A DNA stretch of 64,000 nucleotides, taken from contig NC_081362.1 of NCBI RefSeq assembly GCF_030684315.1, forward strand, positions 95,711,187 to 95,775,186. Direction: 5' to 3'. The DNA is from Stegostoma tigrinum (Eukaryota). The position numbers were made by a program, and so were the translations under genes. The notes under the pieces were generated by a model. The model was not told the DNA's origin and ran no database searches. It saw only the letters and a program-made list of their open reading frames with translations. Positions 1-64,000 of this stretch are shown piece by piece; positions within the stretch are counted from its first letter, which is position 1, and each line of letters begins with the position of its first letter.

Positions 1-513
1 TCTATGCCTCTCATTATCTTGTATACCTCAATTAGGTCCCCTCTCCTCCTCCTTTTCTCCAATGAAAAGAGACCGAGCTCAGTCAACCTCTCTTCATAAG
101 ATAAGCCCTCCAGTCCAGGCAGCATCCTGGTAAACCTCCTCTGAACCCTCTCCAAAGCATCCACATCTTTCCTATAACGGGGCGACCAGAACTGGACGCA
201 GTATTCCAAGTGCGGTCTAACCAAAGTTTTATAGAGCTGCAACAAGATCTCACGACTCTTAAACTCAATCCCCCTGTTAATGAAAGCCAAAACACCATAT
301 GCTTTCTTAACAACCCTGTCCACTTGGGTGGCCATTTTAAGGGATCTATGTATCTGCACACCAAGATCCCTCTGTTCCTCCACACTGCCAAGAATCCTAT
401 CCTTAATCCTGTACTCAGCTTTCAAATTCGACCTTCCAAAATGCATCACCTCACATTTATCCAGGTTGAACTCCATCTGCCACCTCTCAGCCCATCTCTG
501 CATCCTGTCAATA
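1..513 (-). mobile_element. CR1-clade (HER1-like) LINE, RT C-terminal fragment
   Basis: Minus-strand frames give CR1 ORF2 C-terminal motifs (LYKTLVRPHLEYCVQFWSP..YRKDVDALERVQRRFTRMLPGL; DKCEVMHFGRSN). Runs off the window start. Confidence 0.85.
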
Positions 514-579
514 ACCTAGAAGGACCAGGGCAGCAGATACATGGTCACGCTACTTCCTCAAGTTCCCCTTGAAACAAAT

Positions 580-2370
580 ATATAAAACAAAAAAAAAGTG
601 GCTAAGGTCAACATTGGTCCTTTAGAGTATGAGAAGGGAGATTTAATAATGGGAAATAAGGAAATAGCTGAGGCATTGAACAGGTATTGTGTGTCGGTCT
701 TCACAGTGGAGGGCACAAGTAACAATGCCAGTAATTGATGACTAGGAGACTAAGGTAAGCGAGGACACAATCATTAACACGAAAGAGGGAGTTTTGGGCA
801 AGATAATGGAGCTAGAAAGTAGACTAGTCTCCTGGCCTTGATAGAATGCACCCCAGGGTACTAAGAGAGATAAGTCGGAGAAATAGCAAACATGCTCGTG
901 GTAATTTTCCAAAATTCACTGGACTCTGGGCAGCTCCAGCAGATTTTTAAACAGTGGTGTCACATTTGCTGTTTTTCAAAGGAGGTAGACAAAATATGGG
1001 GAATTATAAGCTGGCTAGCTTAACTTCTGTGGTGGGGACAATGCTTTCAATTATCAAGGAAGAGACAGCAAGACATCCAAGTGGAAATTGTCCCATTGTG
1101 TAGACACAGCATGGGCTCACAAAAGGCAGGTCATGCTTAACTCACTTACTGTTATTCTATGAGAACGGTATGAGCAGTGGACAACAGGGGCCCAGTAGAT
1201 GTAGTGTAACTGAATTTCCAAAAGGCATTCAACAAGATGCTGCACAGAGGCTGCTGCATAAGATAAAAGGTGTTACGGGCAAGTATTAGCATGGATAAAG
1301 AACTGGTTATTGAACAGAAAGTCAACAGTGGGGATAAATGAGTCCTTTCATGGTTGGCTATCAGTGGCTAGTGGTCTGCTGCAGGGATCAGTGTTGGGGC
1401 CGTAATTGTTTACAATTTACATAGATGATTTGGAGTTGGGAACCATTTGTAGTGTGTCAATGTTTGCAGAGGGATATAGATAGTTTAAGTGAGTAGATAA
1501 AAGGTCTGGCAGATGGAGTACAATGTTGATAAATTTGAAGTCGTCTAATTTGGGAGGAATAAGAGTGAAAAGGACGATTGTTCGAAAAGTAAAAAAAATT
1601 GCAGTATACTGCTGCGCGGAGGGACCGGTGTGTCCTTACTCACGAATTGCAGAAGGTTGGTTTTCAGGTATACCAGGTAATTAAGAAGGCAAATGGAATT
1701 TTGACCGTCATTGCTAGACAGATTGAGTTTAAACACAGGGAGATTATGCTGCAGCTGTATAGGGTGCTGGTGAGGCCACACTTGAAGTACTGTGTGCAGT
1801 TTTGGTCTCTTTACTTAAGAAAGGATGTATTGGCACTGGAAGGGGCGCACAGTAGATTCACTAGGTTGATTCCAGAGTTGACAGCGCTGGCTTATGAGGA
1901 GAGATTGAGTAGACTGCGATTATATTCTTTGGAATTTAGAAGCGTGTTGGGGGGGGGGGGGGAAGAGCTGATCTTATACAAACATGTAAAATTCTTAAGG
2001 GATTAGGTGAGATAGAAGCAGCAAGATAGTTCTAATTTCACCTGCCAGTGGAAACAAAGCAAAAAAAAACAAAGAGGGCACAGCTTCAAATTTGGGTAAG
2101 GCAGATTTAGAACTGAATTGAGGCAGAACTTCTTCAAAGTGTTATGAATCTGTGGAATTCTCTGCACAGAGGTAATAGCTGAAGCTTCCTCACTGAAATG
2201 ATTTTAAAGCTTAGATAGATAATTCATTTACTATTTAAAAAATTAAGAGTTATGCTGAGAGGGTGTGTAAGCGGGACTGAGGCTATGAAAAGATCAGCCA
2301 TGATCTTACTCAATGGCAGAGTGGACTTGAAGGTCCAGATGGCCTACTCCTGTTCCTGGTTCTTACTTTG
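580..2370 (+). mobile_element. Decayed CR1-clade LINE (RT region to 3' tail)
   Basis: ORF 1599-2006 contains LYRVLVRPHLKYCVQFWS..RKDVLALE..RFTRLIPEL. Upstream degenerate RT motifs (aatttccaaaaggcattcaacaag; cagggatcagtgttgggg). Typical tail 'agatcagccatgatct..aatggcagag..ggcctactcctgttcct'. It interrupts an older LINE tail (514-570 continuing at ~2378-2585). Confidence 0.85.
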
Positions 2371-5134
2371 TTGTGAAGCCACTCGTCACCTTGACTTGGA
2401 AGGATATCACTGTTCCTTCATGGATGCTGAGTCAAAATCCTGGAGCTTCCTCCCCTAGGGTCAACCTATAGCAGTCAGACTGCAGTCATTCCAGAAGGCA
2501 GCACACACCTTCTCAAGGGCAACTAGGGATGGGCAATAAATGCTGGGCCTAGCCAGTGACACCCACGTTCTATGAGTAAATAAAAACAGTTGCATGGCTA
2601 ACCTTGGAGCCTGAAGTGTACAGTCCTCTTGCAAGTAGTGGCAGACCCTCAGGAGCGATGTTCACCACCCCCAACATGGACCATCAACCTTCACCTCTTA
2701 CACATGACCTAACCTCAAATCCCTACGCTTAATCCTCCGAAAAGCCACTGCATTCCAGTCCGTACAATGAAACTTGGCTATCTGTCGTTCCGAGTGGTTT
2801 GGAACGTCAGAAGGTGAGCTGTCGTGTTCTAAGTTGTTCAATAAGCAATGATCCAGGTAGCTATGTCAGCACACATTTTGCAGGTCAGTTTGCTATGGCT
2901 GCTTTACAATGCAGAGTGAAACCAACAAGACGGGTTGAACTCCAGCAGCAGCTGAAGTAGCCATGAAGGTCCTGCCTTCACAAGACACAGTGGCCCTCAG
3001 CTTAAACTCACCAGTCATCTCTCGAACAGTCCTGTATGACTGTGGTTATTTTACACATTCTTCCATCATGCAGCACAAGGCTCTGAGATGCAGTGCTGCG
3101 GACAGTGAAGTGTGACCACCTCTAGATGGCAGTCAAAGACAAGATCCTCTTTCTCAGTTTGGTTTGTTCACGCGACGATTCTCCCAGACGTCTACCCAAA
3201 TTCCCAAACTGAAAATCTGAGCAGGTCAGGGGAGACTCAGCACAGATGATGACATTTAAACCAACCAAGACTTTGGTCACCTTCCCTATGAGCCCTTACA
3301 TGACAATGTCAATTTTTTTGATTACCATGCTATGGAATGTACAAGGAGTGTTGCACTACAATTAAAGTTGCTATGTAAATGCAAATAGTTACTGCTGCAT
3401 GACACTTTCATCTTTCAAGCTAAGGTATGGAACAAAAGAATCTGACTCATCGAGCAGTGACACTGATTAAAAAAGGGGAATGCTAAGAGCATTCAAAGTT
3501 GGAGCCAAGGATCATGGTATCAAGCAAAGCAGCTGATTAGGAAATCACTGGTTATCTTGTTTGCAAAATATAGCATTTTATCCACACAAGGTCATTCTAC
3601 TCATTGAGTCAGTGCCAATTCCCAAACAATCACGTACTTCTGCTGCTGTTCCTCCCCACATCCTTCACAACTTCTATTAAACTAAGTGTCAGCATCTAAT
3701 TCACTATTTACAAGTTATTTATGAGTTCTGGCTGCTTGGGTTTTGCTACCATTAGCTGTAGGTCAAAAAACAGGGGAGAGACAGACAAAGCATGAGTGCA
3801 CAATATGCAGGAACTGTTCAGAAATGAAATGAAATCAATAAATCATGACAAATGCCTCTCTTCTGGAATAAAATTATTCCTACTATTCTCAATTATTAGA
3901 TGCAGCCCATTCCTCAGCTATTTGCAGGCCTATTGTGGTGGGGAGAGCGAACAAAGAATGGAAAATGGAACTGTTGATTTCCCAGCACTGACACACAAAC
4001 AGATGGACTCTATTAAAAATCACAGGGTACACCAATGTGCTTCAGGATGCTCAAATAGCTCAACCTTCAACCAGCAAGAGACAAGCCGATGCCAAGATCA
4101 ACAGACAGCCTTAGGAAAAGACGAAGGGAAAAGAGAAACAAAGCAAGCTAGGCAGCCTGTACTGGCGATGTGTCATGTGAATTATATCACATTCTACAGA
4201 ATAAAATTGCAATCCCATCCCTTATCCAATGTTACTTGTAACTTGTGCATCCCTAATAGACAGTGTTCATTCTTGAAGAACACTGCTGAGAACATAAAGA
4301 AGTGTTGATATCTCTTGACACCATAAAGGTATCCTACTCATGCGTTATTGGTGCCATGATGGTGCCTATGCCTAGACCAGCAAGTTGTCTAGCTGCATGA
4401 TTGCTACATCAAGCAGGGTAGCAAGTTGTCCGTCTGAGTCAGGGCTGAACAGGTGCCAGCCATGAAGCAGTAGGACTCACCTCCAAGTCACAAATTCAGG
4501 GGCTCAGGTGTAATTGCAGAGGCTGCAGCAGCAAGTCCAGGCTGGCACTCCCACTGTGTTAGTGAGGGACAGCAACACTGTCAGAGATACCAAACTTTAA
4601 GACAGGAAGTCAAACCCAGCTCCACGTGCTTGCTCGGGAAGACCAAGAGTGCCCCCTGCAGTGTGATCAGACCAATATTTACGATCATGCAACATCACCC
4701 AAAACAGACCATTTGATCATGATAGTATGACTGCTTGTATGCAACTGTTGTGAGAAAATTAACTACTTGCATTTCCTTTCGATTAGAAATGCAACCTCAT
4801 TTCAAAAGCACTTCACACTGGCTGTGAAACACTGAGACACTGACATTTAAAAAAAAATTATGGGGAGGGGAATGTCGCTGGTTAGGGCAGCAGTTACTTC
4901 CGGAGTGCAATCGGCAAGGGTGTGCAATTTCTAGGAGTTAAGGCCAATGGAAGGAGTTTAAGAGCATAAATCTTAATCTTGTACGTTTTTCAAACCTAGA
5001 TCTGTGGAAAAAAGGAAGGGCAGACACTTAAGGGTTGTGTTTTATTTCTTTCAGGCCTGAGGAAAGTTTAAACAATCTCTCCTAGTGCTGTGGCTACTTA
5101 ATCTAGTTAAGCTAATTAAATAAACTGGTTCCTA

Positions 5135-6790
5135 CAGGCCTTATGCTGGGAAGCTAGGGAAGAAATTGCAGAGCCCCTAGCAGAAATATTTATAACATCT
5201 ACAGCTATGGGCGAGGTGTCATAAAACTGGAACGGGCTTATGTTGTGCCATTATTTAAGAAAGGCATCAAGGAAAAACCAGGGAACTACAGATCAGCGAG
5301 CCTTAGCTCAGTGGTGGATAAGTTGTTGGAGGGAATTCCAAGAGTTAGGGTCTACATGTATTTGGAAACGCCAGGACTGGTTAGGGATAGTCAGCATGGC
5401 TTTGTTAATGGGAAATCATGTCTCACTAATTTGATTTGATTTGAGTTTTGAAGAGGTGACCGAGGACATAGATGAAGGCAGAGCAGTAAACATTGTCTTT
5501 ATGGACTTTGGCAAGGCCTTTACCAAGGTTCCACATGGTACACTAGTTAGTAAGGTCAGGTCACATGAAATCCAGCAAGAGCTAGCTAACTGGATAAAAT
5601 ATTAGCTTGATGGCAAGGAGACAGAGGGTGGTGATAGACTGGAGGTCTGTGAACAGTGGTGTGCCTAAAGATTGATGCTGGGTCCTCTGTTGTTCGTCAT
5701 TTACTTAAACGATGTGGATGAGAACACAGAAGGCATAGTTAGTAAGTTTGTTGATGACAAAAATTGGTGTTATAGTGGACAGTGAAGATGGTTATCTAAG
5801 ACTATGGCAGGATCCTGATCAACTGGGCCAATGGGCCAAGAAATGGCAGACAAAGTTTAACTTAGATAAATGAGAGGAGCTGCATTTTACTAAGACTAAA
5901 CCAAGGCAAGGGTTAATAAAAGCTCAAAGAACTGCGGATGCCGTAAATCAGGAACAAAAACAGAAGTTGCTACAAAAGCTCAGAAGGATTAGCAGCACCT
6001 AAAATAAAAAAAAAATCAGAGCTAGCATTTCAGGTCTGGTGACCTTTCCTCAGGACTGTTCCAGTGCTGAGGGTTCAGAGAATGGATCACTGGACCTCAA
6101 ACATTAACTGTGATCTTTTCTTCACAGACGCTGCTAGACCTCCTGAGCTTTTCCAGCAACTTGTTTTTGTTCAAGGCATGATTTACAGTTAACAGTAGGG
6201 CCCTAGGGGGTGTTGTCGAACACAGATCTAGGTGTGCAGATACATAGTTCCTTGAAAGTGGCGTTACAGGTAAACAGGGTGGTGAAGGTGGTATTTGGCA
6301 TGCATGCCTTCATCTGTTAAAGCACCGAGTACAGGAGTTGGGACTTGTTACGGGTGTATAAGACATTGGTAAGGCCACATTTGTAGTACTGTATACAGTT
6401 CCAGTCACCCTGTGAAACAGGTTATTAAACCAGGAAGGACGCAAAGATGATTTGCAAGTATACTACCAAGACAAGAGGGTTTAAATGTATAAGGACAGGG
6501 TGGCAAGACTTTGTCAGTGTAGGAGGCTGAGGAGTGAGCTTATAGAGGTTTATAAAATCGTGAGGTGCATAATAAGGGGAATAGCCATGGTCTTTTGCCA
6601 AGGATAGGGGAGTTGGAAACTAGATGACATAAGTTCAAGGTGAGAAAGAAGAAAGATTTAAAAAGGGAACAGTCCAGGAATCAAGGGTTAAGAGGAAAAT
6701 GTGGGAATACGGTCTTGCGGAACAACGGGTCAACAGTATGCTATTGAATGGCAGAGCAGGCTCAAAGGACTATTCCTGGTCCTATGTCTT
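5135..6790 (+). mobile_element. Decayed CR1-clade LINE
   Basis: PLFKKG..PGNYRS.SL.SVV.KLLE..SQHGFVNGKSCLTNLI (ORF 5245-5439), then MDFGKAF.KVPH and KFVDD motifs and a CR1 tail. Interrupted by the hairpin element at ~5915-6172. Confidence 0.85.
5915..6172. mobile_element. Penelope-derived inverted-repeat short element (family A, hammerhead remnant)
   Basis: Two inverted arms (gaacaaaaacagaagttgc..aaaagctcag / ctgagcttttccagcaacttgtttttgttc). Decayed 'gggtcactggacc.gaaacgttaac' motif in both arms. Confidence 0.65.
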
Positions 6791-8519
6791 ATGGTCTTAA
6801 CACTACATCTCTGCCTCCTGGATTGTGAAAGATGCAACATAAAGAAGTTTCAACCTATATTTTTCTAGTTTTTCCTCCAGGAACTGCTCCATTCCTGACA
6901 ACATGGTAGGACACACCAGCAGACACATGGTCACACATTTCCCATGTGGAAAATCTACCGTCCAGTGCACAACAACCCATACTCAAAATGAAAGTCACTG
7001 ACGGTAATGCAATTAACTTTAAATAGTGCTCTTAACAGATTGCACTCAGTGGGTATCGGGGAGAGATTAAGTTACATCTGTGCTTGGCAGGTCACAATTA
7101 CCCTTGATCTTAACCATGTTATTTTGCATCGAAACAAAATTTGAATGCAGTGCTCAGAATAAATTTCTATTTACACCACTGTATAATTTGCAGTCAGCAA
7201 TCTCTTTAAGCACATGGATCTAATCTTCAGTGACTATTTCTGAACACCTCACAATCTACTATTACAGTTACTCAAAGTGCACTTCCCACCTGTGACTGCA
7301 AGGAGAAACATTGCAAACAGAAACCATAAAATTATTGACACTGCCGTTGAAGAGAATCTCAAGTCTTAAACCAATATTTTAAAACTTGTAAAAAAGTAGC
7401 AATGTGAGGGTGAGAACTAAATTGTCCATAATCAGGCTGGTGGCGGAGTACTCCCGAACCAAGGGCCAATATTCTAGGGTCATGCGTTCAAACCCATCTG
7501 CTGCGACAGGATAAATTTGAATGCAATAGACACATTTGCAATTAAAGCTGGGTCGAGAGTCGATCATGTAACCACTGTTGATTGCCATGAAAACTCATCT
7601 GGTTCACGGACGTCCTTTAGGGAAGGAAATCTGCTTCACTTGGCTTGGTACCAACCAAAGGCTCCACGTGTGTGCCTTTAAATAACTCCGGTCAACAAAC
7701 AAGGTCAGAATCAGTACTGAGAGAAAATAAACAGCTTACACAAATCCAAGGACATGGAGATCCAGTGAACTGGGAGAGATAGGGTTACAGTTTGAGGAGT
7801 TAAAAAGAAAACAACTGAACATAAAAAAAAACCACAATAAAAAAAATACAAATGCTGCGTAAAGACTTGCGAAGGAGTACAAGAAATGGTAAATTAATTA
7901 TGCACTCAAAAAAAAAGATACAGACAAGATCAGCAAGATCTCTGACAGAGGACACAAAAGAAATGGCAGTCTTGTTAAGAGCTATATATACCTAGGGAAC
8001 CTTAAATAAACCTGTTTGAATAATATAAAGTAAAACAGAGGAACTATCGACACTTGTTGCACGTTAAACAGGGAGAAGTGGGACTATCAAATTTACTCAT
8101 GCACAGGAACAGCATGGACATGGCAGACTGAATGGCTTCCTTGAGGGCTGCAACCATTCTACATAATTCCTTCAGAATTTCTGGAACCAGATATTCCCAC
8201 ACCCCAGGACATTTTAAAAATTGGTAGTGACATCCCAGATGCATTAGTCTTGAAAAATTGCCAAAGCTCATTAAATTTAGGAATCATGCATAGCATTGGA
8301 AAATTGCATATGTACATTCACAGAAAACGGTGACACTACAGTCAGGCCACTCCCTAGAAGTTGCACGAATAATGAACAAGGCGATTGTTCAATCTAGGAA
8401 AATGTGCAAACAGATTTAACAAAGGCACGCAATAAAACTTCAGTAAGGTCAGGAAAACCGAATAAATGCTCAGGATTGGTCACAGCAGCAAGTTCAAAAG
8501 TAAGCTCAGAATCAGTGAC

Positions 8520-11420
8520 AAAAGCACATTTTTGGTAGGTGCATGACGTATCCCCTATCACAGAAGATGATCACTTGAGACGTTGCCCCTTGAGAAGGTA
8601 ACAGTAGGCTGATTTCTTGCAAGGCAGTAGTCCATTTGATGTAGAAAGAATCACAATGTCAATCAGAAGGGAACTTCAAGATTTTGACCCAGCAACCCTG
8701 AAGAAACAGTGATATATTTCCAAGTCAGGATGGTGAATGGCTGAGAGATAACTTGTTGGTGGTGAAGTTCCTTGTCCTTCCAGATGAAAGTGCTTGCAGG
8801 TTTGGAAGGTGCTAGCTGAGGATCTTTGGTGAATTTCTGCAATGCATCTTGTAGATAGTACATGCTGCTAAATGTCAGTGGTGGAGGGAGTGGATGTTTG
8901 TGAATGTGATGCCAGTCAGGTGGGTTGCTCGATAGTGTCATGTTTGAGTACCGTTGGACTTACACTCATTTAGGCAAACAGGGAGCATTCCATCATGCTC
9001 TAGACCTTTCCCGTGTAGATGGGCAGCTTTTGAATAGTCAGGATGTGAGATATTTGCTGCAGGATTCCTAGCCTCTAACCTGCTCTTATAGCCACAGGAT
9101 TTATATGCTGAGTCTAGTTCAGTTTCTGGTCAATGACAACTCCCAGGATGTTGATCGTGGGGCACAGAGTAATATTAATTCTGTTGAATGTCAAGGGGTG
9201 ATGGTTGGATTCTCTCTTTTTGGAAATAGTATTTCACACCACATAACTGCTGGCAATGTTACGTGCCAATTGTCAAACCAAACCTGGATATTGTCCAAGT
9301 CTTGCTGCACATTTGGACACGGACTGCTACACTAACTGAAGAGTTGTGAATCGTGACCACCTATGATGGAGGAAAGGTTGCTAATGAAGTAGCTGAAGAT
9401 GGCTGGGCCTAGGACACTCCCCTCAGGAGCTCCCGCAGAGATACCCTGGAGCAGAGATGTGTCAGGTACAATTCCAGCCATTGGAGGGGCTTGCCAGATT
9501 CCTATCGATTCCAGTTTTCCTAGGGCTACCTGATGCCACACATAGTCATATGACCTGGATGTCAAAGGCTGTTGCTCTCACCACACCTGTGGAGTTCAGC
9601 ACTTCTGTCCATTTTGAAACAAGGCAGTAATGAAATTAAGAGCTGAGTGCAAATTGGGCTTCACTGAGCAGGCTATTGCTGAGCAGGTGCTGTTTAATAG
9701 CACTGTCTTTGAGACCTTCCATCACATTCCTGATGTTTGAGAGTAGATGGGATGGTAATTGGATGGTTTGGATTTGTCCTGCTTTTTACGTGCAGGACAT
9801 AACTGTGTAATTTTTCACATTGTCAGGAGATGCCAGTGTTGTAAGTGTACTGGAAGAGCTTGGTTAGGGGAGCAGCAATTCTGGAGCACAAGTTTTCAGT
9901 ACGATTGCCAGAATGTTGTCAGGGCCCATAGCCTTTTTGTGAGTCCAGTGTCTTCAACTGTTTCTTGATATCACGTGGAGTAAACTGAACTATCTGAAAA
10001 CATGTATCCGTAATGCAGGGGACCACTGGACAAGGCCAAGATGGATCATCCATATGGCACTTATAGTTTGATATTGTTGTGAATGCTTCAGGCCTTACTT
10101 TTCGCAGTGGTCTGCTGGGCTCTATCAAGGATGGGGACATTTGTGGAGACTTCCTCCAGGGAGCTGTTTAATTGTCCACCACCATTCACCACTGGATGAT
10201 ACAGGACTGCAGAGCTTAGATCTGATCTGTTGGTAGTGGGATTGCTTAGCTCTGTTTATCACTTGCTGCTTATGCTGTTTGGCGTGCTAGTAGTTCTGTT
10301 CAGTGGCTTCACCAGGTTGTCACCTGAATTTCAGGTACACCTAATGCTGCTCCTAGCATGGCCTCCTGCACTCTCCATTGAAGCAGGGTGATTTCCTTGC
10401 TTGATGGCAATGATTGGGGGGGTGGGTAGAATATGCCAGGCCATGAGGTTACAGATTGTGCTGGAACACAGTTCTGCTGCTGCAGACGGCCCATAGTACA
10501 TGGATTCCCAGTCTTGAGTTGCTACATCTGTTCAAAATCTGTCCCATTTAGCATGGTGACAGTGCCACACAACACCACGAAGGTTATTCTCAATGTTAAG
10601 GGAGGACTTTATCTCCTTAAGACTAGAGGTCACTCTTACTAATAGTGACATGGACACATGCATCTGTAGCTGGCAGATTAGTGTGGATTAGTTAAAAAAA
10701 ATGATTTTCCTTTTTGTCAGTTCCCTCACCACTTGCCACTGATTCAGTCCAGCTGCTAGGTCCTTTACTGACCCAACCGATCAGTAGTGCTGCTGCCAAG
10801 CCACTCTGTAACGGAGACTGAAACCCTCCACCCAGAGTGCATTTTGTACCCTTGCACAGAAGAGTACCAATTCATCACTCAGTGGTGGATATATGGAATG
10901 CTTTGCCCCAGAAGGCAGTGGAGGCCAAGTCTCTAGATACTTTCAAGAAAGAGATGGATAGAGCTCTGAAAGATAGTGGAATCAAGGGTTAAGGCAGGAA
11001 CAGGATACTGATCGTGGATGATCAACCATGATCATAATGAATGGTGGTGCTGGCTCGAAGGGCTGAATGGCCTACTCCTGCACCTATCATCTATTTGTCT
11101 ATTGTATGTGGGTAATCAGCAGGAGGTTTCCTTGGCCATGTTTGACCTGATGCCATGAGGCTTCACAAGGTCCAGAGCCAATGTTGAAGACTCGTACAGC
11201 AACTTTCTCCCAACTGTATACCACTGTACTGCCACCTCAGTGGAACAGGACATATCCAGAGATGGTGTGTGGGGCATCCTCTATAAGGAATGATTCCATG
11301 AGTATAATCATATCAAGCTGTCGCTTGACTGGTCTGTGAGATGGTTCTCCCAATTTTGGCATGAGCCCCCAGATGTCAATGAGAACTTTGTAGGATCAGT
11401 AGGGCTGTTTTCAGTTTGTC
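8520..11420 (-). mobile_element. Decayed non-LTR retrotransposon (CR1-group RT) with nested CR1 tail at ~10857-11105
   Basis: Minus ORFs show RT motifs DYVWHQ.ALGKLESIG and ISAG.P.GSVLGP.IFS.FI, plus IVQFTPRDIKKQLKTLD..KGYGP. The same family's 3' end recurs at ~31750-32210 and ~59775-60510. Confidence 0.75.
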
Positions 11421-14400
11421 ATTTCCAGTGATTTAGAGTCAGAGTCATACATGGACTGTTCCCGTTCTTCGATCCAATTATCCATGGCAACTAGGTACTC
11501 CAAACTTAACTAGTCCCACTTGCATACATTTGGTCCATGTCTTTCTAAACCTTTTCCTGTTCATATACCTGTCCAAATGTCCTTTAATTGTTGTAACTGT
11601 ACCAGTCTCTACCACCTCTTCTGGCAGCTCATTCCATAGATGCACCACCTCTGTGTGAAAAGTTGTCCTCTGGCTCCTTTTAAGTCAGTCATGAGGTACG
11701 TCCAATTTCAGGTCATCTTGCTACATGTTCCGAGACACAGACATCCCATCCCTCCTATATGCTCAATTTTGGGTTTTATGCTAACATTCAAAATTTGGAG
11801 CATGTCATTCGGGTTCCTTGAGACTTCTCTGCTATTCAGTATGATCAGTCTCGCCGAATAAATGAAACAATTTGTAAACATCTTTCTTTGTACTTTCCAC
11901 TACTCTTAATCTGATCTTGTTCAGTGAACCAGTTCAATTTGTGGGGAAAACCGTTAACCATCAGTTGCATGGTCCATGATTACTCCATAATGACCTAATA
12001 ATGTCTGTGTTTATCATGTGGCCATGACGACAAGTTCAACTCAAGAAGGCGAAAAGGTAAGTAACAAAGAAATAAGAGAGTTATTTTAAGGTTTTGCTGA
12101 CTAAGTTCCCACAATCTCCAGCTGGGAGAAACAATTCTAGGCTTCCTTTTCAAATTCTAGTCAAATTATTACAAAAGAGGTTTTCATGAATTCTGGGAAA
12201 TATTTCTGCAGAATTCTTTTTGGGTTAACCCATGGATGTGGGCTTGGCTGGCTAGACCAGCATTTATTGCCTGCCGCTAGCTGCCCCTTGAGAAGGTGGT
12301 GGTGAGCTGACTTCTTGAACTGCTGCAGTCCATGTGCTGTAGGTAGATCCACAATGCCCTTAGAGGGAACTCCAGGATTTTAACCCAGTGACACTGAGGG
12401 AACAGAAATACTTTTCAAAGTCAGAACGGTGAGCAGCTTGGAGGAGAATTTGTAGCTGATATTCTCAAAGTAAGTTATAAGACAATAAGACACAGGAGCA
12501 GAAAGTAAGCCATTCAGCCCATCGAGTCTGCTTTGCCATTCAATAATGGGTGATAAATTCCTCAATCCCATTCTCCTGCTTTCTCTCCGTAACCCTTGAT
12601 AATCAAGAACCTATCAATCTATCTCAGTCTTAAAATGTAATTAGTTTTATCAGAGTTATATAATTTTTCAATCAGCTAAGAACAGGTTAAGACACATTTT
12701 TCACTCATTACAACACCTCACACAATGTAACCTGTTGGTATAAGAAGTTGAAACAATTCAACTAATTTCAGCGATTAATGCAAATTACTTCACTGCAATT
12801 GGTGTGGGTCACAGGACTTAATCCCTCTCCATTACAGATGGCTACCAGGTTAATAAAATAGGCACAAAAATTGCGTGAGCAGAAAGGGAAAGCTCTGTTT
12901 ATGAGGATATGGAGCAAACTGTTTGCGAGTACAGAGAAATGACTCCAATGAGGAGGTGGGCTGTTCAGGGAAGTGAATTAACTACACAACATGAGATTCC
13001 ACAATCAAAAGAAGTCTCCTTTAAAGGAGTACCAGTCTGATAATCAATGTAGAATGGTCTCATTCCACAAACTCAGCACCCACACTATTTTGCCTTGGTG
13101 GCTGCCATTGTTTGTTGCTGCTTAATCACAATGGCCAGTTGGTGGAGGCTGCTGAGATGTTCAACTTGAGAGGAGAAATTCAGGGTCAATATAGAGAAAC
13201 TGTTTCCTTTGGTGGGAGGAGTGCAGAATTGAGTTGGTTGGGGTCAGAACATTAAGATTAGAGCTAGGCCATTCAAGGCTAAGGTCAGAAGACACTTCTT
13301 CAAACAAAGAGTAGTGAATGTCTGGAACTCCTTTTTAAAAAGAGGCATCAAGGATATGGTTCAATTGAAAGTTTCGGAACAGAGATTGATAGATGCCTCG
13401 TGGATGAGTGTTGAGGGACATAGAGCCAAGGCAGGTAACTGTAGTCAAAACACAAAATAAAACAAAGAAATGCTAATGCTAGAAATCTGAAACAGAAATT
13501 GCTATTGCAGAAACTAAGCAGCATCTGTCAAAAGGGAAACAGAATTAACAGAGTTCAGTGATCCTTCCTCAGAACTATAAAGGTGAAAGCTGCTACCAGA
13601 CCTGCTGAGTTTCTCCAGTAATTTGTGTTTCTGTTGCAATCAAAACACAGATCAGCAACAATTAGACCCAGTGGTGAACATGCCGCACCAGATAAATGGT
13701 CTCTTCCTGTTCCAATTTGTTGGGTGTGATCATGCAGTTGTTCCTATGTTTGAATTGAGAGTCACACTTTGTCCTTCAGGTGGTCTGGCTGACGATAGAG
13801 GGCTGGACCATCAGTCCTCATGAATCTGACACAAGCAGGTTGCAAATGTTCCAGTATAGCAACAACCGGTCACACAGCCTGACCAATTAGAGATTCCAAA
13901 AGGTATTTATTCCCAACCAAGCCAATATGTTCTGCAGACCAACAAGGGCAGAATAGAGTGGGAATTGCATTGTTCTCACCAACATATTAGCGATTAACGT
14001 TCAAATCACAATATAGGAGTTAGCAGCTGGAAACAAGTCCATATGAAGAGAATCTGAATTGGTTAGTGCTGTATCACTGGATTTTGAAAGAACGAGAGGG
14101 GAATCCCAGAGAAACCCCAATAAAATTCACACAGGACTGGACAGGGTAAATGCAGAAAGAATGTTCCCAATGACAGCAGATTCTGTGCTGAAAATAGTGC
14201 TGAAACATCAAGCACAGAATTGACTTCCAGGTCCTGAAGTCAATGCCATACATTTAAAAAAAAAACTTACAGGACCACGCAGCTGGATGAAAATCAGAGG
14301 GAACGCTGCCTGTGAGTTCAGAACCTGGGGTTACAGTCCAAGAATATGGGCAGGCCATTTAGGACTGAAATAAGGTGAAATTCCTTCAGCCAGAGTAAAG

Positions 14401-17000
14401 AGCCAGTAGAATTCTCTGCCACAGGAAGCGGTGAGGCTAAAACATTGCATGTTTTCAAGGAGGCAGATCTAGGTGTAAAGGAAGAAAGCAGGAACAGGAA
14501 CCGAGCTGGGCAATCAGCCATGATTACATTGAATGGCACAGCAGGCTCGAAGGGCTGAATGGTCTACCCCTCATCCAATTTTCTATGCAAGACTGAAGGC
14601 CATCTGTTTCAGGTTCTACTATCTGGACAATCGCATGGTATATCATACTAACCAACAAGGAGCACAGAACCGAGCTCTCCATCTCATAGTTGGATCTACG
14701 TGCCTTAGGTCCAAAGATATGTGCTGCTCTCTAGCACCTCACACTCATTTTCTGCTCCCGAATTCCCAAGTGCTCTCAGCCCAGGTATAGTTTGAACATA
14801 ATCTGGCAAACAAAAACTAACTGGTAATTAGCTGCAATGTTAACTCCATTCTTCTGTCTCCACAGATGCCACCTGATAGCTGCATACTGCCAGCCATCTC
14901 TCCCTTTATTTTAAAAGGGATTTCGATCACTTTCCATGTCTTGTATTTGAATCAGAAACTCCCTCTTTCATTCCCAGTGTGTGACTTTCTCAGCACTTTG
15001 GACAGACTCTTTTACATTCAGTGTATGTCTGACTGAGAAGCGGTACTGGTTGTTGCAAAGTGGCTCTTTCCATTTGGCTGGAGCTGGATCAACAATTTGG
15101 GGCAGGGAACTGAACTAGTTACCTTTCCTGTCCAGCCTGGGATAAAAAGGAACCAATAACACTCTGATTAAGCTGCCGGGTCATACAAAATGTATTCACT
15201 CACATTCCCTTTGCGTGCACCTCTCATAGTTAACTCCAAAAGCACTCAAAGTTTAAAAAACAAATCAGGATTTTCTCCACAGATGATGAAACAACATTCA
15301 GAACCGTTCCAAACTTTACACAACCAGAATCTTGAAAGAGGACAAACCACAAAGTGAAAAACACATCAGAAATAAATCTGTGAAGAGGAGATAGATAGAG
15401 TGTCGTCAGCCAAGCTATTTTTTTTGGGGGAAGAGGTGGGTTGCACACAGGTGTAACAATTCGGATGCCTGTCAGATTTCTGCTAACCCGATACAGACCA
15501 TGTACTCTACCCAAATGTTTCAGGATTGGTACACCTTGGATTTCTAGCACATCTGCCTCCAGTTTGAGAAGTTCCTCTGAATTGCATTTAACACAATATG
15601 AATCTTGTACCATGACCACGGATACAAGCTTAGTTGTCTTTGCTTTTTATTCAGACTTATCAAATTACACAAGCACGAGTTAAACATATTTACTCAGGGG
15701 AGTGACGGTGCATTTATTTGATCAGGGCTGCCTGTCTCTCTGAAACTCACTGGCACTTAGATAAGAGAACCTGGTACAGACCAGGACAGCAAAATATGTG
15801 AGACAAAGTTAAACTAATTTAGCTCAGTTGACTCAATGGCTGGTTTGCAATACTGAGTGTGCAAACAGCATGGGTTCACTTCCCTCACTGGCTGAAGTCA
15901 CCATGAAGGACTGTCCTTCTCAACCTCGCCCTTTGCTTTAGGCACGGTGATCCTCAGGATAAGCCATCACCAATCATCTCTCTCTGATGAGAGAAAAGCC
16001 TGTGGACTATTGCAACTAACACTGACCAGAGCAATGAACAAGTAAAGGAAGGTTCACAAAAATACAAGGTTCACCTCCGATTGTAGGCACAAAGGAAGCA
16101 AGCAATGAGCAGTACATTCAATTAATAAATGATCCAGCAATGTCCACAGCCCGGAAGAGAACACGGAGTCTGTCCCACAAGAACTGTTTGAGCCGAATAG
16201 AATGGGTAAATTTGAGAGTGATCTGGATACACAAAAGGAGAAAGGATTAAAGCTATGCTGACAGCATAAGATGGAGTAAAACTGGTGTCCAAGAGTGAAT
16301 ACTGGAATAGACAAGATGGGTTGACTGGCCTGTTTCTGTGCTGCAAAGATTTTATGCTCAAATGTGCAGCACAGGCAACCATTTAGCCCATTGTGCTTGT
16401 GCAGTCCTATTAGTCCCCTCTCTTTCCCTCCCAACATTTCACATTTATTTTCAAAAAATAAAGTATTTCCAACCATGTTTTCGGGTGCTATTTTCTGTAA
16501 GGTGCTATCATTTACCCATGTACACAACATCACAAACTGTACCTGTGCTTTATTCTCCTTCATATAAAGTGGGCATGGCTGCACGAGTCAGTATTTAGTG
16601 CTCATCCCTAATTGTCCTTGAATTGAGGGGCTTCCTCAGCCATTGTCGTGGGCAGTTAAAAGCCAATCATACTGCTGTGAATTTGAAGTCACATGTAGAT
16701 CAGACTCTGTAAGGGTGACAAATTTCACTCCCTGAAGGGCTATTTTTGTTTTAATGGTTTCATGGTCATCTGAAGATAGCGTTCAATTCCAGATTTTATA
16801 AACTGAAGCAACCATGATTGGATTTGAATGTATGCTCCCAAAGTAATAGGCTGACCCTCTGATTACACTGCTACTGCAGGTCATCCCTCTCCATGAGGTG
16901 ATCTTCAGTCTGTACCCCAGAGTTCCCAGTTAACCATGAGGCACACTGGGTGAAGTGGCAGATAGTAAAGCCTTGTAAACAAAAGCACAAATCCCCTTAC

Positions 17001-17058
17001 CTGCTCGGGTCATTTCAGCAGCAGTCAGTAGAACAAGTGTATGGAAGAGATAATTCAT
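17001..17058 (-). CDS. Signal-peptide exon of a minus-strand secreted/membrane protein gene (MNYLFHTLVLLTAAEMTRA, phase-1 end); remaining exons not identified in window
   Basis: Reverse strand reads ...gtctcttccttcag|G ATG AAT TAT CTC TTC CAT ACA CTT GTT CTA CTG ACT GCT GCT GAA ATG ACC CGA GCA G|gtaagg. Strong acceptor and donor, only this frame is open, hydrophobic leader, phase-1 junction typical of Ig-superfamily leaders. Confidence 0.7.
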
Positions 17059-20000
17059 CCTGAAGGAAGAGACGTATATATAAAAAAAAAGTTAGAAGTT
17101 GAACTTAAAGGAAAAAAAATTAGACTCCCCACCAGCAGGTAATTCTCCACCTTTCATCATAGCAAAGTCTCAAATACATGCATATTTTATTTTAGAATAT
17201 CTATGCTTCAATCCCTCACCTCATAACTCCTAGACAATGAACAATTCCTCCTTCCCCATTTAGGGAAGGAAAGAGCACACACCGTACCTTCCACTGCTCC
17301 AAATCCTTTGACTGGTTTCCCCACATTTCAGCTAATTCACATATCTGCAAATGTGACTACGCAAAGAATATGAGATGGGGAGGCATGTATACAACTACGT
17401 CTGTACACCACTCCCGAAAGGAACAGGGTCTACCTGACTTTCTCAACTGGTTTCAATCACACCAGACAGCAGGAAAGGAATTTTCGACCAATTTCTTCAT
17501 TTAAGGACTGAACCTAACCTTTCCACATTAGTAATCTGTTATATAGAGTCAGACTACACAGCCGCTCACCCCCGAACGGATTCCAGCTTAATTTAAAACA
17601 AAAAATAAAAATTGCTAGGAGAAACTTAGCAGGTCTGGTAGCATTTACTGAGAGAAAAAAAACAGGTCAACATTTTGGGTTTAGTGACCCTTTTTGAAAA
17701 CTAGCTTGATTTAACCCGTTTCTCATTCATATCCTTACCTAAGCATCTACAGACTTTTGGGAGCAGAAGATGGAAGAGGCAATGAGGGAAGACAGAGAGA
17801 GACCTCTGATATCAACTGCTGTGTGTTTAAAGAAATATTCCCTTATTTCCATCCTGATCAGAGAAATATCATTTGAAAAATTGTGGCGGACCCCTTTGGT
17901 TAAACCCTTTTATCATTTTAAAGGCCTGGATAGGGCAAGGTGAGTGATTAGAGGTGGCATTTTCTGGGACAAACAGCCAGAGGAAGAGGAGCTAGGGTCA
18001 GTGCAGAGCAAAACTGAAATAAAACAGGAAGAAAAACAATAGGAAACACCAGAATGCTTTCTCTTTAAAAAAAATTGGAAAAATCAGTTCATTTAATCCC
18101 ACAGAAATGAGTCAGCTCAGGCACACCCTGCTGCCAACAAGCCTGGAGTACAACTTCTGAACAAGAGCAATCAGGGCAGATATGGAGTTGGAAGGAGGGA
18201 CAGGGCAAAGACATAGACACCGGGTCCCCTCACAAACCCATTCGGTGCAGACATTACCAGTCAGATACGGCATTGCCACTAGCAGACACACTCTCTCTAG
18301 GCCTTCGGACACAGCGTAGCCGTTACCAGACACGCTGTCTCTGGGCTGTCAGACACAGTGTATCGACCGCTGCCTCAGCTACATTACCTTGTGTGGTGTA
18401 TCAATCCCACCATTGGGCCATCTGCTGTCAATCACAGGCAACCTAATCATAATTGGTGAACATGAAAGTCAATCAGGCACCAGCCTCGGAGACTGCTCCC
18501 AGACAAAGTTAAAACACTGTGGATGATGGAATTCAGAAATAAAAACAGAAAACGTTCAAGAAAAATCACAGGTCTGGCACTATGTGTGCGTACAGGAACT
18601 CTGGCCTGAACAGTCGTCTTTGGACTCGAAACATTAACACTTTTCTCTCCCCAAAAATGTTGAGTTCCCCAGCAGTTTGTGTTATTTTCGTTCTTCCACA
18701 AACAAAGCCACCACTAGCAGCTGGGAGGGATGTGATGAAATGTCCTTGAATGGGTGTTGTGCCTAACACTGCAGTTACTGTAAAGAAACAGGCTGTCCAG
18801 ATGACAGAAACATTCTTGCAGCTAACTGAAGAGCCAACCTGGTTGTCGGGTTAGTACATGCAGTCATTTATTGTTACTTTATTTTCTCTATTCATTCATG
18901 GGATGAGGGACTCGCTGGCGAGGCAGTATTTACTGCCCATTCCTAATTGCCCAAAGAGCATTAAGAGTCAACCACAGTGCTGTGGGTTTGGAGTCACATG
19001 TAGGCCCAGACCAGGTAAGGATGGCAGTTTCCTTCCCTAAAGGACATCAGTGAGCCAGATGGGCTTTCCCCTGACAATCAACAATGGTTCATGGTCATCA
19101 TTAAGATTCTTAATTCCAGATATTTACTTAATTGAAATTCCTGCCATGGCAAGATTCAACTCCAGGCCCCCAGATCATTATCCCAGTCTCTGGATTAACT
19201 GTCCAGCAATAATACCACTAGGCCATCGCCTCCCCATGTACGCTAATTTATTGTTACATAAGAACACAGGTCGGTTGGTGTGAACAATTAAAATGTGTCA
19301 GTAAAGTTGCCTTGATCATTCTGTCTATTCCCCACTTGCTATTATTTCCACAGTTAAACTTTCACACGTCTGCATGGCTCAAAGAGCAGATTATAGAAAA
19401 GTTGTATTCCCAAATAAACAGATAAGGCTGGCACCTGTCTGTATGAGCTGACCACAAACAGTCCCAAATCACATTACTCCAGACCTCTGATATGTACACA
19501 TTACAAAATATCTGAGAAGTAACAAACAAAAAGGGAAAAAACTAAACGTAGCCCAAAAGTGAATTTGGTTTATACAGACTCAATTTTCAAGTAACAATAC
19601 TTTGGGAAAAGCGAGAAGGACAAGGGCAACCGATACATGGGAACACCATCAGCTGCAAGTTCTCATCTAAACTGTTCACCATCCTGACTTGGAAATACAT
19701 CCTAGGAAATCCTAGAATGCCCTCCTTAAGGGATACGGTAGGTCAAACTGGACTGAAATATTTATCTTAAAGTTCCCTATGAATAAATGAGGCTGATTTG
19801 AACCCTTAATATATCTGTGAAATCTACCTGATCTAACAACTACGGGGGCTTGGGCTACAGCATTTTAAGAAAACAGCCCACCACCACTTTCTCAAGGGGC
19901 AACTAGGGATGTGCAAAAATGCCCATATCCCATAAGTAAAACAAAAAAAAGTGTTGGGACTATGACCCACCAAATGCATCTTGAAAAGTACCGCACCTAA

Positions 20001-22837
20001 CATCAATGATAAGGCACTGAGAACTTTCTTATGCGCCAGACAAATGGGAAGCTTACTCCCTGATATCTTCCCACTAACTGAAAGAAGTAGAGAGTTTACA
20101 ATACCTTTTGGTATTCAAGACACTTTGCATGCCAGAAAACACAAAATGAAGTAATATCAACACTGGAAATGTGGCAGCCAACTTACACAAAGCAAGCTCC
20201 CACAAATAGCAATATGACAATTTAAAAACGATTCACTCGTGTGATCAGGTTAATTTGTTGGAAATTGTGGATATCATCTGTATAATCAGTTACTAGGGCA
20301 GAATTTGGAGTATTGCTGACAAGAAAGAAGCCATTTCGTCAAAGGTATTCATCTTGCATTCTTCAGGACAAATGTGCAAGAAATACTGAAGTAAAGGCAA
20401 AACGATGTTTATTCTATATGAGGAGAGTGCCGATCATTTAGCATTGGTATTTCTTACAAATCTCCCTGATGAGAAAAAGAAGCTTTGGATATTGGAGACC
20501 AAAACAGAAATTGCTGGAAAAGGTCAGTCAGTCTGGAAGCATCTGTGGGGAGAATTCAGAGTTAACATTTCAGATCGAGTGACCCTTCCTCAGAACTCTC
20601 TAGCATCCACAGTCCTTCCTATTTTTATTAAGCATTGAATATTATAGGGTTCAGTCCAGGAGATTACTCACAGACCCTTACAATCACCCATCACTACAAC
20701 TGTTTTCAGTCGATTCCATTATTTTTACCATCTCAGTGTGTGAAAGGGGTTTCCACGTCTCAGTTCAGAGCTTGGCTTGCTGATAAAGGTATAACTTATG
20801 TTGGTGATCAACCTTTTCCATTCTACTTGGTTCCTCTCCCACTTGGCAAAAGTTTAACTAATTATGTGCTAACAATCCTAGAGAATGGCAGTTCAAATCA
20901 TACCACCCTCACCCCATCAACAGTCACATTTTGAATGTTTGGTCAATTTAACTTCATCTCACTGAAGCTTTTTTGACATAACCAAGGCATTTGGAAACCT
21001 AAGGAGTTGATTAAAAGCAATTTCATAACCTTGTTTATTTGCTTTCTAATTGGTCTTGTGATATCAGCCAAGGGATAAAATGTTGACTAGGAGAACTGCC
21101 CTATTTTTCTTTGAAACAATAATGGAATCTTTCGCGTCTACCTGCAATGACAAATAAAGGTTCACTTGAACTTCCAATCCATTGGAGGGCACATCTGACA
21201 GTGCTGCATTCCTTCCGCACTGCACTGGGAGCATCAGTTTGGGTTATGTGCTCCAGTCTGAAGTAAGACTTGACCCTCTTGACCCTATATCTTTCTAACA
21301 CAGAAATAGGAGTGCTACACAGTGAACCATGGCTGACAACCCAAGCCACAGTTGTCAGATCTGGTAGATTTCCTGGATATATTGAAGGGATCAAACCAGG
21401 CTCATTTCTTCAAAGAAATTATTCCCTACAGGAGACTTAGACCAAATATTTAAATTCTCTAACAGTGATGTACCCAGAGACTTCTGGCTTTCAGAGAACC
21501 AACACAAGTGTTTCCTTAAGATGGGACTTCTTTTATCCCAAGAATGGAAATCTTGAATGGGAAGGCTCACAATGTTCAAAACCTTACTTTACTGCAGAGG
21601 GAGTACTATCCTTTAGGGCTGCCATCATTGCGATGAAAAGTTAAATGGACAGCCCAGCTACCTTAATAAAAACAAAATAGTGCAGCTGCTAGAAATCTTA
21701 AACAAAAAAAACATGCTGCACAAAGTAACAGGTTTAATGTTCAGATTGGCGACCCTTCGCAAATCTATCCTAAATAGATCAACGCACAACACTAACTCTA
21801 TTCTAAAAGGGACTTGCTGGGTATTTACTGTTTTTACTGTCTTTTGCACATCTCGGTGCATAGTGAATGTAGTCCCATTTACAAACAATTGGAATTCATC
21901 TGAAGCCATCTGTAACACGAATGTGGGAATGGTGTTGCATTTTAAATGTTTGGTTAATTTAAATTCATCTCACTGAAGCTGCTGGAATATTACCAGAACA
22001 TTTAGAAATCCATGGTGATGATAAGAAGCTATTTTCCAAACTGTTTACTTACTTTTTCTGTAAATAACAATCTAATGACCCTTAATTTGTTACTACAGTG
22101 AGCCGTAAGCCTGCTAAGGTTACTCTTCATTTATGTTCCTTTTGAATAGCAGCAATCTAGTTAGAGTTATTACAGCAAAGAAAGAGGCCATTAGGCCCTT
22201 TGCTCTACTGAGGGCCTCATGGACTCAAACTATTTAGTCAAATCCCCTCCTCCTTATCCACAAGAGAGACATATTTAAAGATGTGGGGAAAAGGAGGACA
22301 TGAGTTGGAAGAATGCTTCCTGGTCAGGGAGCCAATGAACGAATGTAATGGGTAAACTAAATTCAGCGCAATCCTGAATTCAAGCAGCATGGTTTTAAAT
22401 GAGCATTAACTTATGGAAGGTTGGGGGGTGGGGGTACATTGTATAAAATCATGCTACCAGACTTCTGGCACAGTGGCCATGTTAGTGAGCCTACCTCTAG
22501 AGGGCCAAGGTTGAAATTCAACCTGATCCAGGGATGTCACGATAAACTTAAACAGATTGTTAATCCTATAACTGATTAAAAATAATCAAAGCCAAAGTCT
22601 ATTATTACTTCTGTTTGAGGGGTGGAGGGAGCAAGAGGAAGGCGGAGAGATAAAAGTTTGATACAACTGTGTGACCTTCTATATGTTGCTTGACTGTTCC
22701 ATGACTGCTGCTTATTTGTTACTTTTAATAAATTTGCTGCTGGATTTAAAAGCTAAAACACAGTTTGATAAAGGTGTTACTCTTCTATTATCTGAAAGCT
22801 TGACAATCATGAGGGAGTATCCCAATACAGATAAAAA

Positions 22838-23012
22838 GGTGTAGAGCTGAAATGAACACAGCAGGCCAAGCAGCATCAGAGGAGCAGAAAGGCTGACCTT
22901 TCTGAAGGAGGATCTAGGCCCAAAATGTCAACCTTCCTGCTCCTCTGATGCTGCTTGGCCTGTGTTCATCCAGTTCTACACCTTGTTATCTCAGATTCTC
23001 CAGCATTTGCAA
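22838..23012. mobile_element. Penelope-derived hairpin element (family B)
   Basis: Inverted arms (gaacacagcaggccaagcagcatcagaggagcag / ctgctcctctgatgctgcttggcctgtgttc) around a decayed hammerhead 'ctgaagga..ggatctaggccc.aaatgtc'. Confidence 0.7.
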
Positions 23013-24585
23013 TTTACAATCTACTATCTCAATTTTATCCCCATACAGATGATGGGTTTAATAAATCAGCCTCTCTTCAATGTTGTTGTGAACACAGAGA
23101 TTCTCAGAGATGTCAGTTTTATCCTAGTGCTGCAATTACTCAAATTTAAAAATTCTCAGCCTTGCCTCCATATCCTTTGCCTGACCCTCTTTCCTTGTGT
23201 AACTACCTCCACATCTCTGCACTCTTCCAATTCGGACCTTTCACACTTCCTCAATCTCTTTATTCTCATTAATGAAGTGATGGCCATCAATAATGTTAGC
23301 TGTCACATTTCTTGACTTCTCTTCCTACGCTGTTCATCCTGTCTCCTCCTCAGGGAGAAACAACTCCTTTGAAACTTACCTCAAGCTTAGATCACCTACT
23401 CTAATTGATATGACTTATAATTGATATATTGCCTGAATGGTCTGGAGAAGGAAATTTTACCACATTAAAGACACTGTAAATTTGTAATTTGTGAAAAGAC
23501 TAATGACATCAGGTTGTTTGCAATTCAAGGATAGAAAATGGAAATAAAAGTAATCCTTTCACAGACCGTAATGATCTCCTATCACTGCACCAAATTGCTT
23601 TTTGCTCAGTTTTTATCATCCCTCATTTCACACTGACCCTAGCCCTATGTCAGGTATTAATCATTGTCTATAAAAAGGGGTTTCATGCTCTCAGTTCAGA
23701 ACATGACTCGCTGTTATGGTCTAACTTAGAACTGTGATTAATCCTTTTTCTTCCATTTGGTTTCTCTCTCACTTGCTGGATACAGTAGCCTACTAATCAT
23801 TTGGTGCTAATAAGCCCAGTGAACAGCAGTTTACATCTACCACCCGTCCACAGTTTGAGAATGATGGGTTTTTATACTGTTGACAGAGGGAAGGGAGGAG
23901 TTAGTGGAACAGATGGTGAGCATACACAGAGCAAATACAAAGACAGTGTTAATGATAACAGAAGAACAAAATAGATGTTAATGTTTAAATAAAATAAAGA
24001 CCCGTGGATGCTGGGGACCTGAAACAAACAAAAACAGTAACTGTTTGAGAAACTCAGCAGACCTGGCAGCATCTGTACAGAGAAAGCAGAGTGACCATTT
24101 TAAATCCAGTGACCCTTGTTCAGAACTTGTGAACACTGAAGGGTCACTGAATTCAAAACTGTTTTCTCTTCACAGATGCTGCCAGACATTCCAAGTTTCT
24201 CCAATCATGAATGGTTGGTGTGAACAGTAAAAAGTAGCTTTGCTGAGAGCAATTCCATTCAAACTTGACAGCGTGTGTCTGTGCGTGATGGAGGACCTTG
24301 TTCACGCGCTGATGTTGAACTCAAATGCTGAATCCTGAATACTGTAAAAAGCCTAAGCAGAAAACAAGGTGCTGTTCCTCCAGCTTGCATTGGGTTTTGC
24401 TGGAACATTCCAGCAATTCTAGGACGGAAATGTTAGCATTACAGCAAGATGGTGTATTGTGTAATGTTAGCATAAAATCAATTTAGCATTTTCCAACTCC
24501 TACGTGTTCCAAAAAGTTATTGAACTTAAAGTTAGTTCTGCTTTTCTCCCTTCCCCCAAATCCTGCCACATCTGCTGTATTTCTT

Positions 24586-24709
24586 GTGATAATGGGAACT
24601 GCAGATGCTGGAGAATCCAAGATAATAAAATGTGAGGCTGGATGAACACAGCAGGCCCAGCAGCAGATGCTGCTGGGCCTGCTGTGTTCATCCAGCCTCA
24701 CATTTTATT
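24586..24709. mobile_element. Young Penelope-derived hairpin element (family B) with 12-bp TSD
   Basis: Perfect inverted repeat 24624-24665/24668-24709. Direct repeat gctgtatttctt at 24574-24585 and 24710-24721. Confidence 0.8.
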
Positions 24710-26539
24710 GCTGTATTTCTTCAGCATTTCCTGCTCTTATTTCAGATCTCCAGTACCCACGATACTTTGATTTCGTTTAGATCTTATACATTTCTCCCCC
24801 ATTCTTGTAATTATTTTAAAACTATTCTATGTTTCATCTTGCCCTGTGTTTGCCTAACTCAATCCTGCCATCTGTTACTACGTCTATCCCAAAGCAAGTA
24901 GCCAAATTCACACCCAAACACATACACGTATGTACATGCACATATATCTGCAGAAACAGTAACTTGAAAAATAAGGACACAATTTATCGCTTGCAACCAG
25001 AAAATTATAATCAGAACCCCCTCCTTTCTGAGTCATTTCTAGGATGAACAAATGAAACTTTTACACCCTTCTGCAGGTGTGTATAAATAAAATGTAAAGA
25101 AAAGGCAATACACAGCAGGTGACTCACTGTCTATAAAGAGGTGGCCTATTATTAACATTTAGGGTGTGCAGCTCTTTACCAGAACTGAAAATTAAAAGAT
25201 GAACATTTCCGCTAACAAGTTTGGAAAAACAGGACGAGAGGAAAGGGCAGGCAGAACCATGATGAGTGAAGAGGGTGAAAACGTTGCTGAGAGTCTGGAG
25301 TCACATCTGGGTCAGACGCAACAAGGATGACATGATTTCCTTCCTGAAAAGATGCTAGTGAACCAGACAATTTTGTTTTAAAGTGACCATCTGGAAGTTT
25401 CAGGGTCACAATTACTAAAACTACCTTTTAATTTCAGATAAAGTTAATTGAACTGGAATTCATTAGGTAATTGCTCATTGAAAAATGAGGCTGTAGCCAA
25501 TGTTTCAGTAAAGGAGGTAGCAGACAGAACAAAAATGGATATAGAAAGAGGAATTTTATTCCAAAACTGTTAATAGATGATTTTTAGACTCAAGTTTCAA
25601 CTTGCAGCACTTTCACTACTGAGTGAAAAAGTTGTGGAATTAAAGCCTAATTTAAAAGTTACAGGGCAAAATAAAACACTAGAAGGCTTTTGTTGGGTAA
25701 GGTGTCAGCTGTGGCTCAACGGATAGTTCTCTCCTCTCCAAGTCAAAAGGATTTGGGTTGAATCCCACTCCAAACACTCTGCTTCTTTTTCCACAGATGT
25801 TGCCAGACCCGCTGTGCATTGCCAGCAATTTCTGTTTTGGTTTAAACATTTGCTCAGGGACGCGAGGATATTGGCAAGACCAGCATTGTATTCCTCATCC
25901 ACAGTTACCGGAGAGTGTGGTTCCGAAGAGGATTTGACTCAAAATGTCAACCGTATTCCTCTCTATGGATGTTGCTAACTAAGCAGAATTTCTCCAACGC
26001 CTTCTGGTATTATACCTGAGAAGGTGGTCATTGGGCTTTCCCACGTGCTGGATTTTGTTACAATGCAATGCTTTCTTAAATTACATCAGACGGGAGTCAA
26101 GAGTCAACTCTTAGCAGGCTTGAAGAGCTCAACTGGCCTGCTCCTGACGCAAATTACATTTTAATACATGGGTCAGAATTACACTAAGACATAGGCTGGG
26201 TAAGGACAATAGGTTTGGTTCACTCAAGGTCATTCACGTTGAGCTGTTATTCTGTTCTCCTTTGATAGCCCCATTCACCCACTGGTGTCCACTCTCTTTC
26301 TCGGAATTTTTCCAAAAATTGTAATTTTAGCTGTCTAGTCTTAAAACGCCATAGCTAGGTTTTCAACTCGCAATCCTAATGAAGGGTTCTAGACTCAAAA
26401 TTGAATTACTTCCATCTTGCTACAAACATTGACTCGCCTGCACGGTACATTATTTTAAATTTTAGGACCTTGGTGTTTTCTGCACTTTATTGTGTCAGTC
26501 AAAATAGACAACTGCACCTCCTCCATGATAACCCACAAC

Positions 26540-27440
26540 ACCGGCGTCCCGCGAGGATGCATCCTCAGCCCCCTACTATACTCCCTGTACATCCATAACT
26601 GTGTAGCCATATTCTGAATGAATGCCATCTACACATTTGCTGACAACACCACCTTAGTAGGACAGCTATCAAACAATGAGTTAGAATACAGGAAGGAGAT
26701 AGAGCGCTCAGTGTTGTGGTGCAACGTCAGCAAAACAAAAGAACTGATCAACTTCAGGAGAAAACAGGAGGATGCACCCCCAACTAAATCAATGGAGCTG
26801 AGGTGGAGAGGGTTGAGTCAGTCAAGTTCTGAGGAGTGATGGTAACTAACAACATGTCCTGGACCTCTCACATAGATGCGACAATCAAAAAGGCCCAACA
26901 ATGCCTCCTTCTTCAGGCACCTTCGGGAATTCAGCATGTCCATAAAGGACTCTCACCAACTTCTATAAAATGTATCATTGAAAGCATTCTCTCCAGGTGC
27001 ATAACGGCCTGGTATGGCAATTGATCTGCCCAGGAGCATAAGAAATGGCAGAAGGTTATGTGCACAGCGCAGATGATCATGGATGCCAACTCCTATCCGT
27101 GGACTCCATTTACACTTCTCGTTGCCACATCAAAGATGCCTCCCAAACTGGTAACATTCTCTTCTGTCAGGCAGGAGATACAGAAGCCTAAACACACAAA
27201 TACGTTGATGCAAGAACAGCAACTTCCCTGCTGTTACTGAACTGTTGAATGAGCCTTTTTAATTTCAAATGATGTTGATCTTGCTTTGTGCACCTCCTGG
27301 GAGGCTGTAACCCTGTATGCCTTGTTATGTCTATACACCCTATCACCCTTATGTCCTTGTTTGCCATGGTCTACCTGTACTGCTTGAAAAACAAAGCTTT
27401 TCACTGTACGGAGGTACACGTGACTACAATAAATCAAAAC
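26540..27440 (+). mobile_element. Rex1/Babar-type LINE 3' fragment
   Basis: GCILSPLLYSLY.H.C; FADNTTLVG.LSNNE.EYRKEIE..V.WC..NVSKTKELI.FRRK; IESILSRCITAWYGN. Tail ends 'gtgactacaataaatcaaa'. A related 3' end lies at ~49270-49625. Confidence 0.75.
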
Positions 27441-27579
27441 AAAATAGATGTAAAATATTCACTGCGCTCTCATGTAGCCTGTTTCGAGTTTGTGTAATGA
27501 CATTAAATTTTATGTTTTACCACTTAGACTTTCTGGATAAGCAGGACTCCACTGGGTTATATTTTCATACAAAACAATT

Positions 27580-28790
27580 CCTCATTAGACAGCAACATCA
27601 ATGGATAGTATTTAGGAATCACCCTTACTAAGGTAAAAATCCCAGAATGTCAGATGCCACAGAATAGCACAGATGGCATGTATTTATCAGAGATAGCTAA
27701 GTGATAGTCTTAACTTAAGCAGTAGTTTTAAAATCAGTGGCTTAAATGATGGGAGAGTTTAAGAGGCAAAGACGGTTCAGAGATGGATTACCAGTGTTTT
27801 GGACCAAGCTAGCTGAAAATGGTTCCCAATGGCGGGCGGGCGCTGAGTCAGAAATGAAAAAAATGCAGAGGTCTCAGAAGCTTATGCCATGTTGTAGGTA
27901 ATTAAAAGATGATAAGGGGGAAGAGGTGATAGAGGGAATTGAAAGCAAGGATAATTAGTCATTGTTTTGATTTTAAACTTGTCTGGTAGCCATTATAAGT
28001 TAGCAAGCCAAGACTAGAGGGGCAACAGGGTTTGGTGCATACCAGCTGGCAGGCAACAGAGCTTTGGATATCCTCAAATGGACAGAGCATATAATATGGG
28101 AATATGGGAAAATATCCAGGAGTGCACTGGAATGTTCAAGTCTAGGAGTATGGATGATATTTCAGCAGTGGATGAGAGGAGTGAAGGTCAAAATCAAGTA
28201 TTCTAGTGAGGTGGAGATCAGTCAATGAAATGGGTATACAGTTGAAACATCATCTAATCTTTGGCCAGACTTGTAGTCTGATTCAGCTTCAGAATTTTGC
28301 TGAAGAGGATGAAAATCAATGATGGAAACTGAGTTTACGATTGGGACCAAACAGAATGACTTCATTCATCCTGATATTTAAAACTGAGGAAATTTCTGTC
28401 CTCAGTTCTGGATATTGGTTAGAACAGTTTTAGCATATTAGAGGGTGTTGGAGGGGAGGGTGTCATAAGTGGTACTGGTGAGGTAGGACTGGCATCAATG
28501 TCAACATATGTAAGCATTGATGCTTTTGATGACATTGCCAAGGAGCAACACATACATGTGAAGTAGGAGAGACCAAAGATGATGATATCAGTGGAAAGGC
28601 ATGGGAACTGTTTCAGCTAATTGAGGTAAGAGTTGAAACGTGTTCGCAATCCCACCAGAGATGATGATGTTGTCAACCATATTAAAAAAAGACAACACAT
28701 GAAAAAAGATAAGATGGAATAGTTTCTTTTTGTCTTGCTCATGGAAGATGGCAGTTGTGAACTTGATGACAACAGTTTTGGTGGTATGAT
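27580..28790 (-). mobile_element. Highly decayed LINE fragment (L2-like)
   Basis: Purine-rich stretch resembling antisense L2 RT/3' region (gtcaacatatgta; gttgtcaaccat). Recognised by pattern only; no clean ORF. Confidence 0.4.
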
Positions 28791-30170
28791 GGGCTAATAC
28801 TAAAAGAATGAAGGAACATGGGGATTGTTAAAAAAAATGTATTTGAGGTAGAAGATCAACATTGACTGTATCGAATGATGGGGGGCTTGAAGGGCAGAAT
28901 TTGATCATTTTAGTCATTTGTATTAGTCACAGGAATCCCAGAAGTGGAAATGCAAATCACTGAAATATCATAAGCAGTTTTCATGCAAGAAAAAAAGGTT
29001 ATATTCGAAAAGTGTTGAACCCAATGCGGAGTCTAAAAAGTAAATGAGTGAGAGGTGAAGTATTCTTCCTCAAACTTCTGTTGATCACACGAGAAGCGTG
29101 CAGGAAGACAGGAGGTCAGGGTTGCACAGGCTTTGTGGAGGTGTTCTGTAATGAAATAAACCTTTTGTTCTCTCCAACATAAAACATGCAATATGTTAAA
29201 CCGTCTGGGCTCTGCCTTTCCGGACCTGCTCAGTTTCCCTACTAGCAAACTGAGAATGCTGGACAAACCCAGCACATCTGGCAGTATCTGTGGAAAGAGA
29301 AACAGAGTTAATGCTTTGAGCCTGGTGTGGCTTCTTCTGATCAGAAACTTGGATTTTTCTAAAAAAAAACAGGTATATACTTTGAATCAGACGTAATGCA
29401 AAAGTCAAAGAGGATGTCAATGGTGGTGACAGAGAAAGAGAGATGTGAAATGGGTGTCAATTTATGTGTGAGTGAATACTCTCTACTAGCAGCAAACAAG
29501 ACATAAACAAGATGAAGTGGGTGAGGTGTAGGAAGAGAAGGTGAGAAAATGGGGAACAGAGTCAGATTATGGAGCTGTTGAGTTCCCCACTGAAGCTGTG
29601 AAGTACCCAAGCAGAAAATTTAAGGTGTTGTTCCTTGAGCTTGTGTTTGTGCTTCATTAGAATATTGCAGCAGGCGCAGGTCAGAAATGTTAACACTCTT
29701 TCTCCCTGCTTCTTTGACCACTTCTACTCATCTCCCCTACTGCAGCTCAGTGTTAGATTTTTATGGCAATCTTGTGAAGCACTTTACGTTATCGTATTAC
29801 ATTAACGAACTAAGTGCCAGCTATTGCATCCACTAATCCATTGATCTGTCTATCCATTCCGGTCTCATTCCAATCCGCACTACTATCCCTGCAGCGTTTA
29901 CCCTGCTTTCCGCAGTAACCGAGGCTTCTCTCCTCTCGCACCCCCCCCCCCCCCCCCCCGGTATTTAATTAAACGCTCAAAACACCTCGACACTTTCCAG
30001 TCCTGGTGGAAACACCGAGATAAGGGAGCGAATGCGGCGGAGTTGGAGGAGGAGGCATCGTTCGGACGAGGCGGGTTAAAACAAGGCACCATCTTTCCCC
30101 TCCCAACCATTTGGAAGAACCGTCACAAAAAAAAACAAAACACAACACTTCTCCTGCTAGCAACAGCTCA

Positions 30171-30208
30171 AAATAACAGTAATAATAACAGTAATAATAA
30201 TAATAACT
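30171..30208 (+). repeat. Imperfect (AAT)n microsatellite
   Basis: aataacagtaataataacagtaataataataataac. Confidence 0.85.
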
Positions 30209-30602
30209 ACAATGCCAGTAAGAATCTCACTTGGTTTTCAGCACTACAGTTCGAAGGGGCTGCAAAGCTCTTCGGGACATTGGTCAGGAAAGGGTGTTGT
30301 TTTTCAAACAAAAAAAAGGTACAAAAAAATAATATTTTGCTTGCAAGTTCTTTCCGATCTCTCTTCCAAAAGAAGCGAACGTCTCTGACGGAGCAAGGTT
30401 GCTGTGGGGAGGGGTGTTTAAAAAGTCGGTGGATGTTCGGCTCTGGACACACAGCAGCCGGTGCGAACAGGCTGGAACCAGTTAGAGGCAGGTTCGAGTC
30501 CTCCCAACAGCTTGTCTCCACAACTGCACCATCTCCCACCCACAACCCAGATTCAAAACCACCCCACTGCAAACTCCAGATAGATAGATGGAAACCATTT
30601 AC

Positions 30603-30700
30603 CTGAGTCTGGAAGGACCAAAGGCAGCAGAAGGACAGCGAAGTGGAGACACCAATCCTCGGGACAGAAAGGGACAACCCTCAGAAGGAGAGATAAATCC
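30603..30700 (-). other. Putative non-coding exon 1 of the minus-strand gene (5' end approximate)
   Basis: Minus-strand donor CTCAG|GTAAAT (intron begins at 30602) directly beside the promoter motifs. No ATG in the exon. Confidence 0.5.
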
Positions 30701-31150
30701 ACCTTGAGGGGGAGGGGCGGGGATGGGTGTACACCCTGCCTCGCTATAGGTCTATCTCACTCTGATTGGCATCAACCCCGACCAATGGGACCGGGGGAAC
30801 TAAAGGATGACGCGCCACAAGAGCAGAATCCCGCAAGAGGGAGACGCCGTTCCCGCGGGGTGCGCGCTCCCGGGGCCAGCGGCTGCGCGAGCACGAGAGG
30901 CCGGCTTCCAGGTGAGTGGAGGCGCGGGCTGGAGGCTCCTCACCTGCTGCCGGTGGCGGGGCTGGGACGATCGGCATCCCCGCTCACGGTGCGTTGCATT
31001 TGTATATCGACGGGGTTCATTCGCCCTCCCCCTTCCCCCCGTCACCCGCACGGCGCTGCCTAGTTTCGGGGGACTGGTCCCCGCTGCAATTAGGCGCAAT
31101 GTCAATGTGGGTCCTTCCCAGCATCGTCCACAGGCTTTGTATCCGCGAAT
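30700..31150. promoter_or_regulatory. CpG island / bidirectional promoter
   Basis: Sharp CpG and GC enrichment over flanks. GC box GGGGCGGGG 30714-30722, palindrome gggtgtacaccc 30725-30736, opposed CCAAT boxes (ATTGG 30765-30769, CCAAT 30782-30786), half-CRE TGACG 30808-30812, outward-facing splice donors on both strands. Confidence 0.75.
30830..30911 (+). other. Putative non-coding exon 1 of the plus-strand gene (5' end approximate)
   Basis: Consensus donor CCAG|GTGAGT (intron begins at 30912) inside the CpG island. Confidence 0.6.
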
Positions 31151-32227
31151 TGTTTCCGTGCAAAGACACAAAATAGCAAGCTAACTCCTCAAGGACAGGG
31201 CGTTATTGGGCTGAGGTCAGGCTTGAGACAGTGGGAACACAGTTGCCACATTTAAGATATATATAAATGTGCGTTTGCAGAGTGAAGAAATGGGAAGGCT
31301 ACATTCACATATTATTTTGCAACAGCTGGGTTCTCCATGTCACTGAGACGCTGGCCAGGAACAAGACACACACCCCCCCACCACCACCACCTCGCCTGTT
31401 CGAATCTTCTAAAAGCAGTTGATTTGCTTTCTGTTGGAGGGTGAGGTATTGGGTGAGACTGGTTTGCACCAAGTGCCAGGTTCTGTGTTCTCTTCTGATC
31501 GCTGGTCAAGAGTTCTTGCATTTCTTCATGCCTCTCCTTCAAAATGTCAAAAGATTTGAGACCTTATAGGATGGTTTCAGTCATGGATTCGTCTTCACAC
31601 TCATGAAATAGTGTCAGCTCTCCACAGATTGAAGGTGAGGCGGGAGATCAAGGACATTCAGCTAGTGTGTTTGGCTCCTTTATCTGTGAGTGTCTGTGCA
31701 TGAGTGAAAGAGTTTGCTGTGTGTGGTACTGACAAATCAACAGTTCAGTTTGAGAGTTCCAGGATTTTTGACCCAGTGACAAATGAAGAAAGGGCAAAAT
31801 AATTCAAGGCTGTTGTGTAGGGGAATGGGGTTCCTTTATCTCCACTGATCTCATCTTCCTTGGTGGTAGAGGACATGGTTCTGGAAGGTACTGTCAAAGG
31901 AGGCATGGCTTGTTGCTATGGCTCATCTTGAAGATGGCATGCATTGCTGTCAGATGACATTCATGGTGGAGGGAGTGTTGATGACAATACATGTGGTGCC
32001 AGTCAAGCAGACTACTTTCTTCTGGATGAAGTTGAGCTTCTTGAGTGTTGTTGGAGCTACATCCATCCAGGCAAGTGGGGAGTATTCTATCACACTCTGA
32101 CTTGTGCCTTGTAGATGGCAGAAGGGCTTCGGGGAGTTAATCACTGCAGGATTCCTAGCCTCTGACCTGCTCTGGTAGTCCAACATTCAATGGAATAGTA
32201 ACTAATCTGTGACTGAATTTCAGCACA

Positions 32228-32526
32228 TCAGAGAATCTGGACAGTGCAGAAAGAGGCCATTGACTCTGCACTGACCCTCCAAAGAGCATCCCACCCAGAC
32301 CCTGGTTTATCCTCGCAACACATCTCTCCCTGGATATAACGGGACAATTTAGCATGGCCAACCCACATAACCTGCACATCTTTGAACAGTGGGAGGAAAC
32401 TGGAGGAGCCCATGCAGACACAGAGAATGTGCAAACTTCATGTAGGCAGTCACCTAAGGCTGGAATCAAACCTGGGCCCCTGGCGCTGTGAGGCAGCAAT
32501 ATTAACCAGTGACCCACCATGTTGCC
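32228..32526 (-). mobile_element. HE1-type tRNA-derived SINE (V-SINE) with LINE-derived tail
   Basis: Minus strand: tRNA-like head (tggttaatattgctgcctcacagcgccaggggcccaggtttgattcc), core (gtttgcacattctc..tttcctcccac..caaagatgtgcaggtt..ggccatgctaaattgtccc), HER1-like tail. Confidence 0.8.
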
Positions 32527-33532
32527 TGAGTAACCAAGACTTTGTACAGCTGAAGTATGAATTGTACTTCCTTGCATACTGGTGCTCTAGATTATAACAA
32601 CCAACATTTCATTAGCCTTTTTGATTATTTGGGAACATAGTGTCTCGTGTTTTAAGCATGACGAGGAGTTTCTTGTCTGGCGAATTGTTAATTTTTGAGC
32701 CTAGAGAACAACGAAGCCTGGGTTGTAGAATATATTCCTCAGGTTTTTGATCCTTAATGGAATCAAGGGTTACAGGTGATGTTGTGACCACAAACAGATC
32801 AGCATGGTCTTATTGGCCCCAAGAGATGAACTACAAAATTCTCTGTAAATTTTTTTTGATGCTGCACAGACCTCCAATTTGTGTGGCAGTGGCTTCTGGA
32901 AGCAGGAAATATTCACCCACACTCCAGTCAACATGTGCAGAACTTCCCTTTGGCCGCACAGCCCAGAGGGAGTATTGGCTGAGTGGTTGCCTTCTACTCC
33001 TGTTCCACGCATTCTTGAGCTTGGTGCCCTTTTGTGAATGGTCAAACCTAAGTATCTGGACACTCCTGTCTCCTTGGAGATTTACTGTTACCATCAAGAA
33101 AGTGTTCTGCCCTATTCTTTTCTTGGGGACGTTATAGTGTGGTGGTAATATCATCGGACGAATAATCCCCAACACGAGGCTAATGTTTTTGAGTCATGAG
33201 TTTGAATCCCAGGCAGTGAAATCTGAATTCAATTTTTAAAATAGGTTAGCCTAATGATTACCATATTTGTCAATTTGCTCCACAAATTAGACGAGGGAAA
33301 AGAAAGCACATACCCAAATTTGCAGATGGCAGAAACAGAGTGAGTTTTGCAACCTGTGTGAATGTAAGTATGACATTTTCAGTGATTATCATGAAAGCCT
33401 GTCTGATTCACTAATATCCTATAGGGAAGTAAATCCTGGTCTCTTACCTGGTCTGATTTACATGTAACTCCAGAATCAGAGCAATGTGTCTGACTGGATG
33501 TGAGTTTGCTCGCTGAGCTGGAAGGTTAGTTT

Positions 33533-33575
33533 TCAGACGTTTTGTCACTATTACAGGTAACATCATCAGTGAGCC
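33533..33575 (-). ncRNA. Minimal type I hammerhead ribozyme motif of the PLE (core G mutated)
   Basis: Minus strand: gcuca CUGAUGA u guuac cuguaaua gugac aAAA CGUC uga. Core CUGAUGA, stem II guuac/gugac, GAAA changed to AAAA (CpG-type decay), palindromic ACGU stem III, GUC cleavage triplet. The plus-strand copy is split by Tx1 (34227-34252 / 39612-39627). Confidence 0.7.
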
Positions 33576-34466
33576 TCTGACGAAGCGCTGGTGTTATGTC
33601 CTGCTTTCTATTTATCTGTTTAGGTTTCCTTGGGTTGGTGATGTCATTTCCTGTTCTTTTTCTCAGAGGATGGTAGATTGATTTGGAGCCAATGTGGTTG
33701 TTGATGGAGTTCCGGTTGGAATGCCATGCTTCTAGGAATTCTCGTGCGTGTCTCTGTTTGGCTTGTCCTAGGATGGATGTGTTGTCCCAATCAAAGTGGT
33801 GTCCTTCCTCATCTGTATGTAAGGATACGAGTGACAGTGGGTCATGTCGTTTTGTGGCTAGTTGATGTTCATGTATCCTGGTGGCTAGCTTTCTGCCAGT
33901 TTGTCCAATGTAGTGTTTGTCACAGTTCTTGCAAGATATTTTGCCACAAAACGACATGACCCACTATCACTAGTATCCTTACATACAGATGAGAAAGGAC
34001 ACCACTTTGATTGGGACAACACATCCATCCTAGGACAAGCCAATCAGAGACACGCATGAGAATTCCTAGAAGCATGGCATTCCAACCGGAACTCCATCAA
34101 CAAACACATTGATTTGGAGCCAATCTACCATCCTCTGAGAAAAAGAACAGGAAATGACATCACCAACCCAAGGAAACCTAAACAGATAAATAGAAAGCGG
34201 GACATAACACCAGCGCTTCACTGGAGGCTCACTGTTGATGTTACCTAGAATGGTGACGGAACATCTGGGAACAAACCTTCAAGCTCAGTGAACCAGCTTA
34301 CATCCGGAACAAAATAAAGACCCACTCTCTTGTGGACCGAGAGGAGGAGAGTGCTGTGTTGGAGGTGAAAGGAAGACGTCGGGTTGGCTGTGCACCCTTG
34401 CAACCAGTGGATCTTAATGCTGGCTTCGGCCTAACGCTGGTTCAGGGGAGCAGCCAACCTGCAACG

Positions 34467-35900
34467 ATGGCTGCGGCAAGTGCTCGTGCCCCAGGTCAGG
34501 GGGTCCGGAACACCATCCGTGTTTCCGTGAAGAAGGTGGATGAAGTTGCACCTGTGGACCACACCTTCTTCGTGAAGAGGGTCCTGTTGGACTGTTGCGG
34601 GTTCGCTGCTGCGGACATTTACTGCCTGCAGGATTTCCCTGGAGGAGGTTTTTACGATGTGACCTTCAGGAGTGCCAAGCTTTGCGAGCACTTCCTGGAG
34701 GTTTTCAAGGAGAAAGGAGGTGAGGGTCCCCTCTCTGTATTGACCGCTGTCCCGCTGTTTGTGATGCCAGCGCAGAGGAGCCGTATGGTGACTGTACATA
34801 TGTACAATCCGCACGTGCCAGCAGTTGATGTCCTGACCTTCCTCGGAAGGTACGTGAAGGTGGAAGGGGACCTAACTGACATCATGGACCCCTTTGGCAT
34901 CTGGATGAGTAAGATGCAGGTGAAGGTGACGCTGAGGATGGGCGCGGACGGGAACGTCGTACACCCACCGTACAGCTTCGCGATCGGCGGGAGCAAGGGC
35001 TACCTGACCTATGCAGGGCAACCTAAAGTCTGCCATGCCTGTGGTAGGTCAGGTCATGTGGCGGCCGACTGCAAAGCCACCATCTGCAGGGAGGAGGGAC
35101 ACCTTGCAAAGGATTGCCCACGAGAGAGAAGCTGCAACCTTTGCGGGTAAGCGGGCCACCTCTATAGGGCATGCCCGCCGCGGGGGACCACCTACGCCCA
35201 GGTTGCCGGCAAGGGCAATGCGGGGCCAGGCCCCGGAGGAGAGGAAGGCACCAGGGCCCAGCAAGGACCCCACTAATGTGCAGGAGGGCCAGGTCATGCA
35301 GGAGGGCCCAGCCCCGCAGGATGGACCCGAGGCCAGCAAAGCGCCCCTGCAGGCTCCGCTCCCCCCCACCCCCCCAACAACCCGGAGTCGATGGAGGCGG
35401 CAACAGGCGACCCAGGGGACTGGACGACGGTCCGGAAAGCGAGGAGGAAGGTGTGTCGACGGGCCCAGGAACCGCAACCATCAGGCAGGAAGAGGCAGCT
35501 ACAGGGGGGGGGGGTATAAGAGCTCCTCTGACGATGGGGATTCGGAGAGGGCCTGCCCGAAGCAGAAGATAAAGATCTCCAGGGAGAAGGAAAGCAGCAC
35601 CACGCTTCCAGGTGACGGGAGGCTTCCTGAGGCTCCCTCCGACACCCAGTCAAGTGCCGCTGGGGCACTGGAGGGGCCCCCGGTACTTCCAGGCGGGAAG
35701 GAGGAAACAGCGCGTCTCCAGCCTGACCCAGAGCCGGACCCTCCTGCCTCCCCACCCCCGATGGGGGGATGCCACCCGGAAGGCAGCACGGACGGTTTCC
35801 TGAGCCTGGAGAGCGTCCAGCAGTTAGCCCGGGCAATGGGCATGAAGGGACAGATGGAGGGCTGGTCCTTGGACTTGGGGAGGGTACTGCGGTCACTGCC
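34467..35900 (+). pseudogene. Tx1 ORF1 (Gag-knuckle, ZCCHC3-like), disrupted
   Basis: MAAASARAPGQGVRNTIRV..DIYCLQDFPGGGFYDVTF..VHMYNPHVP..DVLTFLGRY..YAGQPKVCHACGRSGHVAADC..CREEGHLAKDC..CNLCG*AGHLYRACP. Premature TAA at 35148-35150, then a frameshifted Pro-rich C-terminus; end approximate. Confidence 0.85.
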
Positions 35901-35904
35901 CACA

Positions 35905-38900
35905 ATGGGGGTACGAGTTGCGAGCATTAATGTGCGCAGTGTCAAGTCCACCGCAAGATGTGTATCCACGTTGGCCTACCTGACCACCATCAAGGCGGAT
36001 CTCCTGTTTCTGCAGGAGTGCGGGATACCGCACCTCGGCAGGTACAGGAAATGGTCCGGCGCCTGGACCTGTGGGTCTTCGATCTGGTCGGGGGGGTAAC
36101 GATTGTCGCTCCTCGGGCCTGGCTATTCTGCTGCGGGGGCGCGACTTCACCATCGCTCAAGTTCAGGAGGTGGTGGGGGGGCGCCTCCTAGTAGCTGACG
36201 TCACCTACAGCAATGCTCCCCTGAGGCTGATCAATGTGTGCGCCCCAGCGGTACGGAGTGAGCGGTTGGCCGTCCTGCAGCGGCTTCCACCCCTGCTGGC
36301 TATGTCCAGGCCGGTCATCCTTGGCGGAGACTTCAACTACATCATCGATGCAGACGGAAGATCCGGCGTGGGGACAGCGGGTGGGGGGAGTCAACTGGGC
36401 GTCACGTCCCGATTCCTGATGGGCACGGTCAAGGACGCCAAGCTCCTCGACGTCTTCAGCACCACTGTAGACGAAGCGCAGCGGAGGTACACCTGGTCGC
36501 AGCCAGACGGGTCTATTCGCTCAAGGATAGACTTCCTGTTTGTGTCACGGGCGTTCTCTGTCAGGTCAACCAGCATGGAGCCGGTGTTCTTCTCTGACCA
36601 CTGCCTCCTGCTGGCCGACTGTCACTTACAGGACGACCAGCAGGCCGGCAAGGGGACGTGGAAGCTCAACACAACTCTGTTGACCCCAGAGAATGTCGAG
36701 GAGCTTAAGAGGGAGTACACTGGTTGGAGAACCGTGAAACCCCTCTTTGAGTCTCTGGGTGACTGGCGGGAGCCGGTGAAGGAGAACATCAAGAGGTTCT
36801 TTGTCCTCAAGGGTGTTCGGAAGGCAAGAGAGAGGCGGGGAAAGCTGTCGCGACTCCAGAAAAGGGTGCAGACCCTGCTCCTTCTGCAGTTGATGGGGGT
36901 CGATGTCACGGAGGACCTCCGCGACGTGAGGGGCCAGCAAGCCTCGCTCTTCGCCGCGGAGGCCTCCAGGATAATCTTCCGGTCCAGGGTCCGCTCCGTG
37001 GAGCAGGACGAGACGTGCTCGCGTTTCTTCTTTCAGAAGGTGCACAAAGCGAGCTCTGTGCTTAGCCGGCTGAAGGAGGACGACAGCTCGGTGACGTCCT
37101 CTCGGCCCAACATTTTGAGGATCAGCAGATCCTTCTATGCCGGACTGGACGACATGAAGCCCACGGACAGCACGGCCTCAGAGTCGTTCCTGTGGTCTAT
37201 CACGGAGGTCTTAGACGATGGCACGAGGGAGTGGCTGGACCGGCCGATATCCCTGGACGAGCTGACCAGAGCCCTCAAGTCCTTGGAGAGGAATAGGACT
37301 CACGGGAGTGACGGCTTACTGGTCGAACTGTATTCCGCTCTGTGGGACCTGGTTGGCCAGGACCTGCTGGAGGTGTACGATAGTGCGCTTCGGGCAGGGG
37401 AAATGTGCGTGCAAGTCCATGAGGAAGGGCATCATCTCCCTCATTTACAAGAGGAAGGGGAGAGGGAAGAAATTAAGAATTGGCGTCCCATTTCACGATT
37501 GAACGTGGACTACAAAATCCTGGCCAAGGTCATAGCCAACTGGGTCAGGTCTGTCCTGGAGTCGGTGATTCACCCTGACCAAACCTGTGCTGTGCCGGCC
37601 AGGAAGATCGCTGAGAGCCTCGCGCTCATCAGGGATACAATTGCCTACGTACAAGACAGGCAGGTGGACACCTGCCTCGTCAGCCTGGACCAGGAGAAGG
37701 CCTGCGACAGGGTCTCTCATGCTTACATGAGGGACATCCTCTCCAAATTGAGGTTCGGGGAGGGCATCCGCAATTGGATCCGGCTGCTCTACGCCAACAT
37801 GGTTAACGCAGTCTCGATCAACGGGTGGGAATCGGACAGTTTTCCCGTCAGATCTGGAGTCAGGCAGGGCTGCCCGCTCTCTCCTGCCTTGTTCATGTGC
37901 TGTGTGGAGCCCTTCGCCGCATCCATCAGGAAGGACGTGAGCCTGAAGGGCGTGACTATCCCAGGCAGCGGAGGCCTTCAGGTCAAGACCTCCCTGTACA
38001 TGGACGATGTCGCCGTCTTCTGCACCGATCGTTGGTTGGTGAGTGAGCTGTTGGACACCTGCGGCCAGTTTGAACTGGCCTCGGGTGTCAAAGTCAATAG
38101 GGGTAAGAGCGAGGTCATGTTCTTCGGGAACTGGGACAACCGCTCCTTCATCCCCTTCACCGTCCGGACAGACTACCTGAAGGTGCTGGGTGTTTGGTTT
38201 GGTGGAGCTGGGGCGTGCACTAAGACTTGGGAGGAGCGTATCACCAAATTGAAGCAGAAGCTGGGCTGGTGGACGCTCCGGTCCCTCTCCATCGCGGGTA
38301 AGAACCTGGTTGTCAGGTGCGAGGGGCTTTTGGTACTGTTGTATGTGGTGCAGGCCTGGCCTATTCCCTGGACCTGCGCCGCTGCAGTCACCCGGGCCAT
38401 CTTCCACTTCATTTGGGGGTCGAGGATGGACCGGGTCCACAGGGACACCATGTACAAAGACCTCGAAAATGGGGGAAAGGGCGTACTGAACGCCACCCTC
38501 GCCCTGACGGCTACCTTTGTGTGCGGCTGCATCAAGCTGTGCATAGATCCTCAGTACGCAAACACCAAGTGTCACTACTTACTGAGGTTCTACCTGTCCC
38601 CGGCGTTGCGAAGGATGGGCCTGGCCTCGTTGCCGCGGAACACTCCGAGTAGTTGGACCGTCCCGTACCACCTGTCCTTCATGGAGAAATTTTTGAAAGG
38701 AAGCACCTTTGACCACAAGGCCGTCAGGCAGTGGTCAGCACATAGTATCCTCGAGACCCTTCAGGAAAAGGAGAGGGTGGATCCCGTCGTGTGGGTCCCC
38801 ACGCAGACTGCCAAAGTCGTTTGGCAGAATGCCTCATCGCCAGAACTTTCAAACAAGCACAAGGACATTGCTTGGCTGGTGGTGAGAGGGGCTCTGCCAG

Positions 38901-39328
38901 TGAGATCCTTTATTCATGCCCGGAATCTCTGCGTCACCGCACGCTGCCCTCGAGGTGGCTGTGGGGGGGACAAGACTGTCGATCACCTCCTTCTGGAGTG
39001 TGCCTATGCGCAGGAGGTCTGGAGGGGGATTCAGTGGTATTTGTCGAGGTTCGTCCCGAGCAGCTTCGTGACACGGGACTCCGTGCTCTACGGGCTGTTT
39101 CCGGGGACGCACACCGAGACCAACATCAACTGTGCCTGGAGGACCATCAATGCGGTGAAAGACGCTCTTTGGTCTGCCCGCAACTAGCTGGTCTGCCAGC
39201 TGAAAGAACTGACTCCGACCGAGTGTTGCAGACTGGCGCACTCCAAGGTCCAGGACTACGTGCTGAGGGACGCGCTAAAGCTTGGGGCTGCCACCGCCAG
39301 GGCGCGGTGGGGAAAGACCACCATATGA
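35905..39328 (+). pseudogene. Tx1 ORF2 (EN-RT-ZnF), disrupted
   Basis: MGVRVASINVRS..FLQEC; GGDFN; SRIDFLF; FSDH; NWRPIS.LNVDYKILAK; LDQEKA.D; GVRQGCPLSP; LYMDD; CPRGGC..DHLLLEC. Frameshift in the G-run at ~36090, compensating frameshifts ~37408-37460, premature TAG 39185-39187, natural stop TGA 39326-39328. Confidence 0.92.
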
Positions 39329-39774
39329 AACCTCGCATCCAGAATAGAAAAAAGGGCCCTATCTGGTACCTGGGCCCAGCTGGCGCCTTCCCCAACTGGT
39401 CAGGGGGCCAACTGGAACTATGCGGGGTGACGACTGCCGGGGTATTTTCTTTGCTTTGTTTTTTGTTTCTTCTTTGTTTGTTTTTTTCCTTTAGTTGATG
39501 TATGTACCCCCTGGGTAACCCGGAGCGGCTTGCATGACTGGGTAGGTGTATAAATATGTTTTATTTTTTGTACATCTTATGAATCAAGTATATTTTTTCA
39601 AATAAAAAAAAGTGACGAAACGTCTGAAAACTAACCTTCCAGCTCAGCGAGCAAACTCACATCCAGAACCTCAACCTGAACTGCAAATCTTCTCAAAACT
39701 TCTCATGTGTCTGACTCTCCGACAGTTATGGTTGGGCAATAATTGCTGCCCCATCTCTTAATTTTTTTTTAATA

Positions 39775-40790
39775 ATCCAAAGTAGATAACCTCACAGTTG
39801 CTTGTCTCGAAATGCATTTTCTGCAGTTTTACCTGTTCATTTCATCAGCTAACATTTCTGTAATGTTATGTTTATGTTCACACGGCTTATAAGGCTCTTT
39901 GTTTATGAAATCTGCAAATTTGGATATTTGCTTTCTGTTCCTCATCTAATTTGTTGATGAATACTTTAAATAGTTGAAGCTCCAGCACAAATGTTTGTGA
40001 GATTCCGCTAGCTGCTTTGTGCCAGTTCAGGTCCCTCTCTTGTATCCCTCCTGTCTCCTGCTGTTCAGCCCATTTCCCTGTGCTGGTCCATAAACTGTTC
40101 CCATTACTCAGAACCTCACAGCTGATCATCTCTTACAAGGAATTTTATTAAGTGTCGCTGGAAATCTTTATAAAAATATCTAAAGACACTCTTTGCCAAT
40201 AGGAGTCATTTGGCATGACCCACCCTTTACAAGTTAGACTCTGTCTGATCAGCTGAAAATGCTGGAGGTGTTCGGTCAGCCTATTCCTAAATATAGACTC
40301 CCTGAGAACAGACATCAGGCTTAACTGGTTTATAATTTCTGCCACATTTTTCTCAGCAAGCTGTCTTGAGCAAATTACTCTTTCCAGGAAGATAGGCATA
40401 GTAGCAGAATGCCTAGAATACAGCTTTAGTCCTATTATCTAAGGAAAGATTTACTGGCACTGGAGGGAATTCAGAGTCCTGCACTGGGAGAGGTTGAGAA
40501 GGTTGGGCCTTTGCTGTTGTTGGAGTTTAGTAGAATGAGTGGAAACCTTATTGAAACAAGTAAGATTCTATCAAAGGGTCACGAATCTGTGCACTTCACT
40601 ACCCCAGAATGTGGTGGAACCTGGGACAATGTGTATATTTAAGAAGATAGACAGACAGGTTTTTAAGTGGTAACAAGTTGAAGGGTTATGGAGAGTGGGC
40701 AGAAAAGTGGAATTGAAGCCAAAATTAGATTAGCTAAAATCGTATTAAATGGTGGAGCTGGTTTGAGGGGCTGAGTGGCCTACTCTTGTG
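39775..40790. mobile_element. Decayed CR1 fragments (minus ~39775-40400, plus 3' tail ~40410-40790)
   Basis: SGISQ..VL..QLF..FIN.LDE on the minus strand; CR1 tail motifs on the plus strand. Confidence 0.65.
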
Positions 40791-41198
40791 TCAAGTCCTT
40801 TTTGTTCCTTTGTGTAAATGAGTTGTTGATTGGCGTGGATCATAGTTCTGAGTAGACCTTCCTCAAAGAGGAGACACTCTGTGCTCGCTACGGACTGAGT
40901 GCTGTCAGTGTTGGGACTGCAGCAGTGCAAGACCTCAGCTGACTGAGACGAAGGCCGAGTGAGTTCTGACTGAAATCTTAAAGTGGAAACACGACTTTGC
41001 GAATTCACCCTCTATTACTATAATCAGTTTTTATTTGCCTAATTAAAGATGCCTGATTCTGCTTGTTAGAATTCAAGTACTTGAGTTTCTTTGTTTTTAG
41101 AGAGGTTTTGATAGGAGTAACTAAACAGGTTCTCTATGCAGATCTTTGTAAGAAAGAGATCACTTCAGAGAAATTGAAAGGAGTATGATTAATGTTGG

Positions 41199-41400
41199 AT
41201 AACAAAGTGTGGGGCTGGATGAACACAGCAGGCCAAGCAGCATCTTAGGAGCACAAAAGCTGACGTTTTTCTGATGAAGGGTCTAGGCCCGAAACATCAG
41301 CTTTTGTGCCCTAAGATGCTGCTTGACCTGCTGTGTTCATCCAGCCCCACACTTTATCTTGGATTCTCCAGGATCTGCAGTTCCCATTACCTCTGATCAC
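41199..41400 (+). mobile_element. Penelope-derived hairpin element (family B) with well-preserved hammerhead core and TSD
   Basis: CTGATGA agggtc ta ggccc GAAA catc ag at 41271-41300. Inverted arm 41199-41268. TSD atg(a/g)ttaatgttgg at 41185-41198 and 41401-41414. Confidence 0.8.
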
Positions 41401-44400
41401 ATGGTTAATGTTGGGACTGCAGCAATTGGGACCTCAGCTCAGTGCAATCCAGACGGATTCAGTAATCTGGGATTTCAAACATTGCTGAGCAAGGTGTGAG
41501 AGATAACAAAGGATTGAGACTCTGACTTGCAGTGAGACACTGGCGGAGACATGAGACAGACCACAGCATGATACAAGTGTGGGTAAAGCAGCTGACAGGG
41601 AAGTAGGACTAGTGAGTATATCTAGTCACGAAAGTAAACATCAGATTTTTAGAGAGATAGTAGGAACTGCTGATGCTGGAGAATCTGAGATAACACGGTG
41701 TGAAGCTGGATGAACACAGCAGGCCAAGCAGCTTCAGAGGAGCAAGAAATTTTGTTGTTTCGGGTCGGGACCCTTCTTCAGAAAATGAAGATTTTCACCA
41801 TCAGATTTTTAGTTCGTGTTTAGGTTTTGCAGTGTTTTCTTCCTTCTATAAAACAAAATTGAGCATTGGATTGATACTGGAGATTTTTCTCCTTTTTTGG
41901 TGATAAATGCAACATATCAGGGCAGTGAAGTATATAGGCAGGGTGTCTTGGCTAATTAATCTGTAGGTTAAATTGTTGGTAGCAGGACAGGTGATGTGTT
42001 GCTGCTGCAACATGTGGGAGCTGCTGGACACCAGTGGGGCCAGTATCCTGATGAATCAAACAACTATAAGGCTGTAGAGAGGTCTTTGAACTAATTGGGG
42101 GTGTCGATTTGAGAAAGGGAACTGTAGACTTATATAGCAAGAGGATATGGTAAAATTACAGGGCATCTGTTTGAATAATAAAACCAGGAGTGGAATGGCA
42201 CAGGACAGAGGAGGAAGTCCAGGAGGCAGTTCACGAACCTGATAACAGGTGACTGTTGTATGAGGAGAGGTTGGATAGATTGGGTCTGCACTCATTGGAG
42301 TTTAGAAAAATGAGGGGAATCCTTAATGAAATATACAAGATTCTTAGAGGAGTTAATAGGGTAGAAGAAGACATTTTTGTGGAAGGGTCACTAGACCTGA
42401 AACATTAGCTCTGAATTTTACTTCACAGGTGCTGCCAGACTTTCTGTTTTTGTTCCTGTTTTATAGCATCCACCATTCTTTTGTTTTTATTTAGGTTTTT
42501 ACTCAGTATGGGAGTCAAGAGTTATGGGGCAAAGGTAGAAAAATGTAGTAGAGGATTATTAGATCAGTCTAATAATTGAGGAATGGGATGTACTGGTAGT
42601 TTTTATTGTTGGACTGTTAATCCAAAAACCCAGCGGATGCTCTTGGGACCCAGGACCCTGCCTCAGCAGACAATGGAACTGGAATTAAAAGTCTAGTGAA
42701 TGATCATGAATCCATTGCTAATTGTTGGGGGAAAACCCACCTGGCTCAGTACCTTTAATTTGATCGCTGCCTTAAACCAAGGCCCAACTGCTCCCGCTTA
42801 AATGAACTTGTTACCTCATACATGCAGAGTCTGCAGTCCTGTGACCCTTGTTACTTTGCCTGAGGAAGTTAACAAACCACACAGTTTATTTTTAAGAAAC
42901 GAGGTTGGGCTGAAATGGATAATTGCAGCCCAGTTAACATAGCATGTGTTATAGAAGAAACCTCAGCCTTGAAGAATGCCATTATCACATAGCAATATAA
43001 AGAGGAACTCGGCATGCCTGGTCCATCCGTGGAGAGCGAAACAAAGTTAAGTTTTGGGTCCAGTAACACTTCTCCGGAAATCTGAATGTGAAATCTGTTT
43101 CGCTCACCACTGTCCAGCACTTTGTTTATCGGTGTTGGGCGTCCCTCGTATTTTGCTTCTTTTAGTGTAAAAAGGAAGTTGTTTTTGAAAAGGGCAGTGT
43201 ACTTGGTGAAAGCTGCTGGAGTTCTTTTGAGGATGAGGGTTGAGATTTGGTGGATTGGGAAATAGAAAACCATTTGGCAAGATGTGACATTGGAGATGAT
43301 GAGAACAGATTAAAGAAAAATTAAATTAGCTGCTGAGTAATAAACTGCATTTAAAAATTAGTTAGTGGGAAGAAACAAATTTAGGAATGAAGGCTATTTT
43401 ATGTAATGGTTGGAAATGACTGTTGTGGAAAGTGGAGCTAGGTTTTAGAATTTGGTTTTATTATTACATCTACTCAAGTACAGGAATAAAGGAGTCAAGT
43501 GAAAAGTGTATAAAGTTGTCATTTCCTGCATTATCTTCGGTACAAAGGTGTCTAGCTACAAAATCTTTGGCATAACATTTTTTCCCTTTTTTTCTAATTT
43601 TAAAAGTTCAGCATTACAGTCCTTCCAAAGCCAAAAAAGAGGAATTAAAAAAAAATGCAGGTTTGAGTATTGGGAACAGTTTCTGCTGAGCATGGCTATC
43701 AGGTTGTTGGAAGTGGCTCTGGTTAGTAAGCATTTTGTAAAAAAGAGTCTGGCTTATTAAAAATTAAGTAAACTGTAGCAGGGATATGTCTTTGGCCCCT
43801 CGAGCATTGCCTTGCAAATCACTAAGATAATGGTTGGTCTGCTGTTGGACTCAAATTCACCCTCCTGCCTGAAGAAGGGTCACTGAACCTGAAACATTAA
43901 CTCCGTTTTTCCTGCACAGATACTGCCAGTCCCGCTGAGCTTTTCCAGCAACTTTGTTTTTGTTCACTCACCTTCCTGCTCCTTTATAATAGTGGACTTT
44001 TTCAATTGTTTAAAAGGTAGTCTATAATGTTTTATTTTTGCAAGTCCAAAGGAAGATACGTTGGATTATTAATAAAATGGGTCAGTACACTAAAACATTT
44101 CAAAGTTTATTTAAAGAACCATAGTAATGTTATCGTGAATGGGAGTTGGCCGTTAATGGGAATGAATGGGAGGTTTGGTGGGGACAAGCTTCAGAATATG
44201 AAAAGCAGAAATGGAAGAAGCATTTTATTTCCAAGAAAAGCGAACCCAAGTTTTGGTTTCTTTCACTATTCAAATATCAGTGAGTCTCTGTAAAATCTTT
44301 GTTAGGTTTGTTAGAATAACTTGTGTGGCAGTGAGCTCCACTGTAAATAATGTGGTTTTAGTGAGGGTACACTGCACATTCACTGGGATACTGCATGGCA

Positions 44401-44905
44401 CAAGGACATACCAATGCAAAGAGAAATCTTAAAAACCTGGAATATTTTAAAACAAAAAAACAATTACAAGAATTTTTTGAAATTATTAAGGGATGGTTCA
44501 GGAGAGATCAGAGTTTTCTAATTCCTGTAATTGAGAGTTGTAAGCTTGTGGGTTTCATTTTGTGAGGCTTGTTTCTGTCTTTCCCACTATGTCAGCACAC
44601 AAGTTTAGGTTGGCTAGGAGAATGTGGGGTTTTGGAAATGGGATTGATTCGTATACAGTGCGTTGTTTCTTCAAAAGAAGGTCAAATATGTCACTGATTG
44701 TACAATTCATTGTGCAGGGATTGAGGTGCCTGCAGGTTCATGTGCATTGTTCTTTGGAAGTAGTAGGACTTGTTGCGATAATAATTAACAAAGTTTTTGC
44801 AATCTTGGTCCTCATAATTGAAGGGATTGAGTACAGAAGCATGGAAGTTTTGCTGGAAACCTCTAAGCCTCCTTATAGGCCACATCTAGAGTATTGTGCT
44901 GAGTT

Positions 44906-45382
44906 CATAGAATCTCTCCAGTGTGGAAACAGGCCCTTTGGCCCAACAAGTCCACACTGATCCCCAGAGCATCCTACTCAGACCCATCCCCCAATCTACA
45001 CATCCCTGAACACAACGTGCAATTTAGCATGGCGAATCCATCTAACCTGCACAAATCAAACATCGGTGAATCTTTGTAAAATCTTTGGGAGGTTTGTTAG
45101 AATAACCTGTGTGGCCGTGAGCTCCACTGTAAATAATGTGGCTTTAGTGAGGGTACAGTGCACCTTTACTGGGATCCTGAATCGCAGAAGGACACAGCAA
45201 TGCAAAGAGAAATTTTAAAAACCTGGGATACTTTTAAAACAAAAAATAATTACAAGTGGAAGGAAACCCATGCCAACACAGGGAGAACGTGCAAACTCCA
45301 CATAGACAGTCGCCCAAGGGTGGAACTGAACCCAGGTCCCTGGAGCTGAGAGGCAGCAGTGGTAACCACAGAGCCACTGTGC
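44906..45382 (-). mobile_element. HE1-type SINE nested in a CR1 fragment, centre replaced by a copy of nearby sequence
   Basis: SINE tail 44906-45053 and head 45258-45382. The intervening 45056-45256 matches 44270-44469. Confidence 0.75.
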
Positions 45383-46059
45383 TCTGGTCACCACACTTTA
45401 ATGAGGGTGTGAGGATCCCTGAAAGGCTTTGGCAAAAATGATTCCAGTGTTGGGCAAGGTTTTACCTGAAAGATGAGCATGAAAAAGTAGAATTATTCTC
45501 CTTGGAGTAAAGGAGATTGAGGGACAATTTGAATAAGGTGTTAAAGATAAAGACAGGGTAAGGTAGGCCATGAAACACTAGTTCCTATTAGTTCATGGCT
45601 CAAGGATCTAAGATCCTGGACAAGAGATTCAGGGGAATATGTTGCAGAATCAGTGAGTGGCAGTCGCCTAGAAAATGGTTCTGTTGAGAGTGAGAGTGTA
45701 GGAAGCAGGGACTAGGAATGATTCCAAAAGGAAATTGGATTATGCTTGTTGAGTTAATATTAAAACATAAAGGACAAAAGTTACAAAAGGTTATAATAAA
45801 TATTGATGGGAAAGCAGAAGTGAAACCCACAAATGCAAAATAATGCAGATGCCAGAAATCTGATTCAAACACAGAATGTTGGAGAAACTCCACAGATATG
45901 GCAGCCTCTGGAAGATAGAAACAGAGTGAGCAGTTTGAGTCTGGTATGACTGCTTTTCAGAAATGAAGAAATGAATGTGTATGGTCAAAACTGAACCACC
46001 ATTTTTTTAACATTTGGAGGATTCTTGTCAACAGTCAGGCTTTGCCGTTCAGGAATCGT

Positions 46060-46500
46060 TGTGGAATCGCACAGTAAATTCTGCAGTCTCTAAGCATAAA
46101 GAATCATGTATTACATCAGTTTGCAGAGATGTTAAGAAAAGAATGACCAAGACCATGATTTGGAGTTACTTCCTGTATAGACCTGAAATATGGGCTTTGA
46201 GAAAGGGGGGTAATCCAAAGAATAGGAAGTTGTGAAATTGATTGTGGAAAAGGATGGAGCAGGTTAGTTGGAGAGAACATCAGAACCACGAAGAACATGC
46301 CTAGATGATGGAAGAGGGAAGATTGTTGGTGAATATCATGAAGAAGAGGCATTAAGGCTGGATTGCTACATTCAAAACCACGAGAGCTTGCTGAAGGATG
46401 CGATTGAAATGAGATTAGTTGAATGTAGACCATAACGAAGAAAGAGGATGATGATATTAGACAACTTGGAAGTGAAAATGCAAGACTCCTATGAGCCAAA
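46060..46500 (+). mobile_element. Decayed RTE-type LINE 3' fragment
   Basis: KKRMTKTMIWSYFLYRPEIWAL..(C)EI.LWKRMEQVSW resembles the RTE C-terminal 'VWSVLLYG.E.W.L' motif. Confidence 0.55.
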
Positions 46501-49500
46501 ATAGAGATTGTTGGAACAGCTCAGCAGTTCTGGCAGCATCTATGAGAGAAATCAGAGTTAATTTTTCAGGTTGCATGATACTTCCTGAAAACTCCTATGA
46601 CCGGTGAGGAAAGCGTAAGACCATGCGATGTAGAGGTATGAGCAGAGGACCTGGATTTAGTCAGTTTACTACCAAAAATACAGTGGCTGCTTTTGGGAAA
46701 TAAACTTGATGGTTTCGGGTTAAATGACTATTGAGACCCATCAAGAGAGCCAGCATGGTTCTGTACACTGAATAAAATCCTGCTGTATTGCAATGTTGCT
46801 GTGTCTGCCTCGTGTAATCTTTATTTAGTGCCATAGAAGAAGTGACAACTGAGGCTTTTTTTTTCTCCTTTTGAGTCATATGGCGCAGAAATAGGCCCTT
46901 GGCCTAACATGTCCATGCCGACCAGGTTTACTACCTGTGCCTGGCCTATAACCCTTTTGTCTCCAAATACTTGTCCACATGTCTTTTAAATGTTGTAATT
47001 GTGCCTGTCTCTCCCATTCCCTGTGTCAGCCCAGACATGCACCACCCTCTGTATAAAAAAAGTTGCCCCTCCGTTTCAATCTAAATCTTTCCCATCTCAC
47101 GTAAACTTATGTCCTCTATTTTTGGACTCTCTTACCCTTGAGAAAAGACCTCGGCTGTTAATCTTATAAGACTCTGTAAGGTCACCCTGCCCCCTTTTAT
47201 GCCCCAGGGTGAGGGGAAATGTTCCAGTGTCTCACTATTTAAAGCAAATTGGATTTGTGTCAACATGTTGCATTTATTTGTAATCATTAACATTGTGAAA
47301 TGCTGCAAGCTGCTTTATCAAGCAAGATTTAAAACCAAATTACAAAAGGACAAAGCAGGACAGGTGACCAAAATCTGAAGACAAGAGGTCAGATTAAGGA
47401 GCAGTTTTAAGTAGCAGGAATATGAGAATTTAAGATTGAGGCATCTGAGGGCATGGTTGCCAATAGTGGAGTGAAGGCAATCGTAAACCCTTGTCTTGAG
47501 GATAGAGTGTACTCAAGATCATGAGTTCCTGCCTATGGGAAGGAGGGGACGGGCAAGAGGCCAGTTTTAAACATTGTAAAATTTTGCCCTGATCACTAAG
47601 GATATAAACATGATGTACCACTTTGTCTTGTTTCTCTTCTCTTCAATCACTACACGGTACGTAATCGCGTGACTCAAGTGTCAACCCTGGGATGTTTCAG
47701 CCCCAAACCCCTCAGTTCTTTGCTGGTGAAATTTACCAAGGGTGTTGTTATCTCTAGTACTAACTTTGAGTTTTGCACTTCCTAGATGAAGCCAATCTGT
47801 GACCCAAGTAGCTTGAAAACAGCGTAGTTCTCTGGAGTATTTTGTTTCCATCTCCAATGAATAAAGCTCTTTTTTAAAAAGGAGCCAAACAACCAAGATT
47901 AAATCTGAACTTTTTGGCTGAGTGGTAAAAAGGAATATTTCTGAGACAGTTTAGTTTACTTCATCCCCAGTCATACTGAGATGCATCTAATAAAACAACA
48001 CTGTACATATGGTGGGTTACTGTGGTTTGGTTAGGCAAATGTGATCTGTGGTATTATTTTAGTGTTTTGGAGTTTAATGTTTACAGTTTCCTTCGACTGG
48101 CCTTGCTTTTACACTGGAGGTTGGGGGCGAGGGAGGAAGTTCTGATGACGCTTGTTCTTTCTTGACTGGTGTTTCAAGAGAACTGAAATTGCTAGACAAA
48201 AGAACCGGAGGTCTCTTTAGTTTACCTTCCAGCATCCTGACAGTACAACAACAATGAAATTGTTTGAGGAGTATGTTTTAGCACTTTAAAAATTTGCTGA
48301 CATGTCACACAAGCACCAGGAGATTTACAAGTTAATCTCTTAGGACTGCATGTGCATGTTACTGTGCTCTGAATAGGTTGTTTTGTTTGGCAAGTGTTAA
48401 ACTATGCTTAAGGATTGAGCAATGATTATGTCAAAATTTAGGATTTGATGCTGCTTGGCCTGCTGTGTTCATCCAGCCCCACGCTTTGTTATCTTGGATT
48501 CTCCAGCATCTGCAGTTCCCATTATCTCTGATCAGGATTTTATTTTCACGCTTTTAAAGGTGCTTTAAGCCCCGTTCATTGTTAAAGTATCTGGGACGTT
48601 CTTTTTCTGACTTGGGTTGTTTTCTGTTAAAGCCCAAAAGTTTTTGCGAGATTTAATCTGTACAATTTGGTCTTGATGACATGTGGCTGTCAGTTCAAAG
48701 AAGCAGCTTTGTCATGTTTCAAGAATTTGAACTCTGCTCAAGTGAATCCAGAAGGGATGTATCTACTGGCTGGTGGTTCTAGAATCAGGATTTTTGGAAC
48801 CTCAGGATAAGGGCATCTCATTTAAGACAGTGACGAAAAGGAGGAATTTCTTCTCTTGGACAGTAGTGAATCTCTGGAATTCCCTATTGCAGAAAGCCAT
48901 GGAAGTTAAATCAGGTTCGATACAGAGATCAATAGATTTCTGGAGACTAATGACACCAAGCGACACCAAGTGATATGGGAACAGTGCAGGAACGTGGCAT
49001 TGAGGTGATAAGTAACCATGATCGTATTGAAGGGCACGCAGGCTCAATGGGCTGAATGGCCTACTCCAGTTCCGAAGTTCTTGGTGGCTCACAATGTGTG
49101 GTTGCCTTTTTACAATTTGCCCTCAGGATGTGGCAGCACTAATTTTGATTTATTACTGCCTCATCTACTGAGAGTGAAATGTGTTGTTTTCCGTGCTATC
49201 GAGACAAATCATACCTCACGTAAGTACGTCAGTGTAATAGAACAGAATGCAGAATATGTGTATGGATATGATGGGCCAAATGCTCTCTATCTACACTTTT
49301 CTCGCTGCGTCGGGAAAGCAGCCACCATCAACAAACACCCTTCCCACCCTGGTTATAATCTCTTCCAACCTCTTCATTCAGGCAGAAATTACAAAATCTT
49401 AAACACATGTACCGACAGGTTCAGGAGCAGCTTCTTACCCGCAGTTGTTAGACTGTTGGACCTCTCAAATTTCAGATCTAATGTTGATCTTGCTTTTTGT

Positions 49501-49874
49501 GCATCTTCTCTGTCACTCTATGAACTTTGTATGGCATGATTTGCCTGTACTGCACGTGAAACACTAATTTTTCACTGCACCTAGGTATGTGTGCCAACAA
49601 TAAATCAAAGCAAATCAAAAATCTTGAGCCATAGATAGTAGGAACTTCTATTGCTGGAGTCAGAGATAATGGTGTGGAACTGGAGGAACACAGCAGTCCA
49701 GGCAGCATCAGAGGAGCAGGAAAGTTTCAGCTCTGGACCCTTCTTCAGAAGATCTTGAACCACTGCAGTTTGTGCTGTAGATAGACCAAAAATGCCCTGA
49801 GGAAGAGAATTCCAGGAGTTTCTCCCAGAGTGGTCTGTATCCTTCTTTGCTGTAGTCCATTTTAATTTGCATGA

Positions 49875-50600
49875 CAATGGCTCCTCCTCCGCTGGTTTGA
49901 TGACTATTTCGCAGTTGGACTTCAGAACATGGATGGCGTTACATTGTACTTGGGTGACATTCTGTGCTACCTTGTGAGTGCACCTTAATAATCTGGTGCT
50001 GACGCATCTCCTGATGACTTGAAGTTAGATGTTGAGTCTAGGGCAGCGGCCTTGCGGAAGGGTCCAATTCGACTCTTTCTCCTTTATTGGTTGTTGCACC
50101 ACGGATCTCTCTGTCGACTCTTCCAGTTCGTTGGTTGCCTCATTGGGCTTGCTGCTGAACTCTTGGATCGTGGAAGATTTCTTGAAACCTCATTCATTTG
50201 ATTGTTTTCTCTGTCTGTTCCGAGACCAATGGAGTCATTTTGATTGTGGGACAGAAGTTGAATCCACGGCTGAGAACTTCTATTTTTCCCAATTAAAGGG
50301 TTTGGTAAGACAGGTTTATGATGGATTTCTCCGCGGTGGTACAAGTTTCAACTGTGGTACCATGAGAGACTTGACTACTGCTGGTGGTGATGCCAAGTTT
50401 CTCCAGTTGCTTGCTCTTGGTGTACATGTAGGTGATATCGCTCCATTGCCTTGTCTGCTTGGCAGTGCCTCATAGCCAGACATTGTATCCTGAGTGTAAG
50501 CTGAGAATATGAACTCTATCTTGATTTCAATGTTACGGTATCTGCTGTAGAACTGTGTACGAGATGATTGAGTGTGCCCCGGTCCAACACCCGGCACTTC
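49875..50600 (-). mobile_element. Penelope-like element RT N-terminal fragment, decayed
   Basis: Minus-strand translation across frameshifts: KQLEKLGI..SIINLSYQTL*..IEVLSRGFNFCPT..ESNWTL..IVIKPA..GGAIVM, matching PLE 'LSKGLNFCPT' and 'IKPADKGGAIV' motifs. Confidence 0.7.
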
Positions 50601-51384
50601 CACATCATGACTCCAGATTTAGTCTTTAAACCACACATTTTGTGAGTATACATATTAGGTTTTGATGGGAATTAGTTTTTGTTTGTTTTGAAATATGGCA
50701 TCCACTGTCTATTACATATTATTGATGGCGCGAGGTAGCGTTTGTATTTCATACTGGTGGGTTTTATTTAAAATGAGATTTTATTAGCAGTGTCTTTTGT
50801 GAGGTGCCTGTGCAGTTTAATTGATTTTGCATCACATGCTGCAGAATCTCTGAGCTGGTGAACCTCTACTGCAAAGGAATGCTGAGCATACAGTTATTGC
50901 CAAACTAACATATTGTGCTCCTGCTTCAGTGCCTTTTCTGTTCTCGTGGGTTGATCCTGCAATTGCACTTTCCTGCCCCCTTGCCCCCCCATCCCCCTCC
51001 CCCAACCAGTGCTTTATGAATAATGATTCATTAGGCACATGGCCATCGTCCATCCCAAGACCATCTGTTCAGTGAGCTAGCCATTGGGTCTTTGTAAGGA
51101 CAAGTGCAAGTGAGATATGAAGGTGTTGAACATTGAGAAACTGGGAGACATGTGCGACTGCTGTGACCTTTTTGCAGGTTGACAGTTTAGAAGAGCATTG
51201 GAAGAGGTGATCAGAAAAGTAAAAATCTGCTGACTGAGAAAACAAATGTCAGTGTGCCTTCTCAGCCACTGTCATCTTGTGCAGCAGATAAACTGGGGAC
51301 TGCCATGCCAGAGTGAAGGCTCCCGAGGAGCTCCAGGCAGTGTTTAACAGAGTTGAGCACTGCAGCACAAACCATCTTCTCTCT

Positions 51385-51548
51385 AAGATAACAAAGTGTG
51401 GAGCTGGATGAACACGGCAGGCTAAGCAGCATCTCAGGAGCACAAAAGCTGACGTGCTCCTGAGATGCTGCTTGCCCTGCCGTGTTCACCCAGCTCCACA
51501 TTTGTTCTCTTGGATTCTCCAGCATCTGCAGTTCCCATTATCTCTGAT
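51385..51548 (+). mobile_element. Penelope-derived hairpin element (family B) with 14-bp TSD
   Basis: Inverted arms. TSD accatcttctctct at 51371-51384 and 51549-51562. Confidence 0.8.
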
Positions 51549-52969
51549 ACCATCTTCTCTCTTTTTTTTTTACCCCCATATTATTGGTGTTCCAGGGAAA
51601 TCATTAGTATTTGTAACATTCCATTTTCACTCTTGTTTCTATCTGATCCGATGAATTCCATTTGTCAAGAGAAAATTAGAATTACAATTTCAGCAGTCCA
51701 GGGGCATATGTCTTCACACAAAGGGCAATTGGAACCTAGAACTCATTACTGCAACTAGTCTTTTCGGCTGGAGTCAATTAGGTATTCTGAAACCTGAGAC
51801 CAGTAGATTTGGTTGCATAGACATACAGGGGTCAAATTTCTTTTTTAGTGCCTTTTTGAGATGTTTTTAAAGACCACCTTTTCATTTTCAGTGACTTTTT
51901 TTTAGATTTCAGAAGCTTGTTTTACATTTGCATTGATTTATTGATCAGTGACGTAGCCTGTGTAACTTTTTTTTCAGTAATACCCAAATTAAGTAAGTGG
52001 ACATGTTTTGTTAAAGTTGACAGTATTAATTACAATAGTGTCCTTGCATTACTTTGCTGAAAGGCTAAAAACCCTTTTGCCCTGCCATTTGCAGTCTCTC
52101 TCCTTGGACCCAACCTCCATGTAACTGGACCAGACTCTGCACCTTTATCCTCCTCCCATTAGGACATTTCACAACAATACCAAAGTAATGGGAAATTATG
52201 TTGAATGAGAGAAGAGAGCTGGTTGGTTGACTCTGGTTAAAGGTGTGCACCAGTTAACATTTTTAAGGTGGAGGTAGATGGATTCTTGTTTGGCAAGCAA
52301 TCAAAGATTAATCGGGGACAAATGGAATATGTAATTCAGTACACTAATTCAGCCAGGAGCTTAATGAATAGAGATGGAGCTTTGAAGAACCAAAGGGGCT
52401 ATCTCTGCCCATAGTTTATATATTCATGATGATCATGTCACCCACAAGATGTGAGGTAAGTAGCAGAGTGAGTGGGTCAGAGAGAGTGGGAGAGCGGGTG
52501 AGAGAGAGAGAGAGAGAGAGAGGTTGTGTGGACATGTGGGATTGGTGGTGAACCCGAGCACCAGTCCGAGATGAAATAAAGAACTGTGGATGCTGGAGAT
52601 CTGAAACAAAAATGAAAATTGGTGGAGCATCCCAGCAGGTCTGGCAGCATCTGTGAAGAGAGAAAAACACAGCTAACATTGAGGCTAGTGAATGTTCATT
52701 GACATGAATCATTGGCTGGTAAATGCCAGATACACCAGGGAAGCCAATATTTTTATCATTGCAAAAGATGTTCAGTTATGAAGTGAAATGTCTTTGATAA
52801 TAATGAAATAGTTAATGATTAACTGATGATGAAACAGGTTGGATTGTGGACTGAGTCAATCATTCACCTAGCAGCACTCTCCTTTCATAGACTAAACATT
52901 CTCGTGAATTGGCCTGATGAGAACTAGAAGGAAAGTTTCAACAAAATGTCTGTTTGTTTTAAAACAGTA

Positions 52970-53240
52970 CTTCAGTCTATACTACCAAATGACCACACTG
53001 TGTTTGGTGCATAAAGTTTGTAACCTCACGTGGAAGATGAGTTAGAAGAATTCAACAGTAGTCTCTATAATTATCATCACTCCATCAAACATACAGTGAC
53101 ACCTTACAGGGAAAGCATTCATTTCCTAAACACCATACGAAACAGACATATTGGAGCAACAAAAGTTAAATCTGTCACTCACTTCTATGTTCAAAAAGCC
53201 ATCACAATAAACATGTTCTCCATAGACTGATGAAGTCAGA
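52970..53240 (+). mobile_element. Penelope-like RT fragment, decayed
   Basis: EDELEEFNSSLYNYHHSIKHTVTPYRESIHFLNT resembles the PLE RT 'N.FHP.IK.T..YS..SI.FLD' region. Confidence 0.5.
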
Positions 53241-54897
53241 GCTAAATGAAAAGGGATTTCAAGACTACCAAGCATAGATTTAAGGTGAAAGGGGAGAGAC
53301 TTAAAAAGGACGTGAAGGGCAACCTTCTTACACAGAGGATAGTTTGTTTGTGGAATGAATCCAGAGCAAGCGGTGGATGTGTGTTCAGTTACGATGCTAA
53401 AAAGACATTTGGATAAGTACATGAATAAGAAATGGAGGGATAAGGGGCAGGTGCAGGCAGGTGGGACTAGTTTAGTTTGGGGTTATGGTCAGCATGGACT
53501 GGTTGGACTGAAGGGCCTGTTTCCATGCTGTATGATTCCACGTAATTCAGTTTGTGAGATGAGACAGTACAGAAACACAAATCTTTAATGCCGCACAACT
53601 TTATTTAGTTGACAATATTCATCACAATAGTGTCCATGTGTTACTTTGCTGAAAGGTTAAAAGGCATCTTTCCCCCATTTGTAGCCTCACTCCCTGTACC
53701 CAGCCTCCTTATCTCATTACTGGACCAGACTCTGCACCTTGTACCTGAGCATCATTTACAAAGTCAAGTACTGTTTCTGATATTTGCCTGTCAATGATTT
53801 ATAATGCTAGCAGAAGCCTCAGACTCTCACTCAGGCTCTGTATCCATTGACAGTCTCTGTCTGTCTGTCTGTCTCTCGCTGACCCACTTATTGTGCTGCA
53901 TACCTCGAATCATGTGGGTGATGTTCAGTACTTTTCTCAGAAAAACTTACTAATGTCCCAGTTTTTTTTATTGTAAGGTTTGATGTTTAGTTGTGTTTGA
54001 CTTCTTCATGAGATTTCAGAGTTTGTTTTGAATCTTTTTACATCATTTAATTTGTATGGGGGCATGAGTTCCTGGACAGGGTCAGCCACTGATTACCTGG
54101 AGATTTTGTTTGGTGACCACTGGTGTCTGGAAATGAGTAATTTCTAATAAATAAATGAAAGCTCACTATCCAGACTATGATGAACTGATTTATCTAATGA
54201 GCTTGGATGTTCCCTTGCTTTCTGAAAATACAAATTACTTATATCCACAGACACAGTCCTTCTGTGATTAACCTTATTGGTACATGAAAAAGGAAAAGCT
54301 CTCTGCTTTTAGTAACGATGCAAGCTCTTCTGAAAGCCCTCCAAATTGTGAGCTGACACCGGTTCTGTCAGCTAGTGTGGGTCACTGTCCTGGGTTAGTA
54401 CATGCCACAATGGAATGTGATTAATTTCTTCACTCTAGGGACCAGTGATGTCGTGGGCACAAGTTGACACTCCTTACCTATCCCTCAGTTGCTGAGGAGC
54501 TAATGGTTGGTCACCTTACTTCTGGAGGTTTTATGCAATTTAGAAACCTTTCCAAAGAGGGGACGGCAAAGGAGAAATGCTTGCTGCAGGGAAATATCAA
54601 GGCTGGTAGAGAATGGAGATGGCTAGGAGAACACCTAGTTCAGTGTGAACTGTGCTTCAATGTTTTATCGAAAACTAAATTAGTTTTCTCTGACATGGCA
54701 TTAGTTCATTTAGTTTCCTCTACCATTTGTCCTCCTGTCATCTATTTAATGGAAGTGTTTCCTGCAGTTTTCTGCTTGTTAAGGCCTCCAATGGAGAATG
54801 GAACTCTCACTGTAGCTGAAGAAGAAATGCTGGTTTCGTGGTGACTCTGGACAAATATTTTCTGTTGTTTTGATAACTGTTTGTCTCTTTCAACAGA

Positions 54898-54967
54898 ATG
54901 AGTCATCTCTTTGTTTCACTCGTTACTTTCATCATAAAACTGGCAGCTGCTCAGGGCTTTTCAGATG
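54898..54967 (+). CDS. B7/butyrophilin-like Ig gene, coding exon 1 (signal peptide MSHLFVSLVTFIIKLAAAQGFSD)
   Basis: ttgtctctttcaacag|A ATG ... GAT G|gtgagt; phase 1. Confidence 0.85.
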
Positions 54968-55968
54968 GTGAGTGTGGGGCTTTGTTTGTCCATCTGACTA
55001 TAGCTACAATTGTCTGCATCTGTCTGTCTGCCACTCCACAATCCTTCTCCTCCCTTCAACCCTGGGCATTTCATTCCTCCTTGGATTGTTCCTCAGGTTT
55101 GAGGACCAATTGCTCACTCTCCAGTGGCCACCTTTCAGGGAGTGGAGGGTTTGGGCTATGAGGAGAGGGGCTAAATAGACTGGGGCTATTTTCCCTGGAG
55201 CATTGGAGGCTGAGGGGTGACCTCCCAGCAGACTATAATATGAGGGGGATGCATTTGGTAAAAATCAAGGTATTTTTCCCCCCAGAGAGGGGAAGAACTT
55301 AAAAGGGACCTGAAGGGTAGTGTTTTCATATAGAAGGTGATGCATCTATTGAATGAGCTGACAGAGGAAGTGGTGGAGGCTGGTATTGTTACCACATTTA
55401 AAAGGCATCTGGATGGATATATGAGCAGGAAGGGTTTAGATGGATATAGGTCAAATGCTGGCAAATGGGACTAGGTTAGATTGGGTTGTCTGGTTAGCAC
55501 GGATGCATTGGGCCAAAGGGTCTGTTTTGAATGCAGTATGACTGTAACTCTTGTGCCCTGATCTCCCTGTCACATTATGGAGCAGGTGCTGCTTTAAAGG
55601 CTTGAGTAGATGGTATGCTTGAAAGTTTATATGTTGTACCCTACGTCCCAACTTTGTCTCTAATCATTCCCAAAGGAACCTTGTACATTTCTTTCGATCA
55701 TAAGCTGGAGACTCTGAAGTCCATGAGGATGTTTGAGCTCTCCCTAAAATGATTCTGCTGTCTTGGGAATCTTCTGCAATGACCGAACTCTGTATACAGT
55801 AGCTGCTTAGGGAGTCTAGTAATGGATACTTACCAAATCAATTAGATCATCTAAATTGCACGTCTACAGAGCACCAGGATCCCTACTGATGTTCATCCAG
55901 CTCCCTCACACTTTATCAGTATCTGTGCAAAAACAGTGCAGTGATTCCCTGTTCCATGTCTTTTGCAG

Positions 55969-56316
55969 GTGATTTGAAGATTGAATGTGTGAAAAATCAG
56001 ATCACTGTGAAGTTTGGAGAAGATCTTGTTATTCCCTGCTACCATCACTTTGTGGATGAACCCAGTGCCATTACTTTCAGTTGGATGAAGATGGACACTG
56101 TGGGTGTTATCTACAATTATACAATGAGCCACAGCAGCCTGGAGGAGCAAGAGCCCAGCTACAGAGACAGAATCGAGGTCTTTGACAGTGAGATTCCGAA
56201 AGGGAATGTGTCACTGAGATTGAGGAACGTAACTCTGTCTGACTCGGGTATCTACAGACTCTCCGTTGCCACACGATCCCAAAGCACTGAGACGATGGTT
56301 GCTGTGGGAGTAAGAG
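55969..56316 (+). CDS. B7/butyrophilin-like Ig gene, IgV exon
   Basis: tcttttgcag|GT..AGA G|gtagaa; 348 nt, phase 1-1. GEDLVIPC..FSW..EQEPSYRDRIEVFDSEIPKGNVSLRLRNVTLSDSGIY is the B7/BTN/MOG-type V-set signature. Confidence 0.92.
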
Positions 56317-57404
56317 GTAGAAACCAGTGAAATGTCCTCTCATTTATTCGGTACACTGGACTGAGCCTTATAGCTACACCGACACTCCATCAGCCCAACA
56401 ACCCAGAGAGTGGGTGCTGTACTGAGTTTTCCTGTTAATATCTTGAAGACTTCGATCAGATCATTCTTCAAATTTCTAAATTGTAAAGACAAAGGCCTAA
56501 TTTGTATAATCTCCACTCAAATATAACCCTCATGTCCAGGTATCATTCTTTTAAACAAATGTTATACTCCATTCAAGTCTATATACCCATACTGATTCTC
56601 GTGTACAGATCTGCTCACAGTACTCTCACTGGGGACTAAGCAGGGTTTTATATAATTACAGTATAAATTGTACATCCTTACACTCCAGTCCACAAGATTA
56701 TTAAGGCCATTATTCCATAAGCTTGCTTGATCATTTTCTGTACCTGCTTATGATATTTTGAAGATCTCTGGACCTGCACCCACCAAGTCTGTGTAGACAT
56801 TCACTGTATTGAATTTCATACTAACTAGGAAGTACCCTGATCTACCCAAATTCAGTCCAAAATTATAACCTCACACTTGCTCACATTGACTGAGTAGAGG
56901 CTTTATAGAATAACAAAGCAGCAAATAAAAATCGAGAAGAGAGCAGATTTCCAAGTCTGCCTGGAATTGATGTCATTACAGTCCTCCCCCTTCTGACAGT
57001 AGCAAAGAACCCAACTTCTTGACACTACATAAATGTGCAATTATCAATTAGAATCAAATAATCATGCTTTCAAATTGGAGAATTGGGCATAAAAAAAATC
57101 TAGAAAACATTCCAGTGTCTATGCTGAGGAGGCGCTGCATTGTCACAGGGTTGATTCTGAGAGCTTTGAAAGATGGTCTCGGTTCTGATGGTGCCAGGGA
57201 TATTTATATTTTTCTAAAAGTGACAGAATATGAGCTCAGATTTACCACAGAATAGCTTATTACCAGGCAGAGAATGTTTGGAGGTGTTGAAGCCATATTA
57301 AAGGGCTCCTGGGGCTTCGATGAGCTATAATTGAGATGATTATTGGGTAAGGGACCCCACATGAAATGGAAGAGACGTGACAGATGTTTGCTTTTCCCTC
57401 ACAG

Positions 57405-57689
57405 CTGTAGGTGCACAGCCGGTCATCCGCTCGCATATTACTGATCAGGGCTTCTCCAAACTGGTATGTGAGTCCTCGGGATGGTTCCCAGAGCCCACTG
57501 TGATCTGGGAGAATAGCCTGGGGGTGCAACTGACACAGTATGCACACACGGAGACAATCAATAGAACCGGTGGGTTTCTCCACATGAGGAGTACGATTGG
57601 ACTAGACCACGGACCGATCAGCAATTACACCTGCACTATGATGGACCAGCACCTGAATGAGGCGGTCTCATTTGTTTTTGTTGTTCTGA
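57405..57689 (+). CDS. B7/butyrophilin-like Ig gene, IgC (CD80-like) exon
   Basis: ttttccctcacag|CT..CTG A|gtgagt; 285 nt, phase 1-1. AVGAQPVI..LVCESSGWFPEPTVIW..NYTC, the typical B7/BTN constant domain. Confidence 0.92.
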
Positions 57690-59774
57690 GTGAGTATTGT
57701 ATACTTAAATTGTGCAGGCCTCCTTGTGAGGATCCCCTCAGCAACTGCAGTGAAGACTACACCAAGCCACAGACTGTATATTGCCTGTCAGTTCCCATTG
57801 AGTGAGGAGGACCTGCTGTTTGTTGTTGGAGCTGGAAATGTTCCGAGTTTGCTGACAGTACGAAGAAGCCACAATTAAAAACATCAGAACTCTGAGCAGG
57901 AAGAGGCTCACACCCCATACTCTTTCAACAAGTTACTAATAAATTAAACATCTGTCTGTGCCTTAAATTGTTGTTTGCTAAGTCAGGAATTACTGTGTGT
58001 GAATGCCATGGGGCTACAAAGTCAGATTACTTGAATATTTCTGATGGAGTTCGGTTTTACTTAATGTGAGGAAGTGACACGTCAACCACTTTGACCCCAA
58101 GCATGTTGATAGCAAGCAATCCAGGGAACAGTGCATTTTCTAATCTGCCTGTTCAGTAATGTTATTACATATATACCTCTGGGCCAGGTAGGAATTGACC
58201 CTGGGTTTCCTAGTTTAGAGGTAGGGGCACTAACACTGCACTGGAAGATCCTTGGGATCTTCTTTTGTTCTTATTCCTAGAAGTGTTGTCGCACAAAACC
58301 AAATAACTTTCCTACTACTGACTGGAGTCCGCTTTGTTATATTTTCTAATCAGCCTGCTTAGAGATGTTATTACACATCTCCTAGAGCTGGTAAGGCTTG
58401 AACCTGTGTCTCCTGGCTCAGAGTGAGGGATACTACCATTGCTCCACAAGAACCATGTTTTCTATGTTCTAACCTTGGGGAATAGTCTGAACATGTAGAT
58501 CAGCTGAGATTTCATTGTGCAGCTAAGTTGAGCAACTGAATGGCCAGCACATTGTATATTCATTTTATTGTATGGCCACAATTGGTCAGTATATTATGCA
58601 GGCATTGGGTAGTCAGTGATGGGAACAAGAATATTTTTGGTGTGAGGAACAAGCAGTGTTCAAATTAGTATTTTTTTTCAACCACCCTGTAATTGACAGC
58701 AATCACCACTTGTCTTAACCACAATGAAAAGTGGAGGGAAGAAGGAAGGAACAGTTGGGGAGCCCAATGCCAATCCATACTCTGGTTTCAGTTCCCAGAC
58801 TCACTGACTGGAGTAGTGGGAGGGGGTTGTTAGCTTCTCCCAAGAGTCCTGATTTTTTTTTTTGTATATATTATTATATATCAAGGCATGTAGAAGGAGG
58901 GAAGGCTGCGTATAGTAAAGGTAGCTGCAAAGTGTTAGAGAGACTGCCACAGCTGATGTGGAACTATGGCAGACTTTCTGCAATACAATTCTAGTGGCCA
59001 AGGATTATACGTGAGGTTCACATACCACAGCTGATGTTTTAAAGATCATCTTTGAGAAGGATGGAAAAATCTTGGTTGATGAAAGGCAGAGTCACCAATG
59101 AAGTTCTGGAGATACACAAGAGTCTGAGAATTGGAGCGGTGTAGCAATCTTGAAGGTTATGGAACAGAGGAACAGTTTAGTGATTAGGAGTGCTGGGGAG
59201 GGGGCACATGGAAGAGCTGAAGTCTAGAGAATGATTTGAAAACCATGATGATAATTTCAGAATCAAAATATTGCCAAGCAGGGAGTCAAAGTAGATCAGC
59301 GAGCAGAGGGTGATAGCTGGTTGGGATATAAGAGGAGTTAAGACCCTAGAGTTTTGGACATGGCTTTAAAATATTACAATAATATTAAACTAAAAGCTGC
59401 TGCTGGAGTGAGGCAATGAAGGTAAAGTGAGGTGAAGAGGGCAGCTCTTTGAGATGGTTATTCAAACAAAGGATAAATTAAATTCTCTTCCTTGTCGCCA
59501 AACTTATCTAGCTTTCCACTGAAGCTACTGTGTACAAAGCACCAGAGCAAATTCAACCCTGTTGTACTTCTTTATCTTCATCCAGTTCATGTGGAAACCA
59601 ACTGGTGAGCAACCAGGCAATGTGGAACTGCAGTAAGTCCTGATATAGCAAACAACAGACATCCTGTCGCATACCGGAGAATGGTCACTGGAGCCGAAAT
59701 GTTAATTCTGCTTTCTCTCCACTGATGCTGCTAGACCTGCTGAGCTTTTCCAGCAATTTCAGTTTTTTATTTAC

Positions 59775-60510
59775 TCATGTGACGTGGGCATCACTGGCTG
59801 AGTCAGCATTTATTGTCCATCCCTAGTTACCTTTTGAGAAAGTGGTGGTGAACTGCTGTGTTGGACCGTTGCAGCCCATGTGCTGTAGGTAGACGCCCAG
59901 TGCTATTAGAGAGCCGATTCTAGCATTTTGGCCCAGCAACACTGAAGGCTTAGGAACATTATCCCCTGCAAGTTTCCCTCCAAACCACAATACATCCTGA
60001 CTTTGGGGTAATTTCCCATGTCTCTGCTGCGCATGACCCTCTAGTTGAAAGAGGTCGTGGGTTTGGAAGTTTGGAAGCTGTCTGAGCATCTTTGGTGAAT
60101 TGCTGCAGTGCATCTTGTAGATGGTACACACTTGCTACTCAACATCAGTGGTGGAGGGAGTGGATGCTTGGGGATGCAGTGCCAATCAAATGGGCAGCTT
60201 TGCCCTGGATGGTGTTGAGCTTCTTGAGTGTTTTTGGAGTTGCATGTATCCAGGCATGTGGGGAGGATTCCATCACGCTCCTGACTTGTGCCTTGTAGAT
60301 GGTGGACAGGCTTTGGAGAGTCGGGAAATGAGTCACTCACTGCAGGATTCCCAGTCTCTGACCTGATCTTGTATCTACTATACTTATATGGTTGGCCCAG
60401 TTCAGATTCTGGTCAATAGTAAGCCCCCAGGAAATTGGTAATGGTGGAATTCAGTGATTGTAACACCATTGAATGCGATGGTTAGATTTTTTTTCTTGTT
60501 GGAGATGGTC
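59775..60510 (-). mobile_element. LINE 3' fragment (same family as 8520-11420)
   Basis: SLSTIYKAQVRSVMESSPHAW..PKTLKKLNTIQGKAAHLIG (ORF 60145-60336), plus the family tail. Confidence 0.75.
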
Positions 60511-60638
60511 TTTGGCCGGTTAAACTGCTCTCAGTCTGGCTGTCTGTCTGTCTCTCTGTCTGGCTGATTCTGATTAATGCTGAACTAACATTAGGAATAT
60601 TTTCTTCGACTTCCTGCTCCTGTTTTTTTTTGTCCCAG

Positions 60639-60730
60639 TTGCAGGATCGCCTTGGAATATCGTAGTCGGGACCGCTGGGACCATTGTCTTTTCTGTGATT
60701 TTGGCTGTTTCAGTTTACTGGAGTTGGTAA
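60639..60730 (+). CDS. B7/butyrophilin-like Ig gene, transmembrane/terminal exon (IAGSPWNIVVGTAGTIVFSVILAVSVYWSW*)
   Basis: Strong polypyrimidine acceptor tttttttttgtcccag|. The phase-1 frame gives a hydrophobic helix then TAA at 60728-60730. In-frame alternative acceptor at 60645. Confidence 0.7.
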
Positions 60731-63700
60731 CAAGATGGAAAAGTAGGTATTTCAACCCATACTCGTCAGCTGTCCAATAACATGCAGTCAGTTAATAGTG
60801 GCTGGAGGAAGCCATTCAGCCCCTCAGCTGCATTCTGCCATTCAGATTGTGACCAGTCTGCATTTCAAGTTTATTTTATCTGCAGTGGTTCTGTATTCCC
60901 TGATGCACTGAAGCAGCAGAAAATCGATGCCATTCAGTGCTGGAAAAAGTTCACGGCTCCCTCAGAATCCACATCATTTTGTTAGAGGGAGGTCCTGGCA
61001 CCCCTCCCTTTTGGTGTGAGGAAGCACTTCCCGATGTTAGCACTGAATGGCCTGCCTCAGATTTTATAGTTTTCTCCACCTTGTTCTGGAGTTACCACAC
61101 CCCAAACCTGGCATTATCTGTGTTTTAACCCCACTGCGAAGCCTCTCCAGCATCAGCAGTTTCTACCAGTTCCCACTATTTCTGAGAGAAAATCATTTCT
61201 GTCTGTCTGCATCCTCGATTCTTGTTATCATTTTAAATACCATGCCCACAAAACTCAAATTAATACAAGGTTTGACCATACATTCAAGGCTTTCAGCCCC
61301 TGCATCATTGAAATGACTCTGTGCTCCTCCCTTTCTGAGAAGTAGTGCCCAAAACTGAACATACTCATTTATTCATTGACAAATGTCAAGCTTGTTCCTC
61401 AGTTAAATCGAGGTTTACGTGATTGCCTTTGGGCATCCCGGAGTATTTCAGGAGGGATATCCGTGAGGGATATCAAACTGGTGAATTAAACCCTGTATGG
61501 GTCTGTGGATGGAGCTTGATTAGTCAGCACAGTGTTTTATCTTGCATTATTTTTGGTTGCTAATGGATTCCTGTCACTGTATGTTTTACGCATTAAACCG
61601 CCGTTTAAATATTATGAATGTTTTGTGATTGACATAATAGCATAGACTTAGTATAACTGGAATAATTTACATCATGGTTTCTCATATTAGGACACTGCAT
61701 GTCAAATGAGTATTAATCCCTGTTTTCCTTGACAGGTTTTCCTTGTGTGACTGTCTCTGAAGACCTGTTTGTTTAAGGGACACACCTGGTATGAACACAA
61801 GATGAGATGCAGTGGTTGGAAGGAAATTATTTCTGCCCAGTACACAAGCATGTTCTGCTTCTTCCTTGAAGACGCCGGAGCCAACAGAATTCCAGCACTC
61901 TATTTCCTGATTGTTGTTCTTCTGCAAAATTAGTGCCTTTTTTTAAAGAAAATAAGCTTATTTTTGCACTTTACAGTGTGGCCTCAGCACTGTGTGTGTG
62001 TGAAATTTTAACATTAACCATGCTTGTCATAGTGATGTTGACAAACCTAACCCACTTATAACCAGGAGCTCTGCAGCTCAGAATGAAGTGATTTGTACTA
62101 ATCCATGAATATCTGCTTTCCCCTTGCCATCACAGTTGAGGATATGAGGCTCCACCGTTCATTCTGTTTATCATGTTACAAACTGTGTATGACTTATCTC
62201 AGTTCATGTAGGTTTTCAAAAGTCTTGGACTCTATTCCCTTTCCACTGAGCATGACCTAAACTTGCAGAATTCTAAAGAAAGCATTGAAGTAAATTCTCC
62301 TCTGCCTAGGTTACCTTGGTGAGCTCTGGGATAGAGCTTCAACGTTAACAACCTTAGCTTATTTGCCAGCCTTACAAGAACCATGGTGCTTAATTTTGTA
62401 AATATTACACCCTTCCAGACTGTGGGAATTGCTGCTAAGGATTTATAACATAGGAAAAGCTAGTATGCGCTACACAAGACCAAATCCCAGTGTCGTGCTC
62501 TCTCCCTAAAATCTTAGAGCATTCTCTGCTGCTGATCTACCATTTCCTAGAATAACGTAATCGTCTTGTCATACAGTAATCAAAATGTCCATTCTAAATG
62601 CTGCTTCTTGCTCTTAATGACCATTGAGGCTGCACAAATTATTTTAACCCCATTCAACTGCCAGAATGTTTTTCAATCCTTCTGACATTTAACTCCAGAG
62701 GGAGTGATGATGTAATTGTTTTGCCACGGGGTGAGTAATCCCAAACAGCATATTAATGCTCTGGGAATGTGGGTTTAAATTTCACCTTGATAGATGGTGA
62801 AATTTTAATCAATAAATCTGGAATTAATAGTAAGTCCGTTGGTGATTATGAAGTTATTGTTAATTGTCTATCTGGCTCATCATCTTCCAGTTAGGCAAGC
62901 AAATCTGCCATCGTCACCTCGTCTGGCTTACATGAGACCCCAGACCCTCAGAAAACTGACTGTTCAATAACACCAGATGAGCCAGTCAGAATCAAAGAAG
63001 GGGCTGGAAATGGAGATGACATGCACAGCCCTGTCAAACCTCAAAAGTTCTCATTGTTAATGCCTCAGACAACACCATCACTATTGTCCCACAGGCAGGA
63101 TAAGCCCAGCAAAGGTGGTAACATAGTAGCATATAGTCAGGAGGGAGCTACCCTGCCAATCTTCAATATTGACTCTGGGCCCCATGAGATGTCTTGGCAC
63201 TTGCTCAGTAGTAAGCTGCTCAGTGACATCCAGTTTGGGTTCCACCAGGGCCACTCAGCCCCAGACCTTATCACAGCCACTGCTCCCACAGCAAGACCCG
63301 GATCAGTCCCAGTCCTCAGCAGTGCTTGTATCTTTGCCTAAAATGATAACTGAGTGTGGAAGAACCATCTTTCACAGCTCTCCTGCCTCCTGGGACTGCA
63401 GAACTGAAGGTTGTTTTCATGCTGACCTTGCACAGTGCTATTGGTTTTGATGAGTTACCTATTAATACACCACATCCTCTTTATATATTTGTTTATAAGA
63501 TATTAATTTGTTGCCTTGTCTAGTGTCATTAGCTTGCTGTATTGAACACATGTAATTCTTAGACTTCATACCTTGGTAAAGTGAGAAACTAGACACTAAT
63601 TTTTATTTTTCTCTAAGAAAAAGGATTTATTTACCCAATGCTGTGGTGAAATATATTTGCCGCCTACAACCACCCCAGTGTCCCATCAATCTCTATCAAT

Positions 63701-64000
63701 GCATTAGGGACTTAATTAAATCATGCTCTTCGTTAATATAATTAACATTGCATTAACAATTTCTTGGTTACCCTGCTCTGTCTTGATGCAGTACAAAACA
63801 GCAAGTCTTAAAATGGGATGCTTGTCACGTTTGGGACTTTGAGATTTACTCTTTGAAGAGGTGGGGAGGAGGAATGTTGAGCAGATTGCAAAAGATCCCT
63901 GAGTCATTGCTCGGTGTTTGTATTCATCATGACCATCGTACCAGAAATGCAGGCTTTGTTCTTGCATGCTGCTGTAACAGCCCAACATTTGGAAATGAGG

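Follow-up and report, generated by a model that had tools for sequence, protein, structure and literature searches.

Target-specific LINEs serve as models for safe-harbour integration and for the evolution of endonuclease specificity. Those of the Tx1 clade include Tx1L, whose target in Xenopus laevis is the DNA transposon Tx1D, Keno, which occupies U2 snRNA genes, and Kibi and Koshi, which reside in microsatellites; co-transcription with the target has also been discussed for Tx1-mobilised elements (PMC4494074). R2 inserts into 28S rDNA with a restriction-like endonuclease and carries its own HDV-like ribozyme, and R2 RNAs that retain upstream 28S sequence are proposed to anneal to the target, giving uniform 5' junctions (PMC3774820). 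Ribozymes near the 5' end of LINE RNAs are further known from L1Tc (HDV-like; PMC3383444) and from non-LTR elements of Schistosoma (twister variants; PMC8501958). Penelope-like elements (PLEs) have been described with an inverted, 5'-truncated copy at their 5' side and a tail of 30-40 bp at one end only; the Penelope pLTR contains a transcription start site and an internal promoter, and the function of the PLE hammerhead has been called unclear (PMC8557442).

At the locus described here, within a stretch of 64,000 nucleotides of Stegostoma tigrinum DNA (the window), a defective L1/Tx1-type LINE (34253/34311-39611) splits the minimal hammerhead of a 5'-truncated, inverted-dimer PLE (33496-39704; 12-bp target site duplication, TSD). 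The base-by-base reading concerns this single locus (Table 1), while other copies and empty sites are known through contigs of public sequencing runs; a window-wide blastn revealed no additional copy of either the LINE or the PLE. The sequence-only reading that first drew attention to the locus had noted its junctions, repeat, inverted arm, helix I and core lesions, all of which we find in place, and had taken them as a candidate case both of a targeting of one transposable element by another and of a hijacking of the target's ribozyme. Our analysis supports the first of these propositions and, for this copy, leaves the second unsupported.

Table 1. Features of the PLE and of the LINE inserted in it (positions are those of the window)
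Feature	Position	Strand	Basis
Left copy, 12-bp TSD (atgtgtctgact) of whole PLE insertion	33484-33495	+	identical 12-mer at 39705-39716
Inverted 5'-truncated PLE arm	33496-33941	-	inverted repeat; GIY-YIG ORF end and uninterrupted hammerhead
Right PLE arm, portion sister to left arm	33942-34219	+	arm comparison, change-point
PLE-like stretch upstream of insertion point, non-sister to left arm	34220-34252	+	change-point 34220
58-nt leader, diverged copy of PLE sequence past insertion point	34253-34310	+	46/58 alignment
L1/Tx1-type LINE body	34311-39611	+	domains, ORF map, contigs
LINE 5' UTR	34311-34466	+	LINE body map
LINE ORF1	34467-35150	+	ZCCHC3-type RNA-binding domains, CCHC knuckle
LINE ORF without assignment, 362 aa	35011-36099	+	
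LINE ORF2	about 35908-39328	+	frame change near 36092-36096; in-frame stop 39185
LINE 3' end	3' UTR, then AATAAA 39601-39606, A-run 39604-39611	+	
PLE remainder after insertion point	39612-39704	+	repeat comparison, motif, contig loose ends
Right copy, 12-bp TSD of PLE insertion	39705-39716	+	sequence reading

The target has the organisation expected of a PLE. Its two arms form an inverted repeat of 86% identity over 819 nt, diverged end included, and the left arm holds, on the minus strand, the end of a GIY-YIG endonuclease ORF (33526-33957) with the motifs CxxC...YIGQTGR...R..EH and …CKNCDKHYIGQTGRKLATRIHEH…REFLEAWH…. The match of this ORF to PF01541 is weak (E=0.014, below the cut-off) and GIY-YIG look-alike clusters score 0.93; the C-terminal position and CxxC/CCHH motif are those of a PLE endonuclease. 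PLEs further encode a telomerase-like RT; the copy here has lost its 5' portion, with about 450 nt left, and a one-sided 'tail' of 40 nt (39665-39704) is present on the right and missing from the left arm, so that both the inverted 5'-truncated copy and the single-end tail of PLEs are found. Behind 39665 and again behind 39700, contigs show loose ends that agree poorly with one another, which we take as the ends of other PLE copies; such copies are very numerous in the public runs. The left arm retains an uninterrupted minimal hammerhead (about 33536-33574) and hence a record of the target before insertion.

Loose ends of contigs immediately before 39612 have the consensus GGAGGCTCACTGATGATGTTACCTAGAATG, which, joined to 39612-39624, gives a family consensus of CUGAUGA-U-GUUACC…GGUGAC-GAAA-CG-UC. 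By its sequence this conforms to the minimal type I hammerhead of PLEs, defined by a CUGANGA … GAAA … UH core, a bulge between 9 and 10.1, G10.1-C11.1 and a palindromic 15.2-16.2 (PMC4209133). At the locus itself the A-run (eight A, preceded by AATAAA) abuts gtgacGAAAcGTC at 39612-39624, the 3' half of the PLE motif (GUGAC GAAA CGUC, cut after C39624), and the 5' half, CUCA CUGUUGA U GUUACC, lies at 34228-34245, both as originally described; 34220-34252 comprises the helix I 5' strand, CUGUUGA, and the helix II 5' strand and loop. The leader supplies another 3' half, GUGAC GGAA CAUC, with a predicted cut site after C34265. Helix I does have four base pairs at the Tx1 junction (U-A, G-C, G-U, G-C) against three in the PLE, and the two reported core changes, A6>U at 34235 and A13>G at 34259, are accompanied by a further lesion, G16.2>A at 34263, which abolishes the ACGU palindrome. 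The hammerhead core at this copy's LINE 5' junction is damaged, and the left arm has G12>A; each of the three ribozyme copies at the locus now has a mutated core. With up to three mismatches allowed, the window contains two occurrences of the 20-mer gtgacgaaacgtctgaaaac, against 0.00 expected. Rfam returned no hammerhead at the gathering threshold or at E<=10, as expected of a minimal, core-mutated motif without helix III, and weak Rfam sn1185, CRISPR-DR and leader matches were rejected as chance. The MFE fold of the empty site shows an extended helix I (CUGGAGG with CCUUCCAG), of which we make no claim since the left-arm variant does not covary.

The inserted element resembles an L1/Tx1-type LINE in its coding content. 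ORF1 matches PF23057, PF23058 and PF00098 (CCHC zinc knuckle), and ORF2 matches PF03372 (APE, 6.9e-9), PF00078 (RT, 8.9e-33) and PF13966 (zf-RVT, 2.6e-10). This content of RNA-binding domains and CCHC knuckle sets the ORF1 apart from that of mammalian-type L1, a coiled-coil protein. The domains of both ORFs support the assignment and, together with the hammerhead motif, they uphold the proposed identity of the locus as a Tx1-type LINE within a PLE minimal hammerhead. In protein searches the best match of ORF2 was a salamander (Pleurodeles) protein at 44% identity and that of ORF1 had 82% identity over 56% of its length; close copies pointing to other loci were found with neither. An ORF1-like gene is present in Heptranchias. 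Contigs of the public runs include tens of thousands of pieces of the LINE family that cover the full element length; 24 contigs part from this copy after 36095. The ESM Atlas yielded no match for the 362-aa ORF. Neither relatives of ORF2 nor the PLE target 25-mer turned up in scans of metagenome, prokaryote-genome and viral contigs, as would be expected of collections that do not include this host.

Insertion took place between …ccuagaaug and gugacgaaacguc…, within helix II, and on the bottom strand the nick site would read GTCAC^CATTC rather than TTTT/AA. Some 200 contigs (97+94+10) whose match to the locus runs rightwards from 39612 have the hammerhead 5' half directly before that position, and contig joints of 34251 to 39612, and of 34219 to 39612 with 33 PLE letters between, represent empty PLE sites. 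The 5' arrangement also recurs in other LINE copies from two organisms: a contig of depth 81 from another copy covers 34222-34404 with 15 differences, and C>T at 34305, a LINE-type variant rather than the PLE state, is found in 69, 55, 10 and 5 contigs of four runs (organisms A and B). Moreover, the 58-mer that these copies inherit begins at exactly the nucleotide where the target resumes past the A-tail, which implies two independent events at one nucleotide. Because empty sites share this breakpoint and the 5' arrangement recurs, site-specific homing of the LINE into the PLE ribozyme is well supported by the empty sites and the 5' junctions, the 3' junction being that of this one copy; if most copies do share the site, GTGACGAAACG would be expected after most LINE A-runs, those of 5'-truncated copies included.

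The leader at 34253-34310 is, as had been counted by hand, a gap-free copy of 39612-39669 with 46 of 58 positions identical; five of the 12 differences are transversions. Its geometry is that of a TSD, and one might suppose a plain 58-bp duplication that decayed after insertion. Yet 52 of the 53 positions of 39612-39664 are the same in the inverted arm (33496-33548), and the PLE arms, which the LINE insertion cannot predate, differ by about 2-3% against 21% in the 58-mer. That contrast refutes a decayed duplication, against which the share of transversions and the presence of the 34305 variant in many other copies also count, and to which we give hardly any credence; the argument that a fresh TSD would be less diverged, and that the 58-mer is part of the LINE lineage, is supported by the same evidence and by the deep contig of another copy.

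Where the divergent sequence begins is the observation on which the role of the ribozyme turns. The sequence-only reading had placed a TSD of 13-15 bp up to the GUC and the LINE 5' end at U34266. Up to 34219 the PLE arms share 97% identity, with 7 mismatches over 260 nt once a 15-nt inverted patch is left out, but from 34220, a position upstream of the entire ribozyme and 46 nt ahead of the GUC cut site, identity of the right arm falls to about 77% and stays low across the whole ribozyme into the 58-mer. There are eight mismatches to the left arm in 34217-34252, and 11 in the 49 positions of 34217-34265 against a background of 2.7% (P=7e-8). Change-point log-likelihoods are -78.9 for 34220, -87.5 for 34253 and -89.8 for 34266, favouring 34220 by 8.7 and 10.9 units respectively, and a boundary at the GUC site was rejected on this comparison. 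The stretch 34220-34252 agrees with the genome-wide PLE consensus save at 34235. We infer that it arrived with the LINE RNA, although conversion of either arm, unrelated to the LINE, could in principle produce such a non-sister tract. LINE-borne sequence would then begin 46 nt or more upstream of the cut site, and since the non-sister stretch starts upstream of the ribozyme, the template RNA would have retained a PLE leader: the ribozyme probably left the template of this copy uncut at C34265, and the RNA 5' end of that template does not appear to be of the ribozyme's making. An uncut leader is what one would expect if, as in R2, the element is transcribed together with its target and its 5' end is joined with the help of homology.

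These considerations lead us to an account that we regard as moderately probable, in which a high-copy L1/Tx1-type LINE homes to one position in helix II of the hammerhead in the PLE 3' region, with a co-transcribed leader, homology-assisted 5' joining and a ribozyme that is a by-product. A sequence-specific APE endonuclease would nick the bottom strand at a site unlike that of L1, and reverse transcription would be primed on the short A-tail. The LINE would be transcribed along with its PLE host, presumably from a start such as that known in Penelope pLTRs, giving a LINE RNA with a PLE leader at its predicted 5' end. This leader would consist of upstream PLE sequence followed by the 58-nt fossil of sequence downstream of the nick, left by earlier insertions. 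After reverse transcription its complement would anneal to the homologous target, and this pairing would resolve the 5' junction. The leader's upstream part would be swapped with every new target, while the 58-mer, having no partner upstream of the nick, would drift with the LINE lineage. Target-primed reverse transcription followed by homology-driven 5' resolution predicts just the asymmetry seen, in that the 3' flank matches the sister arm at 52 of 53 positions up to the A-tail and the 5' side diverges from 34220. As part of this best explanation the rebuilt hammerhead is, on balance, a passive by-product, because a 58-nt duplication regenerates the motif automatically, used or not.

The rival account that gives the ribozyme a function is that of the sequence-only reading, in which the junction hammerhead, lying between the short TSD and a LINE start at U34266, cuts the LINE RNA out of PLE read-through transcripts and the LINE depends on a foreign ribozyme. 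It draws strength from the regeneration of a complete hammerhead-like sequence at the 5' junction with one pair gained in helix I, from an insertion point just 13 nt from the cut site, from the recurrence of the arrangement, and from the precedents of R2, L1Tc and Schistosoma (PMC3774820, PMC3383444, PMC8501958). The change-point speaks against it, however, as does the supposed 13-nt TSD, which has two mismatches; the junction ribozyme bears three core or palindrome lesions, its ACAU is no longer palindromic, and PLE minimal hammerheads need a dimer, with little or no monomer activity in vitro (PMC4209133). Duplication would also rebuild the motif in any case. We consider this account unlikely. 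Other templates may nonetheless have been cut despite one uncut template here, and it is similarly doubtful, but conceivable, that in intact young copies a junction hammerhead of PLE 5' half and LINE-borne 3' half, possibly dimeric in tandem arrays, cleaves PLE-LINE co-transcripts, with uncut RNAs in the minority.

Two further readings dispense with homing by retrotransposition. The donor-type tract upstream of the junction and the very large number of PLE copies could reflect ectopic gene conversion or recombination from a LINE-bearing PLE, with homology on both sides, spread at the DNA level and a few original insertions; but the 3' side lacks a conversion tract, and its flank follows the sister arm from the first base past the A-tail, and the abundance of contig pieces across the full LINE length fits retrotransposition, so that we judge this quite improbable. 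Less probable still is a LINE without site specificity, whose master copy lay in a PLE and whose progeny carry a 5'-transduced PLE piece, landing here by chance or regional preference. The leader is indeed inherited, and elements mobilised by LINEs can carry 5' extensions produced by read-through (PMC4494074), but chance does not make the target resume exactly at the first nucleotide of the inherited 58-mer, and the nick site is not of the A/T-rich L1 type.

A LINE that homes into the ribozyme of another class of retroelement would add a retroelement to the known targets, which comprise RNA genes, microsatellites and a DNA transposon, and would present, in a vertebrate genome, a parasite upon a parasite in very many copies. 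It would offer a natural system for mapping homology-assisted 5' joining outside rDNA, with mosaic 5' tracts as a direct and countable readout of cDNA-target recombination points. Should the junction hammerhead cleave, the LINE family would rely on the ribozyme of a different retroelement class, with a bearing on the question of what PLE hammerheads do; we know of no earlier case of a LINE borrowing another element's self-cleaving RNA. Literature searches turned up neither a description of a Tx1 specific to PLEs or to hammerheads nor a paper tying ZCCHC3 to Tx1.

Set against the systems described above, the element resembles Tx1L, Keno, Kibi and Koshi in being a LINE of the APE type that has both ORFs, ends in a short A-tail and apparently inserts at a fixed sequence of a multicopy target, and it shares with Tx1L alone among these a target that is itself a transposable element. 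It differs from all four in that the target is a Penelope-like retroelement, entered inside its ribozyme, and in its long (at least 58 nt) target-derived leader; its place in the Tx1 clade is putative. The PLE consensus shows no difference from metazoan PLE minimal hammerheads, having CUGAUGA, a bulge after A9, G10.1-C11.1, a 6-bp helix II, no helix III loop, the palindromic ACGU, a short helix I and a position near the PLE 3' end (PMC4209133), whereas the three copies at the locus are mutated. As in L1Tc and the Schistosoma elements, a ribozyme motif lies near the 5' end of the LINE RNA, although theirs are LINE-encoded with demonstrated cleavage and the motif here is PLE-derived and predicted. 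With R2 the element would have in common that it is transcribed along with its target, that its RNA keeps target sequence at the 5' end and that a predicted self-cleaving motif lies at the 5' junction; unlike R2, which has its own ribozyme, it carries the hammerhead of its target, passively duplicated, and the single copy that can be read here probably stems from uncut RNA.

The window, which contains no N, holds a composite of two retroelements, one nested in the other. The outer belongs to the Penelope-like elements (PLEs), as three lines of sequence evidence show (a GIY-YIG end, a one-sided tail and a minimal hammerhead); it is truncated at the 5' end and has the inverted-dimer arrangement usual for its class. 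Its arm codes for the last part of a GIY-YIG endonuclease (…CKNCDKHYIGQTGRKLATRIHEH…REFLEAWH…); the PF01541 match of this open reading frame (ORF) is weak (E=0.014) and the look-alike clusters of the protein are GIY-YIG. Known PLEs have a one-sided tail of 30-40 bp and an inverted 5'-truncated copy (PMC8557442), both of which are matched here, a 40-nt extension (39665-39704) being found at the right end only. Among other PLE copies in public-run contigs there are two alternative end positions, one near 39665 (143 contigs) and one near 39700 (39700-39704; 92-183 contigs). At 39614, five contigs from one small run link other upstream sequence (…CACCACCCAGAATGGC) to the PLE tail, which suggests a second PLE subfamily with a common tail. 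A 15-nt patch, ttgatttggagccaa (33678-33692 and 34109-34123), reads identically on the plus strand in both arms and is thus inverted in one relative to the remaining inverted repeat; it resembles a short inversion with ttg/caa borders.

Features of the nested retroelements
Feature	Position	Strand	Remarks
PLE inverted arm	33496-33941	minus	inverted repeat
PLE direct arm	33942-34252, resuming 39612-39704	plus	inverted repeat
12-bp duplication atgtgtctgact	33484-33495 and 39705-39716		both PLE flanks; read from sequence
LINE body	34311-39611		L1/Tx1-type; leader upstream in addition

The minimal hammerhead lies about 90 nt short of the PLE end. It comprises CUGAUGA, a bulged U after A9, a G10.1-C11.1 pair, a 6-bp helix II, palindromic ACGU and a 3-bp helix I, with the helix III loop absent, features which are those published for PLE minimal hammerheads (PMC4209133); Rfam models did not detect it. 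The left-arm ribozyme is also mutated (G12>A). In the predicted minimum-free-energy fold of the empty site, helix I would gain 7 bp (CUGGAGG/CCUUCCAG, 34221-34227 with 39636-39643) past a 6-nt internal loop, an extension that is lost in the left-arm variant, UCAGAGG.

The inner element has an ORF1 with two ZCCHC3-type RNA-binding domains and one CCHC knuckle, an ORF2 with APE, RT and zf-RVT domains, and a 3' end of AATAAA plus an 8-A tail; the putative Tx1 clade label is taken from this architecture only, and a protein database search found no close copies of its proteins. Metagenome, prokaryote-genome and viral contig sets likewise yielded neither an ORF2 relative nor a PLE target 25-mer, in line with this host being absent from them. 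This copy is defective, with an ORF2 frame change near 36092-36096 and an in-frame stop at 39185. Contigs from two runs (24 and 2) depart from it after 36095 into common sequence (agreement 0.99), which points to a private rearrangement of this copy, coinciding with the frame change. A 362-aa ORF (35011-36099, plus strand), between ORF1 and the APE domain and overlapping the ORF1 end, has neither a Pfam match nor a look-alike in the ESM Atlas. As other copies have indels at 35230 and 35504, this ORF may represent ORF1 continuing beyond an indel of the present copy.

The sequence-only reading had proposed that the LINE hijacks the PLE hammerhead, a target-site duplication ending at the GUC cut site (C34265) and the LINE beginning at U34266. 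The observations behind it were reproduced: the A-tail abuts gtgacGAAAcGTC directly, the hammerhead 5' half is found at 34228-34245, the 58-mer at 34253-34310 is a gap-free duplicate of 39612-39669 (46/58 identity), helix I has 4 bp at the LINE junction versus 3 bp in the PLE, and the hammerhead core mutations at the 5' junction are present. The inverted arm, which we take as a record of the target prior to LINE arrival, places the boundary elsewhere. Up to 34219 there are 7 differences between the arms in 260 positions (15-nt patch excluded), and from 34220 on 20 in 86. The maximum-likelihood change-point is 34220 (logL -78.9); placing it at 34253, where the LINE is inserted, gives -87.5, and placing it at 34266, where the ribozyme would cut, gives -89.8. 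Across 34217-34265, 11 of 49 nt are mismatched against a 2.7% background (P=7e-8). The differences are linked, subfamily-type variants (ACTG vs GTCA, AG vs GT, G vs A), and both types are present among PLE copies in public runs. On the 3' side, by contrast, the flank just beyond the A-tail (39612-39664) matches the sister arm at 52/53, a single difference. On the simplest reading, at least 91 nt (34220-34310), including the entire hammerhead, arrived with the LINE cDNA, and the 5' junction was resolved through homology somewhere upstream of 34220.

With LINE-borne sequence reaching back at least to 34220, the template RNA of this copy was probably uncut at C34265. The duplication geometry by itself is enough to produce a complete hammerhead-like sequence at the 5' junction, and here that sequence carries three core or palindrome lesions, one of which (G16.2>A at 34263) adds to those already noted. 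In vitro, PLE minimal hammerheads have little activity or none as monomers (PMC4209133), which we also count against ribozyme use. The evidence thus argues against ribozyme processing of the LINE RNA in this copy; cleavage by young copies with an intact motif, possibly acting as dimers, seems improbable.

Recurrence was assessed with public-run contigs of S. tigrinum and a second organism aligned to 33850-39800 at ≥85% likeness; as contigs, these make presence and joins visible, not RNA ends. Empty PLE sites were represented by 97, 94 and 10 contigs matching rightwards from 39612, whose unmatched letters ahead of 39612 have as consensus the hammerhead 5' half, GGAGGCTCACTGATGATGTTACCTAGAATG. 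Joints of 34251 to 39612, and of 34219 to 39612 with 33 PLE letters between, give the same picture. Hence the breakpoint lies exactly between …cctagaatg and gtgacgaaac…, with no target loss. The LINE family is very abundant (85,560 aligned contig pieces in one run). A contig from another copy (depth 81, 15 differences from this one) covers 34222-34404, taking in the hammerhead 5' half, the 58-mer and the LINE 5' UTR. Position 34305, within the 58-mer, is T in most contigs (69, 55, 10 and 5 in four runs), which differs both from this copy and from the PLE state, so that the LINE-type 58-mer is a standard component of many copies in the two organisms. The first nucleotide of the inherited 58-mer is that at which the target resumes beyond the A-tail; the same position has therefore been used by at least two independent insertions. 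The bottom-strand nick site, GTCAC^CATTC, is unlike the T-rich L1 site. By itself the locus argues for site specificity of the LINE.

A mechanism may be proposed in five steps, of which we infer the last four (co-transcription, leader annealing, leader swap and drift, and re-targeting). The APE endonuclease would nick the PLE at a fixed site, with priming on the A-tail. The LINE would then be transcribed together with its host PLE, the Penelope pLTR carrying a transcription start and an internal promoter (PMC8557442), so that LINE RNA would start in PLE sequence. The cDNA complement of the leader would anneal to the homologous target, fixing the 5' junction, a step that has been proposed for R2 RNAs in which 28S sequence from upstream is retained (PMC3774820) and also discussed for elements that Tx1 mobilises (PMC4494074). 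The upstream leader would be exchanged with every new target, and so stay near the PLE consensus (1/30 differ), while the 58 nt, which match sequence downstream of the nick and have no partner upstream of it, would be inherited and drift (12/58 differ). Finally, the 5' junction could become a target again, because upstream context and 58-mer would jointly restore the recognition region.

A literature search found no paper on a PLE- or hammerhead-specific LINE. Target-specific Tx1-clade LINEs are established, one with another transposon as its target (PMC4494074), as are co-transcribed target leaders (PMC3774820); what is of interest in the LINE described here is its target, the PLE hammerhead, and a useful mosaic 5' junction.
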